From Nitrososphaerales archaeon (GTDB taxonomy: Archaea > Thermoproteota > Nitrososphaeria > Nitrososphaerales > Gagatemarchaeaceae), in contig JBEKFK010000001.1 in NCBI GenBank assembly GCA_050013375.1, forward strand, positions 5,051 through 69,050: DNA of 64,000 nt, in the 5' to 3' direction. Under the pieces are notes generated by a model. The model saw nothing but the letters and a program-made list of their open reading frames with translations, did no database searches and was not told where the DNA came from. Positions 1-64,000 of the stretch are shown piece by piece (the first letter of the stretch is position 1; every line of letters begins with the position of its first letter). The translations under genes were made by a program, and so were the position numbers.

Positions 1-141
1 CCCGAAGTGGTTTTCAATCTCCATGGCCCGCGCCGCGGCCGCCTGCTGGACTACCATGTAGAACTTGTCCGTCGCGTACGGCCCCGCGACCAGAATCAGG
101 GTCGAGCCGAAAACCGCCAGCTTGACCTGGGGCGACAGCAC
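1..141 (-). CDS. unidentified protein, 5' part only (gene runs off left edge)
   Basis: Minus-strand frame is open from 255 to 1. G/C third-codon-position bias is strong from ~215 leftwards (..LAVFGSTLILVAGPYATDKFYMVVQQAAAARAMEIENHFG). First canonical in-frame start is GTG at 141; start uncertain. Confidence 0.4.
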   Translation of the reverse strand, partial: MLSPQVKLAVFGSTLILVAGPYATDKFYMVVQQAAAARAMEIENHFG

Positions 142-252
142 GATGGTCGAGTTGGCAGTCGTCTGGCCGAGGATCGAGTCGGTGGCGAGAAGGGCGGTGA
201 TGAAACTGTTCAGGAAAACTAAATAGTCCTCGCCAGGGATTACGATTCCATA

Positions 253-588
253 ATGTCAAAGGTCGTCGTCATCTACAAGCTGAAGCCGGGCGCGACGCTC
301 GCGCAGTACCGGAAGTTCTCAAGGGAGATCGACCAGGTCATCACGCCGAAGCAGAAGGTGGTCGAGAAGTTCGAGGTCTTCGAAGTGACAGACCACATCC
401 AGGGGAGCTCCGCGCCCGGGAAGAAGAACCATCCCTATCAGGTGATCGAGATCATCGACGTGAAGGACTTCGGGGAGTGGGTGAAGACTACGCAGAGTGA
501 AGGCTTCAAGAAAGTCATCGATGGCTGGGCGAAGGTGGGAGACGGAGACACGCTGGTCATGCTGGGCGGCAAGAAGATCGAGAAATAG
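253..588 (+). CDS. small hypothetical protein (alpha+beta, EthD/Dabb-like guess)
   Basis: 111-aa ORF with ATG start and strong GC3 bias. No diagnostic motif recognised. Confidence 0.65.
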   Translation: MSKVVVIYKLKPGATLAQYRKFSREIDQVITPKQKVVEKFEVFEVTDHIQGSSAPGKKNHPYQVIEIIDVKDFGEWVKTTQSEGFKKVIDGWAKVGDGDTLVMLGGKKIEK

Positions 589-617
589 CCCCCACCGCGC
601 CGGCGGCTGCCGGTCCT

Positions 618-1712
618 TCAGCGGTGCCTGATGTGCGGGATTATCTCGCTAGCGATCGCGCGGTAGTCTTCCCTGCCACCTAGGGGGACGTTCACGCAGA
701 TGTGGGTCGCGCCTGCCTTCACGAACCTCTCGAGCGAATGTATGCACTGGTCAGGCGTCCCGATGGCCATCATCTCGTCCAATCCCTTCTCGAGAGCCTC
801 GTCGGGGATGAGGAGCTTGCTCACCACCTTGTCTATCATCTTGGAATATCCCAGGGTCGGGGCGATGAGCTGATAGTTCAGCTCCTTGGGGACAGAGTCG
901 AGCGCTTCTTCCACACCGAGTATCTTGAAGAGGTACCTGTTCATGATCATCTGCCTCTTCAGGTACTTCTTGAGGTCCCTCATCAGGGACGATGACTTCT
1001 CCCCGATCACGATGGGCACGTACGCCATCCTGTCCAAGGAGTCGAAGCTCCTCCCCGCCCTCCCTGCGGCATCCCGGATGATCCCCAGCTTCTCCCGATA
1101 GCTCCCGACGGTGTAGTAGAACGCGGGATACCAGCCGTCCGCGAGCTCTCCGGCGATCGCGAGCATCTTCGAGGAGGAGTATGCCCCCACGTAGATGGGA
1201 GGAGAGGGCTTCTGGACGGGCGGCAGGTCGAGGTGCGCCTGGTCAAGCCTGTAGTAGTCTCCCTCGAAACTCACGGGCTTGCTGTACGACGAGGACCAGA
1301 GGAGCCTTATCACCCTTATCGCTTCCTCCACCCGTTTTATCCGCACTTCGCTCGATTCCCACGGAATCCCGTAGGGCTTGGTGTTCATCACCTCGCCGGC
1401 TCCGATTCCGAGGACCGCGCGCCCGTCCGTGATGTTGTCCAGCGTCGCGACGATGTTTGCGGTCTTGGCGGGGTGTATCCTCTGGGTGTCGGTGACGCCC
1501 GATGCGACCCTGATGCTCTTGGTGTGCGACCCGACGTAGCTCAGAGCCGTCCAAGCGTCCAGCACCACGGTCGGTGGCGGTATGTCGGTCAGATGGTCAG
1601 GAATCCAAAGGCAGTCGTATCCCTGGCTCTCGGCCAGGATGCCATCCCTCAGGTTCTCATGAACATCGGTGCTAGTAAGCTCCCGCGAAAAGAGAACTCG
1701 CCGAGCCACCAA
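618..1712 (-). CDS. LLM-class (luciferase-like) F420-dependent oxidoreductase
   Basis: 364-aa ORF with a luciferase-like monooxygenase / methylene-H4MPT-reductase family pattern: GYDCLWIPDHL, LGIGAGE, IGTPDQCIHSLERFVKAGATHI. Confidence 0.85.
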   Translation of the reverse strand: MVARRVLFSRELTSTDVHENLRDGILAESQGYDCLWIPDHLTDIPPPTVVLDAWTALSYVGSHTKSIRVASGVTDTQRIHPAKTANIVATLDNITDGRAVLGIGAGEVMNTKPYGIPWESSEVRIKRVEEAIRVIRLLWSSSYSKPVSFEGDYYRLDQAHLDLPPVQKPSPPIYVGAYSSSKMLAIAGELADGWYPAFYYTVGSYREKLGIIRDAAGRAGRSFDSLDRMAYVPIVIGEKSSSLMRDLKKYLKRQMIMNRYLFKILGVEEALDSVPKELNYQLIAPTLGYSKMIDKVVSKLLIPDEALEKGLDEMMAIGTPDQCIHSLERFVKAGATHICVNVPLGGREDYRAIASEIIPHIRHR

Positions 1713-1779
1713 GTTTCCCGCGCTCTGCGATGGGAGCCGATTCTTTAGTGTTCCGTCGCCTCTCCTTCGAAGCCGGAGG

Positions 1780-2313
1780 CTATCCCTGGGAGAACTTGAT
1801 GCTGCAGCCGAAGGGCCTCGTGTCGGGGTTCGTCACGGGGACTCCCCGGATCACTTCCTCGATGGCGTTCCTCAGGTCGGGGCTCCTGACTTTTGACGCG
1901 TCCCTCGAGTCGTCTATCCGGCCTCTGTAACGAAGGATCCTCTTCGCGTCGAACAGGAAGACGTGCGGAGTGCAGACCGCCCCGTAGGCATCCACGGCGG
2001 TCTGGTCGGCGTCCCGAAGATAGACGAAATTGAACCTCTTCTCCTTGGCCCGCTTGACCATCTCAGGGTAGCTGTCCTGGGGGTAGGCACTGTCGTCGTT
2101 AGAGTTGATGGCCACAAGCTGGGCCCCTCTTGATGCATAATCTCGCTGCATCTCTATCATGCGATTCTCGTAGGCCTTGGAATATGGACAGTGATTGCAG
2201 GTGAAGACGATTACAAGGACCGGTCTCTCGTCGAACGAATCCAGCGAGTACCGTCTCCCGTCGGTCGATAGAAGGTTCTCGAACTTGGGGGCGGAGGCAC
2301 CCAGGGAAAGCAA
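1780..2313 (-). CDS. thioredoxin-fold thiol:disulfide oxidoreductase (redoxin/TlpA-like)
   Basis: 177-aa ORF with a CxxC active site in FTCNHCPYS and a redoxin-like layout. Confidence 0.8.
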   Translation of the reverse strand: MLSLGASAPKFENLLSTDGRRYSLDSFDERPVLVIVFTCNHCPYSKAYENRMIEMQRDYASRGAQLVAINSNDDSAYPQDSYPEMVKRAKEKRFNFVYLRDADQTAVDAYGAVCTPHVFLFDAKRILRYRGRIDDSRDASKVRSPDLRNAIEEVIRGVPVTNPDTRPFGCSIKFSQG

Positions 2314-2444
2314 GCGTGATCGGAGCTCGGTCCGGAGATTTTAACGGTTACCCCTAGGCAACCTGGCAGATGCCCTCGCCTGCGGCGCAATGAACTCCGT
2401 GGCCTCTTGCAACCTTAACTAAGCCTGAAGGGCCATCTCGTGCC

Positions 2445-2624
2445 ATGCCGCGAATCGAAGTCTACGAAGGCGCACAGAAGATTGCCGACATCGGTCTTCC
2501 CGAGAAGAAGTTCAGCACCGGATCGGTCGGCTACTGGGCGACACAGAAGTTGGACATCAACGGTAAGAGATACCAGTGTCAAATCCAGATGGTTGAGATC
2601 GGGTCCAAGCAGAAGAAGGAGTAA
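2445..2624 (+). CDS. small hypothetical protein (59 aa), below ORF-track cutoff
   Basis: ATG at 2445, TAA at 2622-2624: MPRIEVYEGAQKIADIGLPEKKFSTGSVGYWATQKLDINGKRYQCQIQMVEIGSKQKKE. Composition is protein-like, unlike the R/S-rich overlapping track ORF 2440..2712. Confidence 0.5.
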   Translation: MPRIEVYEGAQKIADIGLPEKKFSTGSVGYWATQKLDINGKRYQCQIQMVEIGSKQKKE

Positions 2625-2721
2625 CCACATCCAGCCGAACCGATTCAGCGGGCAGTCAACCGCTCTGCGGTTGCTCCATGAGCCCCTTGCTCTTTTAACT
2701 CAAGAGATGTAGAGGAGGCGG

Positions 2722-3978
2722 ATGGCCTCGGGCAGGCAGACGAACGTCCCGATCGTCGGGGCTCTGGTGGCGATGAATGTCTTCATGTCCATCGTCCAGA
2801 CCAACATCGCCTCCCTCAACCTCCCGATATCGCTCGAGTTCCACCAGAACCTCTACGGGCTGGGGCTCCTCGTCTCTGGCTTCTTCGTCGCCTACGGCAT
2901 CTTCGAGCTTCCCGGCGGGCTCTTCGCGTTCCGGGTCGGAGCGAAGAAGCTCCTTGTCCTCGGCGGCCTCATCGCCTCGGCCGCAGCCACGGCCAGCGCC
3001 GCGTCCCCGAGCTTCGGCGTCCTCATCGCGCTGAGGTTCCTCGACGGGATGGGACTGGGGTTCGCCTTCCCCCCGATCGTGGTGCTCCTCATCAGGAACC
3101 TCAAGGCAGGTTCGACCGGACTGGGAGCCGCGCTGGTCTCGACCTCGTTCTCCCTGGGCGGAGGGATCGGCGTCTTTGGCTGGGCCGTCCTGAGCCTCGT
3201 CATCGGGTGGAGGGAGAGCCTCCTGGTCGGCGGGGCGCTCTGCCTGGTCTCCACCCTGGTCCTGGTCTGGATGCTGCCCGCCGACGGGCCCATGGTCGAG
3301 CCGACCCGGATGGTTGCGGCGCTCAAGAGCGTCATCCTGAACAGGCAGGTCCTCGTGATAGCCGTCGCCTTCCTCGGTGCTGGGGGCGCCACCGCCATCG
3401 TCACCAACTTCGTCGTCTACTACCTCGAGCAGCACCTGGGCATGGCAGCGGAGAGCGCAGGGCTGATCGGCGGGCTGACCTACTTCCTCCCGCTCTTCAC
3501 AAGCCCCTTCTTCGGGCGGCTCTACGACAGGGGGCACAGCGAGAAGCGGATAATGCTCTCGGGCGTCGCGCTCCTGGCCGCTGGGATAGGAGCGACGGCG
3601 CTGGACACCGTCGCCTCGGCTGTAGTCTCGGTGCTCGCGGTGGGCCTAGCCACGGGAATCTTCTTCACGGTGGGGTTCTCGGCGGCCCGGGACAGGTCGC
3701 CTTCCCAGGAGATGGAGAGCTTCACCGTCGGTTTCGTCGACTCCTTCTCCCTTGTGGGATCCTTCGTGTCCCCCCTCTACTTCTCGGTGGTGGTCCTCGA
3801 CTACGGGTACCCGCCGGCGTGGCTCGCCGGAGGCGTCATCGCCGTGGCTCTGGCGATACCGCTCGTCTTCCTGAGAGGAAGGGAGAGGAACCAGCCGATT
3901 CCCCTTCATGGCAGCGTCCCGAGCACCCGGGCTGCCCGGCGAAACGACCATGAACAATATAGGGCGCCTGAGAGGTAA
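2722..3978 (+). CDS. MFS transporter
   Basis: 418-aa ORF with about 12 hydrophobic helices and MFS-like loop motifs (FLDGMGLGFAFP). Confidence 0.8.
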   Translation: MASGRQTNVPIVGALVAMNVFMSIVQTNIASLNLPISLEFHQNLYGLGLLVSGFFVAYGIFELPGGLFAFRVGAKKLLVLGGLIASAAATASAASPSFGVLIALRFLDGMGLGFAFPPIVVLLIRNLKAGSTGLGAALVSTSFSLGGGIGVFGWAVLSLVIGWRESLLVGGALCLVSTLVLVWMLPADGPMVEPTRMVAALKSVILNRQVLVIAVAFLGAGGATAIVTNFVVYYLEQHLGMAAESAGLIGGLTYFLPLFTSPFFGRLYDRGHSEKRIMLSGVALLAAGIGATALDTVASAVVSVLAVGLATGIFFTVGFSAARDRSPSQEMESFTVGFVDSFSLVGSFVSPLYFSVVVLDYGYPPAWLAGGVIAVALAIPLVFLRGRERNQPIPLHGSVPSTRAARRNDHEQYRAPER

Positions 3979-3989
3979 CCTTCGCTAGA

Positions 3990-4949
3990 ATGCCGTTCAA
4001 GATGGCGATCCTGCCTCCCGAATACCAGGAAGAGTGGCCGGAGAGGATCAGGGAGGCGATCCCGGGCGCTGAGGTCAGGCTGTTCAAGACAGCGGAGGAA
4101 GCAGAGTCGTTCATCGTAGAGGCCGACTGCGCCTACGGGTTCGTCCCGCCCGATCTCTTCTCGCGGGCCAAGAGGCTGCGCTGGATCCAGTGCAACGCGG
4201 CTAGCCCCCCTCCGTCATACTGGTACCAAGCCCTCATCGAGAGCGACGTCACAGTGACGAACTTCCGGGGCATCTACAACGACCACGTCGCGGCGCAGGC
4301 CATGGCCTTCGTCCTCGCTCTCGCCCGCAGCCTCCCCGATTACGCCCGCTGGCAGCAGAGGAAGGAGTGGGGGCCCGTCCTGCCCACGGCCTTCCTCCCG
4401 GAGGCCAAGGCGCTCATCATCGGCCTCGGAGGGATAGGAGCCGAGACGGCGCGCCTCTGCGCGGCCTTCGGAATGACGGTCACTGGAGTCGACCCGCGCG
4501 TGAAGAGCCCTCCGCCTTTCGTGGCTGCTGTGCATCCGCCCGAGGCCCTTGATGGCCTCTTGCCGCAGGCTGACTTCCTGATCCTGATCACCCCTGAGAC
4601 TCCCGAGACCGTGCGGATGATCGACGCGAGGAGGCTGAGGCTGATGAAGCCGGGCTCGTTCCTCGTGAACGTCGGCCGCGGGAAGTGCGTGGTCATGGAC
4701 GACCTGGTCGAGGCGCTGAGAACGAAGAGACTCGCGGGTGCCGCCCTTGACGTCTTCGAGCAGGAGCCGCTGCCCCCAGATAACCCCCTCTGGTCGATGT
4801 CCAACGTCCTGATAACCCCGCACATGGCGGCCAAGCCCGATTCTCACCACGTCCCAGAGCGCCGGACCCAGATCTTCGTCGAGAACTGCCAGAGGTTCGA
4901 GCGGGGCCAACCTCTCATGAATGTGGTCGACAAGTCACAGCGGTTCTGA
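3990..4949 (+). CDS. D-isomer-specific 2-hydroxyacid dehydrogenase family, NAD-binding
   Basis: GLGGIGAETARL (GxGxxG), NVGRGKCVVMDDL, LDVFEQEPLP, ITPHMAA. Confidence 0.85.
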   Translation: MPFKMAILPPEYQEEWPERIREAIPGAEVRLFKTAEEAESFIVEADCAYGFVPPDLFSRAKRLRWIQCNAASPPPSYWYQALIESDVTVTNFRGIYNDHVAAQAMAFVLALARSLPDYARWQQRKEWGPVLPTAFLPEAKALIIGLGGIGAETARLCAAFGMTVTGVDPRVKSPPPFVAAVHPPEALDGLLPQADFLILITPETPETVRMIDARRLRLMKPGSFLVNVGRGKCVVMDDLVEALRTKRLAGAALDVFEQEPLPPDNPLWSMSNVLITPHMAAKPDSHHVPERRTQIFVENCQRFERGQPLMNVVDKSQRF

Positions 4950-5077
4950 CGCGACCGTGATCGTCCGGACTGTCATGGCCGATGTCGGTTCAGGCCCTTC
5001 CAATCGTGCCATCCGAGAATCTATCAGGCAGACCTCCGGATGGGAGGCCCTTGAAACCAGCAGGCAGGAGACAGGAG

Positions 5078-5812
5078 ATGTTCCGTTTCCCCAAACCTCT
5101 CGAGGAGGGCATCGTCATCTCCAGGCCCAACCGCTTCATCATGATCGTGAGGACGAGCGGCGAGACGGTCAAGTGCCACTGCCCCACGACCGGACGTCTG
5201 GGAGACGCGAAGATCTCCTCACTACCGTGCCTGTTCTCCAGGTCGCCGGCGGGGACGGGCAAGACCCAGGGGACGGTCCAGGCGATATCCTTCGGCCCGG
5301 CCTCAGCGAGGCAGAGGTCATGGATCGGGATAAACCAGAACGCGGCGAACAGGTACATCGAGTTCTTCCTCGAGAGGGGGATGCTGAGCAGGATGGCATC
5401 CGGCGAGGTCCGGAGAGAGGTGAGTCTGGGGAAATCTCGCATCGACTTCCTTGTGGGAGACACCTACGTCGAGGTCAAGACACCCCTCATCATGCTCCCC
5501 ACGGGCTCGGTCGAGAAGGCCGCCCATTCGCGCTTCAACTCATTCGACAGGCTGATCAAACACATGGCCGAGCTTTCCGCATCGCTCGAGGACGGCAAGA
5601 AGGCCGTGATAGCGATGTGCTGCCTCTACGACGCACCGCCCTTCAAGCCTCCTCCGAGGGACCGCTACAACGGCAGGATCCTTGACGCGTCGCGATCAGC
5701 CACAGAGAAGGGGGTCCGCAGGTGGCAGGTCAACCTCGCCGTGAGCAAGGGCGGGGTAAGGTTGATCGGCTACCACCAGAACGACCTCGGGTCGCCCGAC
5801 GTCCCAGGCTAG
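5078..5812 (+). CDS. sfsA: sugar fermentation stimulation protein SfsA-like nuclease
   Basis: RPNRFIMIV..GETVKCHCPTTGRLGD and SRIDFLVGDTYVEVKT match the SfsA pattern. Internal ATG at 5078 follows GGAG and gives the family-typical ~244 aa. The track ORF starts at 4982. Confidence 0.8.
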   Translation: MFRFPKPLEEGIVISRPNRFIMIVRTSGETVKCHCPTTGRLGDAKISSLPCLFSRSPAGTGKTQGTVQAISFGPASARQRSWIGINQNAANRYIEFFLERGMLSRMASGEVRREVSLGKSRIDFLVGDTYVEVKTPLIMLPTGSVEKAAHSRFNSFDRLIKHMAELSASLEDGKKAVIAMCCLYDAPPFKPPPRDRYNGRILDASRSATEKGVRRWQVNLAVSKGGVRLIGYHQNDLGSPDVPG

Positions 5813-5839
5813 CGACGCCGAGCCCCTAAGGACCGCGGC

Positions 5840-6253
5840 CTACTTCTTCCTGGTCAGGGCGATTACCGGGATCTTCCTCTTGGTCTTGCGCTCATACTCG
5901 CCGAACGTAGGGAACGCGGCGACCTGGCGCTTGTAGAGGGCGTCCCGTTCGGGTCCCGTGACCTCCACGGCGTGCAGGTCTAGGGTCTCGTCCCCGATCT
6001 CGGCCCTGACGTCGGGGCTGGCCTTGAGGTTGAGGAACCAGTGCGGATGGAAATCATGACCCGCCTTCGACCCGAAGACGATGTACCTGTCCCCGTCCTT
6101 GAGGTACATCACCGGGGTGACGTGGGCCTTCCCGCTCTTCTTCCCGACGGTGTGCAGCAGCAGCAGCGGCGCTCCTGCGAAGTAGCCGCCGACCTTCCCC
6201 TTGTTCTTGCGGAATTCCGCGATCGTATGTGCGTTAAAGTCACTGGCACTCAT
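5840..6253 (-). CDS. deazaflavin (F420)-dependent nitroreductase family protein (DDN/DUF385-like)
   Basis: FNAHTIAEFRKNKGKVGGYFAG..LLLLHTVGKKSGKAHVTPVMY..GSKAG...HPHWFLNL and a C-terminal R.IPVIALTR. Start taken at the internal ATG (MSASDFN). Confidence 0.8.
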   Translation of the reverse strand: MSASDFNAHTIAEFRKNKGKVGGYFAGAPLLLLHTVGKKSGKAHVTPVMYLKDGDRYIVFGSKAGHDFHPHWFLNLKASPDVRAEIGDETLDLHAVEVTGPERDALYKRQVAAFPTFGEYERKTKRKIPVIALTRKK

Positions 6254-6327
6254 GGAATCTCTGCCTCCGTGGAGGCCTAAAAAGGCTTCCACCAGCCAAC
6301 CGACTTCCAGTCATCTATTCCACGTTC

Positions 6328-7155
6328 TCAGACGGCGTCGGTCGGGTCCCAGTCAGTGTGAAGGTTCTCGCCGAGCGAGTCGAGCCTGGCCATGTCGGCC
6401 GCGGAGATCTCAAAGTCGAAGACCTCGGAGTTCTCCTTGATCCTCTCCGGCCGGGCCGACTTCGGAATCACCACGAGGCCGTGCTGCAGGCTCCACCGGA
6501 TCAGGACCTGAGCCGGGCTCTTGGAATAGCCCTTTGCGACCTCGAGGACGACGGGATGGCGAAGCTTGTACCCTCTGGTCAGGGGGCTGTAGGCCTCGAG
6601 CTGTATCCTCTTACCCTGACAGTAGCGGAGCAGTCCCTCTTGGTAGAGGAACGGGTTGAACTCGACCTGGTTCACGTCGGGGATCACCTTCGAGCCTGCC
6701 AGCAGCTGGTCGAGGTGCCTGACGGTGTAGTTGCTCACCCCTATGGCGCGGCAGGAGCCTCGCCGTTGCAGCTCCACGAGCGCCCTCCACGACTCGTCCC
6801 TGAGCTGCGACACGGGCCAGTGGATGAGGTAGAGGTCGACGTAGCCGAGCCCGAGCCTGCGCTGGCTCTTCTCGAATGCGAGCATGGCGGCCTCGTAGCC
6901 GTGGTCGCTGTTCCAGAGCTTGGTCGTGACGAAGACCTGCTCCCGGGGCACCCCGCTCTCCCTCACAGCGCGTCCGACGCTCTCCTCGTTCCCGTACAGG
7001 CTCGCGGTGTCGATGTGCCTGTACCCCGTCTTCAGGGCGAACTTCACGGCCTCCTCTGTCGCCCTCCCGGGAGATGTCTGGTAGACCCCGAGCCCGAGCA
7101 GGGGCATCTCCACGCCCGAGTTGAGCTTGCCAGTGGACGATATGGTCAGAGCCAA
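6328..7155 (-). CDS. aldo/keto reductase (2,5-diketo-D-gluconate reductase-like)
   Basis: KLNSGVEMPLLGLGVYQ, YRHIDTASLYGNE, TKLWN, LIHWP, IGVSNY, IPKSARPERIKEN. TTG at 7155 gives the typical ~276 aa. The track ORF extends to 7290. Confidence 0.9.
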   Translation of the reverse strand: MALTISSTGKLNSGVEMPLLGLGVYQTSPGRATEEAVKFALKTGYRHIDTASLYGNEESVGRAVRESGVPREQVFVTTKLWNSDHGYEAAMLAFEKSQRRLGLGYVDLYLIHWPVSQLRDESWRALVELQRRGSCRAIGVSNYTVRHLDQLLAGSKVIPDVNQVEFNPFLYQEGLLRYCQGKRIQLEAYSPLTRGYKLRHPVVLEVAKGYSKSPAQVLIRWSLQHGLVVIPKSARPERIKENSEVFDFEISAADMARLDSLGENLHTDWDPTDAV

Positions 7156-7350
7156 TTCGCTGGTATCAGGGACTGGACTGGCGCGCCCGACCTTAAACCA
7201 ATCGACGGCTCCTCGACCTTCGAGAGCGCAAGATGCCCGGGCAAGGGCGCGAAGCACCGGTGAGGCGGATTTGGCGCGATTCAGGAGCACGCGATAGCCT
7301 CAAACGACACTAAACGAATTATTCTTCCGTAGTAGTCTACTAAAACATCG

Positions 7351-7359
7351 TTAAATATT
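7351..7359 (+). promoter_or_regulatory. TATA-like box upstream of surface-protein gene
   Basis: TTAAATATT lies in an AT-rich intergenic stretch ~50 nt upstream of the ATG at 7410. Confidence 0.35.
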
Positions 7360-7409
7360 GAGACGCTGGCCGCGACCGATGTGGAAGGGGAGAGGCGAGT
7401 TAGATCGAC

Positions 7410-10400
7410 ATGCTTGCACGCCTTAAGCTTCCATCACTAATCACTCTTCTCGCCTGCCTGGTCCTGCTGTGCGCCGCTGCGCCCGCCCACGCCCAGACCA
7501 CGCAGGCAACTGCCTTCGTACACCCTCCTGCGATGGGCTTCGCACAGGGCACGGGAACCCAGCTGGCCTCGACGCCTCCGAACGCCGAGTACGATGAGCA
7601 GCTCGGGACGACCTTCACCCAGAACTTCGCCTCCCTGGCGTACAACGTGACGGCGCTCGCGCAGGGGGACATCTACGGATACGGGCCGGCCTACCTCCTC
7701 AACGGCCTCTCGAACAAGGGATACTGGTATCAGGTCGGCGTCTCCTACGACTGGCCGCTTGTGGGCAGCGGGTTCAGTCAGGGCTTCGATTTCAACTACG
7801 AGGCCTTCAACTCCAACGGTGTCTCGGTCTTCCCGGCTAGCGGCGGAGGCCTCGTCCCGTTCACCGGGACCGTCAACACCGGCGACACCATAGGTCTCAC
7901 CCTGTCCTTCAGCGGCGTGAACGTCGTGATGTCAGCAAGGGACTACAACACAAAGGCCACCGCGTCCATCTCTTACTCCGCCCAGGGAGCGACGACCTTC
8001 GACGGCACCCTTTCGTCCCCCTCGAACTCCAACGGCTTCTTCACCGGTCTCATGACCGAATGGTATCACGTGGCTCCATACTACAGCAGCGAAGGCAAGG
8101 TGACGTTCTCCAGCTCCAAGGTAACCCTAGCGTCGGCCTGGTTGTGGATCGACGAGTACGACCCAGCAAGCCCGAGCTGGAACGGGACGTTCTCGGCCGC
8201 CACCGCCTTCGCCCAAAGCTACTCCTCGGCCCCAAGCAATCTGGTGCCGTTCTCGTCCCATAACGCCGCAGAGGAAGGGGACGCGTCAGAGTTCGTGACC
8301 GGCACCGGCGGGTCCCTGACGACTTCGATAACGCTCCTGCAGGCGGCATCGGCGAACGCGCTCACGACCTCGAACGGTTTCGAGGTCTACTACACCAAGA
8401 ACGGCCAGGCGTCGACTGCCTTCGCCCAGAGCGGGACCCTGTCGATCACGACAGACGCGGGGTCCCCCGTCTCCATCTCATCCATCTCAGCAGGCTCGAC
8501 GCCGACAGAGAGGTGGGTCCTGGACACTCAGGGCGGGAACATCACTGTCGCCACGGGGTCGACGGCGACCTTCTACTACTACGACCTCCTCCTGCAGCCG
8601 GCGAGCTATGCGACATCCGACGGGTCGGCGCTCTCGAACCTGTTGCTGGACTACCATACAGCGCCCCCGACCGCTTCCTCCCTGTCTTCGCTGCCCTTGG
8701 TAGGTCTCTTCGTTCAGGCTTCTTCGCAGCCTGTCTGGGCGGCGAGGGGGTCGCAGGCCTCCATCGTGGGCCAGATATCCGGCAAGTCGGGAGAGCAGTG
8801 GTCCCTCCCGACCTCGCTGTGGACCATCTCCTCGGCGGACCAGATACCGTCACCGATTCTCTATTATCACCAGTTCTATGTCACGCCCGGCTACACCGTC
8901 ACAGGTGGGACCCCCTCGTCAGGGACGCCAATCGTCACATGCGCCCAGTACGGGACTCAGGTCAGCGTCCCCATAGGCTCCTCGAACTGGGCCGATTCCG
9001 GGCTGTCGTGCAGGTACTCGCCCACGCTGCCCGGCTCCACGCAGGGCGAGAGGTGGGCCGTCCCGTCCGCGGCGGCGGCCGTCAGCCAGCCCGGAGCCGT
9101 GTCACTGAACTACATCCTCCAGTACTCGCTCGGGATAGCCTACACCATAACGGGAGGCTCTCCGAACCCGCCGACGGTCACGGGCGTCTCGTTCGGGACG
9201 AGCTCTGCCCAGCCGCTGCAGTCGAGCCCGGCGACGGTGTGGCTCGACGCCGGGTCGCCGTACTCGGTCTCGAACCCGCTCTCCTCCTCCACCACCAGCG
9301 AGCGGTGGGAGACCACGGGGTCGACGAGCGGCACTCTGCAGGGGCAGGCCTCGGCCACCTTTGTCTTCTACCAGCAGTTCCTAATGACCGCCAGCTTCTC
9401 CGTGACAGGAGGAGCGTCGGGGGCGACGGCCCCCGGCCTGTCCTACACGAGCTTCGGGAGCCCGACGTCGATCCAGCTGACCGGCACCGGACAGACCTTC
9501 TGGGCCGACGGCGGTGTCTCCTACTCCGTCCCCCAGGCCCTGACAGGTTCCTCCTCGACCGAGCGGTGGATCACCGGGAACACCCAGGGCACAGTCCAGG
9601 CCCCGTCGTCGCTCTCCTTCGGATACACACACCAGTTCCTCCTCTCCGTGACCGGCGCTGTGGTCAGCACCCAGTGGTACAACAGCAGCTCGACCGCGCA
9701 GGTCTCGGTGCCCGGCATCTCCGCAAGGGCCTCGGGCTCAGGGGAGAGAGTGGCGTCATATTCGATTGACGGAGCGCTCACCACCGTGAAGCCGACGACC
9801 GGGACGGTCTCGATATCGATAACGATGAACGCCGCGCACCAGCTCTCGATCAACTCTGTGCAGCAGTACCAGGTGACGCTTGACGCTTCGGCCGCCGCCG
9901 CCCTCTCGTCGATAACCGCTCCGACGATTGCCGGGGATGGCCACTGGTACGACCAGGGGACCAGCGTGACGCTGGCACTCAAAGGCGTCTGGAACCGCAC
10001 CGCCGGAGCCGGCCTGAGACTCGTCTCCTACTCGATAAACGGTGTCCCGAAGGGCGTCTCGACCACAGGAACCGTTGACGCGCTCTCCGCGGTCCCGATC
10101 TCCTCACCCGAGACGGTCGCCGCGGCGGCGACGGTGCAGTACCGCCTCACCGCTGGCACCGGTTCGATAGAGACGGGCACAGCGGCCTCCATCCCCGGCG
10201 ACGCAGGGTGGTACGACAACGGCACCTCCGTGACGGTCACCTACTACTGCACCTGGAACAGCACCACGGGCTCCAGATACAACGCCGTGGGCTACGCCAT
10301 CAGCGGGATAGCCGGCACCACCCAGATCGCAAGGTCCGGCAGCGGCACCTTCCCGGTGCAAGTTACCATGGTCCGGCCGGAGACAGTTACCATAGACTCG

Positions 10401-11357
10401 GTCACCCAGTACACGCTGGTCCTCTCGCCGGGCCAGGACGTCTCTCTGTCAGCCACATCGCCGACACACGACGACTACTTCGACTCTGGTACCTCGCTCA
10501 CGGCAACGACCGATTACACCTGGGACGTCGTGAACAACAACACAAGGGAGAGCCTCGTCTCCTTCACGCTCGATTCGGTCGTCAGCAACATCACCAGGGC
10601 CACCTCTGGAAGCTTCACGACCCCGGCCATCGTCTTCAGCGGTCCCCAGACCCTGTCGTTCAGCTCGGTGAGCCAGGATCTGGTGATCCTTCAGTTCACG
10701 GACGGCAGCGGGACGAGCACAATCGTCCCGACCTCGGTCCAGATACAGCTCGGGAACACCTCAATCGCGAGCGTCCCTCCCTCAGGCGTTTGGCTCGACA
10801 ACGGCGTCACCTACCAGCTCTACAAGGTCGACTGGGAGGGCTCCGACGTCAAGCCCTCGGCCCAGGTCCTCTACACCGTGGCCGGGCCGGTCGACCAGAA
10901 CATCCTGGGCAGGGTCTACAGCGGGAGCGTGACGTTCACGGACTACCTGGGGCTCCCGATCTCCGGAGCGAAGGTCTCCGTGGCTCTGGCGAACGGGACC
11001 ACGATCACCATGATGACCGACAGCAAGGGCACGATCAACCTCCGCGAGATTCCGATAGGACCCTACACGGCCTCGATATCGTACCTCGGTGCCACGACGA
11101 CCGTCGACGGCAACGCCGCGCAGGCTGGTGCGGTGCACACCAAGGTCTTCGCGAGCTATCCGACCCTTGTGCTGATCGTGCTCGCGGCCGCGATAGTCAT
11201 AATCGCAGTCATGTTCGTCAGCCCCGGCAGGCGCCTCAGGAAGGCGATACCTCCCGACGCGCCGGCGCAGCACCTGACCCAGCTCTGCAGCAACTGCGGC
11301 GCCACGCTGGAGATGGGCTCGCTCCACTGTCCCGAGTGCGGGGCGCAGCAGGTCTAG
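7410..11357 (+). CDS. secreted, membrane-anchored cell-surface repeat protein (thermopsin-like N-terminal region, tentative) with C-terminal zinc ribbon
   Basis: 1315 aa with signal peptide MLARLKLPSLITLLACLVLLCAAAPAHA. The N-terminal region (HPPAMGFAQG...AYLLNGLSNKGYWYQVGVSYDW) is reminiscent of peptidase A5/thermopsin. It has two families of tandem repeats, at least 11 N-x-S/T sequons, a carboxypeptidase-regulatory-like segment (GAKVSVALANGTTITMMTDSKGTINLREIPIGPY), a TM helix (TLVLIVLAAAIVIIAVMFV) and the zinc ribbon CSNCGATLEMGSLHCPECGAQ. Confidence 0.85.
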   Translation: MLARLKLPSLITLLACLVLLCAAAPAHAQTTQATAFVHPPAMGFAQGTGTQLASTPPNAEYDEQLGTTFTQNFASLAYNVTALAQGDIYGYGPAYLLNGLSNKGYWYQVGVSYDWPLVGSGFSQGFDFNYEAFNSNGVSVFPASGGGLVPFTGTVNTGDTIGLTLSFSGVNVVMSARDYNTKATASISYSAQGATTFDGTLSSPSNSNGFFTGLMTEWYHVAPYYSSEGKVTFSSSKVTLASAWLWIDEYDPASPSWNGTFSAATAFAQSYSSAPSNLVPFSSHNAAEEGDASEFVTGTGGSLTTSITLLQAASANALTTSNGFEVYYTKNGQASTAFAQSGTLSITTDAGSPVSISSISAGSTPTERWVLDTQGGNITVATGSTATFYYYDLLLQPASYATSDGSALSNLLLDYHTAPPTASSLSSLPLVGLFVQASSQPVWAARGSQASIVGQISGKSGEQWSLPTSLWTISSADQIPSPILYYHQFYVTPGYTVTGGTPSSGTPIVTCAQYGTQVSVPIGSSNWADSGLSCRYSPTLPGSTQGERWAVPSAAAAVSQPGAVSLNYILQYSLGIAYTITGGSPNPPTVTGVSFGTSSAQPLQSSPATVWLDAGSPYSVSNPLSSSTTSERWETTGSTSGTLQGQASATFVFYQQFLMTASFSVTGGASGATAPGLSYTSFGSPTSIQLTGTGQTFWADGGVSYSVPQALTGSSSTERWITGNTQGTVQAPSSLSFGYTHQFLLSVTGAVVSTQWYNSSSTAQVSVPGISARASGSGERVASYSIDGALTTVKPTTGTVSISITMNAAHQLSINSVQQYQVTLDASAAAALSSITAPTIAGDGHWYDQGTSVTLALKGVWNRTAGAGLRLVSYSINGVPKGVSTTGTVDALSAVPISSPETVAAAATVQYRLTAGTGSIETGTAASIPGDAGWYDNGTSVTVTYYCTWNSTTGSRYNAVGYAISGIAGTTQIARSGSGTFPVQVTMVRPETVTIDSVTQYTLVLSPGQDVSLSATSPTHDDYFDSGTSLTATTDYTWDVVNNNTRESLVSFTLDSVVSNITRATSGSFTTPAIVFSGPQTLSFSSVSQDLVILQFTDGSGTSTIVPTSVQIQLGNTSIASVPPSGVWLDNGVTYQLYKVDWEGSDVKPSAQVLYTVAGPVDQNILGRVYSGSVTFTDYLGLPISGAKVSVALANGTTITMMTDSKGTINLREIPIGPYTASISYLGATTTVDGNAAQAGAVHTKVFASYPTLVLIVLAAAIVIIAVMFVSPGRRLRKAIPPDAPAQHLTQLCSNCGATLEMGSLHCPECGAQQV
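8892..9650 (+). repeat. three tandem ~83-86-aa protein repeats (TGG...W.D.G..YS...ERW...Y.QF) inside the surface protein
   Basis: Units start at 8892 (YTVTGG), 9141 (YTITGG) and 9396 (FSVTGG). Each carries S/T-x-ERW (GERW, SERW, TERW) ~50 aa in, and ends with an aromatic-x-Q-aromatic motif. Confidence 0.75.
9651..10673 (+). repeat. four tandem ~71-91-aa repeats of a second type (QY.(V/L).....G.WYD.GTSVT...W..T....VSYSI.G) inside the surface protein
   Basis: Unit boundaries are at QYQVTL (9864), QYRLTA (10137) and QYTLVL (10407), with the next module starting at 10674. The period is 267-273 nt. Confidence 0.7.
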
Positions 11358-11431
11358 GCGCCACAACTCGGACCTGCAGCTCCGGCTAAACCAGTTAGAC
11401 ATTATTAGGGGGCATCAACCAGCGCGACCAG

Positions 11432-12253
11432 ATGTCGTCTATCAGCCCGAGCACACCCGGTGAGCGAATCGGGAAGCTCCTGGAAGGTCACGTCGCGCTC
11501 ATCGGAGGAGGCACCTCGGGGATGGGCGAGACGACCGCGTGGCGCTTCGCCAGGGAGGGGGCGAAAGTGGCCCTGCACTTCTCCGGCTCGACGCCGAACT
11601 CTGTGGCGAAGGCCGAGCGGATCGTCGACGAGCTCACAAAGTCCGGCTTCGAGGCGATTAGCATCAGGGCCGACGTCACCAAGTACGAGGACGTCAGGCG
11701 CGCCGTGGACTCGGTGGCGTCGAGGTGGGGGAAGATCACCTCGGTTGTCGACTTCGCGGGGCTCCCCTCGTCCCTCGAGTTCTGGCAGGAGGACCCCCTG
11801 GAACTCTCCGATGAGGCTCTGATGAGCGCGATAGGGATCGACTTCATGGGGTCGTACCACTTCATCAGGGCGGCCAAGGACTACATGAAGAAGGAGCACT
11901 ACGGCAAGATAGTCCTGATCAGCTCCAGCCCGACCATCTACGGCGACGACGCAGGCTACAGGTACATCCTGGCCAAGGACCTCAACAGGATGACCGTAAA
12001 GTCCCTCGCCACGAAGCTCGTCCGGGAGTACGGCATAGCCCTGAACGCCATAGCCCCCGGGACGGTCGACACTCCCGCCAACAGGGTGAACTACACCGAG
12101 GACGGGTGGGAGGAGCTCGTCGGGGCGATACCCATAGGCCGGGCCGGCCTGCCAGACGAGATAGCAGGTGTGGCGCTCTTTCTGTGTTCTCACCTGTCAG
12201 ATTTCGTCGTTGGTCAGACCATCATAGCTGACGGCGGAGAGATCAGGCAGTAG
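11432..12253 (+). CDS. SDR-family oxidoreductase
   Basis: GGGTSGMGETTA (TGxxxGxG-type), catalytic YILAK (YxxxK), IAPGTVDTP. Confidence 0.85.
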   Translation: MSSISPSTPGERIGKLLEGHVALIGGGTSGMGETTAWRFAREGAKVALHFSGSTPNSVAKAERIVDELTKSGFEAISIRADVTKYEDVRRAVDSVASRWGKITSVVDFAGLPSSLEFWQEDPLELSDEALMSAIGIDFMGSYHFIRAAKDYMKKEHYGKIVLISSSPTIYGDDAGYRYILAKDLNRMTVKSLATKLVREYGIALNAIAPGTVDTPANRVNYTEDGWEELVGAIPIGRAGLPDEIAGVALFLCSHLSDFVVGQTIIADGGEIRQ

Positions 12254-12290
12254 GCTTCCGAAGAATCCCCCGCGTGTCCGCCGTAGCTTC

Positions 12291-12686
12291 TCAGCCAGGC
12301 ACCCAGTTTTCTGGGTCGTACTCCCTGTAGTCCAGCAGGAGCTCCTCGCCTCTCTTGATCGGGCCGACAGCGAGCAACCTGGCCGTTCTCGTCTCGATGT
12401 CGATCGAGAATCTGACGTTGGGTGGCTGGCCGTGGTCCAAGAAGTTGGACCAGTACTCGCCGCTCCCCTCGTCCGCCTCATCCCAGAACAACCGCCGTCC
12501 ATCCGGCGTCCTCCCGATGATGAGGGCCCACCTCTTCCAGGGAGGGGACTTTGGGGTGGTCGTGACGAGCATCTCCGGCATCAGGCAGAGAAGCTCCCCG
12601 CGTGCGAGGTCCCTGAGGGCGAACACGCCTCGGCCGTGAGGACATTTCCTGACCTCGAGGAGACCCTCTACCCTTTCGCCAGCCAA
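12291..12686 (-). CDS. minimal SET-domain protein (putative protein lysine methyltransferase)
   Basis: 131 aa. GRGVFALRDLARGELL (N-SET GxG), YWSNFLDHGQPPNV (NHSCxPN-like) and IKRGEELLLDYREY (GEELxxDY). Confidence 0.8.
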   Translation of the reverse strand: MAGERVEGLLEVRKCPHGRGVFALRDLARGELLCLMPEMLVTTTPKSPPWKRWALIIGRTPDGRRLFWDEADEGSGEYWSNFLDHGQPPNVRFSIDIETRTARLLAVGPIKRGEELLLDYREYDPENWVPG

Positions 12687-12753
12687 AGCCCCATCAGCCG
12701 TCCTCGAGAAAGGGAGTGGGACTAAAGGAACAGCGACGGGTGTCTCTCAACCT

Positions 12754-13272
12754 CTACCCGACCAGCCCGAGGTCTTTCATGAAGTCGTCGTTCCAGCCGA
12801 AATCCGCACCTCGCAGCTCGGCCCTTCCAAGGAACCTCAGTTGTTTCCACCATGGGAGCTTCTTGACCGACCCTGCGAAGTCGGCCTCGTAGACGAACAC
12901 GAGGTCCCAGTGCATGTTCCCGGGGTACCATTCGCTCGGCGTGGCATAGGAGAGGACGCGGGATGAGGTCGCCCTGAATCCGTCGATTCGCAGCTGGTCT
13001 CCCATGACGCGTCCCAGCGCCTGGTCGGGGTGCTCGCCCTCAAGGAGGTAGCCCGCGGGGAGCCGCCACCGTTTGAATTCCGCGTCGAGGTCCTCCTTCG
13101 AGTAGATGCCCCAGTTGGGGACCCACTCTGAGATCCACTTCTTCTTCATGTTGGGGACGCCCATCAGGACCCTCCCGCCGCGTCTTACTATCGCGAAGAC
13201 GCTGATGCACATGCCGCCTCCCGTTGCCGGAGGGTACCGGTCTGTGGGTCCGAAGACGGCGAATCTCCGCAT
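12754..13272 (-). CDS. Nudix-fold protein with degenerate Nudix box
   Basis: 172 aa. GYLLEGEHPDQALGRVMGDQL occupies the Gx5Ex7REUxEExGU position but lacks the REUxEE glutamates. Paralogous to 17050..17622 (shared GGMC(I/L)S.F, W.(L/I)P, HWD(L/V).F). Confidence 0.7.
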   Translation of the reverse strand: MRRFAVFGPTDRYPPATGGGMCISVFAIVRRGGRVLMGVPNMKKKWISEWVPNWGIYSKEDLDAEFKRWRLPAGYLLEGEHPDQALGRVMGDQLRIDGFRATSSRVLSYATPSEWYPGNMHWDLVFVYEADFAGSVKKLPWWKQLRFLGRAELRGADFGWNDDFMKDLGLVG

Positions 13273-13276
13273 GCGC

Positions 13277-13429
13277 TCAGACCCTGTTTACGACCGCCAT
13301 GTTGATGCTCTGGAGCTCACGGATGACAGTCCTGAGCAGATCCTGGATCTGCTGGAGTTCCTGAGTCTGGAGCAACAATGCCTTCTCGACGTAGAGGTCG
13401 TGGTCGGTCTTCGGTTGTGGCGCGCTCAT
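13277..13429 (-). CDS. small coiled-coil-like hypothetical protein (50 aa), below ORF-track cutoff
   Basis: MSAPQPKTDHDLYVEKALLLQTQELQQIQDLLRTVIRELQSINMAVVNRV. GC3 bias is strong. The stop lies 4 nt upstream of the Nudix-like gene start, which is an operon-like arrangement. Confidence 0.5.
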   Translation of the reverse strand: MSAPQPKTDHDLYVEKALLLQTQELQQIQDLLRTVIRELQSINMAVVNRV

Positions 13430-13788
13430 GCGGAAACGTGCGGCGGCCCCACACTTATCTCTGATTCGCTGGACAAGCGCCGAGAGCCGAAGGCTTGCGG
13501 GATGATCAGCATCACGCCATCGTCATCCGGCACCCTGTCCGTTCCAAAGAAGATGGTAAAAGGGTCTCAGTTCTGTCTAGACTCAGAGGTCATCGTCGTC
13601 GATGTCCTCATCCAATCCGTCCGCGTCGTAGTCTGCTTCATACTCGTCATCGTCCAACTCACCGATTTCGAGCGACATTACCTCGGGCCGTATCGCGGTC
13701 TTCACTTAAGCTTTCGCGCGGGGAGATCCGTCAGGATGTCAGTGGAAGAAGGAATGGTGCGATGCGCGGGTCGAGCGCGCGACTCTCC

Positions 13789-14436
13789 TCATCTGCCGAT
13801 CAGCTCCGTGAGCAGTCGCCTCTCGGCCCTCCTCCTGTGGTTGATCAGGGTCGAGCTCCCGACCTTCATTCTCTTGGCCAGCTCGAGCGAGCTTATCCTC
13901 CTGGGCTCGTCGTAGTAGCCCAGCCTGTATGCCGTGACCAGGACCCTCCGCTGCTTCTCGGTGAGCCTGCTCAGCGGCGAGGAGACCGGGAACTTGGCGT
14001 CCGAGATCCTCGCTATCTTGTACCTGATCCCGGTCTTCTCGATGCCCTCGAGGAAGGCCCTGACCTGCTTGGCGCCTCCGAGGTAGGACATCCTCGCCCT
14101 TCCGTCCCTTATCTCGAACGGGACCGAGAGGTATCCTCCGGCGGAGAGCGGGTCGAACTGGATTCCCGGGTGCGACGCTGGCTTGCTCTTGATGAAGTAG
14201 ATGTAGGCCCCGTCCTTTTCGTGGTCGAGCATCTGGAGCTCGAGTATCTCGTCGTCGATGAAGTCCTCGACCCTGGAGGTCCGGTCTCCGAACTCGATCC
14301 TGAAGATCGCGGCGAACTCCTCCGGGCCGTCCTTGAGGAACTGCAGAATCTCGAGGCTCTTGATCTTCTCGAGCATGGGGTTGTTCTCGAACTTGCTCAT
14401 CTCGTCGAGGTCCAGTTCTATCGTTACCCTGCGCAT
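13789..14436 (-). CDS. HTH_10 (Bat-type) helix-turn-helix transcriptional regulator
   Basis: The C-terminal LTEKQRRVLVTAYRLGYYDEPRRISSLELAKRMKVGSSTLINHRRRAERRLL is the archaeal HTH_10 signature. Confidence 0.85.
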   Translation of the reverse strand: MRRVTIELDLDEMSKFENNPMLEKIKSLEILQFLKDGPEEFAAIFRIEFGDRTSRVEDFIDDEILELQMLDHEKDGAYIYFIKSKPASHPGIQFDPLSAGGYLSVPFEIRDGRARMSYLGGAKQVRAFLEGIEKTGIRYKIARISDAKFPVSSPLSRLTEKQRRVLVTAYRLGYYDEPRRISSLELAKRMKVGSSTLINHRRRAERRLLTELIGR

Positions 14437-14481
14437 ATCGCGTCGTCAGTATCCGCCACGTATAGGCATTATTGCAGATAG

Positions 14482-14495
14482 GCGCGTATACGCGC
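14482..14495. promoter_or_regulatory. perfect 14-bp palindrome GCGCGTATACGCGC in divergent promoter region (candidate operator)
   Basis: It sits in the 96-nt spacer between the HTH_10 regulator (minus) and the DHA2 MFS gene (plus), centred on TATA. Confidence 0.4.
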
Positions 14496-14532
14496 TATAA
14501 CGCTAATCTTGGCTGCCCGGCCCGCATGATTC

Positions 14533-16143
14533 ATGGAAGCCACCGGGGGGTCTGCTCCAGAGGCCGCGGCGGAGACCGCAAAGGCTAGGGACCCATCCAC
14601 ATCCCAGCACCTCACGGGTCCAGCAGCGATACTCGTCCTCGTCGGGGTCTTCCTCGCCATCCTGATGGGCGCGATGGACGGCCTCGTCGTGGCGACCGTC
14701 CTCCCAACGATAGCCCTGGACCTGCACCAGGTGAACGGCGTCACGTTCGTGGCTGGCGGTTACCTGATATCCTCGACCATCTCGATTCCGATCTTCGCGA
14801 GGGTCTCGGACATCTCGAGCAGGCGCAACGTGTTCATCGTGGGCCTCGCAATCTTCATCGTGGGCTCCGCGCTCGCGGGCCTCAGCCAGAACCTCAGCGA
14901 ACTGATAGCGTTCCGTGCCATACAGGGGTTCGGCGGCGGGGGCGTCTTCCCCGTCGCCATAGCGATGATCGCGGTGCTCTTCCCTCCTGAGACCCGGTCG
15001 CGGGTCATCGGAGTGATCAGCGGGGCGGCCGGGCTCGCCATCGTCATCGGCCCAGTCGTGGGGAGCTACATCGTCTCGGTGACTACCTGGCGGTGGGTCT
15101 TCTACATCAACCTCCCCTTCGGCATAGGGGCTGCGATAGTGCTCCTGCTGTTCCTGAAGCCGCTGCGTCCGACGAATCCAGGCAGCTTCGACCTCCCGGG
15201 GGCGGGGCTGCTCTCGAGCTGGGTGGGCGCCCTGATGTTCGCCCTCGTCGAGGTCTCCGACGAAGGGATGAGCTGGGCGAATCCTCTGATCGTCTCGCTG
15301 CTGGGTGCTTCTGCGGTGCTCTTCGCCGTCTTCCTTTGGTGGGAACTCCGGGTACCTGAGCCGCTCGTCCCCCTCCGACTGATGGGACAGCGCACCATCG
15401 CGGCGACGAGCGGAGTCATGTTCTTCACCGGGATAGTGTTCAGCGCCCTGATTACGTTCCTCTCGGTCTTTGTCGGAATCGTCCTGCTGCACAGCGGTCC
15501 GAACGCGGCGAACGACGTCCGGGACATCATCTACTTCCTTGCTGTTCCGCTGATCATGGGGGCGGCGCTCTCGGGCCAGCTCCTGACCAGGATCCCATAC
15601 CGGAACGTGATCGTGCCCGGGCTCGCTGTGGCTTCTGTCGCGGCGCTCTTCCTGACGCAGCTGACGCCCTCCACTCAGCTCTGGGTGCTTGCGGACGGGT
15701 TCCTGCCTGTAGGCGGGCTCGCTCTCCCTCTGATCCCTCTCGGGTTCGGCCTCGGGTTCTCCCTCGCCGGCCCGACCATAGCGGTACAGAACGAGGCTCC
15801 GACGGACAAGGTGGGCGCCGCCATCGGTCTCACGCGCTTCCTCTCGAGCCTCGGGGCCGCGCTCGGGATCTCGCTCCTGACGGCCTTCGAGACGTGGCGC
15901 TATGCGGCCCTGGCGAATGGCACCACTTCCCCCGCCGCCTCTCTGAGCGCACTCGTGACTACCTACAACGAGATCTTCCTCATACTCGCAATCTTCATCA
16001 TCGTCTCCTTCGGGTTCGGTCTGTTCTTCAGAGGGAGGGTTCCGAAGAAGTCCACACAGAGTGTGCCCGCAGTCACCTCGCTTGGTCCGGCACCCGAGAC
16101 CGCCAACGCGCGACCTGAGTCCCGCGAGGGCGCTAGTTCCTGA
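14533..16143 (+). CDS. MFS transporter, DHA2 (EmrB/QacA-like, 14-TMS) drug:H+ antiporter family
   Basis: 536 aa with about 14 hydrophobic segments and motifs LDGLVVATVLPTIALDL and FRAIQGFGGGG, typical of DHA2. Confidence 0.85.
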   Translation: MEATGGSAPEAAAETAKARDPSTSQHLTGPAAILVLVGVFLAILMGAMDGLVVATVLPTIALDLHQVNGVTFVAGGYLISSTISIPIFARVSDISSRRNVFIVGLAIFIVGSALAGLSQNLSELIAFRAIQGFGGGGVFPVAIAMIAVLFPPETRSRVIGVISGAAGLAIVIGPVVGSYIVSVTTWRWVFYINLPFGIGAAIVLLLFLKPLRPTNPGSFDLPGAGLLSSWVGALMFALVEVSDEGMSWANPLIVSLLGASAVLFAVFLWWELRVPEPLVPLRLMGQRTIAATSGVMFFTGIVFSALITFLSVFVGIVLLHSGPNAANDVRDIIYFLAVPLIMGAALSGQLLTRIPYRNVIVPGLAVASVAALFLTQLTPSTQLWVLADGFLPVGGLALPLIPLGFGLGFSLAGPTIAVQNEAPTDKVGAAIGLTRFLSSLGAALGISLLTAFETWRYAALANGTTSPAASLSALVTTYNEIFLILAIFIIVSFGFGLFFRGRVPKKSTQSVPAVTSLGPAPETANARPESREGASS

Positions 16144-16987
16144 CGTAACCGGCGCACAGCATCCCGAAGTAGTTGGCGACCTCGTAGGAGTAGAGCCTTC
16201 CCTTCATCGGGACCTCCTCCAGGACGCCCGCGAGCATGACCATCTGCCACAGGCTGTCGGGCCTGGCCTCGTCCACCATGGAAGGCCTGAACTTCATGAT
16301 GTCGGCGAGCCTGCCACCCTCGATCGCCTCCACTACCTTCCCGTCGTAGACCGCCGCGTTCTTGGAGTAGCCGTAGGGTCCACTTTTGTCGTGGGTGTGG
16401 GCCTGGTCGGAGCTGGCGACGAAGGCGACCCGCTTCCCGGACCTCTCCGCCAGCTGCGCGACCTTCACGCCGAAGCCGTAGTTCTGCTTCAGCCGAATCT
16501 CTCGTGACGGGGTCACTATGACGATCTTGCTTGTGAGCCCGTTGAGCTTCAGGAAGAACCAGAGCGGGATCAGCGTGCCCCAGTCCATGGCGAGGTTCGA
16601 GAGAGGGCCGGACGCCGTCCCGTAGTTCGCCCCGACCACCGGGATGTGCGCCCGCTCCGCGGCCGAGACAAGCTCCGACGCCATCTCGGTGTCGCACTTG
16701 GCCTCAAGCGCTATCGACCTGTCCCCTACTCCAACCCTGCCGGACGAGTTCTCGGCCGTCACCACCCCGATCCTGCCTACCAGCCTGAGGTTGTGAGGGG
16801 TCGCAATCACTATGGTATCCGGAGCGGCGCTCTTCATCTCGGCCGCCAGCTTTGCCATGCCCTTGGCCGTCTCGACGGCGAAGCCCGGCTTGTCCCCGGC
16901 GAGTTCCCGGACCATCTCGTCCCCGTGGGGGGCGATGCACGCATAGACCAGAGGCAACGCCGGGAACTGGGGCCCGAACCTATTCAA
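16133..16987 (-). CDS. class III extradiol dioxygenase (LigB/MEMO-like) family protein
   Basis: CIAPHGDE, VIATPHN and VASSDQAHTHD are histidine motifs in the LigB-fold arrangement. The specific activity is unknown. Confidence 0.65.
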   Translation of the reverse strand: MNRFGPQFPALPLVYACIAPHGDEMVRELAGDKPGFAVETAKGMAKLAAEMKSAAPDTIVIATPHNLRLVGRIGVVTAENSSGRVGVGDRSIALEAKCDTEMASELVSAAERAHIPVVGANYGTASGPLSNLAMDWGTLIPLWFFLKLNGLTSKIVIVTPSREIRLKQNYGFGVKVAQLAERSGKRVAFVASSDQAHTHDKSGPYGYSKNAAVYDGKVVEAIEGGRLADIMKFRPSMVDEARPDSLWQMVMLAGVLEEVPMKGRLYSYEVANYFGMLCAGYVRN

Positions 16988-17049
16988 ACGTTCCTTCCGA
17001 CGGCCCCTTCGAAGCAGATTAATCCTGGTGCGTCAGCTCCGTCCAAGCG

Positions 17050-17622
17050 ATGACCACCGACCGACGGTTCGCGCGCTTCAACGCCGGGAAGTCTACAGCC
17101 ACGGGTCAGCCCGATGTGAGCACTCTGACCCAGCGCCAGGTACCGGAGGGCGGGATGTGCCTCTCGGCATTCGTGGTGCTCACCGAGGCCGGGTACCCCA
17201 ACTGGGTCGTCCTGGGGCGCCTCAACCCCGAGGCAGCGTGGGACCACATAGGCGCACTCGACCCCGAGCGAACGGAGGTGCACTCGAAGGGATGGATGAT
17301 TCCGTCGTCCCACCTGCTTCTCGGTGAAGCGCCACAGGACGCGGCCAGACGCATACTTTGGGAGCAGCTTGACCTCAAGGGCGTTCCGCTCACCGAGCCC
17401 TCTGTCGTGTCGGAGAGCTACACGCCCAGGCGATTCCCAGACCTCCCCAGCCACTGGGACGTGGAATTCATCTTCAGGGGAGAGATCCCCACGGCCAAGC
17501 TCCCAAAGACGCCCGCCTGGACGGAGCTCGCCTTCGTGGACGTGAGTCGCACGCGGAAATCTGAGATGGCAAGGTCACACGAGGACATCCTCGAGTCCGC
17601 AGGGTTCATGTTCGCAGAGTAG
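17050..17622 (+). CDS. Nudix-fold protein with degenerate Nudix box (paralog of 12754..13272)
   Basis: GGMCLSAFVVL, WMIPSSHLLLGEAPQDAARRILWEQL and HWDVEFIF align with the other copy. Confidence 0.7.
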   Translation: MTTDRRFARFNAGKSTATGQPDVSTLTQRQVPEGGMCLSAFVVLTEAGYPNWVVLGRLNPEAAWDHIGALDPERTEVHSKGWMIPSSHLLLGEAPQDAARRILWEQLDLKGVPLTEPSVVSESYTPRRFPDLPSHWDVEFIFRGEIPTAKLPKTPAWTELAFVDVSRTRKSEMARSHEDILESAGFMFAE

Positions 17623-17725
17623 CCCGCGCACGGCTAGCTTCAAGCCGTGAAGGGAGGGCCTGCGACCCTCTACGAACGGCCGAACCAAACCCTTATTGAT
17701 TTGGCCGCCGCGTTATCGCAACGGC

Positions 17726-18526
17726 ATGAGCCCCACAAGAGGCTACGCGGAAGTGCACGGACTGAAGATGTACTATGAGATACATGGGTCCGGGGAGCCG
17801 CTCATCCTGCTTCACGGAGGCGCCGGAGCGACCGAGATGTTCGGACAACTCATCCCGGCGCTGGCGGAGACCAGACAGGTCATCGCCGCCGATCTGCAGG
17901 CCCACGGCCGCACCGCAGACATCAACCGTCCTCTGAGCTACGAACTCATGGCAGACGACGTCGCCGCCCTCATAGACCACCTCAAGTTCGAGGACGCCGA
18001 CGTGATGGGCTACTCGCTCGGAGGCGGCGTGGCCCTCCGGACCGCCATCCAGCACCCGGGGAGGGTGAGGAAGCTAGTGCTGGTCTCGACCGCATTCAAG
18101 CGAAACGGATGGTATCCAGAGGTGCTGGCGGCCATGGCGCAGAGCAGCCCTGAATCCGCCGAGGGGATGAAGGGTTCCCCGATGTACGAGGTATACTCCC
18201 GGATAGCGCCGAGGGTGGAGGACTGGCCCGTCCTCTTCACCAAGCTCGGGGCGCTGCTCCGACAGGACTACGACTGGTCCAGGGAGGTGGCCTCCATGAA
18301 GACGCCGACGATGCTGGCGTTCGGCGACGCCGACAGCGTCCGCACCTCGCACGCAGTGGAGTTCTTCGAGCTGCTCGGCGGCGGCAAGAAGGACGCCGGA
18401 TGGGACGGCTCAGGGATTTCCAGCGCCCGGCTCTTCATCCTGCCCGGGATCACGCACTACAACATCTTCGAAGCCCCCGCGCTGGCGGCGGCCGTGGTAC
18501 CCTTCCTTGAGACGCCAATCGCGTAA
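17726..18526 (+). CDS. alpha/beta-fold hydrolase
   Basis: EPLILLHGG, the nucleophile elbow GYSLGG, and a C-terminal GITHYN (His). Start taken at the internal ATG (MSPTRGYAEVHG). Confidence 0.85.
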   Translation: MSPTRGYAEVHGLKMYYEIHGSGEPLILLHGGAGATEMFGQLIPALAETRQVIAADLQAHGRTADINRPLSYELMADDVAALIDHLKFEDADVMGYSLGGGVALRTAIQHPGRVRKLVLVSTAFKRNGWYPEVLAAMAQSSPESAEGMKGSPMYEVYSRIAPRVEDWPVLFTKLGALLRQDYDWSREVASMKTPTMLAFGDADSVRTSHAVEFFELLGGGKKDAGWDGSGISSARLFILPGITHYNIFEAPALAAAVVPFLETPIA

Positions 18527-18560
18527 CGACGAACTCGCTATCGCGGCGGTCGGCGGTCAT

Positions 18561-19775
18561 CTAGCGGATGCCGTGTCTCTTCCTCTCCGGCTTCCTCATT
18601 AGCGGGGACACAACAGCGCCCACAAGCCCGAGCACCGCGAGCACCGCGAAAGCCGGATTGAAGAGCGCGTAGTTCTCCCCTACCACCAAGCCGACAAGAC
18701 CAGGGCCGACCACGTTCCCCCCGTAAGCGCCCAGCCCCCAGACGATTGCGTTGGCCGAGGAAGAGGCCCCCGGGGCGTATGCGGAGGCAAGGGAGAGGAG
18801 GGTCGGAAAGGTGCTGAAACTGAAGAACCCGAACAGAACTATGAAGACCACCCCGAGGTAGCCCGGGGAGTAGATGTAGGCTAGCACGCACAAGGCCGCG
18901 CCCCCCGACCCTACTCCGAGCACGTACCTGTTGTCGAACCTGTCCACCATCGCTCCAAACACAAACTGCCCCGGGATGGACCCGATCCAGAGGGCCGCGA
19001 GGGTCAGCCCTAGCAGCGGCCCGACGCCGATCCCCTTGACGGTCGTGAGGTACGTCGCGAGCCAGAAGGTGAACCCCGCGCTGCTGAGAGACCTTATCGC
19101 GGTCACACCGGTCAGCACGAGCACGTCCCGGTTGAGCCCGCTACCGTCTCCCCGGGACGCGTCTCTGGCGATCTGGGCGGTCCGACGGCGCTCCCTGAGG
19201 CCCGCAGCCACCGTGACAGCGGAGAGGAGGCCGATCCCTGACATCAGCGCCAGCGCGTTGGGCTGCGTGAGGAAGACCGCCAGCGATACGAACACAACGG
19301 GGAACGCGGTGGACCCGACGGCACCGAAGGCACCGCTGACCCCCAACGCCTTCCCACTCTCCGTGTAGGGGAACGCCGACCTAATGACAGTGGCACTCAG
19401 AGGGTGGTAGAACGCTGTCCCGAAGCCGGCCACCGACGAGAGCACGACCACCGAGGCGTACAGGACCGACTGGGTCGTGAGGTTGAGGGCGAGGAAGAAC
19501 CCGAGGAACGAGAGAGAGACTATCCCCAGACCGAGGCCGACCAGCGTGCCGAGCGCGCCCCGCCTGTCCGCCCAGCGTCCTATGTGGAAGCTGAAGAGAG
19601 CAGCGGCGGAGTAGAACGCCACCGACATGAGCGCGACCACGGAGATGGGGGTTCCCTTCACGTGCGCGATGTCGGCGACGACCGGGATGAATGCCGTCCA
19701 CCCATCGTTGACAAGGTGGCCGAGCGAAGCGAAGGCTAGCACTCGCCACTTGCCGACGGAGGTTCCCGCGCCCAA
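18561..19775 (-). CDS. MFS transporter
   Basis: 404 aa with about 12 hydrophobic helices and a GRWADRRG motif between TM2 and TM3. Confidence 0.8.
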   Translation of the reverse strand: MGAGTSVGKWRVLAFASLGHLVNDGWTAFIPVVADIAHVKGTPISVVALMSVAFYSAAALFSFHIGRWADRRGALGTLVGLGLGIVSLSFLGFFLALNLTTQSVLYASVVVLSSVAGFGTAFYHPLSATVIRSAFPYTESGKALGVSGAFGAVGSTAFPVVFVSLAVFLTQPNALALMSGIGLLSAVTVAAGLRERRRTAQIARDASRGDGSGLNRDVLVLTGVTAIRSLSSAGFTFWLATYLTTVKGIGVGPLLGLTLAALWIGSIPGQFVFGAMVDRFDNRYVLGVGSGGAALCVLAYIYSPGYLGVVFIVLFGFFSFSTFPTLLSLASAYAPGASSSANAIVWGLGAYGGNVVGPGLVGLVVGENYALFNPAFAVLAVLGLVGAVVSPLMRKPERKRHGIR

Positions 19776-19963
19776 CGGACACGACCAGCTCCCGGCGTTG
19801 CCTAAAAAGCTCTGATGTCGCGATCAAGCCCCAACGATAGACTCCGTCACGATTCGACAGAACCACTTTCGCGGCGAATCATCACTCAGAGCCTGAAAAC
19901 AGGTTTGCACCGGCCATTTTCGGGAACCACCGGCGCGTCGTGACAGGAGCCCTAAACGGGCGA

Positions 19964-20164
19964 CTAGCGAGCGTTCTTGCCCTTCCGCCATCCCCGGGGG
20001 CGCTCCGGGAGTGGGGAAGCCGCCTGTCTCTGGATTTCCCTCTCCAGTAGCTCCCTGATCACTTCGTCGAACGTGACCCTCCTGCCGAGCCTCTGCTTCA
20101 TCACAGAAGCGTAGCGGTTAAGCCCAGCCCGGGTCTCTTCCCCGATCTCAATCTTGGTTGACAT
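19964..20164 (-). CDS. small ribbon-helix-helix-like protein
   Basis: 66 aa. TKIEIGEETRAGLNRYASVMKQRLGRRVTFDEVIRELLE fits a strand-helix-helix pattern, followed by a basic tail. Confidence 0.5.
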   Translation of the reverse strand: MSTKIEIGEETRAGLNRYASVMKQRLGRRVTFDEVIRELLEREIQRQAASPLPERPRGWRKGKNAR

Positions 20165-20237
20165 TCGATACCGACCGACTCCCTCACTCGCCCGTGGTCC
20201 TTGCTAACATTAATACCATCACAAGGCAATCCAAGGC

Positions 20238-20999
20238 ATGTTTCGACTCGACGGTAGAGTCGCGGTCGTCACGGGAGGGGGATCGGGCATCGGCAGGGCG
20301 GCGTCACTACTCCTGTCAGAGTGCGGTGCGAGGGTGGTCGTCGTCGATATCAATGACGAGGGCGGACAGAAGACAGTCGCGACGATGTCTTCCAGAGGCG
20401 GGAACGGGTCCTTCTTCCACGCCGACGTCTCGAAGGTCGCCGAGGTGAAGGCTATGATCGAGACGGCTGTCGCCCAGCACGGCCACCTGGACATACTCTT
20501 CAACAATGCCGGCATCCTCTGCCCCAAGAGGAGCCTAGACACATCCGAGGACGACTACCAGCGGGTTCTCGACACGAACCTGAAGGCGGTCTTCTTCGGC
20601 TGCAAGTTCGCAGCCGAGAGGATGAAAGACAGAGGCGGTGCGATAGTCAGCACGAGCTCCGTGAACGCCGTCAGCGGGTCGGCAGACCTGGTCGCCTACT
20701 CGGCCTCGAAGGGCGGAGTCCTCGCGATGACGACAGCGCTCGCCAAGGAGTATGCCCCCTACAAGATCAGGGTCAACTGCGTCCTGCCCGGCCCCATTGA
20801 CACACCCATGAACTACGGCGATATGAACGAGGCCGAGTACCGGGCTGCTCTCAAGGAGACCGCGGAGAGGACGCTTCTGAAGCGGATGGGCGCGCCGATG
20901 GACGTGGCCTTCGCCGTGCTCTACCTGGTGAGCGACGAGGCATCCTTCGTCACTGGGACCTCGCTGGTGGTGGACGGCGGCTGGCTGGCCGCCCGATGA
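20238..20999 (+). CDS. SDR-family oxidoreductase (glucose-1-dehydrogenase/FabG-like)
   Basis: VTGGGSGIGRA, NNAG, YSASKGG (YxxxK), PGPIDTP. Confidence 0.9.
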   Translation: MFRLDGRVAVVTGGGSGIGRAASLLLSECGARVVVVDINDEGGQKTVATMSSRGGNGSFFHADVSKVAEVKAMIETAVAQHGHLDILFNNAGILCPKRSLDTSEDDYQRVLDTNLKAVFFGCKFAAERMKDRGGAIVSTSSVNAVSGSADLVAYSASKGGVLAMTTALAKEYAPYKIRVNCVLPGPIDTPMNYGDMNEAEYRAALKETAERTLLKRMGAPMDVAFAVLYLVSDEASFVTGTSLVVDGGWLAAR

Positions 21000-21076
21000 T
21001 CAACTGATGTATCCAGCGGCCACGGCAGGTTGAACAGACTTATACTGGGGCCGGGGTTTTCGATGGTGTCTACCGA

Positions 21077-22423
21077 ATGAGTCGCGCATCGAAGGTCTCG
21101 CTTGAGGGGAAGTCCAGTGAGGAGATTCTCAGGAAGGACGCAAAGTACATCGCGCACGGCGGAGGACCCACCCCGATAGTCTTCGTGGAGGCGAAGGGCT
21201 CCATTGTCACCGATGCGAACGGCAAGGAGTACATAGACTGCGTCTCCATGGGCATGGGCACCTCCGGGGTCGGGCACAACCACCCGCGCGTAGTCGCTGC
21301 CATAAGAGAGCAGGCTGGTAAGATAATCCACACCCACCTGTCCACCGTGAACATACCCTCGGTGGAGCTGGGGGAGAAGCTCGCGAGAATCACCCCCAAG
21401 GGGCTAAACAAGTTCCACTTTGTGAACAGCGGGACCGACGCCAATGAGACGGCGATCAGGGCAGCGATGACCTACACCAAGAAGAAGGAGGTGATCTCAC
21501 TCGAACTCGCCTACCATGGCTCGACAATAGCCCTGTCCAGCCTCGGGATGTCGTACTCCCGACACGCCTACCCAACCATCCAGGGGTTCAGGCAACTCCC
21601 TCCGCCCTACTGCTACCGCTGTCCGATCGGGCTGACCTATCCGAAGTGCGGGGTCGCCTGCGCGAACCTCCTAGACGACGCGATACGGTACGCCACGTCC
21701 CACGACGTGGCGGCGTTCATCCTGGAACCGATCATAGGGGCAGGCGGACACATCGTCCCTCCACTCAACGATTACGCGAAGATAGTCAGGGAGACCTGTG
21801 ACAAACACGGGATACTGATCATCGCCGACGAGATACAGACAGGGCTCGGCAGGACGGGGACGATGTGGGCCTCTGACTACATCGGTCTGAAGCCGGACAT
21901 CATGACCCTCGGCAAGGGTCTCGGCGGCGGGATGCCGATGGGCGCGGCCGTCTTCTCCGAGGAGGTGGGGACCCGGCTACAGAAGGACCCGTGGGCCCAC
22001 GGATACACCCACAGCGAGAGCCCGATGTCCTGCGCAGCCGCCGGGGCGGTCGTCGACATCGTCGTCGACGAGAAGCTGCCGGAGAGGAGCGCGAAGCTCG
22101 GGGCGATTGCCACCAAGATATTCAAGCGGTGGCAGGGGAGGTACGAGGCCATCGGGGACGTGAGGGGTCCCGGCCTCTTCATCGGCGTCGAACTGGTGAA
22201 GAACAGGACCACCAAGGAGAGGGCCACCGAGGAGGCCACGAAGATAGCCGCGGAGGCCTTGGCGATGGGCGGGATATTCAGCACCTCGCACGGAGCTTCG
22301 AAGGAGCCCGGAGGTAATGTGATCAAGTTCAAGCCCCCGATGACGATCGACGAGGCCACGATGAAGCGGGGCATCGGCATACTAGAGGATGCGTTCGATT
22401 CCGTCCTGGGAAAGGCGAGCTAA
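21077..22423 (+). CDS. class III (omega) PLP-dependent aminotransferase
   Basis: NSGTDANE, ADEIQTGLGRTG and TLGKGLGGGMP (Schiff-base Lys). Confidence 0.9.
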   Translation: MSRASKVSLEGKSSEEILRKDAKYIAHGGGPTPIVFVEAKGSIVTDANGKEYIDCVSMGMGTSGVGHNHPRVVAAIREQAGKIIHTHLSTVNIPSVELGEKLARITPKGLNKFHFVNSGTDANETAIRAAMTYTKKKEVISLELAYHGSTIALSSLGMSYSRHAYPTIQGFRQLPPPYCYRCPIGLTYPKCGVACANLLDDAIRYATSHDVAAFILEPIIGAGGHIVPPLNDYAKIVRETCDKHGILIIADEIQTGLGRTGTMWASDYIGLKPDIMTLGKGLGGGMPMGAAVFSEEVGTRLQKDPWAHGYTHSESPMSCAAAGAVVDIVVDEKLPERSAKLGAIATKIFKRWQGRYEAIGDVRGPGLFIGVELVKNRTTKERATEEATKIAAEALAMGGIFSTSHGASKEPGGNVIKFKPPMTIDEATMKRGIGILEDAFDSVLGKAS

Positions 22424-22509
22424 TCCTCGGTCTGGGTTTCTGGCCGCCCGGCTCTCTGACCAGACATCTCAGCAAAGAATAAGAGCCGCGCCATGGGTCA
22501 AGGCGCTTG

Positions 22510-23487
22510 ATGGGTCGCGCCGAGGGGATGGTCGACGATCTTGTTTCCCTGCCTGTAACCCTCCTGCCCATTGTGCACATCAGACCGAGCAAGTTCAAAC
22601 TGCGCCGTGAGCTTGGGAGGCTTGACGAGCTCGAGGAGTCCATCTCGAGGGTCGGCCTGCTCCAGCCGATAATCGTAAGGAAGAAGGGCAGTCAGAGCTA
22701 CGAGGTCGTCTCGGGACACAGGAGGCTCGCCTCGTGCCGGGCGCTCGGCATGAAGAGTATCAGGGCCATCATTACTGAGATGGGCGACAAGACCTCCTTC
22801 GAGGTTCAGCTCACCGAGAACATCCAGCGGGAGTCGTTCGCCCCCCTCGAGGAAGCGAGGGCCTTCTACTCCTACGTGGGGTCGGGGAGGAAGGGCCGCG
22901 TCGCCTACGGCACCGTCTCGGAGCTGGCGCGGAGGATTGGGAAGAGCCAGGAGTACATCTCCAACAGGATGAGGCTGCTCAGGCTCCCCGTCAGGCTGAT
23001 GGAGAAGATGTTCGTCGCCGACGGGTTCACCGTGAGCCACGCCGAGGAGATATCGCTGCTCGCGTCGAACCCGGAACTCGTCGAGAAGCTTTGCGACATG
23101 GTCGTCGCGAAGAAGATCACGGTGCGCGAGCTCGAGAGGGCAATCCCGCTGATCAAATCCGGGACGGAGGTCGAGCCTGCGATCGAGCTGGCGAGAAACG
23201 AGGTCAAGCTGAGGCCGAAGCGCGAGGCGCAGCTCGAGGTGGAGGATTCGGTCGGGATTATCCTGAGGAGGACGCGAAAGCTCCTGGAATCGACGCTTTG
23301 CTACGTGGACAGCGCGGGCGTCGAGATGGAGATGGACAGGGACCTCCACGAAATCTGGATCAGGGAGGTCCGCATGAAGATCCACGACGCGGTCGATGGC
23401 GTTGTCTTCGCGGAGAGGGTGAGGCGGGGCAAGAGAGCCGAGCACCGCAGAAGGCCAACCGAAGAGCCTTTCATCTGGTCCGGATAG
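22510..23487 (+). CDS. parB: ParB/Spo0J-family protein (ParB N-terminal domain + HTH)
   Basis: LLQPIIVRKKGSQSYEVVSGHRRLASCRALG (GxRR box), QLTENIQRESFAPLEEARAF, and the HTH TVSELARRIGKSQEYISNRMRLLRLP. ATG at 22510 (TTG at 22507 is also possible). Confidence 0.85.
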   Translation: MGRAEGMVDDLVSLPVTLLPIVHIRPSKFKLRRELGRLDELEESISRVGLLQPIIVRKKGSQSYEVVSGHRRLASCRALGMKSIRAIITEMGDKTSFEVQLTENIQRESFAPLEEARAFYSYVGSGRKGRVAYGTVSELARRIGKSQEYISNRMRLLRLPVRLMEKMFVADGFTVSHAEEISLLASNPELVEKLCDMVVAKKITVRELERAIPLIKSGTEVEPAIELARNEVKLRPKREAQLEVEDSVGIILRRTRKLLESTLCYVDSAGVEMEMDRDLHEIWIREVRMKIHDAVDGVVFAERVRRGKRAEHRRRPTEEPFIWSG

Positions 23488-23521
23488 GAATCACAGTAGG
23501 CGGCGCTGGCCGACCGAAGCT

Positions 23522-23535
23522 ATTCCACGTGGAAT
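23522..23535. promoter_or_regulatory. parS-like perfect palindrome ATTCCACGTGGAAT
   Basis: 14-bp perfect inverted repeat 35 nt after the ParB stop. The 16-mer 23521-23536 matches the bacterial parS consensus TGTTNCACGTGAAACA at 12/16 positions, including the CACGTG core. Confidence 0.45.
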
Positions 23536-23706
23536 CGTCTAAACACAAGAAGCCAGGTCGCGGCGTACAGGGAAGGACTCGACATGACGGATGAAGTACG
23601 GGACTGGCGGTCGCTTCAGAATTCACCAACGGGTCGCGTATTCGTCAATATAATTTGAATCTCGGGGGTTGAAAGCTTATTATTTACTGGGACATGCTAA
23701 ATCCTC

Positions 23707-25302
23707 TTGGCTGATCAGCCAAAGAAGCTGTTCGTTCGTGAGGCCACCGGCCTCGTGAGGGAGCTCGGATTCGTCGACCATTTCTTCATCTCATCCGGAA
23801 TCATCCTGGTCTTGGGAGGCTTCGTCATCACCGCGCTGTTCACGCCACTCCTGTTCCCGGGTGCCTACCTCCCGGCGGTCTTCCTGCTCGGCAGCATCCC
23901 CGCCTGGGCGATGGCCTACATCTATGGCAGGCTCTCGGGCGGGATTTCGAGAAGCGGAGGCGACTACGTCTGGTCCACTAGAATCCTCGGGCCACTCTTC
24001 GGTTCAATCCAGTTCATCTTCCTCCTCCTCGCCACAGTCACGTTCGTCGGGGGCGGAGCCACGCAGATCTTCTTCTACGGTCTTTCACAGTTCGCATTCG
24101 GAGTCGGCGTCGACACTCACAGCATGTCGTTGCTAACCCTTGGAGGCCAGCTAAGCAGCGTCAGCGTAGGCGGTCCTGGCTCGTTCCTGGTGCTTGCTCT
24201 CGTGACGATTGGCGCCTTGGTTACTATCCGGGCGTTCGGATGGATCTTCAAGATTACATACGTGTTCTACTACTTCCTGACAATCGTCTTCATCATCGTG
24301 TGTCTCACGATAGTCCCGTCGAGCGTATCGGCGATGTTCAACAGTGCGATGAGCACTGCAGGGGTGAACCTGACCTACAATAGCGTCATCGCTTCCACGG
24401 CCAGCTCGGTACCTTCGCAGTTCAGCCTCAACAACACCCTTCTCGCCGCATTGCCTCTGGGCTTCACGACCTTCATCGGGTTCAACTACGGCACCTATCT
24501 CGCGGGGGAGACCAAGAACGCAAAGTCGTCGCTTTCGAAGGCTCTCTATCTGGCTATGGGAGTCACGACCGTCCTTCTAGTAGCAATGAGCTACTTGATT
24601 TACAATACCTTCAATTCGACCTTCCTGAGTTCGATCGCATACTACTACGGCTCGCATCCGGGAGTCCTCCCGGTCCTGCCCACGGCGACCATGCTCGCCG
24701 GCTTTACGAGCCCCTACGTCGCGGGACTGCTCGGTCTGGGAATCGCGATATCGTGGGCGGTGCAGATAATGGGCTTCCTCGTGACCTTCTCCCGCATCAT
24801 CTTCGCGGCATCATTCGACCGGCTACTCCCGTCAGCCTTCTCCAAGGTGAGCGACAGGTTCCACGCACCCTACTGGGCAGTAGTCCTGGTCTCCTTCCTC
24901 TCAGGGCTGTACCTCTTCTTCTTCTGGTACTATGGCATCATTGCCGCGCAGCTCAACACCTCCTACATTCTGCCAATCGGGTTTGCAATGCCGATGATAG
25001 CCACGCTCCTGTTCCCAATCGTGAAGAAGGACCTCTACGTCCGCATCTTCGGGTCGATGGCTGGTGCAAAGACTCTCATGTTCGCCTCCGCCGTCGGTGC
25101 GGGCGCCTTCATCATCTATGCCATCGCGATATCCGACCCGATTGTCAGCGGTGTCTACATCGGTGCATCCTTGGATCTGGCCATCGAAGTGGCTATCGCG
25201 GGCGTTCTCATCGGCGCAGCCATCTACGCCTTGGGGCGCTACCACGCTCGATCCATCGGTCTGGACCTGAACAACATCTACGCAGAGATCCCGCCGGAGT
25301 GA
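23707..25302 (+). CDS. APC-superfamily amino acid/polyamine permease
   Basis: 531 aa with a TTG start, about 12-14 TM helices and the APC-like N-terminal motif (GSIPAWAMAYIYGRLSG). Confidence 0.8.
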   Translation: MADQPKKLFVREATGLVRELGFVDHFFISSGIILVLGGFVITALFTPLLFPGAYLPAVFLLGSIPAWAMAYIYGRLSGGISRSGGDYVWSTRILGPLFGSIQFIFLLLATVTFVGGGATQIFFYGLSQFAFGVGVDTHSMSLLTLGGQLSSVSVGGPGSFLVLALVTIGALVTIRAFGWIFKITYVFYYFLTIVFIIVCLTIVPSSVSAMFNSAMSTAGVNLTYNSVIASTASSVPSQFSLNNTLLAALPLGFTTFIGFNYGTYLAGETKNAKSSLSKALYLAMGVTTVLLVAMSYLIYNTFNSTFLSSIAYYYGSHPGVLPVLPTATMLAGFTSPYVAGLLGLGIAISWAVQIMGFLVTFSRIIFAASFDRLLPSAFSKVSDRFHAPYWAVVLVSFLSGLYLFFFWYYGIIAAQLNTSYILPIGFAMPMIATLLFPIVKKDLYVRIFGSMAGAKTLMFASAVGAGAFIIYAIAISDPIVSGVYIGASLDLAIEVAIAGVLIGAAIYALGRYHARSIGLDLNNIYAEIPPE

Positions 25303-25385
25303 GCACAGCCTACAACCAGCTGGATCGTCCGCTCTGATGTGTGGATAGCTTATAGCGTCCCTCCGACTTCCGGACATCTACTGAA

Positions 25386-26528
25386 ATGCAATCCGACCCC
25401 AAGGAACCGGAAGACTTGCACCTTTCCCCGAAACGGCTCGAGGAGGCCTACTCAATTTTGGGCCGAGCGGTCGAGGAGGGGAAGATCATGGGCTGCACCG
25501 TCGGCATCGCCAGAAACGGAGAACCACTCGAACCCAGGGCCTTCGGGAGGAGGTCCATCGAAGGGGCCACTCCGGTCGTGCCCGACACGATGTTCCTCAT
25601 CGCCTCCCTGACCAAGCCCTTCACCTCTACTGCGGCGATGATGCTGGTCGAGAGGGGGCTCATCCGACTTGACGACCCAGTCTGCTCCATCGTGCCGGAG
25701 TTCGGAGACGGAGGTTCCAGGGACAGGGTCCTCGTCCGTCACCTCCTGACCCACACGAGCGGTCTCCCGGACCAGCTCCCGGAGAACACGGAGCTCAGGT
25801 CGCACCACGCGACCCTCGACGATTTCCTCCGAAAGATCTACAGGACCCCCCTCCTCTTCGAGCCGGGCACGAGCTTCAGCTACCAGAGCTGCGGGATGGC
25901 CATGCTGATGGACATCGTGCAGCGCGTCACGGGGGCTCCCCTCTCCGAGTTCATGCTGCACGAGATATTCGAGCCGCTGGGGATGGACGACTCGTCGCTC
26001 GGGGTTAACTGGAGCAAGGCAGAGAGGGTGAGTCAGGTCAACCTCCCGCCAGGTGGGTCCCAGTACGGAGGAGCCGAAGCATCCGACTGGAACTGGAACA
26101 GCCGCTACATCTGGAGCCTCGGGTACCCGTGGGGAGGGATGTTCTCCACACAGGCCGACCTGCTAGGGTTCCTGAACGTCTTCCTCAACCGGGGGACACT
26201 GAACGGGAAACGGGTCGTGAGCCCGCAGACCGCGCAGGCCATGACCAACAACCAGGTCGTGAAGTTCCTGCAGATCCCGAAGGACATCGCCTACAGGAAT
26301 CCCTGGGGATTCGGATGGCAGATGAAGGCGCCATTCAAATCGGTGTTCGGGGACCTCAACTCTTCGAGGACCTTCGGACACTGGGGGGCGACCGGGACGC
26401 TCTACTGGGCCGACCCCGAGACCTCGCTGGCCTGTGTGGTGCTCACGAACCAGCCCTTCGAGTGGAGCGGCGCAATCCTGGGGAGGTTCTCGAACGCCGT
26501 CGCGGGCTCGATAGCGGCAAACCCCTAG
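25386..26528 (+). CDS. serine hydrolase, beta-lactamase/PBP4 (class C-like) family
   Basis: SxxK in IASLTKPFT, LLTHTSGLPD, C-terminal HWGATGT. Confidence 0.85.
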   Translation: MQSDPKEPEDLHLSPKRLEEAYSILGRAVEEGKIMGCTVGIARNGEPLEPRAFGRRSIEGATPVVPDTMFLIASLTKPFTSTAAMMLVERGLIRLDDPVCSIVPEFGDGGSRDRVLVRHLLTHTSGLPDQLPENTELRSHHATLDDFLRKIYRTPLLFEPGTSFSYQSCGMAMLMDIVQRVTGAPLSEFMLHEIFEPLGMDDSSLGVNWSKAERVSQVNLPPGGSQYGGAEASDWNWNSRYIWSLGYPWGGMFSTQADLLGFLNVFLNRGTLNGKRVVSPQTAQAMTNNQVVKFLQIPKDIAYRNPWGFGWQMKAPFKSVFGDLNSSRTFGHWGATGTLYWADPETSLACVVLTNQPFEWSGAILGRFSNAVAGSIAANP

Positions 26529-26565
26529 CGCTTCTGCGGCACCGGAAGGGGGCACTTTCCTGTAG

Positions 26566-27093
26566 CTATTCGCTGAACGCCTTGACGCGCCAGACATAGC
26601 GCATCGAGACGACGTACGTCACCGGATAGGAGACGACCGCCCCTATCATGTTCCCAAAGACGGGGGAGAGGGAGATCGTCGCGAGGCAGGTGAGCTGGAC
26701 CACGACTATCATGAGGTTTCCGGCGAGCGCGGTGAGCTGATACTCGCCCCACCTAATCGACCAGTGGAGCCGCCCCTTCTTCCTCTCCTCACCCAGGCCC
26801 CTGACGGTGACGCGCTCGTTTATCAGGAAGGCCACGGTGTCTCCGATACCGAGTGCCAGCGCATCCAGTTCCAGGATGGAGAGGGATGAGTTCGAGAAGC
26901 TCGGCACCCTGATCGAGTGGTAGAGGAGGACTACTCCGAGGACGACGATCATCTCGTTGACCAGGAAACCCGTGCCGCTGGCCACTGCGAACCTTATGAC
27001 CCGGAAGACCCCGAACCTTCTCTCCAGTCCGTCGAGCGTCTTCAACCAGTGCGGGGCGGGCGTGTTCTGCAGCGCCTCTGCTGTTTTGGCCAT
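26566..27093 (-). CDS. GtrA-family membrane protein
   Basis: 175 aa with 4 TM helices and FAVASGTGFLVNEMIVVLGV, typical of GtrA-like proteins. Confidence 0.75.
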   Translation of the reverse strand: MAKTAEALQNTPAPHWLKTLDGLERRFGVFRVIRFAVASGTGFLVNEMIVVLGVVLLYHSIRVPSFSNSSLSILELDALALGIGDTVAFLINERVTVRGLGEERKKGRLHWSIRWGEYQLTALAGNLMIVVVQLTCLATISLSPVFGNMIGAVVSYPVTYVVSMRYVWRVKAFSE

Positions 27094-27294
27094 GGGCTGT
27101 CGTTGCTTCTACTTCGAGAGTGCGCCGGCGCCTCTTAAAGGAGGAAGACGATTCCCAGATTTGAGAAAGGAACGGCCCCATCCGTCCCATGAGGGCCGGA
27201 ATCTCGCTCCAGAGACCGATTCAAGACCTGCCAAGTCGATTCTCACGAGTCGGAGGGCGACGTGCTGGAGAATCGAGGCCAAACGGGCCTTTGT

Positions 27295-28062
27295 TCACTG
27301 CCGGGGCTTGGCGAGGCTGTAGACGCAGACGTCGTTGAACTCGCAGGACCTGCACTTCCCCTCCGCCTTGGTAGGGATCGCCTCCCTCCTCTTCAGCCAG
27401 TAGTCCTGAGCCCAGGACACGGCCTCCTCCGCCTCCGACCTTATGTGCGGAAGAAGGAAGAACTTCAGCCCGTACCTTGACTCCAGCTGGGCCGTCTCGC
27501 CCTTCGCCAGGGCGCCCTTCACGAGCAGCAGCAGCGACTCCCTATCGGGCGGCGCCAGGGCCCCCTGCTTCACCCGCACCAGGACGAGGGTCAGGTCCGA
27601 ACAGTCGAAGCCCATCCTCTCCAGGAGGACGCCGTAGATCTTCACCTGGATGGCCTGGTCCCGCCAGAGCCTTGTGGGGTCGCCGCGCGTCGTCTTCAGC
27701 TCGACGATCCATCTCGGCCTGCCCTTCTCGAAGATCACTGCGTCGGGCACGCCGGCGACGAGGAGATCCCCAATCTGCGCATGAAGACCGAACGAGGCGG
27801 TGAGGCTGGGCGATTCTTCGATGTGCCTGATGAGGTCCTCCTTCTTCACCTCCTCCATGGCGAAGATCTCGTCGTGAAGGTCGGTCCCTATCTCCTTGCC
27901 CTCGCTGGGCACCTCGCCCAGCGTGTACTCGTTCTCGACCTTGGCTTCGCAGTAGAACTGCTGCGCCACCGTCGAGGCCCCTACGAATGCGAGGTCGTGG
28001 CGGTACAGGGGCCCGCCTTCGGGGATGTCGTCCCTGAGAGAATCCTTCCAGCTCCTTGCCAC
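27295..28062 (-). CDS. Cas4-like PD-(D/E)XK nuclease with 4-Cys cluster (orphan, no CRISPR locus nearby)
   Basis: An N-terminal Cys in QQFYCEAK, GVPD...IVELKTT (D...ExK), QVKIYG (QxxxY) and a C-terminal CRSCEFNDVC. This is the Cas4/DUF83 motif order. Confidence 0.75.
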   Translation of the reverse strand: MARSWKDSLRDDIPEGGPLYRHDLAFVGASTVAQQFYCEAKVENEYTLGEVPSEGKEIGTDLHDEIFAMEEVKKEDLIRHIEESPSLTASFGLHAQIGDLLVAGVPDAVIFEKGRPRWIVELKTTRGDPTRLWRDQAIQVKIYGVLLERMGFDCSDLTLVLVRVKQGALAPPDRESLLLLVKGALAKGETAQLESRYGLKFFLLPHIRSEAEEAVSWAQDYWLKRREAIPTKAEGKCRSCEFNDVCVYSLAKPRQ

Positions 28063-28110
28063 GACGGGTGAATTCGGCAGTGGCTAATAACGATGCTCCG
28101 GCGCGGGCCC

Positions 28111-29154
28111 TCAGTACTGGCTCTTCTTGCAGACCTTGCAGAAGAAGTCCGGGACGGGCTTCGACGCGCCGCAGAACCTGCAGAAGGGTACTAGCGCCTT
28201 CTTGACCCTGGACCTCAGCCTGACCTTCTCCCTCGCCTCCGCATAGTCACGGCTGGAGTAGAACTCCCTTACCATGGCGAGCCTCCTCCCGTACGCCGGG
28301 TGGGTCTGGAACGCCTCCGCGAACGTCGAGTCGCCCGGAGGGTCTCTCCCCTGGGCCGGATACCCGACGATCTTCAGCATCATCGACCTGAAGACGCCCG
28401 GATCGCCGACTATCAGGAGCGCCGCCCTGTCCGCCGAGATCTCCGAGTCCCTGTGCCAGGCGAGGAGCAGCATCTGGATGGGCATCGCCACCAGGCCGGC
28501 GCCGTAGAAGTTCGCGAGGAACTGCGCCCCGGCCCCGATGGACTCGGCCGCCGTGTGGTAGAGCAGGTGCTTCGACTTGACGTGTCCGAGCTCGTGGCCC
28601 ACTAGCGCCGTCATCTCGATCTCGTCGAGGGCGTCGAGGGCGGCGGAGGTGATAGCCATCACCGGGCTCTCGTCCCTCCCGAAGGTAGCCGCGTTGAGCT
28701 CCGGGGCGGGGATGACGAACGTCTCCGGGATCATCTCGAGACCGAGGGTCTCGCTGCAGTTGACGACGATGGCGCCCAGCCGCGACCTGGTCTCCACCCT
28801 CCTTCCGTTGGTCACCAGCCACGACCTCATTGAGTTCTCCCGGCCCTTGCTGAACATCCCCCCGATGAGGTAGGGGAGCGGACCGGTCTCCCTCAGCATC
28901 GCGAGGTTGTCCCTGTCCCCCGAGAAGAGGAAGTCCTTCGCGGTGACGTCGTACTTCGTCATGCCGATCAGGCGCCTTCGGCAGCTCACGCAGAACGTCC
29001 TGTCGAGCCGGTTGTACGCCTGGCAGAACCTGCAGGGGACCTCGGGCATGGACTTCTCCCTGCCTATCCGAGCACCGCACCTGGGACAGTACCCGGAGTT
29101 TTCCGGGATCCTAGTGCCGCACTTCCCGCAGAAGTGCGTCGGTTCGCTCGACAT
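28111..29154 (-). CDS. soluble M48-family zinc metallopeptidase flanked by zinc ribbons
   Basis: HELGHVKSKH (HExxH) plus a downstream EISADRAA. Zn ribbons: FCGKCG..YCPRCG and CRFCQ..FCVSCRR at the N-terminus, FCRFCG..FCKVCKK at the C-terminus. No TM helices were seen. Confidence 0.8.
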   Translation of the reverse strand: MSSEPTHFCGKCGTRIPENSGYCPRCGARIGREKSMPEVPCRFCQAYNRLDRTFCVSCRRRLIGMTKYDVTAKDFLFSGDRDNLAMLRETGPLPYLIGGMFSKGRENSMRSWLVTNGRRVETRSRLGAIVVNCSETLGLEMIPETFVIPAPELNAATFGRDESPVMAITSAALDALDEIEMTALVGHELGHVKSKHLLYHTAAESIGAGAQFLANFYGAGLVAMPIQMLLLAWHRDSEISADRAALLIVGDPGVFRSMMLKIVGYPAQGRDPPGDSTFAEAFQTHPAYGRRLAMVREFYSSRDYAEAREKVRLRSRVKKALVPFCRFCGASKPVPDFFCKVCKKSQY

Positions 29155-29266
29155 TGGGGTTTGGTCCGTAGCAATCCCCGATTAACCTTGTCGGAAGTCG
29201 GCCGTGCCGTCCGTCATGACGTGTGTCGTCCTTGGGCGCCCCCGCGTCTCGGACTACGCCGACAGC

Positions 29267-30235
29267 CTAGGACGACCGGTCAGAGTCAGACATCTCCTTC
29301 ACCACCGCCGACCAGGCATCCCTGACATTCGCTGGGTCGTACCCTCCTCCCCCCATGGCAAGGAGTCTCCCCCCGCAGACCCTGTGGGCCAATCGGTGCA
29401 GGCTCCGCGCCGCGTGCGCATGCGCCGCGGACGTGTACTTCAGGTGGGTGAGAGGGTCTCCTCGCAACCCGTCGGCCCCGCACTGCAGAAGAATCAGACC
29501 GGGCCTGAATGAGCCAACGAACTCCTCGACCCTGTTGAACGCCTCGACGAACTCGACGTCTCCTGCGCCCGGGGGGAGAGGGATGTTCAGCTTCGTGCCC
29601 GCTGCTTCCCCCGCCCCAGTCTCTCCCGCGCTCCCCGTCCCGGGATACAGCGAGCGTCCATCCTCGTGGATGTCTCCGATGATCACACGGGGGTCCGATT
29701 CGAACCCGTAGAACACGCCGTCCCCGTGGTGGGCGTCGATGTCGACATAGGCCACCCTATCGATGCCGGGGAGCGAGAGAGCCCTCCGGATTGCTATGGC
29801 GGCATCGTTGAAGACGCAGAACCCCCCGGCCTTCCCCTCTCTCGCGTGGTGCAGCCCGCCGACCGGGTTGAAGAAGTGGTCCAGCCTGCCCTCGAGGACC
29901 AGTCCCAGGCCGTCGAGGGTGCTGCCCACAGGAAACACGGAGGCCTCGTAGACGCCCCTGAATGAGGGGGTGTCAGCGTAGTCCAGGAACCCCTCGCCGA
30001 GTCGGGACGACTCCCTCACGAGGCTTACGTACTCCGGCGTGTGGAAGAGCAGCAGGTCTTCCGTGGTGGCGGGGACCGGCCTGATGACATCGAACCCCTC
30101 GGCAGAAGGGAGCCAATCGGCGAAGAGCTCGATCCTGGACTTGTTCATTGGATGGGGGTATGGGAACGAATAGAGCTCCGATTCCTTCCCGAAGGAGACT
30201 CCCAGCCTGCATCCGCCGGATGCGTCCCTGCCCAC
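29267..30235 (-). CDS. histone deacetylase-family enzyme (AcuC/acetylpolyamine amidohydrolase-like)
   Basis: GGLHHAREGKAGGFCVFNDAAIAI, DIDAHHGDG, GGGGY. A GTG at 30235 gives a start 5 nt after the upstream stop. The track ORF extends to 30295 and would overlap its neighbour. Confidence 0.85.
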   Translation of the reverse strand: MGRDASGGCRLGVSFGKESELYSFPYPHPMNKSRIELFADWLPSAEGFDVIRPVPATTEDLLLFHTPEYVSLVRESSRLGEGFLDYADTPSFRGVYEASVFPVGSTLDGLGLVLEGRLDHFFNPVGGLHHAREGKAGGFCVFNDAAIAIRRALSLPGIDRVAYVDIDAHHGDGVFYGFESDPRVIIGDIHEDGRSLYPGTGSAGETGAGEAAGTKLNIPLPPGAGDVEFVEAFNRVEEFVGSFRPGLILLQCGADGLRGDPLTHLKYTSAAHAHAARSLHRLAHRVCGGRLLAMGGGGYDPANVRDAWSAVVKEMSDSDRSS

Positions 30236-30239
30236 TTCA

Positions 30240-30581
30240 TCAGTTCTCGAGATCTTCCGCCGCCGCACGAGGGATCGAGCCCATGCTCTCTTCATCGGAG
30301 CGAAGTTCCATCCAAGTGTGACCGCAGGCCTTGCACCTGTACGTGTACTGGAAGTCCTTGACGTCTATTATGACCGGCTGCATCCCGATGACGGTCGGAC
30401 TGCCCTGGGGAGAGTATCCGCCGAGAACAGACGCGCTCGGAGGTCCCCCCTTAAGGTCGACGGTCGGGGCCTTCTCAAGATTCTCGTCCTCACCCACGAG
30501 CTTCTTGCTCACGAGCCGTAGCTCGAACCTGCGACCACAGGCGGGGCAGTGCCTGAACATGGTCCTGATCTCGGAAGCCAC
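30240..30581 (-). CDS. zinc-ribbon hypothetical protein
   Basis: 113 aa with CPACG near the N-terminus and CKACGH near the C-terminus, split by a ~70-aa insert. A TATA-like CTTATAATTAC sits on the minus strand ~30 nt upstream. Confidence 0.6.
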   Translation of the reverse strand: MASEIRTMFRHCPACGRRFELRLVSKKLVGEDENLEKAPTVDLKGGPPSASVLGGYSPQGSPTVIGMQPVIIDVKDFQYTYRCKACGHTWMELRSDEESMGSIPRAAAEDLEN

Positions 30582-30720
30582 GAAGTTCTCTTCGGCTCAC
30601 TTCGTAATTATAAGCCTTCACGAGCGGCCGAGAGCCCTGTCCTGCTGGGCGCCGCTCGTCCGGATACCGGGACCGGATTGGAGTGCCTCCCGAGTTCGCA
30701 GGACCGAAGAAATCCATGTC

Positions 30721-30729
30721 TTAAAATAT
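30721..30729 (+). promoter_or_regulatory. TATA-like box TTAAAATAT
   Basis: It lies 22-30 nt upstream of the ATG at 30751, a leaderless-type spacing. Confidence 0.35.
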
Positions 30730-30750
30730 GTCAAGCTCCCGGCGCCAACC

Positions 30751-30921
30751 ATGAGCGTATCGCGCGTCGGACCCAAGTCTAAGCGCAAGAAGGGCGCGGC
30801 GGATGAGCCCCGTCGCGCCGCCGTGAAGGACGCGATGCCAGACACTCAGCCGGCCGGGCGGATCCGGAGGATACGCAAGGTAACCGAAATCGTGGCTGAG
30901 AACGACGAGGAAGACGACTGA
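30751..30921 (+). CDS. small charged hypothetical protein (56 aa)
   Basis: MSVSRVGPKSKRKKGAADEPRRAAVKDAMPDTQPAGRIRRIRKVTEIVAENDEEDD. It has a basic body, an acidic tail and a TATA box at the correct distance. This is the 3' part of track ORF 30331..30921, whose upstream part looks non-coding. Confidence 0.4.
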   Translation: MSVSRVGPKSKRKKGAADEPRRAAVKDAMPDTQPAGRIRRIRKVTEIVAENDEEDD

Positions 30922-31004
30922 CCGATAGGGCCGGTCCGTGAAGGGGCACGGGACGGCAGACAGACCCCTACAGTTTTTTACACGCCATCCCGAGCAACGG
31001 TCCC

Positions 31005-31877
31005 GTGAAACCAGCAGCAGGCATCGCCCTGAGGTCGACCGTGTTTCCCCCGCACCTGATACCAAGCCTAGTCCCGCAGCTCGACTCGTATTTCTCCAAC
31101 CTGTGGTTCCCTTCTGTCTCCCCGCGCTTCGACGCCTTGGACATGTGCGGCATCTCGCTCGGCGCGAGCAGGAAGCTCAACGTGGGCACGGGGGTCATAC
31201 GGCTGCATGAACAGGACCTCGGCGGGCTCGCGAGCCGGGCCGACACCCTGAGCCAGGGCTCCGGGAACCGGTTCATCCTCGGGGTGGGGACGGGGTCTCT
31301 GCGGGGACGGACTGCGCTCGACGAGCTGGTGGCGCTGACGAAGAGGCTTCGGACCGGCTATCCCAGGACTCCACAGATCCCGATCTACTTCGCCGCCCTC
31401 GGGCCGAGGATGGTGAGGGCGGCGTACGAGAACGTAGAGGGCGTCCTTCTCAACTTCTGTTCCCCGCGGTACGCGTCCGACGTCACATCGCGGGAGGCGG
31501 GGACGAAGAAGGAAGGCTTCCAGGTCGCCTGCTACGTCAAGCTCTTCTTTGCGGAAAGCGAAGTCGAATCCCGGCGGATGCTCGCCAACGAGTTCGTCAG
31601 CTACAACGCCTTCCCGCAGTATCACGCGATGTTCGAGGCGATGGGAATCACGAGGACGATCGAAGGCTTCAGGGACCGCCGGGATGTCTCCGACCGCGAT
31701 GTCGCAGGGGAGATATCAGAGATCTCGCTGTCCAACCCGAGCCGAAAGCAGCTGCGCCAGCTCTTGGAGAAGTTCAGGGAGGCCGGGGTGGACGCCCCGG
31801 TGGTGTATCCCTACATCGCGGGCTCCGACGGATACAAGCTAGGCGTCGCTCTGAGGTTGCGCGACTGGTCGAGATGA
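31005..31877 (+). CDS. LLM-class (luciferase-like) F420-dependent oxidoreductase
   Basis: 290 aa with a GTG start. NRFILGVGTGS, YFAALGPRMVRAA and NPSRKQLRQLLEKFREAGVDAPVVYP fit the LLM pattern. Confidence 0.8.
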   Translation: MKPAAGIALRSTVFPPHLIPSLVPQLDSYFSNLWFPSVSPRFDALDMCGISLGASRKLNVGTGVIRLHEQDLGGLASRADTLSQGSGNRFILGVGTGSLRGRTALDELVALTKRLRTGYPRTPQIPIYFAALGPRMVRAAYENVEGVLLNFCSPRYASDVTSREAGTKKEGFQVACYVKLFFAESEVESRRMLANEFVSYNAFPQYHAMFEAMGITRTIEGFRDRRDVSDRDVAGEISEISLSNPSRKQLRQLLEKFREAGVDAPVVYPYIAGSDGYKLGVALRLRDWSR

Positions 31878-32357
31878 TGCCTCCGCCGGACGGAGGGCGA
31901 CTCGGCCCTTCACAGGCCGACTCCCGGGATGGTCCTTGAACCACCACTCAGGCACTGCGATCCCCTCCTTCACGTCCATGTGGTCGTAGGACTTCACGTC
32001 CAGCACGGGCGTGCCGTCCAGGGCATCGAGCCCCCGCACCATCAGGACGTTCCTCTTCCTCCCTATCAGCTCGACCACGCTCAACCCGATGGGGTTCGGT
32101 CGGTTCCTCATCCTGACGGCAAATATCCCGACCCTGGGCAGGTCCTCCTTGTCGCGCGGGTGCGTCGTCAGCCTTGCCCTCTCTTCCTTGGGCACCTTGT
32201 CCATCCAGAACAGGACTATCACGTGAGAATACGCTTCGATTCCACGGAGCGCCGGGGCGAGCTTCCCCTCAAGGACGACCTCAGAGACAACCCTCTTCCT
32301 GTTCGCGTGGATCTCCTTCTCGTCCGCCGATGTCCGCACGAACCCTATCGGCCTCAT
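31839..32357 (-). CDS. trmO: tRNA (t6A37-N6)-methyltransferase TrmO/TsaA family
   Basis: MRPIGFVRT..., YSHVIVLFWMD, RVGIFAVRMRNRPNPIGLSVVEL, LDGTPVLDVKSY. Internal ATG at 32357. Confidence 0.85.
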   Translation of the reverse strand: MRPIGFVRTSADEKEIHANRKRVVSEVVLEGKLAPALRGIEAYSHVIVLFWMDKVPKEERARLTTHPRDKEDLPRVGIFAVRMRNRPNPIGLSVVELIGRKRNVLMVRGLDALDGTPVLDVKSYDHMDVKEGIAVPEWWFKDHPGSRPVKGRVALRPAEASSRPVAQPQSDA

Positions 32358-32506
32358 CGCTATTGCCTTGGCCACGGGGACTTCGAGCGCGGCTTCGCGA
32401 AAGCCCCGATTTAACGGCACCGAAGCGCGGCGGGCCTCCGCGCATGCCGCTCGGGGGTATCCAGCCTATACAACCCATTAATATCCGGACGACGGCCTTT
32501 CGTACG

Positions 32507-33640
32507 ATGCTCGAAGAGCTAGGGATCAAGGGCGTCATCAACGCCACCGGCTGTCTCACCGTCCTAGGAGGCTCGGTCCTCGACGACGAGGTCCTCGACG
32601 CCATCAGGGAGGCCTCCAAGGTCTATCTGGACATGCCGAGGCTCCATGAGAAGGTTGGGGCCTTCGTCGCAGGGCTGACCGGGGCCGAAGACGGATACGT
32701 CACCTGCGGCGGAGCGGCCGGGCTCGCGCTGGTGGCGGGAGCCTGCATCACCAAGGGCGACACCGGCGCTATGTCGAAGCTTCCCAGGACGGCCGGGATG
32801 CGCAACGAGATAATCGTCCAGAGGCAGCACCGGAACCAGTACGACAACGCGCTCGAGATAGCGGGCGCGAAGATCATCGAGATAGGGTCCGACACGGGCT
32901 GCAGCGTCGAGGACCTGAGAGGCGCCATGACCGAGGATACCTGCGCGGTTGTATACTTCGCCTACGACCCTCAGCCCGGTGTCCTTCCCCTCGCAGACGT
33001 CATCAAGGGAGCCAAGGAGCGACAGGTGCCCGTGGCCGTCGACGCCGCAGCCGAGCTCCCTCCTCCGGACAACTTGAGGAAGTACCTGCGGATGGGGGCG
33101 GACATCGTGGTCTTCTCGGGCGGAAAGGACATCGGGGCACCGAACGACACCGGGGTGATTCTGGGCAGGAGGGACATCGTCTCCACGTGCAGGAGGTTGG
33201 GCCCCCACAGCTACGAGATGGCCGGTCCCAGGACGAGGACATACCTCGGGAGGCCGATGAAGACCTCCAAGGAAGACATACTGGCGTTCGCAGTGGCCCT
33301 GAGGCGGTATCTGCAGACCACGGACCATGAAAGGCGGATGGCCGGATGGGAGAAGAAGGTGGATCTCCTCCTCGAGGCGCTCTCGACGACGGGCTACCCA
33401 GCTAGGAAGCTGGTGCCTGAGTTCGACGGCAGGCAGCCCCGCCCCATGATCGTTCCACGGGTCGAGATTCAGACCCATGGGATGCCAATGACGGCGCGAG
33501 GGATAGTCGAGAAGCTGCGCGCGGGAGAACCAGAGATATTCGCCTACGACATAGGGGAGAACCTGTACCTCAATCCGCACTGCCTGAGGGACGGCGAGGA
33601 AGAGATCGTCGCGTCGAGATTGGCGAAGATCCTGGCCTAG
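32507..33640 (+). CDS. SelA-fold PLP-dependent enzyme (DgaE/SelA-like)
   Basis: MLEELGIKGVINATGCLTVLGGS and VVFSGGKDIGAPNDTGVILG (PLP Lys). ATG at 32507; the upstream 111 codons of the track ORF are low-complexity. Confidence 0.75.
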   Translation: MLEELGIKGVINATGCLTVLGGSVLDDEVLDAIREASKVYLDMPRLHEKVGAFVAGLTGAEDGYVTCGGAAGLALVAGACITKGDTGAMSKLPRTAGMRNEIIVQRQHRNQYDNALEIAGAKIIEIGSDTGCSVEDLRGAMTEDTCAVVYFAYDPQPGVLPLADVIKGAKERQVPVAVDAAAELPPPDNLRKYLRMGADIVVFSGGKDIGAPNDTGVILGRRDIVSTCRRLGPHSYEMAGPRTRTYLGRPMKTSKEDILAFAVALRRYLQTTDHERRMAGWEKKVDLLLEALSTTGYPARKLVPEFDGRQPRPMIVPRVEIQTHGMPMTARGIVEKLRAGEPEIFAYDIGENLYLNPHCLRDGEEEIVASRLAKILA

Positions 33641-33670
33641 GGGGGTCGAGCCCCACTGCGACGGTGGCTC

Positions 33671-34171
33671 CTAGTCTTGACTGTCCGGAATCAGCAGCTC
33701 GACGATGACCACGTCGCGCCACACTCCGTCCAGGCGGCCGTGCTTCTCGTACACGCCGACCTCGCGGAACCCGACCTTCCGGAGAAGCGCCCTGCTCGGC
33801 GCGTTGTCGACGAAGACCCGTGAGACGAGCTTCCGAAACCCCGCTTTCCTGCTCTCCGAGACGAGCTCCCGCATGAGCATGGTTCCCGTCCCATTCGCCC
33901 TGCGACTCCGCTCTACGTAGACCGAGAACTCGGCTATGCCGGCGTAGCAGTCCCTGTCCCTGTAGGTGGAGGTGGACGCGAAGCCGACGAGCGCACCAGC
34001 CGCCTCCGCGACGACGATCGGATGGCGGCCGTCGAACCAGCGCGCTATCTCTGACGCGTCCCGCGGCCTCGTCTCGAAGGTGGCGGTCCGGTCCTGGATT
34101 CCTTGGTTGTAGATTCTCGCTAACGAGTCAGAATCATCCACGACGGCCCTCCTTACCTGCACGATGGACAA
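33671..34171 (-). CDS. GNAT N-acetyltransferase, phosphinothricin/MSO acetyltransferase (PAT) family
   Basis: VRRAVVDDSDSLARIYNQGIQDRTATFET, RRANGTGTMLMRELV, GFREVGVYEKHGRLDGVWRDVV. Confidence 0.85.
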   Translation of the reverse strand: MSIVQVRRAVVDDSDSLARIYNQGIQDRTATFETRPRDASEIARWFDGRHPIVVAEAAGALVGFASTSTYRDRDCYAGIAEFSVYVERSRRANGTGTMLMRELVSESRKAGFRKLVSRVFVDNAPSRALLRKVGFREVGVYEKHGRLDGVWRDVVIVELLIPDSQD

Positions 34172-34369
34172 GTACAGCGAAAGCCCCGGTGCGATTCTAT
34201 TTCAACAAAATGGTTCCCTCCGCCGGCGTGGGCGCTTCTTTCGGAGCCCGGTGCGCGGGCCAGGGACCGCCGGGAGGCCCTCCTGGAACGCGCCCGAACC
34301 GTGACCGCCCATCACACGGCTCGGAACCATTAAATCCGATTAGCTGGACGTCGTCAACGGTCTGCCGGG

Positions 34370-34897
34370 ATGATAGCGCTAAAGTCAGTGAGATGCAACG
34401 CGTGCGGGCATCCTTACACCGTAGAGCAGCTCACGGGCGCGTCCCGGGTGATAACCTGTTCCAACTGTGGAACGCCCCACCAGCTCAAACAAAAGCGGCG
34501 GATAGTCAGAAGGAGGGGGACGGCTCTGATAGACACTCCCCGGGGGATCCTGCTCGTCGCCGGGAAGCGGAGGAGGTTCCTCTTGCCCGGAGGTGGCGCG
34601 CTCAAGGGAGAGACCAGGCGGGACGCCGTCGTCCGGGAACTGAAGGAGGAGATCGGCCTTACGGTCAAGACCTCCAGCTACCTCTTCTCCTACGACGACC
34701 CCAAGGACGGCAGGAGGGTCAGGAACCTGCACAAGGTCTTCCTGGTCGAGACCGAAGGGAGTCCGACGCCTGACAACCACGAGGTGAGGTATGTGGAGTA
34801 CTGGAACAGCGGGATGGACATACTTCTCAGCGACTCGGCGAAGGCCATCATCGACAGGTACCTCGCCAGCTTCAAGCACAAGCTCGGGTCCCGCTGA
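34370..34897 (+). CDS. Nudix hydrolase with N-terminal zinc ribbon
   Basis: CNACG...CSNCG, then the canonical Nudix box GGGALKGETRRDAVVRELKEEIGL. Confidence 0.85.
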   Translation: MIALKSVRCNACGHPYTVEQLTGASRVITCSNCGTPHQLKQKRRIVRRRGTALIDTPRGILLVAGKRRRFLLPGGGALKGETRRDAVVRELKEEIGLTVKTSSYLFSYDDPKDGRRVRNLHKVFLVETEGSPTPDNHEVRYVEYWNSGMDILLSDSAKAIIDRYLASFKHKLGSR

Positions 34898-34916
34898 CGC
34901 CCGGCCCGGATGGTCC

Positions 34917-35438
34917 ATGGTCGTCCTGCGCCCGGCAGGAGCCACCAGCTTAAAATCCACGAAAGAGAAAGCTCAGTCCGGATTGTCCCTCCCGAACAAG
35001 GTCTGGTACTTCGCCTATGGCTCGAACCTGAACCCCGACCAGATGAACAAGCGGGTCGGAGAGTGGCACCTTTCGAAGAGGGCTCTGGCCAGAAACTACA
35101 GGCTCGCATTCAACGTCTTCTCCGCCGAGTGGCAGGGCAACACGGCCAATCTTCTGGAGACCGGGAGGTTCGAGGACACAGTCTATGGCGTTGTCTACCT
35201 CCTAAACGAGGAACAGTTCCTGAAGCTGCAGAAGCACGAAAGGGTCGCGCCCGTCGAGATACACCTAGAACTGGAGGACGGGAACGAGATTTCCAGGGCG
35301 AAGGCCTTCATATGGAGCTCGACGACCAAGGAGCGCCCTCCCCCCGAACCCTACAGAAGGACGATGGAAGCGGGCCTTCTGCAGCACGGATACAAGAAGT
35401 CCCTGGTGGACAAGGTCCTGGGCAAGGCCGAGAAGTAA
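34917..35438 (+). CDS. gamma-glutamylcyclotransferase (AIG2/GGACT-like)
   Basis: VWYFAYGSNLNPDQMNKR, plus a catalytic-Glu region. ATG at 34917 avoids overlap with the upstream gene. Confidence 0.8.
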   Translation: MVVLRPAGATSLKSTKEKAQSGLSLPNKVWYFAYGSNLNPDQMNKRVGEWHLSKRALARNYRLAFNVFSAEWQGNTANLLETGRFEDTVYGVVYLLNEEQFLKLQKHERVAPVEIHLELEDGNEISRAKAFIWSSTTKERPPPEPYRRTMEAGLLQHGYKKSLVDKVLGKAEK

Positions 35439-35534
35439 GAACGGGCCCCCGACGGCACCGGAGTTGCGGTGCCACCAATGTCGGTTTCTGCCATTCTGGG
35501 CGTCGAGATTCGCTAGAGATTTGGGAAGGATTCC

Positions 35535-35544
35535 GGAAATTTCC
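35535..35544. promoter_or_regulatory. GGAAATTTCC palindrome within an array of GGAAA(T/C) motifs
   Basis: The palindrome abuts a TAAATA box (35545-35550) ~20 nt upstream of the htrA-like ATG at 35569. Further GGAAAT/GGAAAC copies are at 35551, 35563 and 35574. Confidence 0.3.
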
Positions 35545-35568
35545 TAAATAGGAAATACTGGCGGAAAC

Positions 35569-36816
35569 ATGCCGGAAATGATAACCGAGAAGCAAAATCA
35601 CACTCGCAGGAATCTTGTTGCGGCGGTCATCCTGGTGCTGGTCGTGGTTTCGGGGGTCGTCTACTTCAGCGGACTCGGACAGACGACCGGAGCGAGCGGC
35701 TCGACGATAGCCTCCCTCCAGAGCTCGATCTCGAGCCTGCAGAGCACGGACAGCGCCCTGAATTCGCAGCTCTCCGCCCTGAGCGCCACGTCGGGCAACA
35801 CTTCGCTCACGGGGATCAACCCTGAGGCGATCTACTCCACGGACAACCGGAGCATCGTGACGATACAGGGAAGCGCCCTCGTGACGACGAGCACGATCTT
35901 CGGATCGGTCTCCTCGGTCGAGACCGTCCTAGGGTCGGGCTTCGTCATCTCGTATTCGGGCGCATACTACATAGTGACGAATTTCCACGTCGTGAACGGA
36001 TTCACGAACATGACGGTAACCTTCTCGGACGGCAACGCGTATCCTCTCAAGGTCGTCGGAACGGACCCGTACAGCGACCTCGCGGTCGTGAGCGTCTCCT
36101 CCGCACCGGCGAGCGAGTACGCTCCGCTCCAGATCATCTCCTCATCGGGTGTCGTCGTGGGCGAACCGGTGGTTGTGATCGGGAATCCCTACGGCCTCGC
36201 GAACTCGATGACCTTTGGCATTGTGAGCCAGCTGGGGAGGACAATCCAGGAGGCGACGACCGGCAACTTCTCGATCTCGGGCGTGATACAGTTCAGCGCT
36301 CCGATAAACCCCGGAAACTCCGGTGGCCCGCTGCTTGACAAGAACGGGAACGTCATAGGCATCACGACTGCCGTGGTCAACGGCTCTCAGGGGCTCGGGT
36401 TTGCCATACCGTCCAGCACCATCCTCCGCGAACTGCAGCCGCTGATCACCTCGGGCACCTACACGGCGCACCCCTACCTGGGGATAACCGGCGCCGACAT
36501 GAACTACCAGCTCGCCCAGGCGTCCGGAACCAACGTGACATATGGCGTCCTCGTAGAGAGCGTGATCTCCGGCGGTCCAGCGAGCAAGGCGGGGCTCGTG
36601 GCAGGCACGAAGTCGGTCACCGTCGACGGGAGCCAGTACCTCGTCGGAGGGGACGTCATAGTTTCGATCAACGGCGCGAAGATCGTCAACGAAGACGCGC
36701 TGTCGACGTACCTCGAGCAGAACACCTCGGCCGGCCAGACCGTCCAGGTCGGGATCATCAGTTCAGGACACCTCTCGACCGTGTCCGTGACCCTCGGGAG
36801 CAGGCCGGCGCCATAG
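35569..36816 (+). CDS. HtrA/DegP-family serine protease, N-terminal membrane anchor, one PDZ domain
   Basis: TM helix LVAAVILVLVVVSGVVYF; catalytic triad TNFHVV / SDLAVV / GNSGGPL; C-terminal PDZ-like region (GVLVESVISGGPASKAGL). Confidence 0.9.
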   Translation: MPEMITEKQNHTRRNLVAAVILVLVVVSGVVYFSGLGQTTGASGSTIASLQSSISSLQSTDSALNSQLSALSATSGNTSLTGINPEAIYSTDNRSIVTIQGSALVTTSTIFGSVSSVETVLGSGFVISYSGAYYIVTNFHVVNGFTNMTVTFSDGNAYPLKVVGTDPYSDLAVVSVSSAPASEYAPLQIISSSGVVVGEPVVVIGNPYGLANSMTFGIVSQLGRTIQEATTGNFSISGVIQFSAPINPGNSGGPLLDKNGNVIGITTAVVNGSQGLGFAIPSSTILRELQPLITSGTYTAHPYLGITGADMNYQLAQASGTNVTYGVLVESVISGGPASKAGLVAGTKSVTVDGSQYLVGGDVIVSINGAKIVNEDALSTYLEQNTSAGQTVQVGIISSGHLSTVSVTLGSRPAP

Positions 36817-37203
36817 CCGGTCAGGGAACCGCCATTGGCGACACCCACCCGCAAGACGGAGGGCAGAACGGCCGACCGCGAGACGTACCGCGACGGAGCG
36901 GCGACGCTTTCGACCGGCTCGCCTTGTGGCTCTCCGCCGGCAGCACAGGGGCGTACAAGGCTGTTCCTCCTTCCCCAAATGAGAAGAGGGCCCAGGAGTG
37001 CGAAGCTGATCTCGCGCGACCCGGAGTTCAACTTCACGACGATGCGGCACATTATCAAAAGTCCCGGAGGCGAACGGGCCCGTGACTGCTGAGGGAGGAG
37101 ACTACGGGAGGGAATACTTGGTCTCAGAGCCGACGGACTCCCAGTGGGGGAAGTTGGAGGCTATCAATAAGAGGAAGCCGGGGCGCAAGGAGAGGGCCGG
37201 GAA

Positions 37204-37653
37204 TTGACCAGCGAGCCACCCAGGAAACGCTCGTACGTGCAGAAGCTGTGGGTCCCGGTAGTCATCGTCATCGGGCTGGCGCTCGGAGAGTCAATATCGA
37301 TATTGAGCACGGGCTCGGAGAGGTATGGGCCGCCGCGGGGGGACTTCGGATACTTCCCCCACCTCCAGACCGACCCGGTGCTGCAGACACACATAGTCCT
37401 GACCACGGTAGAGGTCGCACTACTGCTCGCCCTTATGACAATCTACGTCCGGATGTACGTGCAGACCCGGGCGAGCTTCTCTCTCGGTCTCGTGGTGATG
37501 CTCGTCGCGCTTCTCGTCGAGGCGCTGGTCTCCTATCCACTGTTGATCGGCTACTACGGACCCGTCTCCCTCGAACCCGGGCTCTCCAGCCCGTCAGCAG
37601 ACGTCTTCACTGTCTGCGCCTACGCGGTCTTCCTCTACCTCAGTCTCGAGTGA
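37204..37653 (+). CDS. hypothetical membrane protein
   Basis: 149 aa with a TTG start and 4 hydrophobic helices. Confidence 0.6.
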   Translation: MTSEPPRKRSYVQKLWVPVVIVIGLALGESISILSTGSERYGPPRGDFGYFPHLQTDPVLQTHIVLTTVEVALLLALMTIYVRMYVQTRASFSLGLVVMLVALLVEALVSYPLLIGYYGPVSLEPGLSSPSADVFTVCAYAVFLYLSLE

Positions 37654-37787
37654 CACGAGAACGGGAGCGTCCCCCGACCACACGGTGCCTCTCCAGAGGA
37701 GACGCGGCGGGAACGGCGCAGCACGGCTACTCCAACACCCCGCTATCGCGGATAAATAGGAGCCGATTGCCCCAAAAATAACAGAGA

Positions 37788-38366
37788 ATGGCCCGGACGA
37801 ATATCTCGGTCGACCAGAGCGTCTTCGACGCATTCTCAGCCGAAGCCGGCAGGCAGAACAAGACGCTCTTTGCGTTCGCCAACGAATCGCTCTCGGTCGT
37901 CACCAAGGTCGCCTCTGAAGGAGGGAGCCCCGCTGACCTGTACAGCATGTGGCGCTCCGTGACCCTCCTGAAGCAGTTCGACGTTATCACGCTCCCGGCG
38001 GACTTCGTTGACGACGTCACGGCCGAGCTCTACGCGGCCCACAAGGAGGCCACGCTGAAGAGGTTCGGCGAGATAGGCAGCAGGTTCGTTACGGTGCTCA
38101 AGATCTTCGCCCCGGAACTGACCGACCTCACGGCAGTAGAGAAGGACTTCAGAGGGCTCCTCCCGATCAAGCAGCTCGCCATCAAGGATCAGGGAAAGGG
38201 GACCCTCGAGATCGACGTAGTGGGGGCGGGGAGGAGGATCGAGTCCACAGAGTGCGCGCGCGAGTTCCTCATTGCCATCGTCAGGGGCTACGGCTACTCG
38301 GTCACAAGGCAGGAGACGAACATCGGGACCATACGCCTATGGGTCACGTCGAGGGGCCTTCCCTAG
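37788..38366 (+). CDS. hypothetical protein with RHH-like N-terminus
   Basis: 192 aa. ARTNISVDQSVFDAFSAEAGRQNKTLFAFANESL fits a strand-helix-helix pattern. The C-terminal domain was not recognised. Confidence 0.6.
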   Translation: MARTNISVDQSVFDAFSAEAGRQNKTLFAFANESLSVVTKVASEGGSPADLYSMWRSVTLLKQFDVITLPADFVDDVTAELYAAHKEATLKRFGEIGSRFVTVLKIFAPELTDLTAVEKDFRGLLPIKQLAIKDQGKGTLEIDVVGAGRRIESTECAREFLIAIVRGYGYSVTRQETNIGTIRLWVTSRGLP

Positions 38367-38519
38367 AATCTCAGACCCCCGCGCGGGCCACTTGGTTTGG
38401 GTGGATTTCTATTAATCGTAATAAGTGATTAATAACAATAAAATTCTGTCACTATGATACGAATGTGAATTAGACAAAGAGCAGAATTAAATATCCAAAC
38501 CCTAAGCGGGGGCGCACAC

Positions 38520-40130
38520 TTGAAGATCTCTGCATTCAAGGTCGGCAATTATCGAAGTCTACGGGAAGTATCACTCGACAAGCTTGGCAACCTCAACCTC
38601 CTGATAGGGAGGAACAGCGGGGGGAAATCGAACATCCTGGAAGCCATGAGCCTATTCTTCTCCGAATTCGAGCCGGTCAAGGGAACGACCACCGGGCTGA
38701 ACGAGTACTTCTGGTACAAGGGGTCGACTAGGCCGATCACGTTCGAGGTCACCCTCGAACTGGAGGGAGACAAGCCCGCGGGGCTATCACCGGAGGACCA
38801 GGCCTTCCTCAACGCCGTCTTCGGGAAGGCCCTGCCACCGACCCTGAAGATTACACGCTCACTGTTGAACGTGCAGGGCGCGTGGAAGACCGACGGCATG
38901 GTCTGGGGAACCACAACCTTGGTCAAGGATGACGCGCTTCAGCTCTCGCCCAATCTCAAGATAGACTCCCCGACCCTGGACAGAATCCTCCGCATCATCT
39001 CGACGCTTGTCAAGAACAAGTACAGGCTGGTGGGTGCCGGCAGGGACGCGAAGGGCGGGGACAGGTTCAGGACCACCCTCCTGGACGAGAATACCCAGAG
39101 CCGCCTGTGGACGCTCCAGCAGAGCACCACGGCCCAGGACGAGGAAAGGTACAGCGAGTTCGAGGAGGCGTTCTCCGACCTCACATCATTCCGGCTGGAC
39201 CCGGCACAGGCCCGGCTCATGGTGAAGAAGGACAGCAAGAGGTTCCCCCTCGGCCTAGAGGGCGGCGGAACCCAGGGTACCGCCAACCTCCTCTTCACCG
39301 CCCTGGTGGAGAGCGACGACACCACGGTCTTGGGCATCGAGGAGCCGGAGAGCCACGGGCACCCCGGGCTGCAAAGGAGACTCTGCCGTGAGATAGAGAA
39401 GATCAGCCTCGACAGGCAGGTCTTCATCACGACGCACTCTCCAGTCCTGGTTGACGCCGCCCGGGGCGGCACGACCTGGCTCGTCGACTACTCGGACGGG
39501 CAGACGCGGGTGGTTCGGGCCGACGAGTTCGAAGGAGTGCTCCGCGACCTCGGCGCGAGGCCGGGTGACGTGCTCTTCAGCGACAGCGTCGTCTTCGTCG
39601 AACGAAGTTCAGAGAAGATAGTCCTGGAGGCTTTTGCCCGGAAACTGGGGATCGACCTGGCCCACGTCTGGATAGTCCCGGTCAGGGGGATGGGGAACTC
39701 ATCGGTCACCCTGGAGGCGGCCGTCCTCTCCGCGAACAAGGTTGTCCCGACGTTCGTGATCCTGGGCTCTGAAGCGACCGCGCAGGCCGCGCAGCTGGTC
39801 GACGGCAAGTCCATCACCAAGCAGCAGGTCCACGTCTGGAAGTCGGGCTCGATTGATGCCTACTACCCCGTGGACACGCTGAGGGATGCGTTTCAGGCCA
39901 TAAGCACGCGCTACTCGTTCAACCTCAACGTGAACAAGTACGTCCAGGAGGTTCAGGACGGGAAGGTCCACCCGAACGAGATCGACATCGGCGACAAGGT
40001 CAAGCAGCTCGAGTCGTCCTGGGAGACGGCGTTAGCGGTGGAGGTCGCGAAGGGGCTGGAGAAGAGCCAGTCAGAGCCGTCGACCGAGATCAGGGACACA
40101 CTGCTCGCGGCCACATCACCGCCGGCCTGA
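38520..40130 (+). CDS. fused ABC-type ATPase / Toprim-like protein (OLD-family / DUF4435-type)
   Basis: The TTG start gives MKISAFKVGNYRSL. Walker A GRNSGGKSN, signature-like LEGGGTQG, Walker B VLGIEEPESHGHP, FITTHSP. The C-terminal VVFVERSSEKIVLEAF...IVPVRGMGN...FVILGSEAT...GSIDAYYP has a Toprim-like order. Confidence 0.8.
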   Translation: MKISAFKVGNYRSLREVSLDKLGNLNLLIGRNSGGKSNILEAMSLFFSEFEPVKGTTTGLNEYFWYKGSTRPITFEVTLELEGDKPAGLSPEDQAFLNAVFGKALPPTLKITRSLLNVQGAWKTDGMVWGTTTLVKDDALQLSPNLKIDSPTLDRILRIISTLVKNKYRLVGAGRDAKGGDRFRTTLLDENTQSRLWTLQQSTTAQDEERYSEFEEAFSDLTSFRLDPAQARLMVKKDSKRFPLGLEGGGTQGTANLLFTALVESDDTTVLGIEEPESHGHPGLQRRLCREIEKISLDRQVFITTHSPVLVDAARGGTTWLVDYSDGQTRVVRADEFEGVLRDLGARPGDVLFSDSVVFVERSSEKIVLEAFARKLGIDLAHVWIVPVRGMGNSSVTLEAAVLSANKVVPTFVILGSEATAQAAQLVDGKSITKQQVHVWKSGSIDAYYPVDTLRDAFQAISTRYSFNLNVNKYVQEVQDGKVHPNEIDIGDKVKQLESSWETALAVEVAKGLEKSQSEPSTEIRDTLLAATSPPA

Positions 40131-40202
40131 GCTTCGCCTTCATCCCGCGGGCCGGGTGAGCAGTTATATGCCGTACCCGGCGCGAAACGGCGTCAGATTG
40201 CC

Positions 40203-41171
40203 TTGGCCGTTCTCATAACCGGAGGTACCGGACAGATCGGGAGCTTCCTCTGCCAGAGCCTGCTGCGCTCCGGCGAGGAGGTGATAATCTACGACGTCAA
40301 GCCTAACATGGAAAACATCAAGGGCTTCAAGGACCGCGTCAGGCTCGTCGAGGGGGACATACTCGACAGGAACCAGGTGGTTGAGACCATCCGCAACCAC
40401 GGGGTCAAGACCGTATACCACCTGGCGGCGGTCGTTGTGATCGAGTCGCGGGAGAACCCTGTCAAGTCCGCCAGCGTGAACTGTCTGGGCACGGCCAACG
40501 TCTTCGAGGCGAGCAGACTCGCTGAAGTCGAGAGGGTGGTCTTCACAAGCTCCTCGGCTGTGATCGGAAGACCCGACAGCTACCAGAAGAGCGTGGTGAC
40601 CGAGGACGATGTCCCGCACTGCCCGCCCGACCCCTATTCTGCCACCAAGATCATGAACGAGGTCTTTGGGCAGCACTACTACAGCAGGTTCGGCCTGAAG
40701 ACCCTCTGCCTGAGGATCTCTGCCGGCTGGGGTCCCGGAAGGTACGTCGGGTTCACAGGCGTCTTCAACGATATGATCCGCAAGCTCGCCCGGGGAGAGC
40801 CCGCATCGCTCCCCCAGGACTTCGCCTATGCGAAGGCACCGCTCCGGTGGGTCTATGTGGAGGAGCTGGGGGACTGCCTCGCCTTCGCGGGAAGGGTCGA
40901 CGAGGCCAAGATCCGCAGGAGGCTCTACAACGTGGGTACGAGGCGCCCTTTCACTCCCGTCGAATTCGTCGCAACGCTCAGGCAGATACTCCCCGACGCG
41001 AAGCTCCAGGCGGAATGGCGCGAAACGCCCACTGAGAGCGCCCTCAACGTGGCTGGACCGTCAGGGCTCGACTTCGACTGCACGAGGTTCTACGACGAGC
41101 TGGGGTACAAGGAGACCCTGGGCCTCAGGGAATCACTCGAGCGGGCGATCGCATTCGAGCGAGCGGCCTAG
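40203..41171 (+). CDS. NAD-dependent epimerase/dehydratase (extended SDR)
   Basis: VLITGGTGQIGSFL and catalytic YSATK (YxxxK); 322 aa. Confidence 0.85.
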   Translation: MAVLITGGTGQIGSFLCQSLLRSGEEVIIYDVKPNMENIKGFKDRVRLVEGDILDRNQVVETIRNHGVKTVYHLAAVVVIESRENPVKSASVNCLGTANVFEASRLAEVERVVFTSSSAVIGRPDSYQKSVVTEDDVPHCPPDPYSATKIMNEVFGQHYYSRFGLKTLCLRISAGWGPGRYVGFTGVFNDMIRKLARGEPASLPQDFAYAKAPLRWVYVEELGDCLAFAGRVDEAKIRRRLYNVGTRRPFTPVEFVATLRQILPDAKLQAEWRETPTESALNVAGPSGLDFDCTRFYDELGYKETLGLRESLERAIAFERAA

Positions 41172-41316
41172 GTCTTCGACGCCCCAGGGACTCTCTCGCT
41201 CCTCGCTTGTCCCGAGCCGACGGGGAGACCCAAATCCACCGTCAGGGTGCGATCCACCATAGGCTGGTTTATCTCTCCCCCTTTCGACGATTCTCAAGGA
41301 GGACCAGAGGGTCAGA

Positions 41317-43155
41317 TTGGCTAGCGAACAACCAGGCATCAGCCCCCCTCTGAAGCCGGCCTTCATCGGGGCGCCGGCCAAGGCAGGAGCGCGACCGAAC
41401 CTCCCGATCTTCTCCATCATCGATTCCATCGACTTCACGGACCACTTCGTGATCGTCGGCGACGTCGGGACCGGGAAGAGCACGGTGACCCCCATCCACG
41501 AGTTCGAGGTCTACAAGAGGGCCAGACAGATCGTGATCCGCGAGCCATCGAGGGCCGCGTGCAACGCCCTCTACTACTCGCTTCAGGCCCTCCATCCCGA
41601 GGTGAAGGAGGAGCTGGCGGTGATCACCAAGGACACCAAGATCAACATCGACGGGCGGATCAAGATCGTGACCGACGGCGTCCTGCTCAGGATGCTGGCC
41701 GAGGACTCGATCTTCGAATCCTCGATCTACTTCGACGAGAGCCATCAGATGTCCTCCCAGCTTGAGCTCTGCATGTCCCTCGCCAAGAGGGAGGAGGCCA
41801 GGGCGCGGAACCTATTCAGGGTCATGAGCGCCACTATCGACCCAAAGGAGTTCCTCTCGTTCCTGGGAATCTCCAAGCTCTACACGCTGAGCGGCCGCAG
41901 GTATCCTGTCAGGCTGGAGGTGGAGCTCGCGGAGGACTTCGAGGAGATGCAGCGAATCCTGTCGCTCTACCTCTTCCAGCAGCCCCCAAACGAGTCCTGG
42001 CTGGTCTTCCTGCCCACACGGCGCCTCGTGGAGAAGTACGCCGGGACCTACAGGGGGACCTTCATCCACGGCGGTCTGGTGGGCTCTGAGATCAACAAAA
42101 TCCAGGAGAGGGCGGAGCGCGACAAGAACCTGAAGATATTCGCGACGAACGTCATTGCCTCCTCGGTGAACATCTACGTCGACAACGTGCTAATCCTCAA
42201 CGAGGTGATCGACGGCAAGGACAAGCTGGGGGAGAAGTCCCTCCACTACAAGAAGGTAGACAACAACACGCTGCTGCAGATGATAGGGAGGATAGGCCGC
42301 TTCAAGCCCGGCCGCGCCGTGATCATCTCCGACACTCAGATCCCCAAGAAGATCGATCCCGTTCCCGTGCGCAAGGCGCTCGAGACCGAGACGCCGTTCG
42401 ACCTGGTCCTCCTGATGTCGAAGTACGGCCTCAAGCTCGGGGAGCTCGAGTTCATGTCGAGGGTGGACCCCCGCGAGGTCGCCTTCGCCGAGAACTGGCT
42501 GATCGAGATCGGGGCGATAGACCGTCTCACGCGCAAGATCACCTGGAAGGGACTTCTGATGAGCGAGATCCCCTACGACCCAGACTTCGCGCACATGATA
42601 TCCAGCGCTATCATCTCGGACGACTACGAAATGGCCAGGTACCTTCTGGCAAGCGGCTCGTTCGGCGACTCGCTCAACCACGCCTACAAGACCGAGCTTG
42701 AGGGGGTCGCCCGCGAGTTCCTGTACGGCTACGACCGGTCCAACGAGCTCAACATCAAGGCGAACCTCCTCAAGGGCTACTCGAACAACGCCGACGGCGC
42801 GTTCACAGCGAGGCTCGTAGCGAACGGCATCTTCCCGGGTTTCGTGGACGAGGCCTGGAAGAACTACCAGGCCGCGAGGGACGCCCTGAACGACCTTCTC
42901 CTATCCTCGGAGGAGGAGCCCATACCGGAGAAGGTGGTCTCGGACCTCTACGTCTTCAAGCTCAGGCCCTACCTGGAGGACTGCCTCTCGTTCGAGAAGT
43001 TCGGCCTGCACGAGAAGAACGAGCACAACCTTCGTGACATGATCATCGAAGGGCCGTTCTTCGCCAGGTCGCTGACGATAAACTACAGGCGCATCCTCTT
43101 CGACATCATCGCCATGAACCCCCCGAAGAAGCACCGCCACGGAAGAAGGCGCTGA
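41317..43155 (+). CDS. SF2 DExH-box (DEAH/RHA-like) helicase with HA2-like region
   Basis: Motif I GDVGTGKST, II FDESH, III MSAT, FLPT, V ATNVIASSVNI, VI QMIGRIGR. A downstream winged-helix/ratchet-like segment follows (PFDLVLLMSKYGLKLGELEFMSRVDPREVAFAENWLIEIGAID), then a basic tail KKHRHGRRR. Confidence 0.8.
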   Translation: MASEQPGISPPLKPAFIGAPAKAGARPNLPIFSIIDSIDFTDHFVIVGDVGTGKSTVTPIHEFEVYKRARQIVIREPSRAACNALYYSLQALHPEVKEELAVITKDTKINIDGRIKIVTDGVLLRMLAEDSIFESSIYFDESHQMSSQLELCMSLAKREEARARNLFRVMSATIDPKEFLSFLGISKLYTLSGRRYPVRLEVELAEDFEEMQRILSLYLFQQPPNESWLVFLPTRRLVEKYAGTYRGTFIHGGLVGSEINKIQERAERDKNLKIFATNVIASSVNIYVDNVLILNEVIDGKDKLGEKSLHYKKVDNNTLLQMIGRIGRFKPGRAVIISDTQIPKKIDPVPVRKALETETPFDLVLLMSKYGLKLGELEFMSRVDPREVAFAENWLIEIGAIDRLTRKITWKGLLMSEIPYDPDFAHMISSAIISDDYEMARYLLASGSFGDSLNHAYKTELEGVAREFLYGYDRSNELNIKANLLKGYSNNADGAFTARLVANGIFPGFVDEAWKNYQAARDALNDLLLSSEEEPIPEKVVSDLYVFKLRPYLEDCLSFEKFGLHEKNEHNLRDMIIEGPFFARSLTINYRRILFDIIAMNPPKKHRHGRRR

Positions 43156-43175
43156 CCCTCTAATTCCCTCGACGA

Positions 43176-43187
43176 ATAAATAAATAT
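43176..43187 (+). promoter_or_regulatory. TATA-like box ATAAATAAATAT
   Basis: It lies ~25-30 nt upstream of the ATG at 43211. Confidence 0.35.
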
Positions 43188-43210
43188 CACGCGAGAACCC
43201 GGCCCAATTC

Positions 43211-44053
43211 ATGAAGACGACTGTCGGAAGGCCGATCCAGGTGGGGGACGTCCTCTCAAAGGGCGTGGATCTCATCAGGAAGAACCCCGCACTCATGATT
43301 CCGCAGGCCATAATCCTGGTCCTCTCTCTCGCCACGGACGCCGTGGGCGCGTCCAGTCTGAGCCTCGTCCGAATCGCCCTCTCGATAGTCTCGGGCGTGG
43401 TCTCTGTCATTGTCCTAGGAGCATATCCGTCTATGGTCCAGGCCGTGCTCGGCGGCGGCCAGATCTCCGTTAGCGACTCAATGGGAAAGGCGTTCCACAG
43501 ATTCTGGACGCTCCTCTTTGCGGGCATCCTGGTGGGCCTCATCGTGGCTCTCGGACTGGTTGCGTTGGTAGTTCCCGGAGTCATATTCATCACCTGGTAC
43601 GCCTACTTTGTCCCCGCGATAATGCTGGAGGACAAAGGCGTCCTCGCGGGCATGGGTGCGAGCAAGGCCTTCGGCCGCGACAAGAAGTGGAGCACCTTCA
43701 GCATAGGGATAATCATCGCAATCGTCACTCTGGTCGCCTATGCCTTCGGCGCTGCTGTCGGTCTGTCGTCGGCGATTGCCGGCCAGGTCCTCTACTCGTT
43801 CCTCTCGGTTCCCCTTGAAGCCTGGGTAGCCGTGTGCCTAGCGTACGCGTACATCACATACGGGCCGTCATCCGTCCCCCAGACGACCGAGATTCCGGGC
43901 TATGCAGTGCCGCCGCCCTCCCCAATTCAGGGCCAGACTCCCACGATTGTCCCCACGTCCGCTGCCGCTCCCCAGAAGAACTTCTGCAGGAACTGCGGCT
44001 CGCCCATCCAGCCCGACTCCAAGTTCTGCAGCAACTGTGGAGCCACCGTGTGA
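43211..44053 (+). CDS. polytopic membrane protein with C-terminal zinc ribbon
   Basis: 280 aa with about 5-6 TM helices, a P-rich linker, then FCRNCGSPIQPDSKFCSNCGATV. Confidence 0.7.
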   Translation: MKTTVGRPIQVGDVLSKGVDLIRKNPALMIPQAIILVLSLATDAVGASSLSLVRIALSIVSGVVSVIVLGAYPSMVQAVLGGGQISVSDSMGKAFHRFWTLLFAGILVGLIVALGLVALVVPGVIFITWYAYFVPAIMLEDKGVLAGMGASKAFGRDKKWSTFSIGIIIAIVTLVAYAFGAAVGLSSAIAGQVLYSFLSVPLEAWVAVCLAYAYITYGPSSVPQTTEIPGYAVPPPSPIQGQTPTIVPTSAAAPQKNFCRNCGSPIQPDSKFCSNCGATV

Positions 44054-44088
44054 CGAGAGGGATCGCAACAGGACCCGGCGGCATGATT

Positions 44089-44304
44089 TCAGACGCGAAG
44101 CCCTTCGCGGGCCTTGCGCTTGCGGCCCAGGTAAAGCTCCATGGCGACCAACCCCACTATCGCGACGATGGTCGGGGCCAGGAAAGCCAGGGTCAGGTCG
44201 AGGTCGAATCCGACCTGTGTGAGGATCACGTAGTAGAGTCCCCAGACGAACGCTAGGACTATCCCGGCCGCGAAGATGATGACATTCCTTATGCGGGCCG
44301 ACAC
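44089..44304 (-). CDS. small two-TM membrane protein
   Basis: VIIFAAGIVLAFVWGLYYVIL and LAFLAPTIVAIVGLVAMELYL. A GTG at 44304 avoids overlap with the MBL gene. The track ORF runs to 44388. Confidence 0.45.
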   Translation of the reverse strand: MSARIRNVIIFAAGIVLAFVWGLYYVILTQVGFDLDLTLAFLAPTIVAIVGLVAMELYLGRKRKAREGLRV

Positions 44305-44356
44305 TGGTCTTCGAGAGGACGGAGCGCCGGTTTTAAGATTCGCGCAGTGGCGCGGC

Positions 44357-45046
44357 TCACTTGAAGCCGTTGGCGACGAACGCGCCAAGCTTCGCCGCCG
44401 CGCCCTCCTCGACCGGTTTCCCGTGCCCCGGAAGGAGCATCGCGAACTTTAGCTTCGATATCCTCTCGGTGGAACGCCTCACCGCGTCCATGTCCCTGCT
44501 CATGTTCGGGGATGCGAGCTTGAGATTGCCCGAGCCGTCGGTCCTCAGCAGATCCCCCACGAATATCGCGTCACCGGGCTTGTACACGGAGATGCTCCCG
44601 TCGGTGTGCCCCGGAGTGTGGAGGATGGCGAGTGGACCCACCTCGTCCCCGTCCTTCAGCGCAAGGTCGGGCTTCACACGTTCGACCTTCATGAACGCCC
44701 CAAAGACACCGATCATCATCCCTCCGAGTCCGCTGGCCTCCTTGAGCTTCTGCTCGCCTGAAAGCCTCGGGGCATCGAACTCGCCTATGGCCAGCTCGGC
44801 GCCCGTGAGGCGCTTGAGCTCGGCCGCGCTTCCGGAGTGGTCGGCGTCCGGATGTGTGAGGACGATGTAGGAGACGTCGCTCGGCTTCTTCCCGATGCTC
44901 GCCAGGTAGGCCAGCACCTTCGCCCCCTTGCCGGGCGTCCCGGTGTCAATCAGGATCAGGCCCTGACCGTCGGTCTCCACAATGTACGCGTTCGAGAATC
45001 CCATGTCTGGAATCTGATGCACCCCGTGACCCTGAGCTGTCTTCAT
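44357..45046 (-). CDS. MBL-fold metallo-hydrolase
   Basis: LTHPDADHSG (HxHxDH-type), HTPGHTDGS, LLPGHG. Start at the internal ATG (MKTAQGHG). Confidence 0.85.
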   Translation of the reverse strand: MKTAQGHGVHQIPDMGFSNAYIVETDGQGLILIDTGTPGKGAKVLAYLASIGKKPSDVSYIVLTHPDADHSGSAAELKRLTGAELAIGEFDAPRLSGEQKLKEASGLGGMMIGVFGAFMKVERVKPDLALKDGDEVGPLAILHTPGHTDGSISVYKPGDAIFVGDLLRTDGSGNLKLASPNMSRDMDAVRRSTERISKLKFAMLLPGHGKPVEEGAAAKLGAFVANGFK

Positions 45047-45141
45047 GCCGGACGGGACCCCGCCGTGAGCCTTCGAAATACTTTGCGACCTCAACCTCTC
45101 TGACTGCTTAAATCTCGGCGCCGCCAACGTCGTCGTGTACA

Positions 45142-45909
45142 ATGGATTCGCTGTGCAGGCGCTTCGAAGGAAGGATCGTCCTGGTGACCGGGGCCGCGCG
45201 GGGCATAGGTCTCGCGGTCGCGATGGCCTTCGCGAAAGAGGGAGCGGTCCTTGCAGTCAACGACGTCTCAGAGGAGAACCTTCGGGGGGCGATAGCGGCG
45301 ATCAGGGAGATCTCGCCGAAGAGCGTGTCCTATCGCGCCGATATCACAAATGCCGGCGAGGTGCGTGAGATGGTCGAAATGGTCGAGAGAGACCTCGGGT
45401 GCGTGGACATCCTCGTAAACAACGCCGGCATCGCGCTTCCCACAGGCACTCTGGACATCTCCGAGCAGGAGTGGGACCGGGTCATGTCCGTCAACCTGAA
45501 GGGGGCCTTCCTCGTCTCCCAGCGCGTCATCGCTCTGATGATCAGGAAGCAGAGGAAGGGTAACGTCGTGATGATGGGAAGCCTCTCCGGCAAGATGGGA
45601 GGGGTCGCGACCGGACTGCACTACAGCGTCTCCAAGGGCGGCCTGATCGTGATGGCCCGGCAGCTCGCCCGCGAGTTCGCCAAGTTCGGGATCAACGTAA
45701 ACGCCGTGGCCCCCTCCTTCGCGGATACCGACATGCTGAGAGACCTGAAGCTGGAGGGGAAGAAGGAGGAGCTGGCCAGGATGAACGTGATTCCGCGCCT
45801 CGCGACGCCTGACGACATAGCGAACGCGGTCCTCTTCCTCAGCTCGGACAGCTCGTCCTTCATCACCGGCGAGACCATCAACGTGGCCGGCGGGCGCCTG
45901 ATGGACTGA
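45142..45909 (+). CDS. SDR-family oxidoreductase (FabG-like)
   Basis: VTGAARGIGLA, NNAG, YSVSKGG, APSFADTDM. Confidence 0.9.
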   Translation: MDSLCRRFEGRIVLVTGAARGIGLAVAMAFAKEGAVLAVNDVSEENLRGAIAAIREISPKSVSYRADITNAGEVREMVEMVERDLGCVDILVNNAGIALPTGTLDISEQEWDRVMSVNLKGAFLVSQRVIALMIRKQRKGNVVMMGSLSGKMGGVATGLHYSVSKGGLIVMARQLAREFAKFGINVNAVAPSFADTDMLRDLKLEGKKEELARMNVIPRLATPDDIANAVLFLSSDSSSFITGETINVAGGRLMD

Positions 45910-45957
45910 CCGGGTTCACCGGGCCAGGGTTACAGCCCTAGCCGGGAAGCAGCCGCC

Positions 45958-46680
45958 TCAGGCAGCGGGCGGGAACAGCTTGTCGTAGGCTTCCTTGGCG
46001 CGCAGCCTGAGCCTCTCGGCCTCGGCGAGCTCCGCCGAGTGAACCTCGCTCTCCCTCTTCCAGAGCCAGGCGTAAAACTCCTCGATCTTCTTGAAGTACC
46101 GCCCGGCGAGCTCCTGGATGTCGACGTCCTCCATGGATGCCAGAAGGCTGCGCTGGTTGTCGTTCCACTCGTCCCAGCCGAGCAGCTCCTTCGACTGAAT
46201 CTTGAACGGGGCGTCCTTCGCCCTCTCCTTACCCGGTGCGAGGCTCAGTGACGCCTGGAGCGTCCCGACGTGGGCCGATACGCTCCGCAGGCCTTGGGCG
46301 ATCTTGAAGTCCGGCTCGTAGATGAAGCGCCTGTCGATCTCAGACTGGACCTCCTTTCCGAAATCGACCTGGCCGTACACCTTTCGGCAGCGCCTCCTCG
46401 TATAGTCTATCAGGTCGTAGGCCGATGACACGAAGCTCTCGAGCCTCCGTGCGACCTCCTCCAGGGCGAGCGCGAGCGCCGGGCTCTCGTTCGGGCCGCC
46501 CGCGGGGCCGGGGGCGAGCAGTTTGTTCAGGGCCGCGACGGAATGGACTAGCTCGTCCTTGTTCCTCGAGACTATCCTGAGGTTCCTCCTGTCATTGTTG
46601 ATATCGCTGTGCACCTTGAATCCGGCGGAGCTCTTGAACTCGTCTGTCAGCCTCTTCACCTCGGCTGCGTCTACGGCCAT
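45958..46680 (-). CDS. hypothetical helical protein with HEPN-like R-x4-H motif
   Basis: ~240 aa from the internal ATG (MAVDAAEVKRL). It carries a single GLRSVSAHVG (R-x4-H) motif in the central region. No other family signature was recognised. Confidence 0.55.
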   Translation of the reverse strand: MAVDAAEVKRLTDEFKSSAGFKVHSDINNDRRNLRIVSRNKDELVHSVAALNKLLAPGPAGGPNESPALALALEEVARRLESFVSSAYDLIDYTRRRCRKVYGQVDFGKEVQSEIDRRFIYEPDFKIAQGLRSVSAHVGTLQASLSLAPGKERAKDAPFKIQSKELLGWDEWNDNQRSLLASMEDVDIQELAGRYFKKIEEFYAWLWKRESEVHSAELAEAERLRLRAKEAYDKLFPPAA

Positions 46681-46780
46681 GGGCCCGAGATGAAACGGCC
46701 CTGGATATTTGTCTACTCGTCCGTCCCGCGGTGCGCCCGGGCGGCCCACGTTTTTCTACTCGGGCTGCGGCCACGCGTGC

Positions 46781-47557
46781 GTGAACTGGGCGAAGAACGT
46801 CTTCGTGCGGAACGCGAAGCTCTACGAGCTCGTCCTCGAGGGGATGTGGAAGCGAGGGGAGGAGGACGCACTCGCGATCTCGAGCCTGCTCCAGGACAGG
46901 GGCATGGGAGGGAGCAGGATACTTGACGTGCCGTGCGGAATAGGGAGGGTGGGCATTCCCCTCGCCCAGCTCGGCTACACGGTAGCCGGGCTCGACTTCT
47001 CCCCTCACCTGCTCTCCGTGGCGGCTGCCAAGGCCAAGAAGTTCGGCGTGGCGGGAAGGGTCTCTCTCACCCTCGGATCGATGTCGGACCTGTCTGCCTT
47101 CCCGAAGGGTTCCTTCGACTGCGCGATCAACGTCTTCACGTCCATAGGGTACGGCTCCGAGCAGGAGGACGAGGCCTTCTTCAGGGAGCTGAGGACCGCG
47201 GTGCGGCCCGGGGGCCTCTTCCTCGTCTCCGGGCTCAGGAACCGGGACTACATCGCGGGCCACACGGCACAGAACGTCTTCGAGGAGAGCGAGAGGCTGC
47301 TGGTGCTCGACCGGTACTCCTTCGACGTCGCCAGGTCGCGGGAGAAGGGGTCCTGGAGGTTCTTCCTGAGGGTCGGCGGTGTCCTTAAGTTCGCAGGGGA
47401 GTTCCCCACGGATATCAGGGTCTACTCGCCCCACGAGCTAATCTCGATGCTGGAGAGGTCCGGTTGGAGCCTGGCCGGCCTCTACGACTCCCTCCTCACC
47501 AAGCACGCCTTCAGTCCGGAGACCCCGAGCTACGCGCTGGTTGCGGAAGCCGTCTGA
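46781..47557 (+). CDS. class I SAM-dependent methyltransferase
   Basis: Motif I RILDVPCGIGRVG, then GLDFS and AINVFTSIGY. The GTG at 46781 is preferred; the track ORF starts at 46709. Confidence 0.8.
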   Translation: MNWAKNVFVRNAKLYELVLEGMWKRGEEDALAISSLLQDRGMGGSRILDVPCGIGRVGIPLAQLGYTVAGLDFSPHLLSVAAAKAKKFGVAGRVSLTLGSMSDLSAFPKGSFDCAINVFTSIGYGSEQEDEAFFRELRTAVRPGGLFLVSGLRNRDYIAGHTAQNVFEESERLLVLDRYSFDVARSREKGSWRFFLRVGGVLKFAGEFPTDIRVYSPHELISMLERSGWSLAGLYDSLLTKHAFSPETPSYALVAEAV

Positions 47558-47787
47558 GCGAGCTTCACCTTCTGGGCCCGGCTCATCCTCTTGATCTGGC
47601 TCTCCCTCTTGAGGGCTGACGACCTGCTCTCGCACTCCTCGCGGTAGACCAGGACGACGGGCCTGCGGCTCCTAGTGAACTTCGAGCCGGAGCCGCTGTT
47701 GTGCTGCTCCACCCTCCTCTTCAGGTCGACGGTGCAGCCTGTGTACAGCTCGCCGGTCCTGCACCTGACCATGTAGACCTGCCACAT
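47530..47787 (-). CDS. GIY-YIG nuclease-domain protein (UPF0213-like)
   Basis: 85 aa: WQVYMVRCRTGELYTGCTVDLKRRVEQHNSG...VLVY.E......AL.RE.QIK. Confidence 0.8.
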   Translation of the reverse strand: MWQVYMVRCRTGELYTGCTVDLKRRVEQHNSGSGSKFTRSRRPVVLVYREECESRSSALKRESQIKRMSRAQKVKLAQTASATSA

Positions 47788-47833
47788 CGAGGCTCACCCA
47801 AGAAGATAAGAACCCCGCCGATAAATAATTGCC

Positions 47834-47989
47834 ATGGCGTACGAGAAGAAGGAATCGCAGATGCGCTGCCCCGGCTGCAGGAGGTACTCCCTGAAGCGGA
47901 AGGAGGAGACGGTCTCGTGCGCCACCTGCGGATATACCCTGACACCCGGCGAGGAAGCGCGCTTCAGGCTCTACGAGCTCCTGAAGTGA
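47834..47989 (+). CDS. small zinc-ribbon protein (51 aa), below ORF-track cutoff
   Basis: MAYEKKESQMRCPGCRRYSLKRKEETVSCATCGYTLTPGEEARFRLYELLK. It has a CPGC...CATC pair and an AT-rich box (ATAAATAAT) just upstream. Confidence 0.5.
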   Translation: MAYEKKESQMRCPGCRRYSLKRKEETVSCATCGYTLTPGEEARFRLYELLK

Positions 47990-47996
47990 CGGGCCC

Positions 47997-48437
47997 TCAG
48001 GCTCCTCGCACCAAGATTGAGTGGACGACCCTCATGCACGCGTCCATCACGTAGGGGATCTGTCCCTCCGAGAGTATCGCCTTCGCCTCATCGTTCTCCA
48101 GTCCAGCCTGGGACCAGAAGACGTAACCCCTGTGGTGCTTCTTTGACATCTCGACGACCTGGCGCGCCACCTGGGGAAGCTCCTCGCTCGGCCTGAAGAC
48201 TTCCACGACCTCCACTTCCCTTGCCAGCTGCTCCGGGAGCGAGTCGAGCGTGGGGTACGCCCTCTCCCCGAATATCGCGTCCGCAGTTGGGTTGATCGGG
48301 ATGACGCGGTAGCCCTGCTCCTTCAGGTACGCGGGGACGGTGTGAGCCTCCTTCCCGGGGTTCGTGGAGGCCCCGACGACCGCGATGACCTTGTGGGCCC
48401 TCATCACCTCGACCGGTGAGGTGGTTGCGCTCGCCAT
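47997..48437 (-). CDS. CoA-binding domain protein (YccU/YneT-like)
   Basis: VIAVVGASTNPGKEAHTVPAYLKEQGYRVIPINP. Confidence 0.85.
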   Translation of the reverse strand: MASATTSPVEVMRAHKVIAVVGASTNPGKEAHTVPAYLKEQGYRVIPINPTADAIFGERAYPTLDSLPEQLAREVEVVEVFRPSEELPQVARQVVEMSKKHHRGYVFWSQAGLENDEAKAILSEGQIPYVMDACMRVVHSILVRGA

Positions 48438-48475
48438 GGAGGCGAGAGGTCAGGATTCGGTTATATTCCTAGCTG

Positions 48476-49573
48476 CTACTTTGTGACGAGCGTAAGGACG
48501 TCCTCGTCCATGAGCTTGTGGTTTATCCCGACCCTCTGGCCGCCGAACTTCACGCTCTTCCCCCAGATCAGGGCGTACCGGAACTCGTCCTTTATGTTCC
48601 TGTGGACCTTGTTGCAGACCTCCAGGACACTGGACCCGTTCCTTACGATCATCGGCTCCTTGAAGTCCGTCTCTCCGGTCCGCCTGCGCAGGTAGATCCT
48701 GACGAAGTCCAGTTTCTTGTAGATCTCCTCCTTGAGCGCCGCTATGTTGATGCCGGCCTCGGCGGAGACCGGGACGAAGCTGTAGGGCAGCTTGGCCGTG
48801 AGCTCGTTGGTGAACCCCGCGTTGACCAGGTCGATCTTGTTCATGACCGTCAGCGAAGGGATGTAGATCCGGTTACCGAGGAGCACGTCTATGAGCTGCT
48901 CGGCGTCTATATCCTCCCTGATCACGACCCGCGCGCTGTTGTACTCGTAGACCCTGAGCATCTCCTTCACGAGCTGCTCGCTGATCTTCGTCAGCTTGAC
49001 CGTGTTCGTGACCGCGATCCCTCCGGACGTGCCGGGCTCGATGACGACGTTGGGCGGCTCGACGTCCACCCTGATCCCCGTGTTCCTCAGCTCCTTCTCG
49101 AGGAGCAGCCTCGCCTCGGGCTGGAACACGTCGATGATGAACAGGACAAGATCCGCGTTCCTCGCCACGGCCAGGACCCTCTTCCCAAGCCCCCTGCCCG
49201 AGGACGCGCCCTGGATGATCCCCGGCAGGTCGAGGACCTGTATCCTCGCACCCTTGTAGTCCATGACGCCCGGGACGACGTCGAGGGTGGTGAACTCGTA
49301 GGCCGCGACCTTCGACTTGGCGTTGGTCAGGCCGTTGAGGAGCGTCGACTTGCCGACGCTGGGCAGCCCGATGAGGACGACGGTCCCGTCGCCGGACTTC
49401 TTGACGTCGAAGCCTATGGCGCTCCCTGACCGCCTTGCCTGCTGCTCCTCCTGTTCCAGCCTCAGCTTTGCGAGCTTGCCTCTGAGAAGGCCGATGTGGT
49501 GCTCGGTCTTCTTGTTGACCTGTGTCCTGTGAATGTCGTCCTCTATCTTCTTGATCTTCTCAGGTATACCCAA
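48476..49573 (-). CDS. DRG/Rbg-type OBG-family GTPase with TGS domain
   Basis: G1 GLPSVGKSTLLN, G3 DLPG, G4 NKID. The N-terminal KIKKIEDDIHRTQVNKKTEHHIGLLRGKLAKL and the C-terminal TGS-like region fit the family. Confidence 0.9.
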   Translation of the reverse strand: MGIPEKIKKIEDDIHRTQVNKKTEHHIGLLRGKLAKLRLEQEEQQARRSGSAIGFDVKKSGDGTVVLIGLPSVGKSTLLNGLTNAKSKVAAYEFTTLDVVPGVMDYKGARIQVLDLPGIIQGASSGRGLGKRVLAVARNADLVLFIIDVFQPEARLLLEKELRNTGIRVDVEPPNVVIEPGTSGGIAVTNTVKLTKISEQLVKEMLRVYEYNSARVVIREDIDAEQLIDVLLGNRIYIPSLTVMNKIDLVNAGFTNELTAKLPYSFVPVSAEAGINIAALKEEIYKKLDFVRIYLRRRTGETDFKEPMIVRNGSSVLEVCNKVHRNIKDEFRYALIWGKSVKFGGQRVGINHKLMDEDVLTLVTK

Positions 49574-49665
49574 GCTCGGCCGGTCTCCTCGCTTCCTTTG
49601 GCATCAAACTAACCCTACGTCTTAAACGTTCAAATCCCCTCGATGCCCGCGGGCGCTCGCCCTTG

Positions 49666-49821
49666 ATGTGCGAGCGCTGTCACGCCGGCATGATGATCGA
49701 GTACGAGAGGAAGGTCGGGTCCGTAGGCAAGGGGACCACCCTCGTCGGGAGGAAGTGCGAGAGGTGCGGCTACACGCAGCTGGACAGCGATGACGACGTC
49801 TGGGCAGCCGTGGGCCTGTGA
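49666..49821 (+). CDS. small zinc-ribbon protein (51 aa), below ORF-track cutoff
   Basis: MCERCHAGMMIEYERKVGSVGKGTTLVGRKCERCGYTQLDSDDDVWAAVGL with a CxxC...CxxC pair. Its stop overlaps the GTG start of the next gene (GTGA), which suggests translational coupling. Confidence 0.5.
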   Translation: MCERCHAGMMIEYERKVGSVGKGTTLVGRKCERCGYTQLDSDDDVWAAVGL

Positions 49822-50639
49822 ACGACAGCGCACGTCGACCCAAGCTGAGGACGGAGGAAGGCCTTCATCCAGGGGTCGCCTCCGCGCTCGAGAAGTACTC
49901 CCGGACCGGTGAGTCAGGGGTGCTGGTACGGTATCTCTCTGCGAACAGCAACCTCCCCGGTCCGAGGGCTAACCTGGCCCTGCTGGAGGCGTTCTCCAGC
50001 GAGCTTCGTAAGCTGTGCGAGGGCTCGCCGGAGAGGTTCTGGCGCCTCTCGATCCAGCTCTGCGCCGCCGCCGACGAGTTCGTCGCGATGTGCGGCGCAC
50101 GGGGGGTCGGCCAGGTCGGCGGGTCGTCGGATTCGTACTACCTCAGGTCCGTCACCAAGCTGCGGTCGCTCGCATCGGACCCGCGGTGGAGGGTCCGCGA
50201 GGCCACCGCGATGTCGCTGCAGGGCCTGATCGTCGACCGACCGGAGACGGCCGGCCGCCTCGAGGTCTGGGCCAAGGACGGGAACTGGCTCGAGATGCGC
50301 GCGGTCGCCGCAGGGGTGGCGGAACCCAGGCTGATGAAGAGCGCAGGGTTCGCCATGAAGGCGCTCGACCTGCACCGGCTCATCGTGGGGAGGCTGGCGG
50401 GATCCGGGGACCGCGAGTCGGAGGGGTTCGGAGCCCTGCGTAAGTGCCTCGCCTACTCCATCAGTGTGGTCGTCGCTGCCGCGCCTGAAGAGGGTTTCCC
50501 GTTTCTCAGGGACCTTGCGGGGCGGCCCGACTCTGACCTCGCGTGGATCTGCGGTCAGAACCTGAAGAAGAACAGGCTGAGGTCGAAGTTCCCCGAGGAC
50601 GTAGCCGCCATCGAACGGATTCTCGGCAGAGGCGCCTAG
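49818..50639 (+). CDS. HEAT/armadillo-like repeat protein (DNA-alkylation-repair-like guess)
   Basis: 273 aa, helical, with repeated W..R.A motifs (DPRWRVREATAMSL, NWLEMRAVAAGV). The family assignment is tentative. Confidence 0.55.
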   Translation: MNDSARRPKLRTEEGLHPGVASALEKYSRTGESGVLVRYLSANSNLPGPRANLALLEAFSSELRKLCEGSPERFWRLSIQLCAAADEFVAMCGARGVGQVGGSSDSYYLRSVTKLRSLASDPRWRVREATAMSLQGLIVDRPETAGRLEVWAKDGNWLEMRAVAAGVAEPRLMKSAGFAMKALDLHRLIVGRLAGSGDRESEGFGALRKCLAYSISVVVAAAPEEGFPFLRDLAGRPDSDLAWICGQNLKKNRLRSKFPEDVAAIERILGRGA

Positions 50640-51631
50640 GCGTACTCGCTCCTGTCGACCACGTTGAGGAGCTCTTCGCCCCTGAGGAAGCGTAGTACGT
50701 TCTTCACCGCCCTCCTCTGGGGCGCCGAAGTGACGGCGGCGCTGGGTCCGGAGACGTGGGGGGTCCCGATGAAGTTCTCGAGCTTCAGGAACGGCAGCTC
50801 CGGCGCGTACGACTCCTTGCCCTCCTTCATCCACCAGACGTCCGTGGCGTAGGTGAACCTCCGGTTGGCGGCCAGGTGGCTGTAGATAGCGGCCTCGTCG
50901 ACAATCTCGGCGCGGGCGATGTTCACGAGGATGGCTTCCCGCTTCATCATGGAGAGTTCCTTCTCCCCGATCATCCCCCGAGTCGACTTTGTGAGCGGGA
51001 GCGCGATGACGGCTGCGTCAGACTCCCGCAGCACCTTCTCGAAGCCCGACCTGCCCCTCAATGAGACGATCCCGGGATCCTCGGCCTTTCTCCGCGAGAA
51101 TTCCATGACGTTCATCCCGAAAGCCCTGCCGAGTTCCGCGACCTTCTTTCCGATGCTGCCGTAGCCTATTATCCCGAGCGTCCTGCCCTTCAGCACCAGG
51201 ATGTCCCTGCCGAGCTCGAGTGCTGGCGCGGGCTTGTAGCCCTCCTTTCTCATGGCGGCGTCAAACTTCACGACCCTCTTCCCCGCCGAGAGGAGGAGGC
51301 CCCACGCGTGTTCCCCAACCTCGTCGGAGAATCCTCCGGCGTTGCTGCAGACGACCGCGGTCTTGTTGAGAGCCCCGAACGGGATGTGGTTGACGCCCGC
51401 CAGCCCCGTCTGGACGAGCGAAAGTCTCGTCATTCTCGAGACCCTGGCCACGTCCAGCCTCTCTGGCCAGAAGTGGACCAGAAGGCAGTCTATCTCTGGC
51501 AGGGCCGCATCCAGGTCCCCGTCACCCATGTCGCTCAGGGGCAGAACCTCCGCGTGCTCCCTCAGAGGCCTGATCTCTTCCTCCGGGAACGACGGTCCCA
51601 GGAGAATCTTGACACTCAACGGGCACCGCAC
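50636..51631 (-). CDS. D-isomer-specific 2-hydroxyacid dehydrogenase family (PGDH/GyaR-like)
   Basis: IIGYGSIGKKVAEL (GxGxxG), NIARAEIVDE, GTPHVSG. Confidence 0.85.
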   Translation of the reverse strand: MRCPLSVKILLGPSFPEEEIRPLREHAEVLPLSDMGDGDLDAALPEIDCLLVHFWPERLDVARVSRMTRLSLVQTGLAGVNHIPFGALNKTAVVCSNAGGFSDEVGEHAWGLLLSAGKRVVKFDAAMRKEGYKPAPALELGRDILVLKGRTLGIIGYGSIGKKVAELGRAFGMNVMEFSRRKAEDPGIVSLRGRSGFEKVLRESDAAVIALPLTKSTRGMIGEKELSMMKREAILVNIARAEIVDEAAIYSHLAANRRFTYATDVWWMKEGKESYAPELPFLKLENFIGTPHVSGPSAAVTSAPQRRAVKNVLRFLRGEELLNVVDRSEYA

Positions 51632-51696
51632 GGTCGGGTGTTATTCAAAGGATTCGACCAAAACCCATTAATCGAAGACGCCGGCGAATCGGCCCC

Positions 51697-51975
51697 ATGA
51701 CGAAGAGAGCCTTTACGATTGACACCGGGAAGGAGAAGTTCGAGGTGGAGGGTCACGAACACAAGAACGTGGCGGTGAAGTACCTCATGAAGAGAAGGAG
51801 GAGCCTCCTCTCCACGAAGGACCCGGACAAGGTGGAGCGCCTCTTCGCGGAGCTCCCCACCAGCGTCAGCGTGATCGGGAAGCAGCTCACCAAGTCCTAC
51901 GCGGTGACATGGGAGAAGACAGGGACCGGGGAGTTTGCGGGGGCCCGTTTCACCTTCACCATGGACGAAGCCTGA
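51697..51975 (+). CDS. hypothetical small protein
   Basis: 92-aa ORF with an ATG start and protein-like composition. No motif recognised. Confidence 0.5.
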   Translation: MTKRAFTIDTGKEKFEVEGHEHKNVAVKYLMKRRRSLLSTKDPDKVERLFAELPTSVSVIGKQLTKSYAVTWEKTGTGEFAGARFTFTMDEA

Positions 51976-52033
51976 CGGCGGCTGAGGGACCACGCCCGAG
52001 AAGGATGCGGCCGAGGAGCAGTTCAGGGCCGTC

Positions 52034-52378
52034 GTGGTCGCCACGATCCTGGACTCCAACCCCGAGCGGGCCCTTGACCTCCTGTGCGAGCACTACAGGG
52101 TCGAAAGGCCCAAACTCGGCGTGGGGGTGGTCAAGGGAAGGTCGAAGGGGGTCCTGGCCGTCTACTCGGCTGACAGGAAGGAGATACTCGCAGCAAGTCG
52201 CGAGTACCTGTACGACCCCTTCACGATACTCCACGAGTTCTACCATCACCTGAGGCAGTTTGCAGGGGAGCACAGGGGGACGGAGAAGTACGCCGACAAG
52301 TTCGCCATCGACTTCATCAACTCCTACCGGGCCGTCGTCGCAAAGCTCGGCTCGGAATCCTCAGGCGGGACAGGCTAG
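52034..52378 (+). CDS. small HExxH protein (SprT/WLM/DUF45-like minimal metallopeptidase, putative)
   Basis: 114 aa with ILHEFYHHL (HExxH) preceded by a strand-rich segment, as in SprT-like domains. GTG is the only in-frame start. Confidence 0.55.
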   Translation: MVATILDSNPERALDLLCEHYRVERPKLGVGVVKGRSKGVLAVYSADRKEILAASREYLYDPFTILHEFYHHLRQFAGEHRGTEKYADKFAIDFINSYRAVVAKLGSESSGGTG

Positions 52379-52404
52379 GGAATCCGCGTGGAGCCCCGTG
52401 AGGC

Positions 52405-52908
52405 TCAGGTCATCTCGTAGGTCTCTTTTGGCTTGGAGAACCTTCCGTAGAAGTATCCGAGCAGAACTCCGAAGATCAAAGCCCCGAGCAGGCCTGCGCC
52501 GATGTTCGCGAGATAGTACTCCACCCCGTAGTTGCCCAAGTCGCCCACTCCGCCCAGGACGCTGACAAGGACCCAGAGCGCCACCCCGAAGATAATCCCC
52601 TTGATCATGGCGGTCCCCCCGGGGATCCGCTCGAGCAGCTTCCCATAGATCGCCCCCAAGATGAGCCCGCCGACGAGCCCGAAGATCACGACGAAGACGG
52701 GGGCGACGAGGACGGCGATGTTGAAGAGCTGGTCGGGCGTGAATTGGGAGTTGGCCGGGAGGCTCTTGGTGATGGACGCGATGACCGTGCTCTTGATCGA
52801 GAGGAGCGTGAAGTAGCTGACGACTCCGAGGACCGCCCCGTAGGCGATGCCAGCCACCAGCCCAGCTTTTGCCCCGTTGCCAGTGCTACCCATGATGACC
52901 AAAGTCAT
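52405..52908 (-). CDS. hypothetical membrane protein
   Basis: 167 aa with 4-5 glycine-rich TM helices. Confidence 0.65.
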   Translation of the reverse strand: MTLVIMGSTGNGAKAGLVAGIAYGAVLGVVSYFTLLSIKSTVIASITKSLPANSQFTPDQLFNIAVLVAPVFVVIFGLVGGLILGAIYGKLLERIPGGTAMIKGIIFGVALWVLVSVLGGVGDLGNYGVEYYLANIGAGLLGALIFGVLLGYFYGRFSKPKETYEMT

Positions 52909-52987
52909 CGCGGAGGCCCTCTTAGTCGTTTCGGATGCGGAATCTATGACGGTCCGACCGTAAAGGGGCCGGTCCTCCCCGGAGTCG

Positions 52988-53347
52988 TCACTGGGTCCCG
53001 CTGGAGCGCAGAGACCACCGGATCGCCCATTCGCCGAGCTCCCCGAGGATCGCCTTAAGCTCGAGGCCCTTGGCGGTAAGAGTATACTCGACGCGGGGAG
53101 GGCTCTTCTCAGGATAGACTCGGCGCGCCACGACCCCCTGCTTCTCGAGCTCGCCCAGCCTCTCAGCGAGGCTGGTGGCGCTGATCCCCTCGATCCTGCG
53201 TTTCAATTCGTTGAACCTTGCCGGCTCCTGGAGCCCAAGGGCGTGGATGACAGGAAGCGTCCAGACCTTGGTCAGCTCGTTCCATGATGCGTGGATTACC
53301 TTGCAGGAGTCCAGGACCTCTTGGTTAATCGCGACAGACTTGCTCAA
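52988..53347 (-). CDS. HxlR-family winged-helix transcriptional regulator
   Basis: KVWTLPVIHALGLQEPARFNELKRRIEGISATSLAERLGELEKQGVVARRVYPEKSPPRVEYTLT. Confidence 0.85.
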   Translation of the reverse strand: MSKSVAINQEVLDSCKVIHASWNELTKVWTLPVIHALGLQEPARFNELKRRIEGISATSLAERLGELEKQGVVARRVYPEKSPPRVEYTLTAKGLELKAILGELGEWAIRWSLRSSGTQ

Positions 53348-53383
53348 GTCAGGATTACCTACTTAGCCTCATGCAACTACTAC

Positions 53384-53394
53384 ATATATAAATA
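53384..53394 (+). promoter_or_regulatory. TATA-like box ATATATAAATA
   Basis: It lies ~25 nt upstream of the ATG at 53415, in the divergent spacer shared with the HxlR gene. Confidence 0.4.
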
Positions 53395-53414
53395 CGACTG
53401 AGACCAATTTTCCC

Positions 53415-54035
53415 ATGAACCAGATGCGCGGACCCCAGAGAGAAAACGTGCACGACCTGGATATCGGCCCCAGGGACATGGAGGTCCTGCGCTTCATAGG
53501 CGAAGAGGCACTGCTCGGGTTCACCTTCGAGGGGCTGAAGAGGAGGCTCGGCGCCCACTCGGAGACGCTCTCGAGGATTCTCGACAGGCTCGAGGAACAG
53601 AGGATACTCGAGAAGACGGCGCAGGGATACCAGGTGACGGAGAGGGGGAGGGAAGTAACCAGCCTGCGCCAGCTCGCGGCCTCGGAACCGAGGCTCACGC
53701 TGCTCAGGACGCTTCTCCCGCACGTTGACAATCCCCGCGACGCGGTCTCCAACCTGAGGGGCAGGTGGTTCGGGCCGCTCCGGTGGCTCGGGTACTCCGA
53801 GGACGAGAAGGGAACCATCATGAAGTGGATAACCGAGGACGGGAGCATCCAGGTCGACGCGATCTTCTCGAGGGGAGAGCTCACCATAGAAGGCCGCATC
53901 AAGGAAGGGAAGGATCTCACGGACGCGATAAAGGCATCCCACCAGCTCATGGGCTACATATCGAAGGTCTATCCGTCCTCACCGAACGAGCGGGTCGCCT
54001 ACTACGCCGCCGGCCCCTTCCAGCTCCAGAACTAG
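53415..54035 (+). CDS. winged-helix (MarR/ArsR-like) protein with uncharacterised C-terminal domain
   Basis: FTFEGLKRRLGAHSETLSRILDRLEEQRILEKTAQGYQVTERG. The stop lies 1 nt before the next gene. Confidence 0.65.
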   Translation: MNQMRGPQRENVHDLDIGPRDMEVLRFIGEEALLGFTFEGLKRRLGAHSETLSRILDRLEEQRILEKTAQGYQVTERGREVTSLRQLAASEPRLTLLRTLLPHVDNPRDAVSNLRGRWFGPLRWLGYSEDEKGTIMKWITEDGSIQVDAIFSRGELTIEGRIKEGKDLTDAIKASHQLMGYISKVYPSSPNERVAYYAAGPFQLQN

Positions 54036-54036
54036 T

Positions 54037-55026
54037 GTGACCGGGTTCAGGCAATCCCAGTCAACAAGTACACCACTGTTCTCTGTATCTTCAGTGACTC
54101 AAAACATGAGCAGTACAAGTTCGGTCGGAATACTAGAGACGTTCTCAAGCGCCGTCGAAAACGTCGCTGAGACCGTCAGCCCTTCTGTCGTGAGCGTCAG
54201 CTCCGACGGAAGAAACGGAACGGGGGTCGTCTGGGACGACCAGGGGCACGTCGTCACGGCGTACCACGTGGTCCAGGGCCTAGACGAAGTGGAGGTCGGC
54301 TCGAACGGCGGCGAGACGTTCACGGCGAAGGTCATCGGCCGGGACAGCACCTCGGACATCGCCCTGCTGAAGGTGGAGGCAAAGCTCTCCCCCATAGCCA
54401 AGGGAGACTCGGACTCGCTCAGGGTCGGCCAGTTCGTCATGGCAATGGCGAACCCCTACGCGACGAAGGCAAGCGCCACCTCAGGGATGATCACCAGCGT
54501 GAAGCGCAGCATCGGCGGCTGGTGGGGCGCAGGCATCGAGGACGCGGTCGTCACCGACGCCAGGCTGAACCCCGGATACTCGGGCGGGCCGCTCGTGGAC
54601 GCCTCCGGAAGGATGGTCGCCCTGAACATCGCCTACATGTCGTCGAGGGGCATCGCAGTCCCGATCAAGAAGGTCTCGGCGACGGTCGAGAAGCTCGCCT
54701 CTGGCAAGGCGGTCGGACGCGCCTACCTCGGAATAGTCTCCCACCCGATCCCAATCCCAGAGGAAGTGGCCAAGGCCACAGGGATCGACCAGGAGTCCGG
54801 ACTGATCGTCCTCTCGGTCGAGGACGGGAGCGCCGCCAAGGCCGGCGGGCTCTCGTTTGGCGACGTGGTGCTCGGGCTGGATGGAAACCCGACCGCCGGG
54901 TTCCACGACCTGAGAAGGTTCCTCACGGACGAGAAGGTCGGGAAGCCCCTCAAGGTCAAGGTCCTCCGCGGAGGAAGGGTCGAGGAGCTCTCGGTCACCC
55001 CGGGCTCGGCCCCGGAGAGCGAGTGA
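54037..55026 (+). CDS. HtrA-family serine protease + PDZ, no signal/anchor
   Basis: Triad TAYHVV / SDIALLKV / GYSGGPL, plus a C-terminal PDZ-like region. Start is the GTG at 54037 or the ATG at 54106. Confidence 0.85.
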   Translation: MTGFRQSQSTSTPLFSVSSVTQNMSSTSSVGILETFSSAVENVAETVSPSVVSVSSDGRNGTGVVWDDQGHVVTAYHVVQGLDEVEVGSNGGETFTAKVIGRDSTSDIALLKVEAKLSPIAKGDSDSLRVGQFVMAMANPYATKASATSGMITSVKRSIGGWWGAGIEDAVVTDARLNPGYSGGPLVDASGRMVALNIAYMSSRGIAVPIKKVSATVEKLASGKAVGRAYLGIVSHPIPIPEEVAKATGIDQESGLIVLSVEDGSAAKAGGLSFGDVVLGLDGNPTAGFHDLRRFLTDEKVGKPLKVKVLRGGRVEELSVTPGSAPESE

Positions 55027-55106
55027 GATGATGGATCCAAGGGGCCCGGCCCCCGGTCCGTCGATCCCGGAACCAGGACCGCCCGTGCGGCCCCCGTGGT
55101 GAGAAC

Positions 55107-56069
55107 ATGCCACTGACAGGTCTCGAGAGCCAGGTCACGGGCGCGATCGAGAAGCTCAGCGAGAGCGTCGTCGGGATCGACAGCACGAAGCTCACCCGAG
55201 ACTACAGGTACGGGCTCGTGCCCATCGAGGGGCAGGGGTCCGGAGTCATCATAGACCCGGGCGGCACGATCGTCACCAACCACCACGTGATTGACGACGC
55301 CTCCAAGGTCCAGGTCCACCTGAAGGACGGAAGGACCCTGGTGGGCGAGGTGATCGGCTCCGACGAGGCCACAGACATCGCCCTCGTCAGGGTGAAGGCA
55401 GAGAACCTGCCCTCAGCGGCGCTGGGAGACTCCGAGTCTCTCAAGGTGGGCCAGTTCGTGCTCGCCATAGGGAACGCCCTGGGACTCCCAGGAGCGCCGA
55501 CGGTCTCCATGGGGGTCATAAGCGCGCTCGGGCGTCCCCTTCCCGGGACCGACTTCGTGCTCGAAGGCCTGGTGCAGACCGACGCCGCCATCAACCCCGG
55601 CAACAGCGGAGGGCCGCTGGCCGACCTCGACGGCAGGGTCATCGGCATCAACACAGCGATGATACCGTTCGCCCAGGGAGTCGGGTTCGCGATCCCCTCC
55701 GACACGATCAAGAGGATCATCGAGCAGATATCGAAGAACGGCAGAGTCGTGAGACCCTGGCTCGGCATCTCCGGGCTCGACGTCAACCCCTCGATCGCCC
55801 GGCGCTACGGGCTCTCGGTGGAGTCTGGGGTCCTTCTGGCGGAGGTCATGAGGGACAGCCCTGCCCACGCCGCGGGGCTGCGCGAGGGAGACATCGTGGT
55901 GGGCATAGGAGAGACAAAGGTCGAGCAGATGAAGGGACTAGTCACCGCACTCTCCAAGTCCACCATAGGCGACCGGGTGACCGTGAGCTTCGTCAGGACG
56001 GGTACGACCTACGAAGCGGACATCCGGCTGGCCGAGACGCCGACACCGCTCCTGACCAGACGAAGGTGA
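55107..56069 (+). CDS. HtrA/DegP-family serine protease + PDZ, no signal/anchor
   Basis: Triad TNHHVI / TDIALVRV / GNSGGPL, plus a PDZ region (GVLLAEVMRDSPAHAAGLREGD). Confidence 0.9.
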   Translation: MPLTGLESQVTGAIEKLSESVVGIDSTKLTRDYRYGLVPIEGQGSGVIIDPGGTIVTNHHVIDDASKVQVHLKDGRTLVGEVIGSDEATDIALVRVKAENLPSAALGDSESLKVGQFVLAIGNALGLPGAPTVSMGVISALGRPLPGTDFVLEGLVQTDAAINPGNSGGPLADLDGRVIGINTAMIPFAQGVGFAIPSDTIKRIIEQISKNGRVVRPWLGISGLDVNPSIARRYGLSVESGVLLAEVMRDSPAHAAGLREGDIVVGIGETKVEQMKGLVTALSKSTIGDRVTVSFVRTGTTYEADIRLAETPTPLLTRRR

Positions 56070-56123
56070 GACCCTCCGGGGTTTCACCACCCTCTGCCTC
56101 TCCTCCTTGATCGCGATTCCACT

Positions 56124-56345
56124 CTAGGTCTTCGAGGCCCGCTGTCTCCTGGACAGGTAGAGCCCTCCTCCCAGGGCGAGGAGCCCGACCGCCATCACAG
56201 CGACCCCCTGGTAGATCCAGGTAGGGTTGTTGAACATGAAGGATGAGTCCGGGCCCACGATCCCCATCCCCTGGAGGACGAAGACGAACCCGGCGAGCAC
56301 CAAGAGGACCCCGACGAGGGCAAGGAGCACCGGGACGGGCCTCAA
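56124..56345 (-). CDS. small two-TM membrane protein
   Basis: 73 aa: PVLLALVGVLLVLAGFVFVL and VAVMAVGLLALGGGLYL. Confidence 0.5.
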   Translation of the reverse strand: MRPVPVLLALVGVLLVLAGFVFVLQGMGIVGPDSSFMFNNPTWIYQGVAVMAVGLLALGGGLYLSRRQRASKT

Positions 56346-56372
56346 CGGCCCAATAGTTTCCCCGCAGGTGAT

Positions 56373-57527
56373 TTAGCCTTTCTCAAGGATGGCCCCGTAG
56401 TTCTTTGCGAACTCGGCGCCGGTGAGGGGGGGTATGCGCCCTATCCTGACGTTCTCACGCACGTGCTCCGGGTCCTTCTGCCCGACCAGCGGAGCGACCA
56501 CGGCGGGGTGCGCCGACCTCGCGAACTGGAGCAGCGAGAGAGCCTTCGAGCCGTCGAGCTCGGGGACCCGCGTGTGCTTCAGCATCCTGCCCTCCCCGAG
56601 GGGCGCGCTGGTGAAGACTCCCAGCCCGAGCTTCTCCGCCGCCTCGAACGCGGTGAGGGGCTCGTCGGCTATCCTCTGGCTCTTGGCCGAGAGCGCCTCG
56701 CTCATTCCGGGGTTGAAGGGCAGCTCGATGAACCTGAGGCCGTGGTCGTCCCCTCCGGCGTTCTTCGCGACCTCTACGAGGTCGTCCAGGCTGGCGTACG
56801 CCGGGTCTCCCCTGGGGACCCTGAAGCATGTCCAGGACGCGATGCCGTAGTATCTCATCCTCCCCTCGGCCCTCTCCTTCTCATAGAGCGCGAAGACGTC
56901 GGCCACGCGCTCCAGGAACCTCCTGTACCCAATCTCTGGTATCCAGGACTCGGCCGCGTTGTGCAGGTACACGAGGTCGAGGCACTCAAGTCCGAGGTTC
57001 CTCCTGCTCCGGGCGAGCTGGTCGGCCAGGAACTTGGGGGCCATCGAGTGGACCTCGCCCGCTATCTCGTCGACCTTCAGTTTGCCTGGCCGGATGTACT
57101 CCTCCTGGACGTACTTCCAAAAGTCCTTCGTGAGGTCGCCGTCCGAGCTCAGGTAGCCATTCTTCGTCGCTATGAAGAGCCCCTCCCTCTTGACCGAGCC
57201 TTCTGCTGAGAGTCGCTCGAGCGCCCGTCCGACGGAGCGCTCGCCCTTCTGCATCCTGTAGTTTATCGCCGTGTCGATGACGTTGACCGCCCCCGAGAGC
57301 ACCGATTCTCGGACGGCCTCCTCCACCAGCCCGTCGGTGATCGAGTCCGTGTCGCCGAGATAGGTGCCCACGCCCAGCGAGGAGAGCGACAACGAATGGA
57401 CTGACCGGAAGTGACCGGGGTCGATCCCGTTCTTCACCGCAACCTCCCGGTACCTGAGCGTCCCCTCGTCGGTCGCGAACCCGGATAGCAAGCTCACCTT
57501 CCCCCCACCTATTTTGGGGCTTATCAA
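56373..57527 (-). CDS. aldo/keto reductase
   Basis: 384 aa. LGVGTYLG, VIDTAINYR and LVYLHN fit the AKR pattern, with a long N-terminal lead. Confidence 0.85.
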   Translation of the reverse strand: MISPKIGGGKVSLLSGFATDEGTLRYREVAVKNGIDPGHFRSVHSLSLSSLGVGTYLGDTDSITDGLVEEAVRESVLSGAVNVIDTAINYRMQKGERSVGRALERLSAEGSVKREGLFIATKNGYLSSDGDLTKDFWKYVQEEYIRPGKLKVDEIAGEVHSMAPKFLADQLARSRRNLGLECLDLVYLHNAAESWIPEIGYRRFLERVADVFALYEKERAEGRMRYYGIASWTCFRVPRGDPAYASLDDLVEVAKNAGGDDHGLRFIELPFNPGMSEALSAKSQRIADEPLTAFEAAEKLGLGVFTSAPLGEGRMLKHTRVPELDGSKALSLLQFARSAHPAVVAPLVGQKDPEHVRENVRIGRIPPLTGAEFAKNYGAILEKG

Positions 57528-57582
57528 TTAGGGGTTGCAGGATTTCAGATTAAATACGCCGCCATAGGTACGGTGCGGTCTC

Positions 57583-58755
57583 TTGAAGACGAGCTCGACG
57601 CGGAGGTTCGGTTCGCGGAGGCTGGGACTCTTCGCCGACTCGGCGATAAGGGACATGTCTATCCTGGCGGCGAAGGTGGGTGCGGTGAACCTCGCCCAGG
57701 GTTCGCCCGACTTCCCAGCCCCACTCTCGGTCAAACGAGCCGCGGCCGCGGCGATAAGGGGCGACCACAACCAGTACGAGATGACCATGGGGTCGCAGGA
57801 GCTCAGGGAGGCGGTTGCCGCGAAGGTGCGCAGTTTCAACGGCATACGCGCCGACGCGGACGACGGGGTGACGATAACGTGCGGCTCCACGGAGGCCATC
57901 ACCGCCGCCATGATGGCGTTCACGGACCCGGGCGACCGGGTGATAGTCCCCGAGCCCTTCTACGAGAGCTACCTCCCGGCGACCATACTCTCGGGGGCGA
58001 CTGCGATCCACTTCAGGTCCCGAGAACCAGGCTACGTCCTGGCGGAGGAGGACATGAAGGTCGCCTTCAGCCAGAAGCCGAAGGCCATCCTGCTCAACAC
58101 GCCGAACAACCCAACGGGGAGGGTCCTCTCGAGGAAGGAGCTGGGGGTCGTCGCCGACCTGTGCGAGGACTACGACGTCCTGGCGATCACCGACGAGATC
58201 TACGAGCACATCGTGTACGATGGGCACCGCCACGTGAGCCTCGCCACGATCGGCAACATGCACGAGAGGACGGTCACGATCTCCGGCCTCTCGAAGACGT
58301 TCAGCATAACGGGCTGGCGGATCGGCTACGCTGTCGCCGAGAAGAATCTGACCACCGCGCTCAGGACCGTTCACGACTACCTGACGGTCTGTGCGGCCAC
58401 TCCCCTCCAGCGCGCCGCAGTCTCCGCACTGGCCCTCCCGGAGTCATACTACCGCGACCTGGCGGCCACCTACGACAAGAAGCGGCTCTACATGCTAAAG
58501 TCGCTCCAGGAGCTCGGGTTCTCCTGCTCGAGGCCCGAGGGCGCCTACTACATACTCGCCGACTTCGGCGGCATAAGCAAGCTCGACGACTTTGCCTTCG
58601 CGCACCATCTTGCGCGGGAGGTCGGTGTTGCCGTGGTCCCTGCCTCGAGCTTCTATACGAACAGGCAGGCGGGCAGGACCAAGGTGCGCTTCACCTTCAC
58701 GAAGAAGGACGCGACCCTGAAGGAGGCCGTCGAGCGGATGCGGAAGGGCCTCTAG
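57583..58755 (+). CDS. class I/II PLP-dependent aminotransferase (Asp/kynurenine/Met aminotransferase-like)
   Basis: NLAQGSPDFPAP, NTPNNPTG and SGLSKTFSITGWRIGY (Lys). Confidence 0.9.
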   Translation: MKTSSTRRFGSRRLGLFADSAIRDMSILAAKVGAVNLAQGSPDFPAPLSVKRAAAAAIRGDHNQYEMTMGSQELREAVAAKVRSFNGIRADADDGVTITCGSTEAITAAMMAFTDPGDRVIVPEPFYESYLPATILSGATAIHFRSREPGYVLAEEDMKVAFSQKPKAILLNTPNNPTGRVLSRKELGVVADLCEDYDVLAITDEIYEHIVYDGHRHVSLATIGNMHERTVTISGLSKTFSITGWRIGYAVAEKNLTTALRTVHDYLTVCAATPLQRAAVSALALPESYYRDLAATYDKKRLYMLKSLQELGFSCSRPEGAYYILADFGGISKLDDFAFAHHLAREVGVAVVPASSFYTNRQAGRTKVRFTFTKKDATLKEAVERMRKGL

Positions 58756-58800
58756 GCTCCTGGGATTCTCAGACCCAGCCGCGCCGAAGCGGCGCCTGGA

Positions 58801-60189
58801 CTAGGCCGCCTCGACGTACTTTCCGGGATTCATGATCCCGTCCGGGTCGAAGACCTTCTTGACCTCCTTCATCAGCCTGAGCGCCTCTTCGCCTTCGTGG
58901 GCGAGGAACTGCTCGCGGAGGAACCTGATCTTCTGCACCCCCACTCCGTGCTCCGCCGACACTGAGCCTCCCAGCGCGATCGCCTTCCTGCAGAGCTCCT
59001 CGTAGGCGAGGTTCGCCGCGGCCCTGCTCCCCTCATCCGCCTTTTCGTAGAGTATGGTCGGGTGGACGTTGCCGTCCCCGGCGTGACCGTTTACGGGGAT
59101 CTTGAGACCGTGCCTCGCGGCGACCTCCTTGACGAACCGCAGGTACTCTCCCAGCGCGTCGATAGGCACCGCCACGTCCTCGACCTGTACGCCCGAGGCC
59201 AGGGTCTTCACCGCAAGATAGGCCATCGCCCTGGCCTGGTAGAATGACTCGGCCTCTTCTTCGTCCTTCGCCAGCGTTATCTTGTTCGCGCCGCAGTCCC
59301 TGAAGATGGCGGTGGCTGGCTCCAGCTCCCCCTCCTCGACGTCGACCAGGAGGGTGGCCTCGGCCTCCTCGAGGCTCATCCCGAGCTTCTGGTTGAGTGC
59401 CTGGACGTTGTCCCGGTCCAGAAACTCGAAGAGGTATGGGAGTATCTTCGAGGACCTGAGCCTCCGTATCACCTCGCCCGTCGACTCCCAGTCGCCGAAG
59501 GTCACTAGGAACCGCCTGGTCTTGACCGTGGGGAGCGGGATTATCTTGAGGCAGGCCTCTGTGATGACTCCGAGCGTCCCCTCGCTGCCGACGAACAGGT
59601 GGACCAGGTCGTACCCGGCCCTGTTCTTCGCGAGCGGCTCGCCGAAGCGGCTCACCTTCCCGTCCGCTAGGACGACCCGGAGGGACATGACCCAGTCCTT
59701 CATCGTTCCGTACCTCACGCAGGTGAGGCCCCCCGAGCCTTCGGCTATGGCGCCGCCCACCGTGCAGATGTAGCTGCTCGCGGGGTCCGGCGGAAAGAAG
59801 AATCCCGATGCCCTCAGCTCTGTGTTGAGGTCCTCGAGCGAGATTCCAGGCTGCACCTGGACGTACCAGTTCACGGTGTCCACCTTGATGACTTTGGCCA
59901 TGGCCCGCATGTCGAGCACGATGGAGCCCTCCAGGACCGCGGCGCCTGTCAGGCTGCTGCCCGCCCCCCTCGCCAGGATCGGAAGCCTGGCCTCGTGCGC
60001 GAGCCCGACTATGCCCGCGACCTCCTGCTCCGACCGGGGCCTCACGACTACGGCAGGCGTGCCTTCGTAGTCGGCCATGTCGTGGCTGTAGTCCTCGAGA
60101 GCCGGACCTGCGGACATCACGTTCTCCCTGCCGCTTATCTCAACAAGGCGCTGGAGCAGATGGCCGTCGATCCCCGTTTGCATGCCCAC
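58801..60189 (-). CDS. FAD-linked oxidase (GlcD / D-lactate dehydrogenase family)
   Basis: PCMH-type FAD domain ARGAGSSLTGAAV, plus a C-terminal SAEHGVG...K and FDP.GIMNPGK. Confidence 0.9.
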   Translation of the reverse strand: MGMQTGIDGHLLQRLVEISGRENVMSAGPALEDYSHDMADYEGTPAVVVRPRSEQEVAGIVGLAHEARLPILARGAGSSLTGAAVLEGSIVLDMRAMAKVIKVDTVNWYVQVQPGISLEDLNTELRASGFFFPPDPASSYICTVGGAIAEGSGGLTCVRYGTMKDWVMSLRVVLADGKVSRFGEPLAKNRAGYDLVHLFVGSEGTLGVITEACLKIIPLPTVKTRRFLVTFGDWESTGEVIRRLRSSKILPYLFEFLDRDNVQALNQKLGMSLEEAEATLLVDVEEGELEPATAIFRDCGANKITLAKDEEEAESFYQARAMAYLAVKTLASGVQVEDVAVPIDALGEYLRFVKEVAARHGLKIPVNGHAGDGNVHPTILYEKADEGSRAAANLAYEELCRKAIALGGSVSAEHGVGVQKIRFLREQFLAHEGEEALRLMKEVKKVFDPDGIMNPGKYVEAA

Positions 60190-60234
60190 CCGGCCAGCCT
60201 TCGGTGATTAAAACTCAACCGATGTCGGATGAGG

Positions 60235-60324
60235 CGGGCCCGGCCGGATTTGAACCGGCGGCTTCCAGCTGTCTCCACAAGAGCATAGAAGGCTGGCACT
60301 CTATCCGTGCTGAGCTACGGGCCC
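60235..60324 (-). tRNA. tRNA-Arg (anticodon UCU) with 15-nt canonical-position intron (60271..60285)
   Basis: Folds by hand into a cloverleaf: acceptor GGGCCCG/CGGGCCC, D arm GCUC/GAGU, anticodon stem CCAGC/GCUGG, T arm GCCGG-UUCAAAU-CCGGC. The loop is CU-UCU-A, then the intron UGCUCUUGUGGAGAC, then A. The intron forms a BHB: a 4-bp helix CUUC/GGAG flanked by 3-nt bulges UA|U and AC|A. No encoded CCA. Confidence 0.9.
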
Positions 60325-60505
60325 TTGGTTTGGCGCCTGATTCCAATTCAACATAAGCGTTTGCAGGCCCTTCGTCCCTGCCTTTCGGAAGCAGGCCAGA
60401 GACATGCGTGTCCTAGCATCATCGACTCAACACGACCTGTATTCTTGCAAGATTACACGGGCCTTTCTGGTAGATTTGCACTTTCCACTAATCTTTTTAA
60501 TTTAC

Positions 60506-61897
60506 ATGAAACCGGCGACAGACGCATTGAAAGGACCCCAGGGCCGGCTGTTTGGAACAAACGGGGTGCGGTTCATCCCAGGCGTCAGCGCTGACCTCGA
60601 GTTCGTGATCAAGTTCTCCGAATGCGTAGGCACCTACTTCTCGGAGGGCGAGATTCTGGTCGGGAGGGACGGCAGGCTCTCCGGCGAAGCGATTTCGCTG
60701 GCGCTGACCTCCGGGCTGATGAGCTCCGGCCGGGGCGTGGCCGAGGCGGGGCTCGTCCCGACGCCCGCCCTCCAGTTCGCGGTCAAGTCCCTCGGGTACC
60801 GGGGAGGGGTCATGGTCACGGCCTCTCACAACCCGGCGGAGTACAACGGGCTCAAGGTGATGGGCCAGGACGGAGTCGAGATAAACCGGCTGGACGAGCA
60901 GAAGGTCGAGAAGGTCTTCCGCGACGGCTCACTGAAGAGGGCGGACTGGAGGAGCGTCGGCACGTCAAGGTCCGAACCGTCCGTGGTCAGGACCTATCTG
61001 AACGGGATACTCTCGAAGGTCGACACGGGGCCGATCTCCGCGAGGAAGTTCTCGGTGGTCGTCGACCCCGGGAACGGCGCCCAGTGCCTCGCCGCCCCCT
61101 ACCTTCTCGACATGCTCGGATGCAAGGTCATAACGATAAACTCGATCCTCGACGGCCGCTTCCCCGGGAGGGGACCCGAGCCGACGCCCGACACCCTGGG
61201 AGACCTGGGCGCCGCCGTCCGTGCCGTGGGCGCTGACCTGGGGGTGGCCTACGACGGGGACGGGGACAGGGCCATCTTCTGCGATGAGAACGGGACCGTC
61301 TACTGGGGCGACCAGTCCTGCTCGCTGATAGCCGACTACCTCCTCGAAGGGACCCCCGACGCGACCATAGTAACCCCGATAAGCTCCTCGCAGGTCGTCG
61401 AGGCGATCGCCGCGAAGCGGAGGGCGAAGGTCATCCGCACCAGGGTCGGCAGCGTCGAGGTCTCCAGGACCATGATCGAGCGCGGGGCCTTCTTCGGGTT
61501 TGAGGAGAACGGAGGATGCATCTACCCGGCGCACATCGCGGTCAGGGACGGTGGGATGGCCACCGCCCTCATGCTCGAGTGCCTGGCGGCGCGCGGCCTC
61601 TCGTTCTCCAAGATCATGGCCAACACGCTCCCGAAGTTCTTCCAGGCGAAGACCAAGATCAGCGTCTCTCCTGAGAAGGTGAGGGAGATAATGAAGGCCG
61701 TCGAGAAGCAGGGAGGCCAGCGGCTGGAGAAGGTCGACGGCCTCAAGATATGGACCGACGAGAAGACCTGGGTCCTCGTCAGGCCGAGCGGGACCGAACC
61801 CATGATCAGGGTGTTCGCGGAGTCTGACACCGAGGAGAAGCTCGGCTCGGCCTTCCGAAAGTTCGTCAAGCTCGTGAAGTCCGAGTCGGCTAGCTGA
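60506..61897 (+). CDS. phosphohexomutase (archaeal phosphoglucosamine/phosphomannomutase family)
   Basis: GTNGVR, active-site TASHNPAEYNGLKV and metal loop DGDGDR. ATG at 60506 follows an AT-rich box; the upstream track extension looks non-coding. Confidence 0.9.
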   Translation: MKPATDALKGPQGRLFGTNGVRFIPGVSADLEFVIKFSECVGTYFSEGEILVGRDGRLSGEAISLALTSGLMSSGRGVAEAGLVPTPALQFAVKSLGYRGGVMVTASHNPAEYNGLKVMGQDGVEINRLDEQKVEKVFRDGSLKRADWRSVGTSRSEPSVVRTYLNGILSKVDTGPISARKFSVVVDPGNGAQCLAAPYLLDMLGCKVITINSILDGRFPGRGPEPTPDTLGDLGAAVRAVGADLGVAYDGDGDRAIFCDENGTVYWGDQSCSLIADYLLEGTPDATIVTPISSSQVVEAIAAKRRAKVIRTRVGSVEVSRTMIERGAFFGFEENGGCIYPAHIAVRDGGMATALMLECLAARGLSFSKIMANTLPKFFQAKTKISVSPEKVREIMKAVEKQGGQRLEKVDGLKIWTDEKTWVLVRPSGTEPMIRVFAESDTEEKLGSAFRKFVKLVKSESAS

Positions 61898-62834
61898 GCT
61901 GGATCCAGCCCCTCTTCTCCACAGGGCGACCGTCCGCCATGGCTATCTTCCTCCCGCCCGTCGTCTCTCCTATCACGATGAGCGCCGAACCTGAGGCCTT
62001 GGCTGCCGCTTCCGCCTCCCTGATCTCGTTCCTAGGTACCGTGCCCACTATCTCGTACTCCTCCCCCCCGTAGAGCACGAGTTCATCCACAGCGTAGTTG
62101 TTGTCCGAGGCGAACTTCTCGAGCTCGCGTGCGTAGGGTAGCCTGTCTATCCTGATCCCGACCTCGCTCGCCTCGGCTATCGTGTGCAGACAGATCGCCA
62201 GACCGTCGCTCGAGTCCATCCCTGCCGAGAGTAGGTCTCTGAGCGCGAGCCCTGTCCTGAGCCTGGGCGAGGGCCTGTAGACGTTCTTCAGCGCCTCCCT
62301 CCTGAACCCGGGCGCGGATCTGGCCCCTTTCAGGAGGATCTTCAGGCCGGCAGATGTGGTCCCGAACTCGCCGGTCACTACGACGAGTTCGCCTGGGCTC
62401 GCCCCTCCCCTCCCGACCACCCTGTCTGTGAATCCCGCCAGGATGCAGTCCACAATGACGTCGTCGGCCTCGTTCGTGTCCCCGCCCACCAGATGGAGGG
62501 ACCACTCTTCGATCCCGTCACGGAAGCCGGCGGCAAGGGCGCGGATACCCTTCTCACCGAGGCTGCGCGGCAGCCCCAGGGAGACCATCAGCGCCTGCGG
62601 CGAGACGCCCTTCGCGGCGAAGTCGCTCACGCACATGGCCACGGCCTTCCGGCCCGCCTGCCTCCAGGTCATGCCCGGGGGCACGTCAGTCCTCCCCACG
62701 AGCATGTCCGCCTTCAGGACGAGCCTGCCCGGCGAGCTCGGGAGGGTCGCGACGTCGTCGCCGATGGGAGAGTAACCGGCCGGGAGCCTCCCCGCCGTCC
62801 TCGTCAGGAGTTCTATGATGTCATACTCGTCCAT
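61890..62834 (-). CDS. thiL: thiamine-monophosphate kinase
   Basis: IGDDVATL, LKADMLV and the AIR-synthase-like fold motif GGDTN. Confidence 0.9.
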   Translation of the reverse strand: MDEYDIIELLTRTAGRLPAGYSPIGDDVATLPSSPGRLVLKADMLVGRTDVPPGMTWRQAGRKAVAMCVSDFAAKGVSPQALMVSLGLPRSLGEKGIRALAAGFRDGIEEWSLHLVGGDTNEADDVIVDCILAGFTDRVVGRGGASPGELVVVTGEFGTTSAGLKILLKGARSAPGFRREALKNVYRPSPRLRTGLALRDLLSAGMDSSDGLAICLHTIAEASEVGIRIDRLPYARELEKFASDNNYAVDELVLYGGEEYEIVGTVPRNEIREAEAAAKASGSALIVIGETTGGRKIAMADGRPVEKRGWIQLS

Positions 62835-62835
62835 T

Positions 62836-64000
62836 CTAGGGGGGCCCCTTGAGCTTCACGAGGTACGACTCCGCGAGCTGCTGGGCCTCCTTCGCTGACG
62901 GAGACTCGGCGGAGACCCTGACTATGTCCTCGGTCCCCGAGGCCCTGATCAGCACCCAGGAGTTCTTCGAGACGTTGATCTTCATGCCGTCCAGCAGGTC
63001 CGCGCCCGGATTCTCGCGCTGCAGCCTCTTGATTGACGCGAGCGCCTTCTTCCTCTCCATCTCGAGCTTCAGCCTTGCCTGGTGGTAGGAGGGGACCTGG
63101 TCCAGGACCCGGGGCCCCTTCTTCTTGATCGCTCCAACTATCGTTATCGCTGCCAGCATCGAGTCCCTGCAGAGGTTGAAGCGGCCGTCGATCAGCCCGC
63201 CGCTGCTCCCCTCACCGCCGATCTCCGCGTGGTGCTCCGACATCCCCGATATCACGTTGGCCTCCCCCACCTTGGACCGGTATGTCCTCCCGCCGAGTTC
63301 CGAGACCACGTCGTCTATCGCCTGGGTTGTGTCCGTCGAGACTACCACCGAACGGTCCTTGAGGCCCGGGAGGATCTCCTTGATCGCGAGGGTGAGCATG
63401 TAGTCCCCGGTCCTCTTCGCGCCTCCGCCGTCGACGAGGACGAGCCTGTCTCCGTCGCAGTCGAAGGCGAACCCGACGTCGCAGTGCCTCTCCCTGACCG
63501 TCTTCGTGAGAAGCTCGAGCTCGTCGTTGGTTGGGTCAATCCTCCTGCTGAAGACCCCGGGCGTCCCCCCGATCACGGACAGGTCGCACCCCAGCGCCCG
63601 CAGTATCCCGGGGGCGTGGGCGATGGCGGCGCCGCCGTTCAGGTCGACCGCGACCTTCACGCCTTCGCAGGAGCCCTCGCCCGCCATCCTCACGAGCTCC
63701 CCGTCATACGACGGCCTCGGGCCGGCCCTCACGGAGCCTCCGGACCTGTGCGAGCGGTCCCTCAGGGGCTTGAGGATCCGGTCGAACTCGGCCTGCCCGA
63801 CAACGCGGCCGTTCAGTACGAACTTCATCCCGTTCCACTCCGGTTCGTTGTGGGACGCCGTTATCATCACCGCGGCCCGCTCCCTCACCCTGCTCTCCCT
63901 GAAGAGGGCCGGGGTGGAGATCACACCGTAGTCGATGACGGACTTCCCCGAATCGAGCAGGGCGCCTTCCACTAGCCTCCCCATGACGTCGCCCGTGGAC
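62836..64000 (-). CDS. phosphohexomutase (PGM/PMM family), N-terminus beyond window
   Basis: ITASHNEPEWNGMKF, FDCDGDRLV, GGEGSSG. The frame stays open upstream of the first Met to the window edge. The stop is 1 nt from the thiL start. Confidence 0.85.
   Translation of the reverse strand, partial: STGDVMGRLVEGALLDSGKSVIDYGVISTPALFRESRVRERAAVMITASHNEPEWNGMKFVLNGRVVGQAEFDRILKPLRDRSHRSGGSVRAGPRPSYDGELVRMAGEGSCEGVKVAVDLNGGAAIAHAPGILRALGCDLSVIGGTPGVFSRRIDPTNDELELLTKTVRERHCDVGFAFDCDGDRLVLVDGGGAKRTGDYMLTLAIKEILPGLKDRSVVVSTDTTQAIDDVVSELGGRTYRSKVGEANVISGMSEHHAEIGGEGSSGGLIDGRFNLCRDSMLAAITIVGAIKKKGPRVLDQVPSYHQARLKLEMERKKALASIKRLQRENPGADLLDGMKINVSKNSWVLIRASGTEDIVRVSAESPSAKEAQQLAESYLVKLKGPP

Follow-up and report, generated by a model that had tools for sequence, protein, structure and literature searches.

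What does a ParB-family gene do on an archaeal chromosome when no ParA partner is encoded nearby, and does the parS-like palindrome just past its stop codon belong to it? To our knowledge, the organisation and segregation of archaeal chromosomes are largely unresolved beyond Sulfolobales (SegAB) and a few euryarchaea, and we know of no site-specific loader of archaeal Smc-ScpAB. The 64-kb stretch of DNA analysed here (the window), from a soil archaeon of the Nitrososphaerales, carries such a gene and palindrome, which an initial annotation described as a ParB-parS module, perhaps horizontally acquired or repurposed. Following up this locus, we find that the palindrome is conserved beside the same gene in related archaea, and we regard it as reasonably probable that the gene product is a clamp of the ParB/Spo0J/Noc family, chromosomally encoded and independent of ParA, with TATTCCAYRTGGAATA most likely as its nucleation site.

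A predicted clamp-type ParB among metabolic genes

The gene (22510..23487, + strand), assigned to the parB family by its Pfam, TIGR00180 and PDB matches, encodes 325 aa, opening with an ATG at 22510 (an in-frame TTG lies at 22507) and closing with a TAG stop that ends at 23487. Two domains account for its N-terminal two thirds: the NTP-binding ParB N-terminal domain or 'CTPase fold' at aa 18-106 (22561..22827, +; ParB_N, PF02195, E 7e-19; pLDDT ~90 in the AF2 model and recognised by Foldseek), and the DNA-binding HTH domain at aa 111-212 (22840..23145, +; HTH_ParB, PF17762, E 4e-13), which includes a GKSxxxxxN recognition helix and can be aligned residue by residue to Spo0J and Noc. All of the motifs quoted in the initial annotation are present, namely the arginine box VSGHRRLASCRALG at aa 67-80, TENIQRE at 102-108, PLEEA at 112-116 and the HTH segment TVSELARRIGKSQEYISNRMRLLRLP at 135-160. 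The whole protein scores 116.4 bits against TIGR00180, above the curated cutoff of 58.45, its top PDB sequence matches are Spo0J, Noc and ParB (E 1e-19 to 5e-29, the last for Spo0J 6sdk), and the leading Foldseek matches of the AF2 model are Noc 7nfu and ParB 6sdk/6t1f, together with the KorB clamp 8qa9 (E 7e-9). Sulfiredoxin (Srx), SerK and SbnI match the protein weakly and over ~80 N-terminal residues, and the presence of the HTH_ParB domain rules out an HTH-less ParB-like enzyme (sulfiredoxin, SerK, SbnI or ParB-like nuclease). Judged by these matches, the product is a clamp-type ParB of the ParB/Spo0J/Noc family, as had been proposed.

The archaeal context of the gene is confirmed: the protein is 100% identical to that of a Nitrososphaerales archaeon MAG, its closest homologs are all thaumarchaeal, and an ortholog contig carries the genes for ribosomal L7Ae and S28e and for aIF-2 within 10 kb of parB. 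As reported before, its neighbours are a class-III aminotransferase (21077-22423) and an APC permease (23707-25302), and no ParA partner accompanies it. A Pfam scan of the 63 window ORFs returned no ParA/MinD/SegA-type ATPase and no ParA/MinD/CbiA-type match, the deviant Walker A motif KGGxGK[ST] occurs in no frame of the window and in none of 10 ortholog loci, and precomputed Pfam lists contain no ParA-type family within 10 kb of the orthologs. The gene is therefore an orphan among metabolic genes. Orc1/Cdc6, SMC and ScpAB genes are likewise missing from the window and from the 10 kb around parB in 10 ortholog loci.

A conserved nucleotide pocket and a divergent C-terminal domain

We read residue conservation from an alignment of 25 family members. 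Box II (G69-H70-R71-R72, 22714..22725, +) has the GxRR form with His in place of the canonical Glu; G69, R71 and R72 are invariant, while position 70 is H, N, S, Y, T or A and never E. Box III (E103-N104-I105-Q106-R107, 22816..22830, +) has the ENxQR form, with E103, N104 and Q106 invariant and R107 nearly so, and R32 of box I is invariant as well. The box III residues are the counterparts of Caulobacter E135/N136/R139, and altogether the equivalents of Caulobacter R60, R103, R104, E135, N136 and R139 are conserved in the archaeal ParB family. Residues associated with hydrolysis are not kept across the 25 members: the box II Glu is replaced, and different residues occur where box I would have its Gln (K30). 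In Caulobacter ParB, CTP binding requires R103/R104, and an E102A mutant shows no hydrolysis and is 'clamp-locked' (PMC8367383). Lacking the box II Glu, and in many cases the box I Gln as well, the family probably hydrolyses nucleotide slowly and forms long-lived clamps. As to which nucleotide is bound, a 2025 survey of the ParB-CTPase fold (PMC12704722) holds that sequence cannot predict nucleotide specificity.

The C-terminal part of the protein resembles no known ParB domain: aa 213-325 have no Pfam match at E<=1, and the bacterial-type C-terminal dimerisation domain PF23552 was not detected. AF2 instead models a long helical hairpin at aa 247-305 (23248..23424, +), a putative dimerisation module with helices at 247-273 and 277-305 (pLDDT 86-92) and with W283, V287, R288 and H292 invariant among the 25 members. 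A search of 1.84 billion representatives found only 7 relatives of this domain at E<=1e-3, all apparently from the same family, which suggests a lineage-specific hairpin, unlike the bacterial ParB C-terminal domain, with a presumptive role in dimerisation. With the catalytic box II Glu absent and the C-terminal domain unlike the bacterial one, clamp cycling may differ from that of bacterial ParB. At the N-terminus, the ParA-stimulating motif [LFI]G[KR]G[LFI] is absent in 25/25 family members, and the terminal residues (MGRAEGMVDD / MQVGSVDLQ) form no basic amphipathic helix. The 'complete bacterial-type architecture' of the initial annotation was thus overstated; ParB_N and the HTH stand, but the C-terminal domain, the ParA-binding motif and the box II Glu do not.

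A palindrome conserved beside parB in related archaea

The perfect 14-bp palindrome noted previously, ATTCCACGTGGAAT (23522-23535), lies 34 nt past the parB stop. The surrounding 16-bp TATTCCACGTGGAATC (23521..23536, no strand), a putative ParB nucleation site on account of its sequence and its conservation at ortholog loci, does match the bacterial parS consensus TGTTNCACGTGAAACA at 12/16 positions, or at 11/16 when N is taken as T. On the evidence of the window alone, palindrome and parS similarity are both within chance for 64 kb: where 6.05 perfect 14-bp palindromes would be expected, the window has 7, and a similarity to parS of >=11/16 is reached by 9 of its 16-mers. The 14-mer itself is present in a single copy even with <=3 mismatches allowed, and the canonical bacterial parS TGTTNCACGTGNAACA does not occur in the window with <=2. 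The palindrome owes its significance solely to comparative data.

The 16-bp site TATTCCAYRTGGAATA was detected, with 0-2 mismatches, in 11 of 12 ortholog-holding loci: the window, L005, L007, L009, L011, L013 (two copies), L014, L015, L198, L199 and L201, whose orthologs have 43-72% identity to the window protein. Second copies of four of these (L006, L008, L010 and L012, of L005, L007, L009 and L011, respectively) were left out of the count. The sole ortholog locus without a site, L200, lies on a contig too short to reach the syntenic position. Over 251 kb, composition predicts 0.23 sites and 12 were observed, with a clean separation between real sites (<=2 mismatches) and noise (>=3). Eleven of the 12 copies are intergenic, in ~7 distinct gene contexts, and they sit at gene 3' ends or between convergent genes rather than in promoters. 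The site follows the parB stop by 28-34 nt in the window, L201 and L013, where a 15-nt block is invariant in a spacer that has otherwise diverged. Several ortholog loci are syntenic, so that not all of these occurrences are independent.

Each of the site-bearing loci has 1-2 sites, all within ~10 kb of parB. No site was found away from the gene in 117 kb of same-lineage DNA, where 6.7 would be expected at the near-parB density (P ~0.001); this background consists of the rest of the window, the second contig of the L014 genome, and three loci of the closest relatives, which may or may not carry this ParB themselves. A search of ~45 loci with more distant ParBs gave no site either. The window palindrome is most likely one copy of a conserved TATTCCAYRTGGAATA site at which ParB would nucleate, in the manner of parS; its conservation beside the same gene in related archaea makes it probably the chromosomal loading site of ParB, and the concern that it might be unique and not conserved falls away.

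Among the loci compared, TGTTNCACGTGNAACA with <=2 mismatches is matched solely at the TATT[CT]CACGTG[GA]AATA sites of L013, L015 and L053. A metagenome-wide scan for TATTCCAYRTGGAATA returned at least 120 loci and is uninformative on genome-wide distribution; among the matches listed, 119 loci were unrelated, TATA-centred variants included, and the only ParB-bearing one (L100) is identical in sequence to L015. The 16-mer clusters of L127, L186 and L119 were set aside as a different system: they consist of 20-bp AATATTCCACGTGGAATATT repeats, their contigs look bacterial, and no ParB homolog is encoded there. The same 16-mer also occurs in unrelated bacteria, by chance or as the site of another factor.

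Specificity residues and sister clades

Alignment to Spo0J, Noc and Caulobacter ParB locates the specificity residues of the recognition helix (G144-K145-S146-Q147...R153...R158, 22939..22983, +), which we interpreted with the published ParB/Noc code (PMC7383237). Q147 aligns with Caulobacter position 173, which is R in ParB and Q in Noc, R153 and R158 with the permissive K/R positions 179 and 184, and S176 (nt 23035-23037) with position 201. For Q-K-K-G variants, the published preference is for a hybrid site that has adenine at both position 1 and position 6 (PMC7383237). The archaeal site has both A1 and A6 and matches the hybrid TATTTCACGTGAAATA at 14/16; it begins with TA, and the protein has Gln at the position with which Noc reads adenine 1. 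The residues Q147, R153, R158 and S176 would accordingly suit the A1/A6 of the site, a concordance partly built in by selection, since all homologous loci were retrieved through the peptide IGKSQEY.

Related archaeal ParB clades carry TAT...ATA palindromes inside parB itself, where synonymous codons co-vary such that the intragenic palindrome is kept; in one sister-clade locus, L053, a second, extragenic copy is found. No palindrome within 10 kb is shared by the ammonia-oxidiser-type ParB clade (L019, L020, L022, L026 and L029).

Relation to known systems

Bacterial chromosomal ParB/Spo0J-parS and the archaeal system share the ParB_N plus HTH_ParB architecture with a TIGR00180 score above cutoff, the GxRR and ENxQR pocket residues, a 16-bp palindrome with a CACGTG core adjoining parB (12/16 here), and few sites clustered by the gene. 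The location of the B. subtilis site within spo0J is paralleled by the intragenic palindromes of the sister archaeal clades. Differences from bacterial ParB include the archaeal host, the lack of parA and of the LG[KR]GL ParA-binding motif, the replaced box II Glu, Gln at the R173 position and Glu at the R204 equivalent, the unrelated C-terminal hairpin and the metabolic neighbours. Bacterial parS is typically origin-proximal; the archaeal sites cluster near parB, and neither orc1/cdc6 nor a skew shift was seen in the window or the ortholog loci. Streptococcus pneumoniae is also ParA-less, and its ParB-parS recruits SMC.

Noc, the nucleoid occlusion protein of Firmicutes and a paralogue of ParB, is close in several respects, being the top Foldseek match (7nfu) and, through TIGR04285, the best-scoring NCBIfam model (144 bits), yet the score is far under the Noc cutoff of 315. 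Like the archaeal ParB, Noc is an orphan without ParA and has Gln at position 173 and basic residues at 179/184, and its site NBS, TATTTCCCGGGAAATA, also starts with TA. However, Noc has Arg at position 201 where the archaeal protein has Ser, the NBS core is CCCGGG rather than CACGTG, the amphipathic membrane-targeting helix at the Noc N-terminus is absent here, and many NBS are dispersed over the chromosome, in contrast to the 1-2 gene-proximal archaeal sites (one in the 64-kb window). KorB of the KorB-OB system of RK2, a CTP-dependent clamp and repressor, has the same N-terminal and HTH fold (8qa9, E 7e-9); it too binds a palindrome as a clamp and serves a purpose other than segregation, but it is only ~24% identical, plasmid-borne and partnered by KorA, with operators in promoters and an SH3-like C-terminal domain.

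Within archaea, SegAB of Sulfolobales and AspA/ParB/ParA of pNOB8 are DNA-partition proteins too. Structurally, the N-domain of pNOB8 ParB is distantly related (5k5d, E 4e-5), and identity to pNOB8 ParB is only ~15%. The window, by contrast, has no SegA/ParA ATPase, AspA adaptor or SegB-type ribbon-helix-helix protein, and its site is a parS-like palindrome unlike SegB or AspA sites. The gene fits exactly the orphan canonical-type archaeal ParBs described in the available text of PMC12704722 (TIGR00180-positive, with an HTH, no ParA and no ParA-binding motif), and is therefore less unusual than the initial annotation implied; as far as that text goes, it gives these proteins no cognate DNA site and does not analyse them by lineage, and the conserved site appears to be previously undescribed. 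Gene and site together probably constitute a ParA-independent ParB/parS-like module on archaeal chromosomes, as their sequences suggest.

Alternative explanations

ParB might instead bind the palindrome as a local transcription regulator of the KorB/VirB/BisD kind, acting on metabolic or transport genes or together with a divergent Lrp/AsnC gene, and have no chromosome-organising role. Such a role would fit the presence of only 1-2 sites, all amid metabolic genes, as well as the structural kinship with KorB (8qa9, E 7e-9) and the doubts about a role of archaeal ParB in segregation voiced in PMC12704722. We nonetheless consider it unlikely, given that the sites lie at gene 3' ends and between convergent genes, not at promoters, and that their flanking genes differ between lineages, which argues against a common regulon. 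The divergent Lrp/AsnC gene is conserved beside parB in seven loci (L005, L007, L009, L011, L198, L199 and L200), but the AsnC-parB promoter region holds neither a full site nor a half-site, and the window keeps its site though the AsnC neighbour is missing. The window site is also ~130-150 nt upstream of the TATA-like region of the APC permease gene. Upstream of parB itself we read a possible archaeal TATA-like promoter element, AAAGAATAAGAG (22474..22485, +), ~25-35 nt before the ATG, and in orthologs a conserved block, GTATAGCTAAGTATAAGA, occupies the corresponding position; an autoregulatory operator was rejected, as the parB promoter regions contain just this block and no site or half-site.

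That the palindrome serves a factor other than ParB, whether as the site of a different transcription factor, as an ORB-like element for Orc1/Cdc6, or as a terminator or roadblock, and lies near parB through shared ancestry is, in our estimate, quite improbable. The binding of ParB to the site is a prediction, several loci are syntenic and their occurrences partly non-independent, and unrelated bacterial contigs bear 16-mer arrays with no ParB nearby; furthermore, the TTCCAC/GTGGAA dyad of the site presumably bears a loose resemblance to archaeal ORB cores. Yet the site is never more than 10 kb from parB across ~7 gene contexts despite changing synteny, is not found elsewhere in 117 kb of same-lineage DNA, is parS/NBS-like and fits a Gln-173-type recognition helix, and has related palindromes embedded in parB of sister clades. 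A replication-origin (ORB/Orc1) reading is opposed by the single site, the uniform GC, the lack of an AT-rich unwinding element and of an orc1/cdc6 gene, the absence of a skew inflection in the window and the absence of an Orc1/Cdc6-type P-loop in the window and 10 ortholog loci. A terminator or RNA hairpin was rejected as well, for shuffled sequence folds at least as well as the downstream RNA (z = +1.45), and no T-tract or terminator-like site is found at the palindrome.

Least probable, and by a wide measure implausible, is a third reading, in which gene and site serve the partition of an integrated plasmid, virus or ICE, or were transferred from bacteria recently, and have no host chromosomal function. 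Thaumarchaeal integrative-conjugative elements do carry ParB-like genes (PMC6563490), and bacterial orphan ParBs are often tied to mobile elements. An OLD/GajA-like defence ATPase is encoded 15 kb from parB, a proximity that could be counted in favour of a mobile element, while ParB itself has no defence-family membership. But integrase, conjugation, TFIIB and replication genes are absent from the window and the ortholog loci, GC is uniform across the window (0.60-0.65), IMG/VR holds no relatives of this ParB, the nearest homologs are all thaumarchaeal, and the local order with housekeeping and metabolic genes is kept across many Nitrososphaerales genomes ranging in GC from 0.42 to 0.63. Viral or mobile origin is ruled against by the missing IMG/VR relatives and by the place of ParB outside defence families. 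We thus find no evidence of recent horizontal transfer or of a mobile element, and the suggestion of horizontal acquisition, taken as a recent event, is not borne out.

A model for the archaeal ParB and its site

Under the favoured reading of a chromosomal, ParA-independent clamp, we propose the following scheme of DNA binding, nucleotide use, clamp behaviour and cellular role. A ParB dimer, joined by the C-terminal hairpin, would bind the site via its HTH, with Gln147 reading the position-1 adenine of each half-site as in Noc and Ser176 tolerating adenine at position 6 as in ParB. An NTP, probably CTP, bound at the GxRR/ENxQR pocket would then close the N-terminal gate, and the closed clamp would depart from the site and slide onto flanking DNA, where slow hydrolysis would probably leave it long-lived. 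Given 1-2 sites, all ~10 kb or less from parB, and the lack of a ParA interface, the probable role of the complex is to mark or organise a single chromosomal locus, at which Smc-ScpAB or another partner could be loaded or anchored; it probably does not drive ParA-powered segregation. Both smc and scpA were present in 14/14 thaumarchaeal species surveyed (PMC7055376).

In earlier work, a 'ParB homolog' of Thermococcus turned out to be a serine kinase, and PMC12704722 deems archaeal canonical ParBs unlikely segregation factors and names no DNA targets for them. Our additions are the conservation of the site, its concentration near parB and its agreement with the specificity residues, and this gene-proximal site makes archaeal orphan ParBs a directly testable system, with a 16-bp duplex (e.g. 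TATTCCACGTGGAATA), a soluble 325-aa protein and mutational predictions in hand; Q147R, for instance, is predicted to shift the position-1 preference from A to G. With no box II Glu and a different putative dimerisation domain, the family offers a natural experiment on the CTP switch, and the sister clades with coding-embedded palindromes may be a second case of protein-site co-diversification after ParB/Noc. More tentatively, and with considerable doubt, we suggest that Nitrososphaeria and some other SMC-bearing archaea (e.g. Methanomassiliicoccales) may run a bacterial-style but ParA-independent ParB-parS in which a slow-hydrolysing clamp at one or two TATTCCAYRTGGAATA sites is the loader or anchor of Smc-ScpAB or a centromere-like mark, and that several paralogue-site pairs would have diversified within archaea as ParB/parS and Noc/NBS did in Firmicutes. 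If this is true, ParB would be the so-far-missing site-specific loader or anchor of archaeal Smc-ScpAB, or a centromere-like mark on these chromosomes.

A ParB-family protein with a distinct C-terminal domain

The parB reading frame runs from 22510 (ATG) to 23487 (TAG) on the + strand (325 aa, with an in-frame TTG at 22507), flanked, as the initial annotation held, by genes for a class-III aminotransferase and an APC-family permease, and its product carries all of the protein motifs quoted there. The protein matches Pfam ParB_N (aa 18-106, 7e-19) and HTH_ParB (aa 111-212, 4e-13), and scores 116 bits against NCBIfam TIGR00180 (ParB/RepB/Spo0J partition protein; cutoff 58); its highest NCBIfam score, 144 bits, is to the Noc model, yet falls far under the cutoff of 315. 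Among solved structures, sequence similarity is strongest to B. subtilis Spo0J (6sdk, 5e-29), Noc and the Myxococcus, Thermus, Helicobacter and Caulobacter ParBs, with SerK and sulfiredoxin types giving marginal matches. The parB product thus belongs by sequence to the true ParB-family clamp proteins rather than the sulfiredoxin type, and clamp behaviour is predicted for it. We found no membership in a defence or phage family.

The earlier description of a complete bacterial-type architecture holds for the two Pfam domains and fails for the C-terminal one, as aa 213-325 have no Pfam match. An AlphaFold2 model built from a 25-sequence family alignment (mean pLDDT 83) superposes in Foldseek on Noc, ParB and KorB, but only across its N-terminal and HTH domains, and its C-terminal part is modelled as an extended hairpin of two helices (aa 247-273 and 277-305, pLDDT 86-92) in which W283, V287, R288 and H292 are invariant across the family. 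Searching 1.84 billion representative proteins by phmmer with aa 213-325 yielded only 7 relatives at E<=1e-3, apparently all from the same family; the domain is therefore lineage-specific and distinct from the bacterial ParB dimerisation domain.

In the nucleotide pocket, R32 of box I, G69, R71 and R72 of box II, and E103, N104 and Q106 of box III are invariant in the family, R107 of box III is nearly so, and the Gln position of box I varies. The conserved positions correspond to Caulobacter R60, R103, R104, E135, N136 and R139, where alanine mutants lose CTP binding (R60, R103, R104, N136, R139) or hydrolysis (E135) (PMC8367383). The box II Glu is absent throughout the family, with H, N, S, Y, T or A at position 70; the Caulobacter E102A mutant shows CTP binding and DNA entrapment without hydrolysis, a 'clamp-locked' phenotype (PMC8367383). 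NTP-dependent clamp closure would then be kept in the archaeal protein, with slow turnover. According to a 2025 ParB survey (PMC12704722), sequence does not predict nucleotide specificity.

The absence of a ParA partner was borne out: none of the 63 window ORFs encodes a ParA/MinD/SegA-type ATPase, Orc1/Cdc6, SMC or ScpAB, a deviant Walker A motif is missing from all frames of the window and 10 ortholog loci, and 25/25 family members lack the ParA-stimulating motif [LFI]G[KR]G[LFI].

A conserved 16-bp site accompanies parB

A perfect 14-bp palindrome, ATTCCACGTGGAAT (23522-23535), lies 34 nt 3' of the parB stop, and the surrounding 16-mer TATTCCACGTGGAATC (23521-23536) agrees with the bacterial parS consensus at 12/16 positions if N counts as matching; the initial annotation had already reported the palindrome and the 12/16 match. 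Judged on its own, the palindrome does not stand out statistically: perfect 14-bp palindromes number 7 in the window, with 6.05 expected, and nine 16-mers there are at least 11/16 identical to parS. The 14-mer ATTCCACGTGGAAT is unique within the window, even allowing 3 mismatches.

Conservation in relatives was surveyed in 12 ortholog-bearing loci (L006, L008, L010 and L012 duplicate L005, L007, L009 and L011), with mismatches counted against TATTCCAYRTGGAATA, and a site was kept at 11/12. The same TATTCCACGTGGAATC (1 mismatch) occurs in the window and 28 nt after the parB stop in L201 (72% protein identity), and L013 (66%) carries TATTCCACGTGGAATA (0 mismatches) 29 nt after the stop plus a second copy, GATTCCACGTGGAATA (1 mismatch), 1.6 kb upstream of parB. 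Further upstream sites are TATTCCACATGGAATG in L014 (1 mismatch, 0.7 kb) and TATTCCATGTGGAATA in L009 (0 mismatches, 1.7 kb). Downstream of parB lie TATTCCACGTGGAATA in L015 (2.3 kb) and L199 (4.3 kb), TATTCCACATGGAATA in L005 and TATTCCATGTGGAATA in L007 (both 6.5 kb), all with 0 mismatches, TATTCCATGTGGAATC in L198 (1 mismatch, 6.5 kb) and GATTCCACGTGGAATC in L011 (2 mismatches, 9.5 kb). The 3' end of one aminotransferase gene adjoins the site in L199, L005, L007 and L198, and L200, whose contig stops short of the syntenic position, has none. Base composition predicts 0.23 sites in the 251 kb of ortholog loci, where we found 12; intermediate matches are absent, the next-best 16-mers carrying 3-4 mismatches. 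Short intergenic gaps hold 11/12 sites, in about seven distinct gene contexts, and aligning the post-stop regions of the window, L201 and L013 reveals one invariant 15-nt block, TATTCCACGTGGAAT, in an otherwise diverged spacer.

The site follows parB rather than the lineage, in a test that covers parB loci and 117 kb of same-lineage DNA. Site density within 10 kb of parB is 1 per 17 kb, whereas the 117 kb away from parB contains 0 sites against 6.7 expected at that density (Poisson P ~0.001). The site is absent from the remaining 43 kb of the window, from L035 (a second contig of L014's MAG) and, even at 3 mismatches, from three 21-kb loci of the closest relatives, which have a DRG GTPase 86-92% identical to the window's, are syntenic with window 35-60 kb and may come from genomes without a window-type ParB. 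It is also absent from ~45 loci with more distant ParBs.

Protein-DNA concordance and in-gene palindromes of sister clades

Four residues set ParB/Noc specificity: R173 (Caulobacter numbering) contacts guanine-1 of parS and Q173 reads adenine-1 of NBS, the change from G201 to R201 allows reading of cytosine-6, K or R at 179/184 is permissive, and Q-K-K-G variants prefer a hybrid site mixing parS and NBS features (PMC7383237). In HMMER and MAFFT alignments these positions are Q147, R153, R158 and S176 of the window ParB, all invariant or nearly so in the family, although retrieval of the homologous loci by the peptide IGKSQEY partly selects for the Gln. The archaeal site has A at positions 1 and 6, and matches the hybrid TATTTCACGTGAAATA at 14/16 positions versus 12/16 each for parS and NBS. 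R204, a conserved DNA contact, is Glu179 in the window protein.

Other archaeal ParB clades (Nitrososphaeria, Conexivisphaera, Methanoplasma) carry perfect or near-perfect 16-bp TAT...ATA palindromes within the parB coding sequence, ~415-430 nt into the parB match (L016-L018, L021, L023, L025, L027, L028, L030, L031, L033, L034, L036-L041, L043, L048, L053). These palindromes (TATGCGGCGCCGCATA, TATGCGCCGGCGCATA, TATTCGACGTCGAATA, TATTCGCCGGCGAATA and again the hybrid 16-mer) encode [IM]-R-R-R-I or I-S-R-E-I directly past the recognition helix. Their synonymous third positions co-vary (G/C, C/G, A/T), and the symmetry is therefore kept; an identical 16-mer recurs across genomes of GC 0.40 to 0.65 while flanking codons are altered, using genome-rare codons (ATA when GC-rich, CGN when AT-rich). 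The Methanoplasma locus (L053) has a second copy outside parB, 4.2 kb upstream, at 6148, and in B. subtilis a parS likewise lies within spo0J, its parB gene. Within 10 kb of parB, the Nitrosopumilus/Nitrososphaera-type 'SVSQA[IL]' clade (L019, L020, L022, L026, L029) shares no palindrome. The sister-clade palindromes support the protein-site principle, and the window ParB family no longer has the in-gene site, relying on extragenic putative sites instead.

Distribution and neighbourhood

An identical protein occurs in a Nitrososphaerales archaeon MAG, and ~50 homologs (40-90% identity) are thaumarchaeal wherever named, bar one partial match labelled Rhabdochlamydiaceae (P0022). More distant are ParBs of roughly 290 aa from Nitrososphaeraceae and other lineages; a genome scan added relatives in Nitrosopumilus, Nitrososphaera, Nitrosotalea, Conexivisphaera, Bathyarchaeota and Methanoplasma, and among bacterial proteins those of Azospirillum come closest (about 31-33% identical). 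The archaeal setting is secure, as originally proposed, because on one ortholog contig the genes for ribosomal L7Ae, S28e and aIF-2 lie no further than 10 kb from parB. The suggested horizontal acquisition, by contrast, finds no support as a recent transfer: GC is uniform across the window (0.60-0.65), the window has no mobile-element genes, and IMG/VR holds no relatives. Two ParB paralogues of different clades can coexist in one thaumarchaeal genome (L014 and L035 in MAG JARCRS01; L021 and L046 on contig CAWCYI010000006.1), recalling ParB/Noc paralogy in Firmicutes.

An Lrp/AsnC gene is divergent from parB in most ortholog loci, with metabolic genes following parB; in the window the aminotransferase takes its place upstream. 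The shared intergenic region (L005 9875-10000, L007 9869-10000, L009 9873-10000; also L198, L199 and L200) contains a conserved block, GTATAGCTAAGTATAAGA, ~30 nt 5' of parB, probably a promoter or operator.

Elsewhere in the window, an OLD-family ATPase (AAA_15/AAA_21 and TOPRIM; 38520-40130, +) with GajA, AriA and Old matches in PADLOC may be a defence gene; an epimerase gene and a DEAD/Helicase_C protein without a PADLOC match (41317-43155) follow. ARAGORN calls a tRNA-Met (53464-53539, +) that overlaps the start of a MarR/HVO_A0261_N-like ORF (53415-54035), has no Rfam tRNA at gathering threshold and may be a false positive, and agrees with Rfam on a 92-nt tRNA-Arg(TCT) (60233-60324, -), long enough for an intron. 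A small SET-domain protein (131 aa, 12291-12686, -) and a histone-deacetylase-family protein (29267-30295, -) are potential chromatin- or protein-modifying enzymes.

Alternative readings and putative role

A terminator or RNA hairpin at the palindrome is unsupported. A promoter operator fits poorly with sites at gene 3' ends and with parB promoter regions that share a conserved TATA-like block only and no half-sites, and a replication-origin element would come without an orc1/cdc6 gene, AT-rich island or skew change. A metagenome-wide scan for the site pattern was uninformative, with chance matches among the matches listed. Three bacterial-looking metagenome contigs (L127 5620-5960, L186 1224-1811, L119 18-358) hold 2-3 copies of a 20-bp palindrome, AATATTCCACGTGGAATATT, within 300-600 bp and no ParB homolog nearby; these are unrelated operator-like arrays sharing the same 16-mer.

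The palindrome is probably the cognate site of the window ParB, and gene and putative site probably make up a ParB/parS-like module that lacks ParA and is conserved by vertical descent in a Nitrososphaerales clade; other archaea have related putative modules. The module differs from the bacterial paradigm in its catalytic Glu, dimerisation domain, ParA interface, R204 contact and genomic neighbourhood. We found no description of a thaumarchaeal parS in literature on ParB in Thaumarchaeota, Nitrososphaera and Nitrosopumilus, and the available portions of the 2025 survey, which records canonical-type orphan ParBs in archaea and doubts that they act in segregation, mention no archaeal DNA site (PMC12704722); elsewhere thaumarchaeal Spo0J/ParB appears as mere annotation, or on ICEs beside TFIIB (PMC6563490). 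Reviews of archaeal SMC note that bacterial SMC loading depends on ParB-parS and identify the Thermococcus homolog of ParB as a serine kinase, and smc and scpA are encoded in 14/14 surveyed Thaumarchaeota (PMC7055376). The main rival reading makes the window ParB a local regulator; we prefer a putative role in chromosome organisation or Smc loading. The module is of interest both to archaeal chromosome biology and to research on the CTP switch.
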